Below, in pieces: positions 1 through 64,000 of a stretch of DNA of 64,000 nucleotides. Numbering within the stretch: position 1 is the first letter of the stretch; each line of letters starts with the position of its first letter. The notes beneath the pieces were generated by a model, which saw only the letters and a program-made list of their open reading frames with translations, ran no database searches and was not told where the DNA came from. This stretch comes from Dictyostelium discoideum (Eukaryota), in the NCBI GenBank assembly GCA_000004695.1, contig CM000155.2, positions 384,001 to 448,000 of the forward strand. Reading direction: 5' to 3'. Made by a program: the position numbers and the translations under genes.

Positions 1-12539: not shown

Positions 12540-13265
12540 ATGAGTAATAATAAGAATAATTTAACAATTATTTTAGTTCATGGTGCATGGGGAAATTCAT
12601 TACATTGGAATGAAGTTTCAAAATCATTACTTAGAGATGGATATAAAGTTGTTGCTGTTGAAAATCCATTAACAAGTTTACAAGATGACATTAATAAAAC
12701 AAGAGATTTAATAGATGCACAAGATGGAAAAGTTTTATTAGTTGGCCATAGTTATGGCGGTTCTGTTATAACTGGTGCTGGTAATCATGATAAAGTTGTT
12801 GGTTTAGTTTACATTGCCGCATTTGCTCCCGATGAAGGTGATAGTTTATTTGGTATTTTCAGCAGAAGAGAACAACCAAGTGGCGGTGCAAATATTTTAC
12901 CAGCAGATAAAAAAGGATTCCTTTGGATTAACTATGATAAATTTCCAGAATCGTTTTGTCAAGATTTGCCAAAAGATGATGCTATGGTATTGTCAATTTC
13001 TCAAAAACCAATTCACTCAAATGGATTCTCTGATAAATTAAACTGTAAACCAGCATGGAGAACCAAACCAAGTTGGTACCAAGTTTCAAATAATGATAAT
13101 ATGATTCCACCTGAAACTGAACTTGAAATGGCAAAATACATAAATGCAAAGAAAATAATTCATCTAAATGCTTCACATGCTTCACTTGCATCACATCCAA
13201 AAGAAGTTTTTTCATTAATCACAGAAGCTGCCAATTCTTTAAATTCAAAACTTCCATCAAATTAA
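12540..13265 (+). CDS. Alpha/beta-hydrolase fold esterase. It is of the methylesterase / hydroxynitrile-lyase / salicylate-esterase-like type. It is intronless, has no signal peptide, and is 241 aa.
   Basis: Single ORF. The N-terminus has ILVHGAWGNSLHW, the (V/L)VHGAxHGAW motif of this family. The nucleophile elbow is GHSYGG (GxSxG). An acid and a His follow downstream (…DNMIPPE…, ASHASLASHP). The gene has only a 5-residue Asn run and is otherwise compact and bacterial-looking. Confidence 0.75.
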   Translation: MSNNKNNLTIILVHGAWGNSLHWNEVSKSLLRDGYKVVAVENPLTSLQDDINKTRDLIDAQDGKVLLVGHSYGGSVITGAGNHDKVVGLVYIAAFAPDEGDSLFGIFSRREQPSGGANILPADKKGFLWINYDKFPESFCQDLPKDDAMVLSISQKPIHSNGFSDKLNCKPAWRTKPSWYQVSNNDNMIPPETELEMAKYINAKKIIHLNASHASLASHPKEVFSLITEAANSLNSKLPSN

Positions 13266-13696
13266 ATCAAAAAAAAAAAAAAACAAAAAAACAAAAAAAC
13301 AAATAAACTGATTAAAAACTTTTGGAAATCTTCAAAAAAAAAGAAATCCTTCACCTTTTTTTTTTTTTTTTTTTTTTCCAATATTTTGATTAATATTTTT
13401 ATTAATTTAAAAAAAAAAATTGTTTTTTTTTTGATTTTTTTTTTTGTATTTTCAAAATTAATTTAAACTTTTTTTTTTTTTTTTTTTCGCTTTTCTTTTT
13501 TATTTTCATTTTTTTATTTTTTTATTTTTTTATTTTTTTATTTTTTTATTTTTTAGATAATATTAATATTATCTCTTTCAAATAAATTTATAAATTTACA
13601 TTATTTAATATGGATATTTGAAATTTATTTATAAATTAATTAAAATAAAAAATAAAAAAAAAAAGACACAATTAAAAATAATAAAAAAAATTAATA

Positions 13697-13977
13697 ATGA
13701 ATAAAAACAATAACAATAATAATACACCAACATCATCATGGAAATCAGGAACTACTAAACCCACTACAACAACAACTACAACAAATACAACAACAACCAA
13801 TAATAATCCTACTTCACCTAATAAAACACAAACATCAAATGATCTTGATATTGTATCAATATTATCAGCACCACCACCTTCTACTAAAAGAGTTTTCGAT
13901 CCAACTTCTACACCAATAAAAGATAAAAGTTTGTATACATACATTATAATGGTTAAATAATAACACAAAAATAATAA

Positions 13978-14014
<37 letters not shown>

Positions 14015-16747
14015 GAGTACAGGAAGCACAGGTAGTAATAGTTCAGGTAGTAATAGTAATTTATCATCACCAACTAAATCATTAACAATTGAACAACAAC
14101 AACAGCAACAATCTATTGGAAGAAATAATAGTTTTAATATTGGTAGTTTAAAAGCAAATTCATTGAGTAATAGTTCAACAAGTATAGGTAGTGATGTTAA
14201 TTTTATAAATGATCCAAAATTAAAAAATACAAATAATAATAATAAACAACAACAACAACCAATAAATAAAGAATTAATTGATAGTATATTAAATGATGAT
14301 ATTAATGATGATGAGGATGATGAAGTTGGTGAAATAATAATAAATAATAATAGTACTATAAATAATTTTAATTCTGACACAGAGTCAGATTCAGAGGAGG
14401 TCGATCCAGAGATTTTAAAGAAAATATTGAATGAGCAAGATGATGATATTATAATTGACGAAAGTATGACAGTGGATGATATTTTAAAAGAGGTTGCAAC
14501 TCAAGAGGATCAAGAGGAGAGTGAACTATTGAATGAGTTTATAAAGTCACCAATTCTATCACAGATTCAACAGGAATTGGATATAATGGAATCACAGCAA
14601 CCAATGCTATGGCAATCGAGAAACAATAGGTTGGTAGTGAATGGAATTGTAGTGGAACCACAATCCTATACAAAGATATCTGAACAATTATCATCGAGCG
14701 ATATTAGAAAAGTGGTTGGATATCCAACATGTTTCACTGTGTCAAAGTTTATTTGCATTGGTACATCGCATGGGTATTTGATGATTTTCAACTTCAACCA
14801 AGAGTTACTATCGATTATCGGAGGTTCCATATGCTCTGATTGCGGCCCTGTCACCGCCATAGATTCGCCATCATGCAGGGTCAACGAGGACTGGCTGGTC
14901 AGCGGCCACCAGTCAGGCCATATCATACTGTGGGATATAGTGGGTGGCAAACCTATCAAGGTCATAGACAGAATCCATAAGTTGCCATTGGTACACTTGA
15001 AATTCTTTGCTGATGGCGCCAGATTCGTATCGTCCGATTCAAATGGTATCACTAATATCATCTCGATTACCAAAGGTTTCATGTCAATTGGTACCGATCA
15101 ACAATTGTTACTAAATGGTAACTTAGGTCCAGTATTGTCCATCGCGTTATTATTACCAGGCAATCACGACCATCCAACTGATAGACAAGGTATTGTGGCA
15201 TTAGCAACAAGTAGAAAAATATTAATTATTTCAACCTCAAGTGATGGTGTTTCAATTTTAAATAATAAAATTACAAAACCAAAAAATATTAATAATAATA
15301 GTGCATCAGAGGGAGGTAGTGGCGGAGCTTTACCATATTTATCATGGCGTAGAGTGATTTATAATAGATCATTAGGACATACTAAACCATTAGAACCAAT
15401 ACTTGCAATTGGTTGGGGTACATCAATTCAATTACTTCAAATTGTGACAGCACCAAATGATTTTAAATTTCAAGCACCAGAATTTATAGTTGTAGCAAAT
15501 TATCAAACTGATCATACAATTTGTGGTTTGGAATGGTTAGATAGTCAAACTATATTATTCCAAAATTCAAAAGATGAATTAAGAGTATTTGATCCATTCG
15601 CATTGGAGGAGGTTGAAAGTGTTAATATCAAATCTATGCAATTAATTCATCATTCTAAATATCAAGGTATTTCAGTATACTCATTTCATAGTAGTATTAA
15701 AACATTGAAATCTAGAATTTATTTCTTGGGTTTAAATGGTTTATTCACAGCACATATTTTAACATGGATAGAGAGATTATCAATATTGACCACCAATGGC
15801 CAATGGTTTGAAGCATTATGTTTAGCATTGGATTTCTATGAAGGTAAAGCTAAAGCCTGCACAGGTCTATCAAGTAATACTGTGGATTCTAAATACATCA
15901 CGTCAGAGAAAATCGTTGAAATCATATCAAACCTTTGTCAAAGCATTTTCAACATCACTCAACCGGAATTGTTGGCAGGTAAATCGTTAATACCAAAGAG
16001 CTACTATCAACAAATGGACCCTCGTATTGAATATCTCAACATTTACCAACAATTGGCATTGATTTCAATTGAATTTTGTATTGCTATAAAAAGAACCGAT
16101 TTACTATTTGGTGAAGTTTTTAATTATTTCTTTGATAATGATATGAAGAGTTGTATATTGGATTTCTTGGAACCCTATATTCTAAATGATAGACTCACTC
16201 ATTTAAACCCAGAGGTTATGCAATACATGATGACCTATTACCAAGATTTGGGTATATTAGTTAGAGCAGAACAATGTGTACTACATTTGGATATCTCTTC
16301 AATCGATTTTCATCAAACGGTGGTGTTATGTAGAAAACATGGGCTTTACAGCGCATTGATTTATCTCTACAATAAAGGATTGAATGATTATATCACACCA
16401 ATGGAAGATATGATGGAAGTTGTAATTAAACCAAATAATTTAAATAATCAACCAACTGAAATGGATAAAAATTCAAAAAGTGTAGCACAAAGATTACTAC
16501 TCTATTTACAACTTAGTCTATCGGGTAAATCATTTCCTAGTGGTCTAATAGCACCATCACGTGTTTTATCATTAAAATCTGAAATCTATGAATACCTCTT
16601 CCTTTGGAATATCGATCCTGATGATCCAACACCATATCCAAGAATTTATAATTTATTAAAAATGGATACAACTGAATTATTAAAAATTTTATCATTAGGT
16701 TTTTATGATAAAGGTTTTCAAATGTCACCAAATCAGCAACAGCAACC

Positions 16748-16778
<31 letters not shown>

Positions 16779-18983
16779 AATGAAAATAATGAAAACTATT
16801 TAGATGAAACTATACCACAATTAAGTGTACCAAATTTACCATTAAATTTCCCAGTTTCAAGATCAAATTTAACAACATTTAATATGATCTCTGTATTATT
16901 ATTAATTGTTATCGATAAGAGTCAACATCCTTATGAATTGAAACCAAATAATAAATGGCCATTTTCATTCCAACAACAAGGTCAACTGCTTTGTATATTA
17001 GGTAAAGTTTTCATTGATGGTTTATTTCGTGTTGATAATAATCTATTAAATAGAATCATTGGTATGTTATCAGTTACACCAATTGAAAATACACCAATGT
17101 TTGATTTAAAAACTAGACAAAGTGTATTATTAGATATTTTAAAGATTATACTCAATAATAATAATAAGAATAATAAGAATAATAATGGTGGTATGGCAAA
17201 TTTAGGTAGTGATATAAATTATGATAAATTATTAGTTAGTTGTGAAGGTAATGAATTCTTTAAAGTTTGTCAATACATTTATAGTATAAAGAATAATTTC
17301 AATAGAATGATCACTTGTCAAATTAAAGATCCAGATAATAAACAACATTCATTCGATTATATTAGAGAGATTTTAGCAAGACCTTCACTAACAATTGAAC
17401 AACGTGAAACTGTAAAAAATACATCAATTTCAAATTTAGCTCAACTCATTCTAATTGATAGTGTTAAAACTGCTCAATTAATTATGGATTGTTTCTCTAG
17501 TGATCATGAAAAAGTTTTAAGAGAATTAAGTTCATTTCCAAAATTACAATTTACATATTTACAAGGTTTATTTAAAAAAGGTACAACTAGTTCAAATAAT
17601 AATAATGGCAATAATAATGGTAATAATAATAGTAATAATAATAATAATAATAATAACAATGGTAATGGTAATAATAATAATAATGACTTATCAATTATTC
17701 AACAATATGGAATACATATTTCACAAGAAACTCATGAACTTTATTTAAGATTAATGTGTAATTTTTCACCAGAATTAGTTATACGTTATTTATCATCAAA
17801 TGATGATTATCCATTAGATAGTTGTTTAAAGATTTGTCAACAATTTAATAATTTGGAAGGTTCAATTTATTTATTAGAGAGAATTGGTGATGTTTTTAAA
17901 GCATTGGATATGTTATTATTGATATTGAAAGACAAGTTGGATGAATTATTGAAATACTATGTTCAAGTATTTGCAAATGTTAAACAATTAAAAGAATCTG
18001 ATGGTAATAATAATTTACAAGCACCAAGTAAGCAAGAGAAACAAGTGATGACTGATCTTTATTCGGCCATTTCATTATGTCAACGTAATTCACCAAAATT
18101 ACAAGATTCAGAGAATGAGCCATTATGGTTCAGATTATTCGATACCATTGTAACTTGTATTCAAAGAATTAAACAGCAATCGAATCAAGGTGTTTTTAGT
18201 AAACAATCGGCAATCTATTGGAAATCTTTGAATTTCCTCTCGAAATTAGTTCATTCAATTTTAAATTCAATGATGGGTTATGTTGCATTGCCTGTGATTC
18301 TCTCAAGAATTGTCAATGAATATGGTGGTAATGAGTTGGGTGATTTCAAATCAATTATCACCGATATGATGGATACTTGTACTTTTGAAACTATAATCTT
18401 AAAGACTGCAAATGACTTGATTCAAGCTGATATGTTCTCTGCCACTCAAACTTTTGTTGAAAAATTATCACGTGCTTACACTCCAAACATTTCAAAATGT
18501 GGTATGTGCTATCGTCCACTAAGTGAAGCTCCAATAGCAAAACAACAACCAAATCATACTATGGCACTTGATACATTAATTGTATACCAATGTAATCATA
18601 CTTTTCATTCTGAATGTCTTGGAAAACATAAAGTTTGTCCATTATGTTCAAAAGAAAAAGAACGAAAGAAATTACCATCATCATTAACTAGCAATAATAA
18701 TAATATCAATAATAAAACAGTACATCAACAACAACAACAACAAAAAGAAAAAGAAAAAGAAAAAGAAGATGAAGAATTATTAGATGCTGTCAAATTTGAT
18801 GTATCAAAATATGAAAAAGAGAAAACTCAAAAGGAAACTGCTAAATATATGGAAAGATTAGAAAATTATTCAAAATTAAATAGACGTATTGGTTATAGTA
18901 ATTATACTGCTTTTAAATCTTTTGAAAGTCATGATAAAGAACAAAAAAGTCAAAAACCAAAAGGTAGAGTACAACAACATATG

Positions 18984-19015
<32 letters not shown>

Positions 19016-19037
19016 AAAACAAAGACAAAGAAGATAA
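13697..19037 (+). CDS. Large WD40/beta-propeller plus alpha-solenoid protein with a C-terminal RING-H2 finger. It is most consistent with a Vps8-like subunit of the CORVET endosomal tethering complex. Two exons, about 1751 aa.
   Basis: Exon 1 is 13697..13928 (MNKNNNNNNTPTSSW…, phase 1). The intron is 13929..14013 (GTTTGT…TTTAG). Exon 2 is 14014..19037. The ORF-track 'M' at 14163 is a TTG, and the real frame is open back to the acceptor. N-terminal WD-like blades include GTSHGYLMIFNF and VSGHQSGHIILWDIVGG. The middle is long and helical. The C-terminus has CGMCYRPL…CNHTFHSECLGKHKVCPLC, a RING-H2 (C3H2C3). Internal poly-Q and poly-N/G tracts are present. Vps41, Vps11 and Vps18 share the architecture but are shorter, so the Vps8 assignment is inference. 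Confidence 0.6.
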
Positions 19038-19180
19038 AAACAATAAAATAAATAAATATATAAATAAAATTAAAAAAAAAAAATAGTGGTATTACAAAAA
19101 AAAAAAAAAAAAAGAAAAATATATATATATATATATACAGTTTATAGGGGAGTGAATAATCTTTTATTTATTTTATTAAT

Positions 19181-20869
19181 TTAATTAATATAAGAATTAT
19201 TATTAGTATTATTTAATTTACTATTTCTAATTGAATAAACAAAATAAACAATTGTACCAACAACTGTCCAAATTGCCATACGAATAAAACTAGCTGAATC
19301 TAAATGCATAATGAAATAGGTATTGATAATTATACCAAGACATGGAATAATTGGAACTAATGGACAAAGGAAATAATTACATGTACTTTTATCTAATGTT
19401 TGTTTTTTGAAACAAAGGAGGATGATAAGAGCTAATTGGATCACTGCCAATACAATTTGAATCCAAATTTTCCAACCATTATAACTTGCAGCACCAAATA
19501 CACAAGCGACTACAAATAAGACAAAGAGTACTAATGTGGATGGAATTGGACCATTTTCTGAGCCATCCTCATTTCTATATCTCATTACGACCACACCGGC
19601 GCAAACACAAGTGAATGCAAGTAAAGTACCAATACTAATCATATTAGTTAAATTATCTAAATCTAATACGATAGCGAGTAATGAAGCAAAGCCACAAGTG
19701 AAGAGAATACCAAATACTGGAACTTGTTTTTTATTTAATTCACCAAATTTCTTGAAGAATAAACCATCTTTGGCCATTTGGAGGTAGATACGTGGTTGAC
19801 CAATTAAGCAACATAATGTTGAGGCGGTTAATGAAGTTAATGTACCAAATGCAATGATCATAGCTGCCCATTTCATATCCAAACCATTGTGAATGAATGC
19901 ATCGGATAATGGTGAACCTTGGCTAACTTCACGGAAATTAACCATACCAGAGAGTACCAATGTTACACCAATGTAAAGAGAGGTTGCAATAACTAAGGAA
20001 CCGATAACACCAATTGGAAGATCACGTTTTGGATTCTTAACTTCACCTGCCAATGTTGTTACTGAATCGAATCCTACATAACTAAAGAATACCACTGAAC
20101 ATGCATTGAAAACACCATCGAAACCAAATGGAAGGAAAGGAGTCCAATTTTCAACTTTAACATAGATTGAGCCCAAAACAATGAAAAAGAGAATTGTCAA
20201 AATGTTGATACATGTAATGATCATATTGAATCTAGCGGAATCTTTAATACCAAATACCAAAATTATTGTACAAAATACAATTATAAGTGGTGCAATTGGA
20301 TTAATGTTAATCCAATCATTAATTTGATAACCTTGGATAAATTGTGGTGTTTTAGCACCGAAAATTGAGAAAATTACACTAAAATAACCAACCCAACCCC
20401 TTGCTACCGCCGATGCTGAAATGGCATACTCTAGTGTAAGATTCCACCCAACGAACCAACCCATATATTCACCCAATGAAACGTAGGCAAATGTATAGGC
20501 ACTACCAGATGCTGGAATACGAGCTGAGAATTCCGAATAACAAAATGCGGAAATTAAACAAGCAATTGCAGAGAATAAAAATGATAACAATGTACCCGGA
20601 CCTGCATAGGAGCTAATCGCAATACCAATGGATACAAAAACACCTGCTCCAACTGTACTACCGATACCATAGGAAATGATATCAAATACCGTTAGACATT
20701 TATTCAAATTTCCTTCACCATTGTTGGTTTGTTGATTGTTGTTATCATCATCATCTTGAAATCCATTGACTGGGTATTTTCTAATCAATGAATTTAAACT
20801 ATAAATTTTTCTATTTTTAAGTAGAGGTATATTTTGTTGCTCGCTTGATCGATTCAAGTAACTGGCCAT
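19181..20869 (-). CDS. Amino acid permease of the APC superfamily, cationic amino-acid transporter (CAT/SLC7-like). About 12 transmembrane helices, 562 aa, single exon.
   Basis: The ORF reads MASYLNRSSEQQN… It carries the APC signature around GIGSTVGAGVFVSIGIAISSYAGPG, and …FSYVGFDSVTTLAGEVKNPKRDLP… is characteristic of the CAT subfamily. The protein is hydrophobic throughout. Confidence 0.8.
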   Translation of the reverse strand: MASYLNRSSEQQNIPLLKNRKIYSLNSLIRKYPVNGFQDDDDNNNQQTNNGEGNLNKCLTVFDIISYGIGSTVGAGVFVSIGIAISSYAGPGTLLSFLFSAIACLISAFCYSEFSARIPASGSAYTFAYVSLGEYMGWFVGWNLTLEYAISASAVARGWVGYFSVIFSIFGAKTPQFIQGYQINDWININPIAPLIIVFCTIILVFGIKDSARFNMIITCINILTILFFIVLGSIYVKVENWTPFLPFGFDGVFNACSVVFFSYVGFDSVTTLAGEVKNPKRDLPIGVIGSLVIATSLYIGVTLVLSGMVNFREVSQGSPLSDAFIHNGLDMKWAAMIIAFGTLTSLTASTLCCLIGQPRIYLQMAKDGLFFKKFGELNKKQVPVFGILFTCGFASLLAIVLDLDNLTNMISIGTLLAFTCVCAGVVVMRYRNEDGSENGPIPSTLVLFVLFVVACVFGAASYNGWKIWIQIVLAVIQLALIILLCFKKQTLDKSTCNYFLCPLVPIIPCLGIIINTYFIMHLDSASFIRMAIWTVVGTIVYFVYSIRNSKLNNTNNNSYIN

Positions 20870-21732
20870 TCTTTAATTGGGTTTTGATTAATAATTGTTG
20901 AGAAATTAATTTTCGTTTTTTTTTTTCTATATTAAAAAAATAAATATATTATATATTTATATATTTATTTAGTTTTAATATTATTTTATTGTGTGAATAC
21001 AATTGTAAAAGAATTTTTTAATTTTTCAATTTATACCAAAATTTCGGCCGAAAAAATAAAAAAAAAACTACAAAATGTTTTTTAATTTTTTTTTTTTCCG
21101 ACCCTTTTGATCAGTTTAAATAAAAAAAATAAAATAGATTTTTTTTCACCTAAAAAAGTGAAAAAGATATTTTTTTGTTTTTTCAAAAATGATTAGTTTT
21201 TTTTGTTATTTTTTTAAGAATTTTTTTAATATTGTGCAAACCAGCTCATCAAATAATTTTTTTTAATTTTTTTTGGGCACTACCCAGATTTTTTCATCAT
21301 TATTACATCATATTAATTATTTTTAGTTTTAATTTATTTTAGAATTTCATACCAATCTTATCAAAAAACAATGATCAATTCTCAAATATTTAACATTTTT
21401 ATAATTAACCCAATGTTTTGGCTTTTGAGAATGGAATGGATTTTGAAATAGCTAAGGATACTTCACATCCTAAATTCAAAAAATGTAAAAAGATCTTGAG
21501 ATTTTTTTTTTTTTTTTTTATAATACTAATTTATATTTAATATAGCTATATATAATAAATCATTTTAAAAATAAAAAGTTAAAAAAATAAAATAAAAAAA
21601 TAAAATAAAATGTTTAATTATTTAAAAAGAAATGGTTATTTATTTAAAGGATATTAATAAAGAAAGTAATAATTAAAAATAAAAAATTCCATTTCAAATT
21701 GTTTTATAAGAAAAAGAAAATTTACATTTATT

Positions 21733-21822
21733 TTAAGGTAATTTATATTTATAAATATTAGATAATAATGAATGAGATGAATTTGAATTTATATATGTAC
21801 ATATTCTAGTTTTATTTAATAT

Positions 21823-21854
<32 letters not shown>

Positions 21855-22929
21855 CAGATGATAAAGTTATTTGACCACTTGGATTGTTTGGTGAATTTGA
21901 ATCATTAATTTCTATTTGTTCAATTAATTCCTCATCACAATTACGATTTAATAAAACTCTATAACTTTCAAAATCCCATATATAAAATCCTTGGCCTTCA
22001 ATATGATCAATATTAAAGAATGAAGCATCAGTTATGATATTTTTAACACTTGTAAATAATGCTTGTAACCATTGACCAGAATAAGTCAATGGTTTATTAA
22101 TTTCATTATAAAAGAAATCTTTAGTGATTGGGTTTGTATCTGTTGCATCCAATGGAGTCAATAATAATTTGGGACCCAATGACGATACCATGATTTGAAA
22201 TGCCTTTATATCAACAAAGAGGTTAAACTCTGCCACTGTATTATTCCTATACGTGAATATATTTGCTGGCGCGTCAATTGTACCACCCATTTGTGAGACC
22301 AATTCAATATTATCCACTACGTTGGGATACAAGGTTAGCAATATAGCCAAATCAGTGGCGGGTCCTGCTGATAGAATTTCAATTGGTTCATTTAATTCTA
22401 ATAATTCTTTATTGATTTTTACGAATAATTCAGTACATGACATATTCGTTGGTACTAAACCATTGGTATTATTATTAAAATACTGATCTTTAGTATACCA
22501 TAATGTGTCACCGAGTGCTCTAACTTGGTTATTTGTTGCATTTAAAATACTGATCTCAAAATTTAATGCTGAATCCAATGGTATTGATGAACCTAATGCC
22601 ACAGGTATTGATAATAATTCTTTATATCTATCATTATCTTTCTCTGTCATAAAGTTAAAAACTTTGAAAATAGTATCTAATCCAATTGCTCTCGTTGTAA
22701 ATCCTGTACCTGAAACACAAATACCTCTTAATTTAAATTCTGAATCATTTGATAATATTGATTGTAATGCTATTATATCATCAATATTTGCATCAGTATA
22801 AAAAAATAAATTTCTTTTTTTTAAAATATCTTCATTTTTATCATTTTCTATATTAATTTTTAAACTACAAATATAAAAATTATTAAAAATTATTAAAATT
22901 AAAATTATAGATAATAATTTATATATCAT
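21733..22929 (-). CDS. Secreted inosine-uridine-preferring nucleoside hydrolase-like protein (IU-NH family), 398 aa, single exon, with a C-terminal poly-Ser tract.
   Basis: N-terminus MIYKLLSIILILIIFNNFYICS looks like a signal peptide. YTDANIDDIIAL matches the DxDxxxDD Ca2+/ribose-binding aspartate cluster of IUNH enzymes. …SAGPATDLAILLTLYP… and …EFNLFVDIKAFQIM… resemble the conserved IUNH core. The product call is by motif recall only. Confidence 0.55.
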
Positions 22930-22952
22930 TTTTGTGTTTGAAATAATTTCCC

Positions 22953-22989
<37 letters not shown>

Positions 22990-23955
22990 ATAAAAAAAAA
23001 AACAAAAAAAAAATAAATAAAATTAAAATTAAAAATAAAAATAGGTTTTGTTGGTATAAAAATTTTATTTGGTTTTATATGGGGCCAACTTTTTAATATC
23101 CGGATATTAAAAATTTCAGCATTAAAGTGGTGAAAAGTAATTTTATGTGGCGGTGTCTTGTTGGTAAAAAAAAAAAAAAAAAAAAAAAATTGTTATTTTT
23201 TACTATTTAAACTTTCCTTTTTTAATTTTATATTAAAACCTTTCATTATTTCCATAAATTGAAATATCTCCTTAATATTTATAGATTTTTTAATTTTCTT
23301 TGTAAATAAATTTTTACATTTTATTTTAGGATATCTTACTTCTTTCAGAGATAACTATTAAATTTTTTGTTAAAACAACATATTACAAATTCTTATAAAA
23401 TTTAGATAAAAAAAATCCAAATAAGATTTGATTTTGTTATCATTAAAAATTTCTCAAAATCTTTTTGTAAAATTCAAGATTTAATTTTTAATTTTATATA
23501 TTCATTTATTTTTTTATTTATTAATTTATTTTATCTTTTTTTTTTTTTTTTATTTTTTTTTTTATTTTAAAAAAAGTTAAAAAGTTACTATGTCGGAATT
23601 GTAGAAATAATATAACTCATTTTTTTTTATTTTTAATAAAAACTATTTTAATTGATTTCATAATATTTCAAAACATTTAACAGACTATATTAATAGGTTT
23701 TTCATTAAAATAACATAAATGTTCTTTAAATAAATTTAATATGAACAAAGTAATTATAATTTAAAATTATAAAATTATAAAATAAATTATTTCATTCATA
23801 GTTTGGTATTTTGATGCACCACAACAACCACTTTTTCATTTTTTTATTTTTTTGTAAAATTAAAAACCAATAATAAATAGTGTTTTTTTTACAATTGTTT
23901 TAAAAAATGGGGTATTGATTTTTTCAATCTTTATTTTTTTATTTGATAATTTTTG

Positions 23956-23992
<37 letters not shown>

Positions 23993-24065
23993 CTTATATA
24001 TTTGACAATAGTTATTTTTTTTTTTTTTTTTAAATTTTTTACAAACAAATAAATTTATTTAAAAT

Positions 24066-24418
24066 ATGCCCACAGAGATTAAAATGATTATTAAAAATGG
24101 AGAAGGAGAATCAAAAATAATTGGAAAAGGTAATATAAAATGAATTAAATTATAAATAATTCAACATGTTGAATTAATTCCAATAACTAATTATTTTTAT
24201 AAAATTTAGCAATCACTTTACCAACTCCAAAAATTTTCCCACAACCATTTTTTATACGTTTATCTGAATATACATCAGAAGGTAATCTTTGGGATAATGA
24301 AAATTTTGAATTCAATTCTGGAAAGGTTGAATGCAATGGAGAAGATTATGATCTTGCCCCATCAACTTGTTCATTGGCCAAATTTGATGAAGATGATGGT
24401 TCAAAAAAATTGATATAA
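24066..24418 (+). CDS. Small two-exon gene encoding a 90-aa acidic hypothetical protein.
   Basis: Exon 1 is 24066..24129 (MPTEIKMIIKNGEGESKIIGK, phase 1). The intron is GTAATA…TTTAG. Exon 2 is 24210..24418 (…AITLPTPKIFPQPFFIRLSEYTSEGNLWDNENFEFNSGKVECNGEDYDLAPSTCSLAKFDEDDGSKKLI*). Both splice sites are canonical and the phases close. It is not in the ORF track because each exon is under 60 aa. Confidence 0.45.
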
Positions 24419-24489
24419 GAATAATGCCAACTAGACCTCTTGGAAATGATTTACCATATTTTAATTAAAAAATATATATTATTGTTTCG

Positions 24490-24537
<48 letters not shown>

Positions 24538-24653
24538 AAATCGGTCAAGAAGTCCTTAACTATCACTGTTATTTTTTTTTATTTATTTATTTGTTTTTTT
24601 ATTTATTTATTTATTTATTTTTAATTTACAATGTATATATTTTTTTTTATTTT

Positions 24654-25172
24654 TTATCTATTATTGTATTCAAATAAAGTTTTAATGGTTATAGATTTTT
24701 TAAGAATTAATCTTTTTAAATAAAGTATATTGAATAAACCAGATAAACCAATTAAAACTAAAAATGAATGTAAACCTCTATTAATTTGTATGAACCTTTT
24801 CTTTTTATTTGTAATTATATAATAATTTGATAAATCTGTTTTTACAAATAATAATGAGATTGCATCAATTGGTAGTTGAGAAGTAGTTTTAAAATCTTCA
24901 ATAATTGTTAACTCTACAATTGGTTTATATTTATCATCATCATCATTAATCATTAAATAATCTAATTCTGATTGATCTAACCATGATTTTAATAATCTTG
25001 GTTCTAAAATTGCTTCAATACCATCATCAATACCACCACCACCACCACCACCACCACCACTACTACTTTTTCCACCCTCTTTATTTGGTTTCTTTACAAT
25101 TGCAACTTTTGGTTTTATCTTTTTAACTCTTTCAATAAACTGATTAACATCATTTGATCTCTCTCTGTACAT
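24654..25172 (-). CDS. Hypothetical 172-aa protein with a poly-Gly linker and a C-terminal hydrophobic segment, possibly tail-anchored. Function unknown.
   Basis: ORF MYRERSNDVNQFIERVKK…SSSGGGGGGGGGIDDGIEAILEPRLLKSWLDQSELDYLMINDDDDKYKPIVELTII… The C-terminal LHSFLVLIGLSGLFNILYL is hydrophobic. I found no recognisable catalytic motif. Confidence 0.45.
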   Translation of the reverse strand: MYRERSNDVNQFIERVKKIKPKVAIVKKPNKEGGKSSSGGGGGGGGGIDDGIEAILEPRLLKSWLDQSELDYLMINDDDDKYKPIVELTIIEDFKTTSQLPIDAISLLFVKTDLSNYYIITNKKKRFIQINRGLHSFLVLIGLSGLFNILYLKRLILKKSITIKTLFEYNNR

Positions 25173-25303
25173 TCTTTTTATTAAATAGTTATCTCTAATA
25201 CCATCAAATATTAAATTATAATATGAAATAAATAAAATTATTAAATTTATAAAAAATGGCTAATAATAAAAAATGTTAATATAATATAAAATTAAATAAT
25301 AAT

Positions 25304-25355
<52 letters not shown>

Positions 25356-25357
25356 CT

Positions 25358-26192
25358 TTAGTTCGTAATTACAATTAAATTAAATTTAAAACCAAAATAA
25401 TATAATGAAAAATAAGAACCAATATAAAATAATTGAAAAATTGATAATAAAATTGAATTCATTGGTTTCTTTGTATAATTATACCAAATGTTTCTACCCC
25501 ATAAATCTAAACCAGATTCAATGACATCGTTAGGATCATCATCTTCAAAATTTTCGTCATTCTCTTGTTCGAATAATGAATAATTTTGACCATCACCATT
25601 ATTTAAAGTGTTTGCATCCTTTATTAATAATACCAATACTATTACTAACATTGAAAATGAGAATACAATAGTTGCAATTATAAAATACCAATTATAAGTT
25701 ATTCCCCATTCTAATGTTGTTGTTGTTGTTGTTGTTGTTGTTGTATCACTAAAACTACCTTTAAAATAATTAAATGATTCTTTTAAATTACAAATTGTTG
25801 TATTTCCTTTATCAACTATATTACTTTTAATAAATCCATTCTTTAAATCACTACATAATGTTTCTCTTAAACTAATAATAATAAATGAAAATTATTAGTG
25901 TGTGTGCGGGTATGAAAAATTAAAAATTAAAAATTAAAAATTAAAAATTAAAAAATTAAAAAAAATTAAAAAAATAAAAAATTAAAGATAAACTTACTTT
26001 AAAGGAAAAATACAAATTGAAACAATTAAAAATAATGGTATAGTAATTAGCATCATTATACCAAATATAGTGAATGCTTTTTTTACAAGGTCTACTTTTA
26101 ATACTGAAGCTAAAATGTACATATATCCTAATAATGGTAAAAAGCATAACTAATTTTAAAAAAAATATATATTTATATATTTTTAGTAAAAA

Positions 26193-26240
<48 letters not shown>

Positions 26241-26538
26241 AAAATTAATTAATTTAAATAATAATTATTATAATTATAATTACAATATTTATAGGAATAA
26301 TTTGAAATAATATAAAAGATGAATTAAATTGATTCAATTGTGAATTTGAATTAAAATCGGTATATTTACTAATAGTATATGGAATACATGTTGTTTTATT
26401 ATTATCAATCATACAACTATCTATTTTATATACACTCCCAGAAGAAAACCAAAGTGCAATTGATAATATCCAAAATGGAATTATAAATATTGCTTTAGAA
26501 TAAAGCCTTCTCTTTATTGCATCTGACCTCATTATCAA
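25358..26538 (-). CDS. Three-exon gene for a multi-pass membrane protein of unknown function, with an internal poly-Thr tract.
   Basis: Exon 1 is about 26284..26538 (MIMRSDAIKRRLYSKAIFIIPFWILSIALWF…). Exon 2 is about 25998..26148 (…LLGYMYILASVLKVDLVKKAFTIFGIMMLITIPLFLIVSICIFPLK, donor GTAAGT). Exon 3 is 25358..25871 (LRETLCSDLKNGF…TTTTTTTTTTLEWGITYNWYFIIATIVFSFSMLVIVLVLLIKD…FGFKFNLIVITN*). The intron boundaries are approximate because the phase did not close exactly in my hand count. An (ATT)n microsatellite lies in intron 1. Confidence 0.45.
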
Positions 26539-26590
26539 TATTAATAATTAATAATAAAAAAAAAAATATTTAAATATTATAGTGAGGAGA

Positions 26591-26621
<31 letters not shown>

Positions 26622-26743
26622 TAAAAAAAAAAAAAAAAAAAAAAAACTTTAAAATTAAAAAACCAAAATCAAAAAAAAAAAAAAAAAATTTAAGGTTTTT
26701 GAAAATCAAGGAAATTTTTAATTTTAAGAAAAAAGGGGAAAAA

Positions 26744-26777
<34 letters not shown>

Positions 26778-27248
26778 GGTATGTAAAAATTATTTTATGG
26801 AAAAATAATAAAAAGTTTCTATTGTTCTTTCTTTTAATTTAAAAAAAAAAAAAAAAAAAATTTTCAAAGCTAAATATAAAATATATGTATTGAACAAAAA
26901 AAAAAAAAAATAGAATTCTTTTTTTTTAAAATTTAAGGAATTTTTAAAATTGATAAATTTAAAAATTTTAATCAAATTAAAGAGACAACATACAATGGAA
27001 TAAAATTGGTTTCCATGGAATAAACAGAAAGATCTTTCCAACCATTTAAAAAAATAGAAAATTAAAAAATTCGTTGAAAACTCAATAACTCTGTTTTTTT
27101 TTCAAAAATATTTGTTTTGGTTAAATTTTATTTTTTTTTTTTTTTTTTTTATTAAAATTTTATTTTTTTTTTATTTTTTTTATTTTTTTTTTTATTTTTT
27201 CACATTTAAAGAATCTTTTTTTAAATTTTTTTTTTTTTTTTTTTGTAA

Positions 27249-28250
27249 ATGAACTTTTTAATAAAACAAATTTTAAAAAATAATAATAATAATAAACAAA
27301 TATTTATTAAAAATATTTTAAATAATAATAAACAAATAATCAATAAATTTTATACAACAACCAAAAATAAAATGTCAAATAAAGCAAAGATTGAAGTATT
27401 TCCAGAATTAGAATCAGCAACTGGTCAAATGATTATTATTGATGAACAAACAAAGAAATGTGCAATCTTAGATTCAGTATTAAATTATACACAAAACAAT
27501 GGTAGAACCTCAACAAAGGATGCAGATAAATTAATTGCCTATATTAAAGAGAATCAATTGGAACCAGAATGGATCTTAGAGACACATATTCATGCCGATC
27601 ATTTATCAGGCGCACATTATTTAAAGGGAATCTATCCAAATGCAAAGACAGCAATTGGCGAGGGTGCAAAAATCGTTCAAAAAACATTCAAAACCATATA
27701 TAATTTAGAACACACTTTTCCAACTGACGGCAGTCAATTTGATAAGTTATTCACAGATGACGAAAGATTCACGATTGGTAGTTTACAAGTTAGAGTTATA
27801 TCAACACCAGGTCATACACCAGCATGTGTAAGTTACTACATTGAAAACGATTCAGTATTTGTTGGTGACACTATGTTTATGCCAGATGTTGGTACTGCAC
27901 GTTGCGATTTTCCAAATGGTTCCGCTGAAACACTATGGACATCAATGAAAAAGATTTTAGAATTACCAGAGACTGTCAAAGTTTACGTTTGCCATGATTA
28001 CCCACCTCAAGAACGTGGTATCACCTTTTTCACAACAATTGCTGAACAAAGACTCTCTAATAAACATATCAAAGATTCCGTCACTAAAGATGAATTTATC
28101 AAAATGAGAACTGAAAGAGATGCAACCCTCAAAGCACCACAATTACTCCTTCCATCAATTCAAGTTAATATTCGTGCTGGTGAATTACCACCAAAAGAAG
28201 ATAATGGTATTTCTTATATTAAAATCCCATTAAATTATTTAAAACAATAA
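27249..28250 (+). CDS. Metallo-beta-lactamase-fold hydrolase of the glyoxalase II / ETHE1 (persulfide dioxygenase)-like type. It has an N-terminal Asn/Lys-rich extension that may be an organellar presequence. 333 aa, intronless.
   Basis: THIHADHLSGAHYL matches the T-H-x-H-x-D-H zinc motif. TPGHTPACVSYY and VGDTMF provide the further His and Asp ligands of glyoxalase II-type enzymes. The conserved core probably begins at the second Met (27369, MSNKAKIEVF…). Upstream, MNFLIKQILKNNNNNKQIFIKNILNNNKQIINKFYTTTKNK is low-complexity. Confidence 0.75.
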   Translation: MNFLIKQILKNNNNNKQIFIKNILNNNKQIINKFYTTTKNKMSNKAKIEVFPELESATGQMIIIDEQTKKCAILDSVLNYTQNNGRTSTKDADKLIAYIKENQLEPEWILETHIHADHLSGAHYLKGIYPNAKTAIGEGAKIVQKTFKTIYNLEHTFPTDGSQFDKLFTDDERFTIGSLQVRVISTPGHTPACVSYYIENDSVFVGDTMFMPDVGTARCDFPNGSAETLWTSMKKILELPETVKVYVCHDYPPQERGITFFTTIAEQRLSNKHIKDSVTKDEFIKMRTERDATLKAPQLLLPSIQVNIRAGELPPKEDNGISYIKIPLNYLKQ

Positions 28251-28296
28251 AAAAAAAAAATAATAATAATAATTAATAATAAAAAACTGTATTTAT

Positions 28297-29046
28297 TTAT
28301 TTCTTTTTAAAAATTAACATTTTTGCATTTGTTGGTGCATCATAATTTACAAATTTATTTAATTCTATAATTTCCATCTAAATTAAAAAAAAAAAAAATA
28401 TTAATAATTAAATTTTTAATAAATAATAATAATAATTTAATTAAAACTTACAGTAAAATTATATTTTTCAGAAACTGATAATAAGGTTGGGAAATGATTT
28501 TTACGATCTAAAAATGATAAATAAAATGTACCTTTACCACTTGATTTATTTGTTTTTAAGATTGAATCAACTGTAAAGAATAATGGTTCAATTGAAGAAT
28601 CAACATAAATTAAATCAGAACCAATGATAGTATTAAAATTATATTTTGTTGAATATTGTTGAATGAAATGAGTTAATGTTGGTTGATTATCACCCCAATA
28701 TAATCTTTCAATTGAGATTCTATCATTATTGTTATTAAATAGTTTAGAATTGGAATTAACATTATCTCTTAATAATGGTAACGATTTTTCATCACCATCT
28801 GAAAATAATGTAAAATTTGAATATTTTGATGAAACTAAACCACATAATCCAACACCTGATCCTAATTCAACAATATCTTTTCCAATGAATTCTTCTTTAA
28901 ATTTTGAAATATATAATGATAATATTCTACTTGCTGGCCATGGTAATAATCCTGTTGATGGTTGTACATTTACATTTTGTAATCTAAAAATAAAAAAATA
29001 AAAATAAATATAAAAGGGGTGTGGTGTGTAAGTATGACGATTTTTT

Positions 29047-29092
<46 letters not shown>

Positions 29093-29241
29093 ACCCACTC
29101 TTGTCCCTCAATTTCAATTTTAATATCATCATAAAATTCATATTTATAAGTTTCAAATCCCTCTTCAATTAAATATCCATTTAACCCAATCTCTTCATCA
29201 GAGTTGTCACTGTTTATTTCATTTTTATTTATTTTGTCCAT
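28297..29241 (-). CDS. METTL21/FAM86-family (Methyltransf_16) protein-lysine methyltransferase. Three exons, about 250 aa.
   Basis: Exon 1 is 29099..29241 (MDKINKNEINSDNSDEEIGLNGYLIEEGFETYKYEFYDDIKIEIEGQ, phase 2, donor GTGGGT). Exon 2 is 28452..28983 (ELQNVNVQPSTGLLPWPASRILSLYISKFKEEFIGKDIVELGSGVGLCGLVSSKYS…IIGSDLIYVDSSIEPLFFTVDSIL…, donor GTAAGT). Exon 3 is 28297..28377 (MEIIELNKFVNYDAPTNAKMLIFKKK*). The motifs (L/V)WxAS…L, the SAM-binding loop LELGSGxGLxG and DhhY are diagnostic of this family. A poly(A) of about 40 nt lies in intron 1. Confidence 0.6.
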
Positions 29242-29872
29242 AGACTTTTTACCAAAGAAAAAAAAAAAAAAAAAAAAAATGAAAAATATGAAAAATATGA
29301 AAAAAAAAAAAACAATAAAATAAATAAAAATTATTTTTTATTTTTTTTTAATAAAATTATCTTTTATGTATGAAAAAAAAAAAAATAAATAAATAAAATA
29401 AAATTAAAATTATCAACTTCACATGTAGATGTACCACAAATAAAAAAAAAAAAATACCATTATTAAAAAAAAAAAAAAAAAAAAAAAATTTAGCTTAGAA
29501 ACAAAGGAGTTGGTTATATATATTTTTTTTGTTTTTTTGGTTGCGGCTAAAAATAATTATTTTTTTTTTTTTTTTTTTTTTTATTTTTTATTTTTTTATA
29601 TTTTTTTTTTTTTTTTTCATTTTTTTCATTTTTTTTTCATTTTTTTTTTTTTTTTTTCTTTTTATTTTCACCACCACATTAAAAATTTCATATATTTTTT
29701 TAATTTAAAAATAAATTAATAAATCCACATTAATAAAAAATTAAAAAATTAAAAAACAATAAATTAATTAATATAAATTTAATTTAATTAAATCTTGATA
29801 AAAATAATTTTAATTTTAAAAAATAATATAAAAAATATATAAAAAATAAAAATAAAAAAATAATAAAAAAAA

Positions 29873-31521
29873 ATGTCAACTAAACTATTTGTTGGACAAA
29901 TTCCAAAATCATTTAATGAAGAAGAGATTAAAAATTTATTTACCAATATAGCTAATATTGAATCAGTATCATTGATAAAGAATAAAACTACCAATGAGCC
30001 ACAAGGATGTGCATTCGTATCAGTACCATCACGTGAGGAAGCCGACAGAGCCATTGAGCAATTACATAATAGTAAGAAATTCCAAGGCGTATTAAACAAC
30101 TTACAAGTAAAGTATGCCGATAGTGAGCAAGAGAAATTGGCTAGTAAATTATTCGTTGGTATGCTACCCCGTTCCTACGAGGAGGAGCAAATTAGGGAGT
30201 TGTTTGAGCCACATGGTGTTGTTGAGGATATTTGTATTTTACGGGGCCCCAATTCCGAGAGCAAGGGATGCGGTTTCATAAAGTTTGACAACAGAGAATC
30301 TGCTCTCTCTGCCATTGCAACTTTGAATGGTATGAAATTGGACGGTTCACCAAACCCATTGGTTGTAAAATTCGCTGATACTGAAAAAGATAAGAAAAAG
30401 AAACAAAAACAACAACAAATTCAAATTCAAATGCAACAAAGACAACAACAACAGCAACAACAACAACAACAACCATCTCATCAACAACAACAATCTCATC
30501 AACAATCTTTTCAATCACAATATCAACAACCTGTAGTTAATCAATTCCCTCCAAAAATGAATCAACAACCATTCATTGTTAATCCATATTTTGGTCAAAT
30601 GCCAAATTTTAATTTTATTCCAAGTAGTAAGTAATTACTTTTTTTCTATTTTTTTAATATTTTAATAATATATATATTTATAGTAATTTTATTTTATTTT
30701 ATTTTATAGTTGATTCATCACCATCATTATTAGGTACACCACCAATTATTGGTGATGGTATTTATGATATATATTCAAATTCACAATTTGATAATAAATA
30801 TAATAATAATGGTGGTATGGGTGGTAATGGTGGTAATAATGGTAATATGTATGGTAGAAACTTTAACAATGGTAATAATGGTCCAATGGGTGGTATGAAT
30901 GGTAATGGTATGAATAATGGTGGTCCAATGGGTAATGGTATGAACAATGGTGGTCCAATGGGTAATGGTATGAATAATGGCGGTCCAATGGGTAACGGTA
31001 TGAATAATGGTGGTCCAATGGGCAATGGCATGAATGGTAATGGTATGAATGGTAATGGTATGGGTGGTCCAATGGGTAATGGTATGAATAATGGTATGGG
31101 TGGCATGAATCAAGGTGGTCCAATGGGTAATAAAAAGAATCAAAGTGTTGGTCCACAAGGTTCAAATCTATTCGTTTACAATATACCAAATTACTTCTCT
31201 GATAATGATTTACTTGGACTATTCCAACAATATGGTATTGTTGTAAGTGCTAAAGTTTATGTTGATAAAAATACTGGCGTTAGTAAAGGTTTTGGTATGT
31301 TTTTTTTTTTTTTTTTTCCTCTCTCCTTTAATTTATTTAACTAATTTATTAATAATTTTATTTGTCTCTCTCTATCTTTCTCATTTATAGGTTTTGTATC
31401 ATATGATAATCCAGCTTCTGCAAATTTAGCTATTTCTAATTTACATGGTCAAATGATGGCAGGTAAAAAATTGAAGGTTTCACTCAAGCAAACTTCTGGT
31501 CAAGGTTCCCAACCATATTAA
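29873..31521 (+). CDS. CELF/Bruno-like RNA-binding protein with three RRMs. It has a poly-Q linker and a Gly/Asn/Met-rich repeat region. Three exons.
   Basis: Exons are 29873..30626, 30710..31294 and 31391..31521, with donors GTAAGT and GTATGT, and the phases close. RRM1 is LFVGQIPKSFNEEEIKNLF…GCAFVSV. RRM2 is LFVGMLPRSYEEEQIRELF…KGCGFIKF. RRM3 is LFVYNIPNYFSDNDLLGLFQQYGIVVSAKVYVDKNTGVSKGFG|FVSYDNPASANLAISNLHGQMMAGKKLKVSLKQ, with the RNP-1 KGFGFVSY spanning intron 2. Exon 2 holds five tandem 30-bp units encoding NGGPMGNGMN. Confidence 0.8.
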
Positions 31522-31766
31522 AACAAAAAAAGAAAAGAAAAAAAATAATAATGAAGAGGAGGGGAGAGAGAGGATAGGAAAGAGAGAGGAATATTAGGGC
31601 GATAAAAAGGTAGGGGAAGAGTTTAGCAGACAGGAATTGAGAGAGGAGAATTTAGGGAACAGGGATACAGGGATTTTTTTTTTATTTGTACATTTTATTT
31701 TATTTTTTAAAAAATGGGTTTCCATTGCCGCATTTGTTTCCAATTCAATCATAACAATTAATAATA

Positions 31767-31890
31767 ACAATAACAATAACAATAACAATAACAATAACAA
31801 TAACAATAACAATAACAATAACAATAACAATAACAATAACAATAATAGTAATAATAATAACAACAACAACAACAACAACAACAACAAAAT
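31767..31890. repeat. (AACAAT)n hexanucleotide / (AAC)n microsatellite of about 120 bp in the 3' flank of the RRM gene.
   Basis: Direct reading shows aataacaataacaat… repeated about 18 times and then (caa)n. The 97-aa ORFs on both strands here (31594..31887, 31637..31930) are poly-L/poly-N translation artefacts of the repeat. Confidence 0.9.
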
Positions 31891-32156
31891 AATAGTAATA
31901 ATTTTAAATAATAGTAATAATAGTCAATAACCACCAATAGTTCAAATAGTGCACACCAAGCGATAACAAAAATTCATCGAATGAAAAACACAATCACGCA
32001 CCACTGCCAATTTGTCGATAACAATAACAATTAATCAATCAATCAATTATTTGGTTTTTGGTTTTTGGTTTTGGGTTTTTTTTTTTTTTTTTTAATTTAT
32101 TTCTTTATTTTTCTCTCTATTTATTTTTATCTCTATTTATCATTATTTATAATATC

Positions 32157-32197
<41 letters not shown>

Positions 32198-32620
32198 AAA
32201 GTGGTGTGGTGTGCGTGTATAAAAAAAGATTGTTTTGATGTTAGTGGTAGTTAGTATTTATAGTTTTTTTTTGCTTAAAAAATGGTGGTTTTATTTATAT
32301 ACATATATCTTCACTTCTTTGGCGTTTTTGTTTAAAGAATTTTAATTTTAATTTTTAATAATAATAATAATCATTTTTGTTTAAAAAAAAAAAAAAAAAA
32401 AACAATTGTGTTCTTTATTCTTTTTATTTATTTTTTTTTCTCATTATTATTATTTTTTTTTTTTTTTTTTTTTCTTTCTTTAATTTATTAATTGTAATTC
32501 ATTTCATTTTTTACAAATAAAGTTTATTAGTCATGTTTAATTATTTTATTTTGTTTTATTTATTTTTTTTTTTTAAAAATTTGATTGTGGATTAATTTGT
32601 TTTTTTTTTTTTCATAGTCC

Positions 32621-32621
<1 letters not shown>

Positions 32622-32684
<63 letters not shown>

Positions 32685-32690
32685 TTCATT
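32622..32690. repeat. (TTTA)17 tetranucleotide microsatellite. A second microsatellite, (TTA)~31, lies at 33001-33093.
   Basis: Direct reading. Confidence 0.9.
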
Positions 32691-32999
32691 TATTATATCC
32701 AAATGTGTTTATAATAATTGTTATTGTTTAAGCAAATAATTTTTTTTAATCACCGTGATATGATTTTGATAATTAATTAGATTAATAATTGCTTGTTTTA
32801 TTTGTTTATTATTTTTAAAAACAAAGAAGATAATAAATTGTGTTTTTTTATTTTTGAATTGTTATTTATAACTTTTTTTTTTTTTTACTGGTAGGTAATT
32901 TTATTTTCAATTTTACTAACAAATAAAGAGTTTCAAGAAAAAAAAAAAAAACTATATTATTTTTACTTAAAAAATAAAAAACAAAATAAACCAAATAAA

Positions 33000-33095
<96 letters not shown>

Positions 33096-33128
33096 TAAAA
33101 TGTATTTCTTTATTTTTTGTTTTTTTTC

Positions 33129-33459
33129 TTATTGTTTGTTGATGAAATTATTTTGGATACCTTTTTTATTAATTGGAATTTCCAACTCTTCAATTTCTTC
33201 TTCATTTGATTTTTTGGATTCAGTTTCATTATTGCTTTTAGTGGTATGAACATTTTTATAAAAAATTGTGTTAACTGTTTTATTTAATAAATGATTTGGA
33301 GGTTTATTAATGTTTTGATGAAGAATTGATTGGTTAAAGAATTTTGGAGGTTTTGTAGGTTTCGAGGATGATAAAGATGGAATTACTTTTGTGTTTAAAG
33401 AAACATTACTTTTAACATTATTATTTTTATTGCTATTAAAACTATTAATCATAGAATTA

Positions 33460-33507
<48 letters not shown>

Positions 33508-34431
33508 GCTAGATGTTCTTTTTTTAATGTTAAATCAATTATTTTAGTTTTTAAATCATTATATTCTTTAAATTCTTCATCTTTATCATAGATTTCATTA
33601 TCAAATCTATTATTTTTTTCTTTTATTAAAATTATTTGATTTTCTTTTTCTTTTTTTAATTGAATAATTTGGGAAAGGTTGTCTTTTTCATCTTGTAATG
33701 ATTTTAAAAGAAATGAGTTTGAGGAGTTTTTTTTTTTATTATTATTTAAAAGTTGATTTGTAAATTGAGTAATCTGATTTAAATGATTATTATTTATCAT
33801 TATTCTTTTTTCATTTAACATTAACATTACTTTTTCAACATTACAATATTCTTCAATAAAACTATAAAAACTATTTACACAATTTATATATTTTGATCTA
33901 TTAAATTACAAAAAAAAAAAACAACAATATTAATATAAAATCTATATAGATTTTTTAAATATTTAATTTAATTATACTTTAATATTATAATTACCTTTCT
34001 TCTTTTCTTTTTTGAATAATCTCATTTAATTTTATATTTAATTTATCTATTTGAATTTGAATTTTACAAATTTCTTGTTTTTTCCAATCAAACCTATCCA
34101 CTAAAACATTTAATGTTTGTTCTGATTTTATTAAATCACTTTTTAAAAGTTTTAATAATATATATATATAAATTTTTTTTATTTTTTTATTAAAAAATTA
34201 ATTTTAAACTTACATTTCTAATAATTCAATTTCTCTTTGTACTCTTGGATTATCAATCTCTAATTGATTGATTTCATTTTTTATTTTATTTAAAGAATCA
34301 AATTTAAACTTTAATTCATTTGTAATTGAATAATAATTTTCATTTAATCTTTCTAAAAAATCTAAATAATTAGAATCTTTATCATTATTATTACTTTCAT
34401 CAAAATTTAAAATATTATTTATTTCTTCCAT
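33129..34431 (-). CDS. Coiled-coil protein with a poly-Asn tract, of unknown function. Three exons, about 376 aa.
   Basis: Exons are 34214..34431 (MEEINNILNFDESNNNDKDSNYLDFLERLNENYYSITNELKFKFDSLNKIKNEINQLEIDNPRVQREIELLE…, donor GTAAGT), 33995..34138 (…IDLIKSEQTLNVLVDRFDWKKQEICKIQIQIDKLNIKLNEIIQKRKEE…, donor GTAATT) and 33129..33897 (…RSKYINCVNSFYSFIEEYCNVEKVMLMLNEKRIMINNNHLNQ…). The phases close. Heptad-like K/E/L periodicity suggests coiled coil. The N-run of 18 residues is coded by (AAT)n. Confidence 0.55.
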
Positions 34432-34714
34432 TATTTGTTACTGCTGTTGTTTTAGATAAAAAAAATAAAAAAATAAAAATAAAAAAAAAATAATAAAATA
34501 AAATAAAATAAAATAAAAAAAAAAAAAATAATAATTTTAACTTAAAATGAATTGATTGTTTAAACTACTTTTTATATATTTAATTTTTTTTATTTTTTTT
34601 TTATTTTTTTTTTATATTAAAAAAAATTAATTATTTATTTAATTATAATAATCATTCTAGATTGATTATTAATTATACCAAATTAGTATATATAAAATAT
34701 TATTTATAATAAAT

Positions 34715-36290
34715 TTATTGTTTTGAAGAAATTGAAATTTTTTGAATATCTAAAATAAAACCTTGACCAAAAATTCTATTTCCAAGTATAGATTTTTCAT
34801 CATGGAATTTTAATTCTTTTTCTAAATTTGTTGGATCATAATATTTATTTGAAGGATCATCTAAACGAACTAAAGCCATATTTTTACCAGCGATAGTTGC
34901 ATCCAATATTGAAAAGACACCAAAACAAACTTGAACGCCAGTTGGAAAGGCCAAAGTTTCAACACCGCCTTTTGACATTATCAAAGAACCACCTCTTTCA
35001 ACCAACTGTTGATCTCCAACCAATTGTGAGAAATGACCAACTTGATCAACTTTGAATACTTCCTTATCATCGAGATACCAATGAATGGATTTCTTTTCAC
35101 CATTATACTCAACCGAGACATCATTGAATTTCGACTGATCCTTGATATCAGCTACGGGGATAGTGTAAACAAAGGCGGCGTAATTGCCCAACTCTTCACC
35201 TCTTGAAAATGGTAAACGTTCATAGAGTGCGTAAAGCTTTGAGTTTGAAATCATGAAATCTGCAACTATACTAGTCTTAAAATCCAATACATTCAAAGAA
35301 CCACTAGCAAATCTTATCTCACTTTCAATATCATCTTGCTCAACCAAGTCCAATGGAAATGGGTGATTCTTATTACCCAACGCTTTACCACGAATTGAAA
35401 AATTCGAGAATAAACTACCACCTTGTGGAATTGAAAATACTTGATTAGAAACTGCTAAATATTTAATATGATCCAATACACTTAATTCAGTAGTTAAAGT
35501 GAATGGATTCGATTCCAATCTAATATACCCATCCTCTTTTGACAACGTACCTTGCTCAGCAACGAATGAACCAAATTGAAAATTATTCCATTTTCCATCT
35601 ACACCACCACTACCACCACCACTACCACCACCAATATTCAATTTATTTAAAACAGTAATACCCAAATCTTTTAATTTAGCAAAATTTGAAAAATCAAAAG
35701 TTTCCATTAACTTCATTTTCAAATCACCTATGGCATCTTTAGTATGTTCAAGGACTTTTTCAGTATCTTCTTTCCCACTATTTAAATTGTCTTTTAAATC
35801 ATGTGATTTTGATTTTATATTCTCTTTTAAATCTTTTGATTTCTCTTTAACTTTTTCAAATTTTGATTTTGAACCTTGTTTTAATTGTTCCTTTTTCTCT
35901 TTAAATTGATTTGATAAATCATCTACCTCTTCATTTAAATTATGATGATGGAGATGTTTATTCTTTTCTTGATTAAAAGTTTCTTTTCTATCTTTTAAAT
36001 CTTGTTCAAGTTTATCTTTATATTGATCTTTTTTCTCTTTAATATCGTCAATGATTTTATTTGATTTATCTTTTAATTGCTCTTTTTTCTCTTTACCTTT
36101 TTCTTTTAATTGTTGACCTTGATTCTCAATCTTTGTAGTTGTCTCTGATTTAAACTTTGAAAATTGTGATTGAATTGGTAAATAGAATTTCGAATAAAAT
36201 ACTGGTGTACTAGATGATAGAATTCTAGTAATTTGAGTATTAAATAAGAATAAACATAAAATTAAAACTATTGATGTTATAATTAAAAAT
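34715..36290 (-). CDS. Type II membrane protein. It has an N-terminal signal-anchor, a long Lys/Glu-rich coiled-coil stalk, and a C-terminal globular domain of about 330 aa of unknown family. The 5' end and start codon are unresolved.
   Basis: The continuous minus-strand frame from about 36290 to the stop at 34715 reads …NRFLIITSIVLILCLFLFNTQITRIL… (transmembrane anchor). Then comes …QLKEKGKEKKEQLKDKSNKIIDDIKEKKDQYKDKLEQDLKDRKETFNQEKNKHLHHHNLNEEVDDLSNQFKEKKEQLK… (coiled coil). The ORF-track domain follows (…GTLSKEDGYIRLESNPFTLTTELSV…RLDDPSNKYYDPTNLEKELKFHDEK…). The only nearby ATG (MNIKKLLKKHLH at about 36335) is in a different frame from the transmembrane segment. The true 5' end is therefore unresolved, by either a poly(A) length error or a small upstream exon. 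Confidence 0.5.
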
Positions 36291-37139
36291 CTATTTAATG
36301 TAAATGTTTTTTTAATAATTTTTTTATATTCATTTTTTGTTTGTTGTTGTTGTTGTTGTTTATCTTGTTTTTGTTTATTTTGTTGTGTTGGATTTTTATT
36401 ATTATTATTATTTTTAACAGGGATCCTTTTTTTTTTTTTTTTTATTTAAATAAATAAATAAATTTTTTAATTTATAAAATGAAAAATAAAAGAATAAAAA
36501 AAAAAAAAAACACACGCTATCTCTTTAAATGTGGGGTGGTATTAAAGAATAATATTTGTTATGAACATTTTTTAGTTTGTTTTACTTTTTTTTTTTTTTT
36601 ATTTTTTTTTTTTTTTATTAATTATTTTTTTTTTTTTTTTTAATTGTTGAGGGATTTGTTGAGAATTTAAAAGAATTATGGGGGTGGTAGCCATATTAGT
36701 GGTGTAGTTTTTAAGGGGTTTTTTGCACAATCTCATTTTTTTCATTTTTTTTATTTTTTTTTTTTTTCCATTTTTGGAAGTGACCCCAAATTAATTTTTT
36801 TTAGATCACAATTTCCGTTAAAATACCAAAAAACCTTTCAATTTTTTTTTTTTTTTTTTTTTTTTATTTTTTTTTTTTTTAAGTTCAACTAATTATTTGA
36901 AAAAAAAAAAAAAATAAATAAAAAAAATAAAAATAAAAAACAATAAAGATCAAAATAAAAAAATCTAATATTTTATATTTGAATATTCAAATATAAAATA
37001 TTTGATTTTTTGGGTTTTTTTTTTTGAATTTAATTTTCTTTTTTTTTTTTTTATTTTTTTTCAATATCTATTTTTGTTATTTTTATTTTTATTTTTTTTT
37101 ATTTTTTTATTTATTTTTTTTTTAAAAACACATTTAAAT

Positions 37140-58656: not shown

Positions 58657-61600
58657 TTATTTTTTAGCAAAATCACCCAATGTAAAATTCTTTCTTTTAT
58701 TATTTCTTTTTGTGGCCAAATTATAGTTTTCAGTTTTTATAGACAAGAGATCTCTAATTGCATTTTGAGCCAATCTTATTTGTTGTGGTTTTCCATCGAT
58801 TAAAATATAAGGATTTTTAACATTTGTATCAATTTTAATACTACAACCACATAATTGAACATTTTTAACTATTTCTTCATTTACACTTCTCTGTTGTAAA
58901 AGTTTAATTTGATTTTTTTTAATTGGCATTATTTTTTTTGTAGTTTTTAAACAATTTGATAAGAACTCTTCAACGCTAACAAAAGTACTAAGAGAATGAA
59001 GAGCATGTCTAAATGATTCTTGATAAAATAATAAAGCAGTTTTATGTGATTCAGTTGAAGGATTGAGTATTTGATTTTCAATATCATTGGCATCTTTAGA
59101 AAACAATTTAATAATGAATGGTTCATTTCCATAGATTGAACGTCCAAAACTATCTGAATAGAATCTAAAAAATGATAAGATTGTATCACCTAAATTATTT
59201 GTATTATATTCATCCAAATTTTTGTTTTTGTTTCTTTTATGACCTTTATTGTTATTATTGTTATTATTATCCACTGAAAAGTATCTTGAAGCTATTTCTA
59301 TCAATTTCACCCAATTTCCAATTGTTAAATTGGATGTAGTATTTGTAAGTTCATTTGGATTACATTTATCTATATACTTGTTGATAATACAAAAATCAAT
59401 TAACAAAGAGAACAAATTTGATTTTGTAAGATTCTTTACACTATGTTTATTATTATTATTATTATTATTGTTATTGTTATGATTTTTATTATTGAATATA
59501 CTTGGTATCATTGAATTCTCAACTATAACTTTTTGAAGGTTTAAAGATGAATAAACCTTTGAATTATTTATAATTTCACCAGTTTCACTATCAACAAACA
59601 ATGAATTAATACTCCAATCAATGATTGAAAACAATATTGATAAAATTGAAGGATTTTTAGTAATGTATTGTTGTTGTACCAATGTTTCATGCCATTTACT
59701 AGTTTCAAGCCCAATTAAACATTGAATTTTATCTATTTTGAATTTAAATAATGGAATGTCACCTTGGATCTTGATAATTGAACAAGCTTCAGCTGATATA
59801 AAAGAGGATGTTTTAATTTCATCTTTTAATTGATTTAAAATTTCATTCTTTTCAGCTAAATTCATATGATCATTTTGACTCTCTAGTTTTAAGTATAAAT
59901 TTAAATTTGAATTTTCATCAAATAACATTGTAGCGGTTGAACCAATAATTTCCAATGTTGATTCTTTAAATACTGTATCATTTAACATATTTAAAAATAA
60001 TGTTAATTCTTTGACAATCATTAAACGACTTTCGTATAATGGGAATAAAGTATCTTTTTTTTTGTTCATATGATCCAAGATGCTATTAACCAAAATATTT
60101 TTTTTCTTTTGACTTTCTTGATCCAATGTCATCTGTTTGAACGAACGAGCAATCCAATAGAAACCTAATGCTCTATCATCTTTCAAATCACTATATGCAA
60201 CATGGTACCATGCTGATACCTTCTTTTCAATGTTTACTCTATGAATCAATAAACAATTCTCTTTATGTTGTTCACCAAATTCCTTTAAAAACTCGTTTTC
60301 AAAAGTTTGTTGAATTTTAATGTAATCATTTTTCATTTCACCTTTGATATCTTTTGAAACTTTGTCACTAATAAAACCTTGATCAAGAAAACCAATCATT
60401 ATAGATTCTTCAGACTCCGCTGAATAATGTCTTAACAATGAATGAACTTGAAGTTTATACTGACTATATAAGATTTTAGCACTATTTAAATAGATTTCAT
60501 AGTCATCAACCAAATTGCTTTTATCAAGACTAATATTTGGTAAGAAATCACCAATATAAACCAACTGATCAATTTGATCATACATTTTACCCATAATGGT
60601 TTTCGATTGATAATAAACTCTGGTTGAATTCTCTCTTTGCATATAATGTGGATAACCTTTAGTTTTTAACCAAACATTTGCTTCTTTTGGAATAGTGCCA
60701 TGAATACCAGTTTTTGGATAATCAATTTCTTTAAAACATTCTTTTGAGATTTGAATTGAAAATTCGTGATTTGCACCGAAAAGATCAGAGATTGCCAAAT
60801 GTGAATTATACATTTTACCAAGTTCTTGACGTTCAACATTTGTAGAGTACATTGAGGATAAAGCAAATGGATCATTGAAAACATTGGCCTTTTTATCATT
60901 GTTTGAAACGGTCTCGTCACCTAAATAGGCTGTCTCTGATTTTGAACGATTACCAATCAATGATTTATCGTAACAAAAGAAATAACGATCACCATCTAAA
61001 TCTGAACCTGAAATTTCTTTAAAGTTTGGTACGTCACCTTTTGTTGAGAAAACTAATACATTTCTTAAATGTCTTAATCTTAAATTATCAACAGCCTTTA
61101 AATATCTTACATCACCAGGATGAGTACAAGGATTTTTAATTACCATTACCAATCCTTCAATTACTTTTTCATATTTACGACCATCATCATCATCTTCATC
61201 TTCCTCTTCCAATTGAACAAATACAGTATTTGGTGGTAATGAATTTGTTGGATCACAAACACCCAACAACATTCTACTATCTTTAATCTCTATATGACAT
61301 TTTTGTTGAATTCTCTCCATTTTTAATTTATAAAGACTAATTAAAATTCTACGAATGTAAGGATCTTGATAAAGTTCACCCTCTGTAATATCTGGAAAGA
61401 ATTCAACGATTGCTTGTTTGGAAGCATTGGTATCATTTACGATTTGAGCCACTTGATTTAGATAATGATCTTGTAATGCAAAGAAAACATTATCTTGTGT
61501 ACCCAATGTTGAGAGTAAACTAATTACTTGTCTATTTAATTTACATCTTGAAGTTGTTGAAACACTGCAAATCTCTAATGTTCTATGTTCATCACCACAA

Positions 61601-63603
61601 ACGATTGGATTGAATTTCACCATACTTGGTCTAATATAAATACCAGATGGATCGGGTGCTTGATTGTTTACCACCAACATACCTTTATTTCCACCTATTC
61701 TAACTTGATATGCACATGTTGATGGTCTGAAATTATAATTTTCATTTAAATGTTTAGCAAGTTCTGGACCAATTTCACCACATCCCTCAGTGAATACATG
61801 GGTATTTCTGGTGATATCTTGGATTCTATAGATACGATTCTGTGGTAATGTAACCGTTGGAATCGTTGTTGAAAACATTAAACCAATACATCTGAAAAAC
61901 TTTCTAACATTATCAACATGCTCTATACCACTCCAAATTTTAACCGTATGTGTACCAATTTGATTAGAAACGAACCAAGATGAATATTCTCTTAACTGAC
62001 TATTACTATTACCAGCATACGAATAGATTTTACCACCAACCAATATACCACCCTCAAGTATTGGTTTAATTCTATTCTCATGAAGTGGATGTTTATTATT
62101 TACACCTTGAAGTGGTTCCAATGATTCATTTACAATTTTAACCATAATGAAATTGGATGAACCAAATTTACGAACAGCTCTACATGATCTTTGTAGTGTT
62201 GGTTGAATGAAAATAGTTCTACTTGGTGTTATAAAAACATCACGAATCATTGTAAATTCACCACTCTTTGTTGAGAGATCCTTTTTCTTTGCATAATAAG
62301 GATCGGGTAAAAAATTTTTCAAACAATCACCTATGAATTCTTTATAATTAATGAATTTAGTTCTCTTTGAAATCAATGATGTTATAATGAACTCTGCTTC
62401 CTCTTGTTTACCAAATGCCAATAGATTATTGATTTCAACTATAAAATCTTGATTTAAAACTCTACCATATGAACTTTGACTTTGTAAACATTGTAATAAA
62501 TAATGAATTTCCAAATTCCTTTTAATATATTGTAAATTTAAATCGATAATCATACAATTGTTATTTTTGTTAATACCACCTTGAATAAAACAATTTAACT
62601 CTAAAGATGATTCATACATTCTGAATCCATTGGCTATCAATGGTTTAATCACTTCTTTAATTTCGTTATCTATTGTTGATAATGTTAATCTATATACAAA
62701 TGCTTGACCAAAATCATCTTTCTTTGGTTTTGATTTATTCCAAAAAACTCTATGTGTTGTTTCTTTCTCTTCCTCGAAAATTAATGGTCTTTTTACAATC
62801 AATAGGATATGAACAATATTTTGATATTTATCATTTACAAGTAAAAATGTACTTTCAATATCGGTTAATTTTAAATTTAATCTGTATCTTTGAAATCTAG
62901 TTTTTTTTGTGAAAAACATTTCTCTATTGCCATAAAACAAATCGAATGAATCATCCAATTGACCAATACCATGATATTTTGTTGGACTTGACATATTACC
63001 ATATTCAAAACTTCCAATTGAATAATTTTTATTTTTAAATTGACTTAAATCATGAGTGTATTCATTTATAAAGTAATTAAAATTATCTTGTTCATTTTCT
63101 CTATCATATGAATTATTATTATCATTATCAATATTATCATCTTCAAAATGAAACGAAGATCTATCAATCATCCAATATTTAAGACCATTTATATTTAATA
63201 AAGATTTTAATCTATAAATTGATTGCTCTTTATCTATACATGTATTTAAAATAACGATTATAGAACTTGATAAATATTCATCATCACCTTCCATTCTAAT
63301 TGAAACTTGGTCAACTTGATTGACAATATCTGGAAGTTGGAATAATAAAAGCTCTCTAAAAGTTTCAATATCAATTTCAATATGATAAATTGATAAAATC
63401 ACACATTTTATATCTTTATCTAATGGACCACCATCTAGTTGATTATTTATAAAATATTCATTATTAATATTTAATTTCTTCCAATTTAAAAATTGATTTT
63501 TTGTAATAGCTTGTCTCTCTCTATTTGATAAAATTTGATTAATTGAATTATTTAATAAATTTTCACTACTCTAAAAATTATAATAAAGAGTTATTAATTA
63601 TAA

Positions 63604-63636
<33 letters not shown>

Positions 63637-64000
63637 ATATTATATAATATATTAATATATACATACTAATATATTTAATATTTTTAAATCTTTATCATCA
63701 TTATAAATTATAATGAATTTTGATTCATTTTTTGATCTAGCTCTACCTCTACGTTGAATTAATGATTTTAAACTTAATATACCATCATAACAAATTACTA
63801 TATTACAATCTTGAACATCAATACCCTCTTCCAATACATTTGTTGTAACTATTAACCTACATTTACCATCTCTAAATTTTCTAATTATACTTTGTTGTTT
63901 CTCTGAATCCATACCGTCGTCACCATTATGACCAACCAATCTCTTGGTGTGTAAATACTCTTGGAATGGTTCTTTCTTTAACATTGAAGTTAAATTTGAT
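58657..64000 (-). CDS. RNA-dependent RNA polymerase (cellular RDR / rrp family) with an N-terminal DEAD/DEAH-box helicase C-terminal domain. The 3' 1.64-k-codon exon is complete. The upstream exon continues beyond the window end, so the gene is partial.
   Basis: The terminal exon is 58657..63570 (acceptor TTTTTAG|AGTAGTGAAAAT). It is 56 aa longer at its 5' side than the 1581-aa ORF-track entry. The intron is 63571..63666 (GTATGT…AG). The upstream exon is 63667..>64000. Its translation …LVGHNGDDGMDSEKQQSIIRKFRDGKCRLIVTTNVLEEGIDVQDCNIVICYDGILSLKSLIQRRGRARS… gives helicase motifs V and VI (QRRGRAR). The polymerase core contains …ISGSDLDGDRYFF…, the DbDGD catalytic loop that chelates Mg2+ in RDR enzymes. 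Dictyostelium RrpA/B/C share this helicase–RdRP fusion, but I cannot tell which paralog this is. Confidence 0.8.

Follow-up and report, generated by a model that had tools for sequence, protein, structure and literature searches.

About 20 silent A/T-to-G/C changes, made within the last roughly 7–8% of divergence, produced a G+C-rich patch in a Vps8 gene of Dictyostelium discoideum. A tract of about 150 bp and about 400 bp on each side of it gained these changes only in the lineage of the D. discoideum complex. The substitutions came stepwise on successive branches, and the shoulders of the patch are still gaining them; purifying selection held the core protein unchanged. Judging from the pattern of substitutions, we believe with moderate confidence that the patch may be the molecular-evolution footprint of a local hotspot of GC-biased DNA repair or recombination, most likely of GC-biased gene conversion (gBGC). 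Most likely, the patch is not a functional element, foreign DNA, or an assembly error.

Composition and codon usage of the patch

The window (the whole 64-kb stretch that was analysed, from D. discoideum AX4) has a G+C content of 22.9%. The patch lies in the gene for a homologue of Vps8, a CORVET subunit (Table 1). The database protein is an exact match to the spliced gene model, and Pfam identifies VPS8_N (E = 1.5e-268, amino acids 291–665), TPR_Vps8, and RING in it.

Table 1. Features of the window, with positions counted from its first nucleotide
Feature	Position	Strand	Description
Vps8 homologue	13697..19037	+	XP_635240.1 / Q54EK0, annotated as "RING zinc finger-containing protein"
Vps8 exon 1	13697..13928	+	
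Vps8 intron	13929..14013	+	
Vps8 exon 2	14014..19037	+	
Zone of raised GC3	14313..15182	+	Core and shoulders of the Vps8 patch; bell-shaped GC3 profile
Core of the Vps8 patch	14826..14975	+	About 50 codons of the N-terminal beta-propeller, roughly amino acids 348–398 of XP_635240.1
Antisense ORF	14666..15082	-	138 amino acids; probable by-product of G+C enrichment
Third, weaker cluster (30.2 kb)	30125..30274	+	Gene for an RRM-domain protein (RRM_1 match)
Fourth, weak cluster (35.1 kb)	35000..35149	-	Gene for a DUF6081 protein
Second, stronger patch (45 kb)	44975..45124	+	Amino-acid-transporter gene (Aa_trans family, according to the annotation of its orthologues)

The initial annotation described a sharp patch with 50–55% G+C over about 300 bp. 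This content is correct for the central 150–200 bp (53.3% in the core and 59% at 14838–14935) and too high for the full 300 bp, as the interval that had been noted, 14780–15100, has 45.8%. Coding 150-bp windows have a mean G+C of 28.8% (sd 6.2%), and a content of at least 0.50 is reached only in this patch and in a patch at about 45.0 kb. The best 100-bp stretch of the Vps8 patch, 14820–14919 (61% G+C), is the second highest in the window. The edges are not sharp. In windows of 30 codons, GC3 peaks at 0.70–0.73 versus a mean of 0.20 for the ORF, and on either side of the core there are shoulders of 0.3–0.5 that reach from about 14313 to about 15182.

Codon usage in the patch is foreign to Dictyostelium, as had been proposed: besides the GC3 peak, codon adaptiveness (relative to 15 other ORFs of the window, 8,687 codons in total) has the minimum of the whole gene inside the patch, at 14841–14930 (0.141 versus 0.63 gene-wide). 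Rare codons, which account for less than 10% of their family, make up 24 of the 47 degenerate codons in the core and 69 of 1,295 elsewhere in Vps8. The WD-blade peptide quoted from this region was also correct. The core protein of AX4 is identical to that of D. citrinum, so the anomaly does lie in the nucleotides and not in the protein.

Stepwise gain of silent G/C changes

For the comparison with relatives, the Vps8 loci came from contigs, with 10-kb flanks, around the sequences that cluster with the transporter gene next door. Four independent assemblies from the D. discoideum complex have the patch: AX4, GCA_054859385.1, GCA_054859205.1, and GCA_054859235.1. GC3 in the core is 0.75–0.85 in AX4 and in the complex lineages FIR and FIY, and it is intermediate, 0.45–0.5, in the lineage FIZ. 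Outside of the complex, it is 0.3 in the sister species D. citrinum (diverged by about 7–8%), 0.2–0.25 in D. dimigraforme, 0.05–0.25 in D. firmibasis, and 0–0.15 in a metagenomic relative. The aligned Vps8 codons of these four relatives show no GC3 peak, so the patch is not an old conserved feature, which the initial annotation had named as a possible outcome.

The codon alignment of the core (150 sites) places on the stem of the complex 17 changes from A/T to G/C (W→S), one from G/C to A/T (S→W), and one neutral change. All of these are silent, and 18 of the 19 are at third codon positions. For the rest of the gene, the same branch has 29 W→S, 26 S→W, and 14 neutral changes at 1,632 sites; the excess of W→S changes in the core (17:1 versus 29:26) is significant (p = 0.0015, Fisher's exact test). 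In a site-wise scan of 23 kb, the top 150-bp window is 14840–14989, in which 19 of the 79 A/T sites had W→S changes versus 1.98% for the region (p = 1.2e-15, binomial test). Per A/T site, the W→S rate in the core is about 10 times the regional rate, and the overall substitution rate in the zone of raised GC3 is up two- to threefold. The changes in the patch are mostly T→C and A→G transitions. Given the identical core protein and the 17:1:1 ratio of changes, we conclude that the patch arose in place.

The derived G/C states form a nested series: five are common to the complex and D. citrinum, seven are found in all four lineages of the complex, and eight are found in AX4, FIR, and FIY only; at these eight sites, FIZ (8/8) and three outgroups have A/T. 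Single lineages also have private G/C additions. Terminal-branch rates refer to the AX4, FIR, and FIY branches; FIZ is early-branching and keeps ancestral A/T states. On the terminal branches, third positions gained 0.082 W→S changes per W site in the shoulders versus 0.0196 elsewhere in Vps8, which is a 4.2-fold difference (p = 1.4e-9). Near the core there are lineage-private clusters in AX4 (14360–14509, with eight W→S versus two other changes) and in FIR (14560–14709, with 10 versus two). Thus, the hot site shows both lineage specificity and turnover: it is found in the complex only, is intermediate in FIZ, and has private extensions in AX4 and FIR. Per S site, the terminal S→W rate is 0.036 for the core versus 0.022 for the shoulders and 0.012 elsewhere, from counts of only two, three, and five events, respectively. 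An apparent cluster in D. dimigraforme, at 16740–16889, sits in a poly-glutamine CAA/CAG repeat, and for that reason we rejected it as an instance of the same phenomenon.

At first impression, the patch is a foreign-looking island in an AT-rich gene, as would be expected from a single event: introgression, ectopic conversion by a donor richer in G+C, a fragment gained by horizontal transfer, one burst of mutations, or an artefact of assembly or polishing. We consider any such origin to be extremely improbable. The four independent assemblies, which were built with different technologies, all contain the patch (10.1101/2025.08.01.668227), so the assembly chimera that had been suggested is refuted. 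A diverged donor would have brought S→W, neutral, and replacement differences, but we observed almost exclusively silent W→S changes, and every group-4 dictyostelid locus that was sampled is AT-rich. Also, the graded, nested states would require several successive events. Together with the intermediate state of FIZ, they imply that the patch was built stepwise, and this excludes a chimera, introgression, and a single burst. The gene conversion proposed in the initial annotation is therefore tenable only as allelic, GC-biased conversion and not as copying from a donor. BLASTN found no match to 14780–15100 among plasmids, E. coli genomes, and phages, and so there is no sign of contamination by vector or prey. 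Intron loss was rejected as the cause because no compared species has an intron difference at the patch (each gives a single tblastn alignment there).

Further clusters in the window

The patch near 45 kb is stronger than the one in Vps8. Its GC3 reaches 0.95 at 45003–45062, and it has 31 sites that are G/C in AX4 and FIR and A/T in D. citrinum, with four other differences. In FIR it is present and broader; it is absent from the orthologues in D. citrinum and D. purpureum. Intron loss was rejected for this patch as well: the absence of the intron is common to D. citrinum, which does not have the patch.

The two remaining clusters are weaker. The cluster at 30.2 kb has nine W→S versus one S→W change on the stem and is the second-best 150-bp window in the 23-kb scan; its G+C is 0.47 in AX4 versus 0.37 in D. 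citrinum. At 35.1 kb, 16 sites are G/C in AX4 and FIR and A/T in D. citrinum, with six other differences, and G+C is 0.36–0.38 versus 0.28, with a GC3 bump of 0.55. Before the 35.1-kb cluster was found, the spacing of the others (14.9, 30.2, and 45.0 kb) had suggested a periodicity of about 15 kb, which we dropped. The D. citrinum branch has no comparable cluster across the same 44 kb.

All four clusters are in exons and none are in the non-coding DNA of the window, which is not significant with n = 4 and a genome that is 62% coding. A motif search among the four found only chance k-mers and none that were shared. The two strongest patches differ in the base that was gained at fourfold-degenerate sites: the Vps8 patch moved to C, and the 45-kb patch moved to G (for instance, GGT became GGG six times).

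Biased conversion, mutation, and selection

If GC-biased conversion or repair is responsible, then heteroduplex DNA would form repeatedly at the Vps8 site, which would make it a local hotspot of recombination or repair, and mismatches in the heteroduplex would be resolved toward G:C, overriding the 10:1 AT-biased pressure of mutation. The very large effective population size (Ne of about 1.5e7) would let even a weak bias act. Rare codons and an open antisense frame would follow as by-products. [quoted passage not shown] The size of the chromosomes of D. discoideum is correlated with their G+C content (r = -0.94; PMC5635611), and meiosis brings very frequent recombination (33.5 Morgans over 34 Mb), which proceeds without Spo11, by an unexplained route (PMC6369745). 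Also, exons that flank lost introns in Dictyostelium are G+C-richer and have been interpreted by the authors as hotspots of gene conversion (PMC4683709). As with our patch, this is local G+C enrichment of exons in the same organism, with biased conversion as the proposed cause, but it is a shift in the statistics of hundreds of intron positions relative to D. purpureum, whereas the Vps8 patch is a discrete spike of 150 bp. The correlation with chromosome size, the flanks of lost introns, and the frequent recombination form a background that is consistent with gBGC.

Several observations count against a conversion hotspot. If the bias were purely one of fixation, S→W changes should be depleted in the patch, and the terminal branches show no such deficit. 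Symmetric gBGC does not predict that one patch prefers C and another G. The crossovers that have been mapped in D. discoideum reportedly favour intervals with low G+C (PMC6369745). The location of the clusters in exons, though not significant, and the lack of a comparable cluster on the D. citrinum branch weigh in the same direction.

Local mutational bias is a serious rival to gBGC, although on balance we think it somewhat unlikely. A mutational hotspot would raise the rate of A/T→G/C mutation, and the silent mutations would be fixed by drift with no bias in fixation. Candidate sources are a lesion that recurs at the site or repair that is prone to error, such as the action of a translesion polymerase or the repair synthesis that follows recurrent breaks or conflicts between transcription and replication. 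Such a hotspot would account for the roughly fourfold rise in terminal W→S changes with S→W changes that are not lowered (and are, if anything, higher), as well as for the two- to threefold rise in the overall rate, and the opposite preferences for C and G hint at a strand-asymmetric process. On the other hand, we know of no spontaneous process whose output is almost purely A/T→G/C over 150 bp, and the hotspot would need to stay local through the entire history of the species complex. The genome-wide mutation spectrum is also 10:1 in the opposite direction and biased toward transversions (PMC7466956), but the changes in the Vps8 patch are mostly transitions.

Selection on the nucleotides themselves is a third potential explanation. 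The G+C-rich sequence could provide rare codons that slow the ribosome during folding of the beta-propeller, or it could act as a DNA or RNA element that, for instance, positions a nucleosome, binds a protein, or forms local structure in the mRNA. No other part of the gene has as strong a cluster of rare codons as the core, and the exons with the four clusters all code for conserved, folded domains. Nevertheless, we view selection as improbable. Conserved clusters of rare codons, which are thought to tune co-translational folding, are defined by their positional conservation among orthologues. The Vps8 core resembles them in that the rarest synonymous codons are densely packed within a folded domain, but it is missing in the sister species at just 7–8% divergence. 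About 20 silent changes of tiny effect would each require positive selection, four unrelated proteins have the same signature yet gained different codons (GGC versus GGG in the two strongest patches), and G/C→A/T changes are not suppressed in the patch. The local codon selection that had been raised is thus unlikely, given that it is the rarest codons that were gained. Folding of the patch as RNA showed no excess structure relative to shuffled sequences (z = 0.25 for the plus strand and 0.05 for the minus strand), and a scan of the whole window found no tRNA and no Rfam match at the gathering score. For G-quadruplexes, G4Hunter scores in the Vps8 patch range from -0.76 to 0.88, which is under the threshold of about 1.2–1.5; the 45-kb patch reaches a borderline 1.2.

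A new protein-coding gene on the opposite strand, if under selection, could also have driven the G+C enrichment. The antisense ORF exists as initially reported. In AX4, FIR, and FIY its frame is open, and it contains six stop codons in D. citrinum, six in D. dimigraforme, and seven in D. firmibasis, which speaks for a new gene. But third positions are common to both frames, and the loss of A/T at these positions removes stops as a side effect. Furthermore, the protein has no match in Pfam, and the other three clusters have the same substitution signature with nothing to suggest a new gene there. We regard an antisense gene as a far-fetched explanation.

Biased clusters of substitutions and gBGC hotspots occur in mammals, birds, and yeast, for example as "accelerated regions" with a W→S bias. 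The mouse gene Fxy reportedly acquired gBGC-type substitutions after it moved into the pseudoautosomal region. The clusters described here resemble these hotspots in having short tracts (about 100–1,000 bp) with a strongly raised rate and nearly all changes from A/T to G/C, and in being lineage-specific, indifferent to codon optimality, and found at several unrelated loci. They differ in that the host genome has 22% G+C and the host lacks Spo11; that the Vps8 site has no known recombination hotspot, with crossovers favouring low G+C (PMC6369745); and that the Vps8 patch has no detected deficit of S→W changes and is limited to silent sites.

The genome of D. discoideum is among the most AT-rich in eukaryotes, and mutation pressure alone would bring it to about 9% G+C (PMC7466956). 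Young, discrete AT→GC spikes of about 150 bp show that a strong local force opposes this pressure. If the force is GC-biased conversion, then the spikes would mark sites of repeated heteroduplex formation and would offer a cheap comparative handle on the initiation of recombination in social amoebae. We tentatively suggest that they might be footprints of the initiation sites of Spo11-independent meiotic recombination, or else of some other lineage-specific, site-specific GC-biased repair, though we are doubtful of this step. If they are initiation footprints, then at about one spike per 10–15 kb, as found here, a genome comparison of AX4 and D. citrinum could give a first sequence-level map. 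Whatever their cause, the spikes lead to stretches of the rarest codons, to spurious long antisense ORFs, and to locally "accelerated" synonymous evolution; in Dictyostelium, each of these side effects can mislead gene prediction, models of codon usage, and selection tests.

Composition and host gene of the patch

The two-exon model of the gene that holds the G+C-rich patch (13697-13928 + 14014-19037) is an exact match to XP_635240.1 / Q54EK0 from Dictyostelium discoideum AX4. Judging by its predicted domains, Pfam identifies the gene as Vps8: the protein matches the VPS8_N beta-propeller (aa 291-665, E = 1.5e-268), the central TPR region of Vps8, and a C-terminal RING. The patch codes for about aa 348-398, within the propeller, and the peptide quoted for it in the initial annotation was correct.

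The patch had been described as about 300 bp at 50-55% G+C. This is right for the central 150 bp (the core, 14826-14975, at 53.3%) but not for all of 14780-15100, which is 45.8% G+C (the window is 22.9%). G+C reaches 59% at 14838-14935, and the top 100-bp stretch (14820-14919, 61%) ranks second across the 64 kb. Among 2,816 coding 150-bp windows (mean G+C 0.288, standard deviation 0.062), G+C of at least 0.50 occurs only in this patch and in another near 45.0 kb. In the frame of the long ORF (14163-19037), third-position G+C (GC3) peaks at 0.70-0.73 over 30 codons, versus a gene mean of 0.20. The edges are not sharp, as had been claimed; instead, the GC3 profile is bell-shaped, with shoulders of 0.3-0.5 that extend from about 14313 to about 15182. 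The codon usage is indeed atypical for Dictyostelium. Codon adaptiveness, with 8,687 codons drawn from 15 further ORFs in the window as the reference, is lowest in the gene at 14841-14930 (0.141 versus 0.63 gene-wide), and 24 of the 47 degenerate codons in the core are rare (under 10% of their synonymous family), as compared to 69 of 1295 elsewhere in Vps8.

Across the whole window we found no tRNAs, nor any Rfam family that reached its gathering score, and the predicted RNA folding of the patch is like that of dinucleotide shuffles on both strands (z = 0.25 and 0.05). As for a foreign source, BLASTN of 14780-15100 alone gave no match to plasmids, E. coli genomes, or phages.

Distribution and history of the patch

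Searches for homologues of the Vps8 protein were dominated by low-complexity words and yielded just a metagenomic dictyostelid (74% amino acid identity), in which GC3 across the patch is 0.03-0.2. Syntenic loci were reached through the neighbouring transporter gene (19184-20869): contigs holding members of its cluster were taken with 10-kb flanks, from the assemblies of Holland et al. 2025 (10.1101/2025.08.01.668227) and the D. firmibasis genome.

Divergence from AX4 outside the patch, and composition of the core (GC3 in 20-codon windows; total G+C over 14826-14975)
Lineage	Locus	Assembly	Divergence	Core GC3	Core G+C
AX4				0.75-0.8	0.53
FIR, 'D. discoideum'	L008	GCA_054859385.1	2-3%	0.85	0.56
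FIY, D. cf. discoideum	L011	GCA_054859205.1	2-3%	0.7-0.75	0.54
FIZ, D. cf. discoideum	L012	GCA_054859235.1	2-3%	0.45-0.5	0.47
D. citrinum	L007		7-8.5%	0.3	0.41
D. dimigraforme	L010		11%	0.2-0.25	0.38
D. firmibasis	L009		12%	0.05-0.25	0.37
Metagenomic species			28%		

The patch is restricted to the D. discoideum complex (AX4, FIR, FIY, and FIZ), is graded among these lineages, and is found in four independent assemblies. D. citrinum, D. dimigraforme, and D. firmibasis have no GC3 peak, so the patch is young rather than an old shared feature. As a control, a stretch of the cationic amino-acid transporter gene (20389-20488, 49% G+C) has G+C of 0.43-0.49 in each of the other six genomes in the comparison; because it is high in every species, this stretch is conserved and amino-acid-driven. 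Gene content beside the transporter (21500-24500) varies: the D. citrinum alignment lacks AX4's nucleoside-hydrolase gene region, and FIZ has, in its place, a tandem array of three 439-aa genes on the upstream side of the transporter.

The core protein sequence is identical in AX4 and D. citrinum, which bears out the view that the anomaly lies at the nucleotide level. To polarise the substitutions, we used D. citrinum together with D. dimigraforme or D. firmibasis as outgroups. On the stem leading to the complex, the 150 core sites have 17 changes from A/T to G/C (W→S), one in the reverse direction (S→W), and one neutral (0.127 per site), and 18 of these 19 are at third positions. In the remainder of Vps8 (1632 sites), the corresponding counts are 29, 26, and 14 (0.042 per site), and the difference in direction is significant (Fisher p = 0.0015). 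When 23 kb of alignment was scanned site by site, the top-scoring window was 14840-14989, where 19 of 79 A/T sites had changed W→S (regional rate 1.98% per A/T site; binomial p = 1.2e-15). Most of the changes are transitions, either T→C or A→G (TGT→TGC, GGT→GGC, AAT→AAC, GAA→GAG, AGA→AGG, CAT→CAC, and CTA→CTG).

The derived G/C states are nested across lineages. Five are common to D. citrinum as well, seven occur in all four complex lineages, eight occur only in AX4, FIR, and FIY (FIZ and the three outgroups have A/T at all eight), and several are private to a single lineage. Private clusters also flank the core, and on the terminal branches of AX4, FIR, and FIY, W→S change at third positions is more frequent in the shoulders (0.082 per A/T site) than elsewhere in Vps8 (0.0196; p = 1.4e-9). 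This nested staircase requires several successive events, which excludes a single mutational catastrophe and also two suggestions of the initial annotation: transfer from a donor in one introgression or ectopic-conversion event, and an assembly chimera (against which the four independent assemblies also argue).

A 138-aa antisense ORF (14666-15082, - strand) is present, as had been reported. It has no Pfam match and is open solely in the D. discoideum complex; its frame is interrupted by stops in D. citrinum (six), D. dimigraforme (six), and D. firmibasis (seven). In formal terms it is a newly opened ORF, and it is probably best read as a by-product of the removal of A/T at third positions.

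Other clusters in the window

Besides the Vps8 patch, the window contains three further discoideum-specific W→S clusters.

W→S clusters other than the Vps8 core (AX4 coordinates)
Position	Strand	Gene	Lineage	Remarks
14360-14509	+	Vps8	AX4, private	flanks core; 8 W→S vs 2 other
14560-14709	+	Vps8	FIR, private	flanks core; 10 W→S vs 2 other
15710-15859	+	Vps8	FIR, private	8 W→S vs 0 other
16180-16329	+	Vps8	FIR, private	8 W→S vs 1 other
30125-30274	+	RRM-domain protein	stem	weaker; 9 W→S vs 1 S→W
35000-35149	-	DUF6081 protein		weaker; 16 W→S-type sites vs 6 other
44975-45124 (zone about 44760-45330)	+	amino-acid transporter, exon 44409-45587		stronger than Vps8 patch

In the 45-kb patch, GC3 reaches 0.95 (20 codons), and 31 sites are G/C in AX4 and FIR and A/T in D. 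citrinum, with four other differences. This patch is wider in FIR and is missing from D. citrinum and D. purpureum. Its + strand is G-rich (GC skew +0.40; G4Hunter maximum 1.2). The four clusters share no motif, and the D. citrinum branch has no comparably clean W→S cluster in the same 44 kb.

Possible causes

GC-biased gene conversion (gBGC) at a recombination or repair hotspot has a classical signature: sustained, local, directional acceleration that is indifferent to codon optimality and recurs across unrelated genes. Biased repair of this type would produce sustained local W→S change in the patches. We rank it first, with roughly an even chance of being correct, because this signature is matched and several background findings are compatible with its action in D. 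discoideum: chromosome size and G+C are correlated (r = -0.94; PMC5635611), exons have more G+C where they border lost introns, sites interpreted by the authors as gene-conversion hotspots (PMC4683709), and meiotic recombination is very frequent, without Spo11 (PMC6369745). Mutation in D. discoideum is biased 10:1 toward A/T (mutational equilibrium 9.2% G+C; Ne about 1.5e7; PMC7466956), so the local force must act against mutation pressure.

Some observations do not fit gBGC. Crossovers have been reported to fall preferentially in low-G+C intervals (PMC6369745). Also, a fixation bias should lower S→W change in the tract, but with robust polarisation there is no deficit on the terminal branches of AX4, FIR, and FIY (2/56 in the core, 3/138 in the shoulders, and 5/419 elsewhere), although these counts are tiny. 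All four clusters are located in exons. Furthermore, fourfold sites changed to C in the Vps8 patch (GGT→GGC, none to GGG) and to G in the 45-kb patch (GGT→GGG six times), and both genes are on the + strand. In view of these points, we consider a local mutational process, possibly strand-asymmetric, a serious rival to gBGC, albeit a somewhat unlikely one. A third possibility, in line with the local codon selection suggested initially, is that selection favoured a translational pause at rare codons or an element rich in G+C. This seems quite improbable: the position of the patch is not conserved, different patches chose different codons, the structure tests gave no signal, and there is no suppression of S→W changes.

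Clustered W→S-biased substitution is a known kind of phenomenon. In a limited literature collection, the only evidence we found of gBGC in Dictyostelium was coarse or indirect, and discrete exonic G+C spikes were not described there. Thus, such clusters have apparently not been described before in D. discoideum, which has unusual recombination machinery.

Of the four clusters, three have their centre some 1.1-1.4 kb downstream from the start codon of the gene they lie in (centres 14900, 35075, and 45045; gene starts 13697, 36445, and 43952), a sample too small to judge. The D. purpureum transporter orthologue (L004) has introns at 2386-2460 and 2795-2845 (about 44604 and 44931 in the window), one of them just upstream of the 45-kb patch; both are absent from AX4, D. 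citrinum, and P. violaceum, and intron state does not follow the patch. In the poly-glutamine tract of Vps8 (16740-16889), the D. dimigraforme branch has 19 apparent W→S changes (CAA→CAG), probably a separate matter of repeat turnover or alignment. Region-wide, W→S exceeds S→W on the AX4 branch (171 versus 64) and the FIR branch (200 versus 85), and the FIY branch has no such surplus (202 versus 238).
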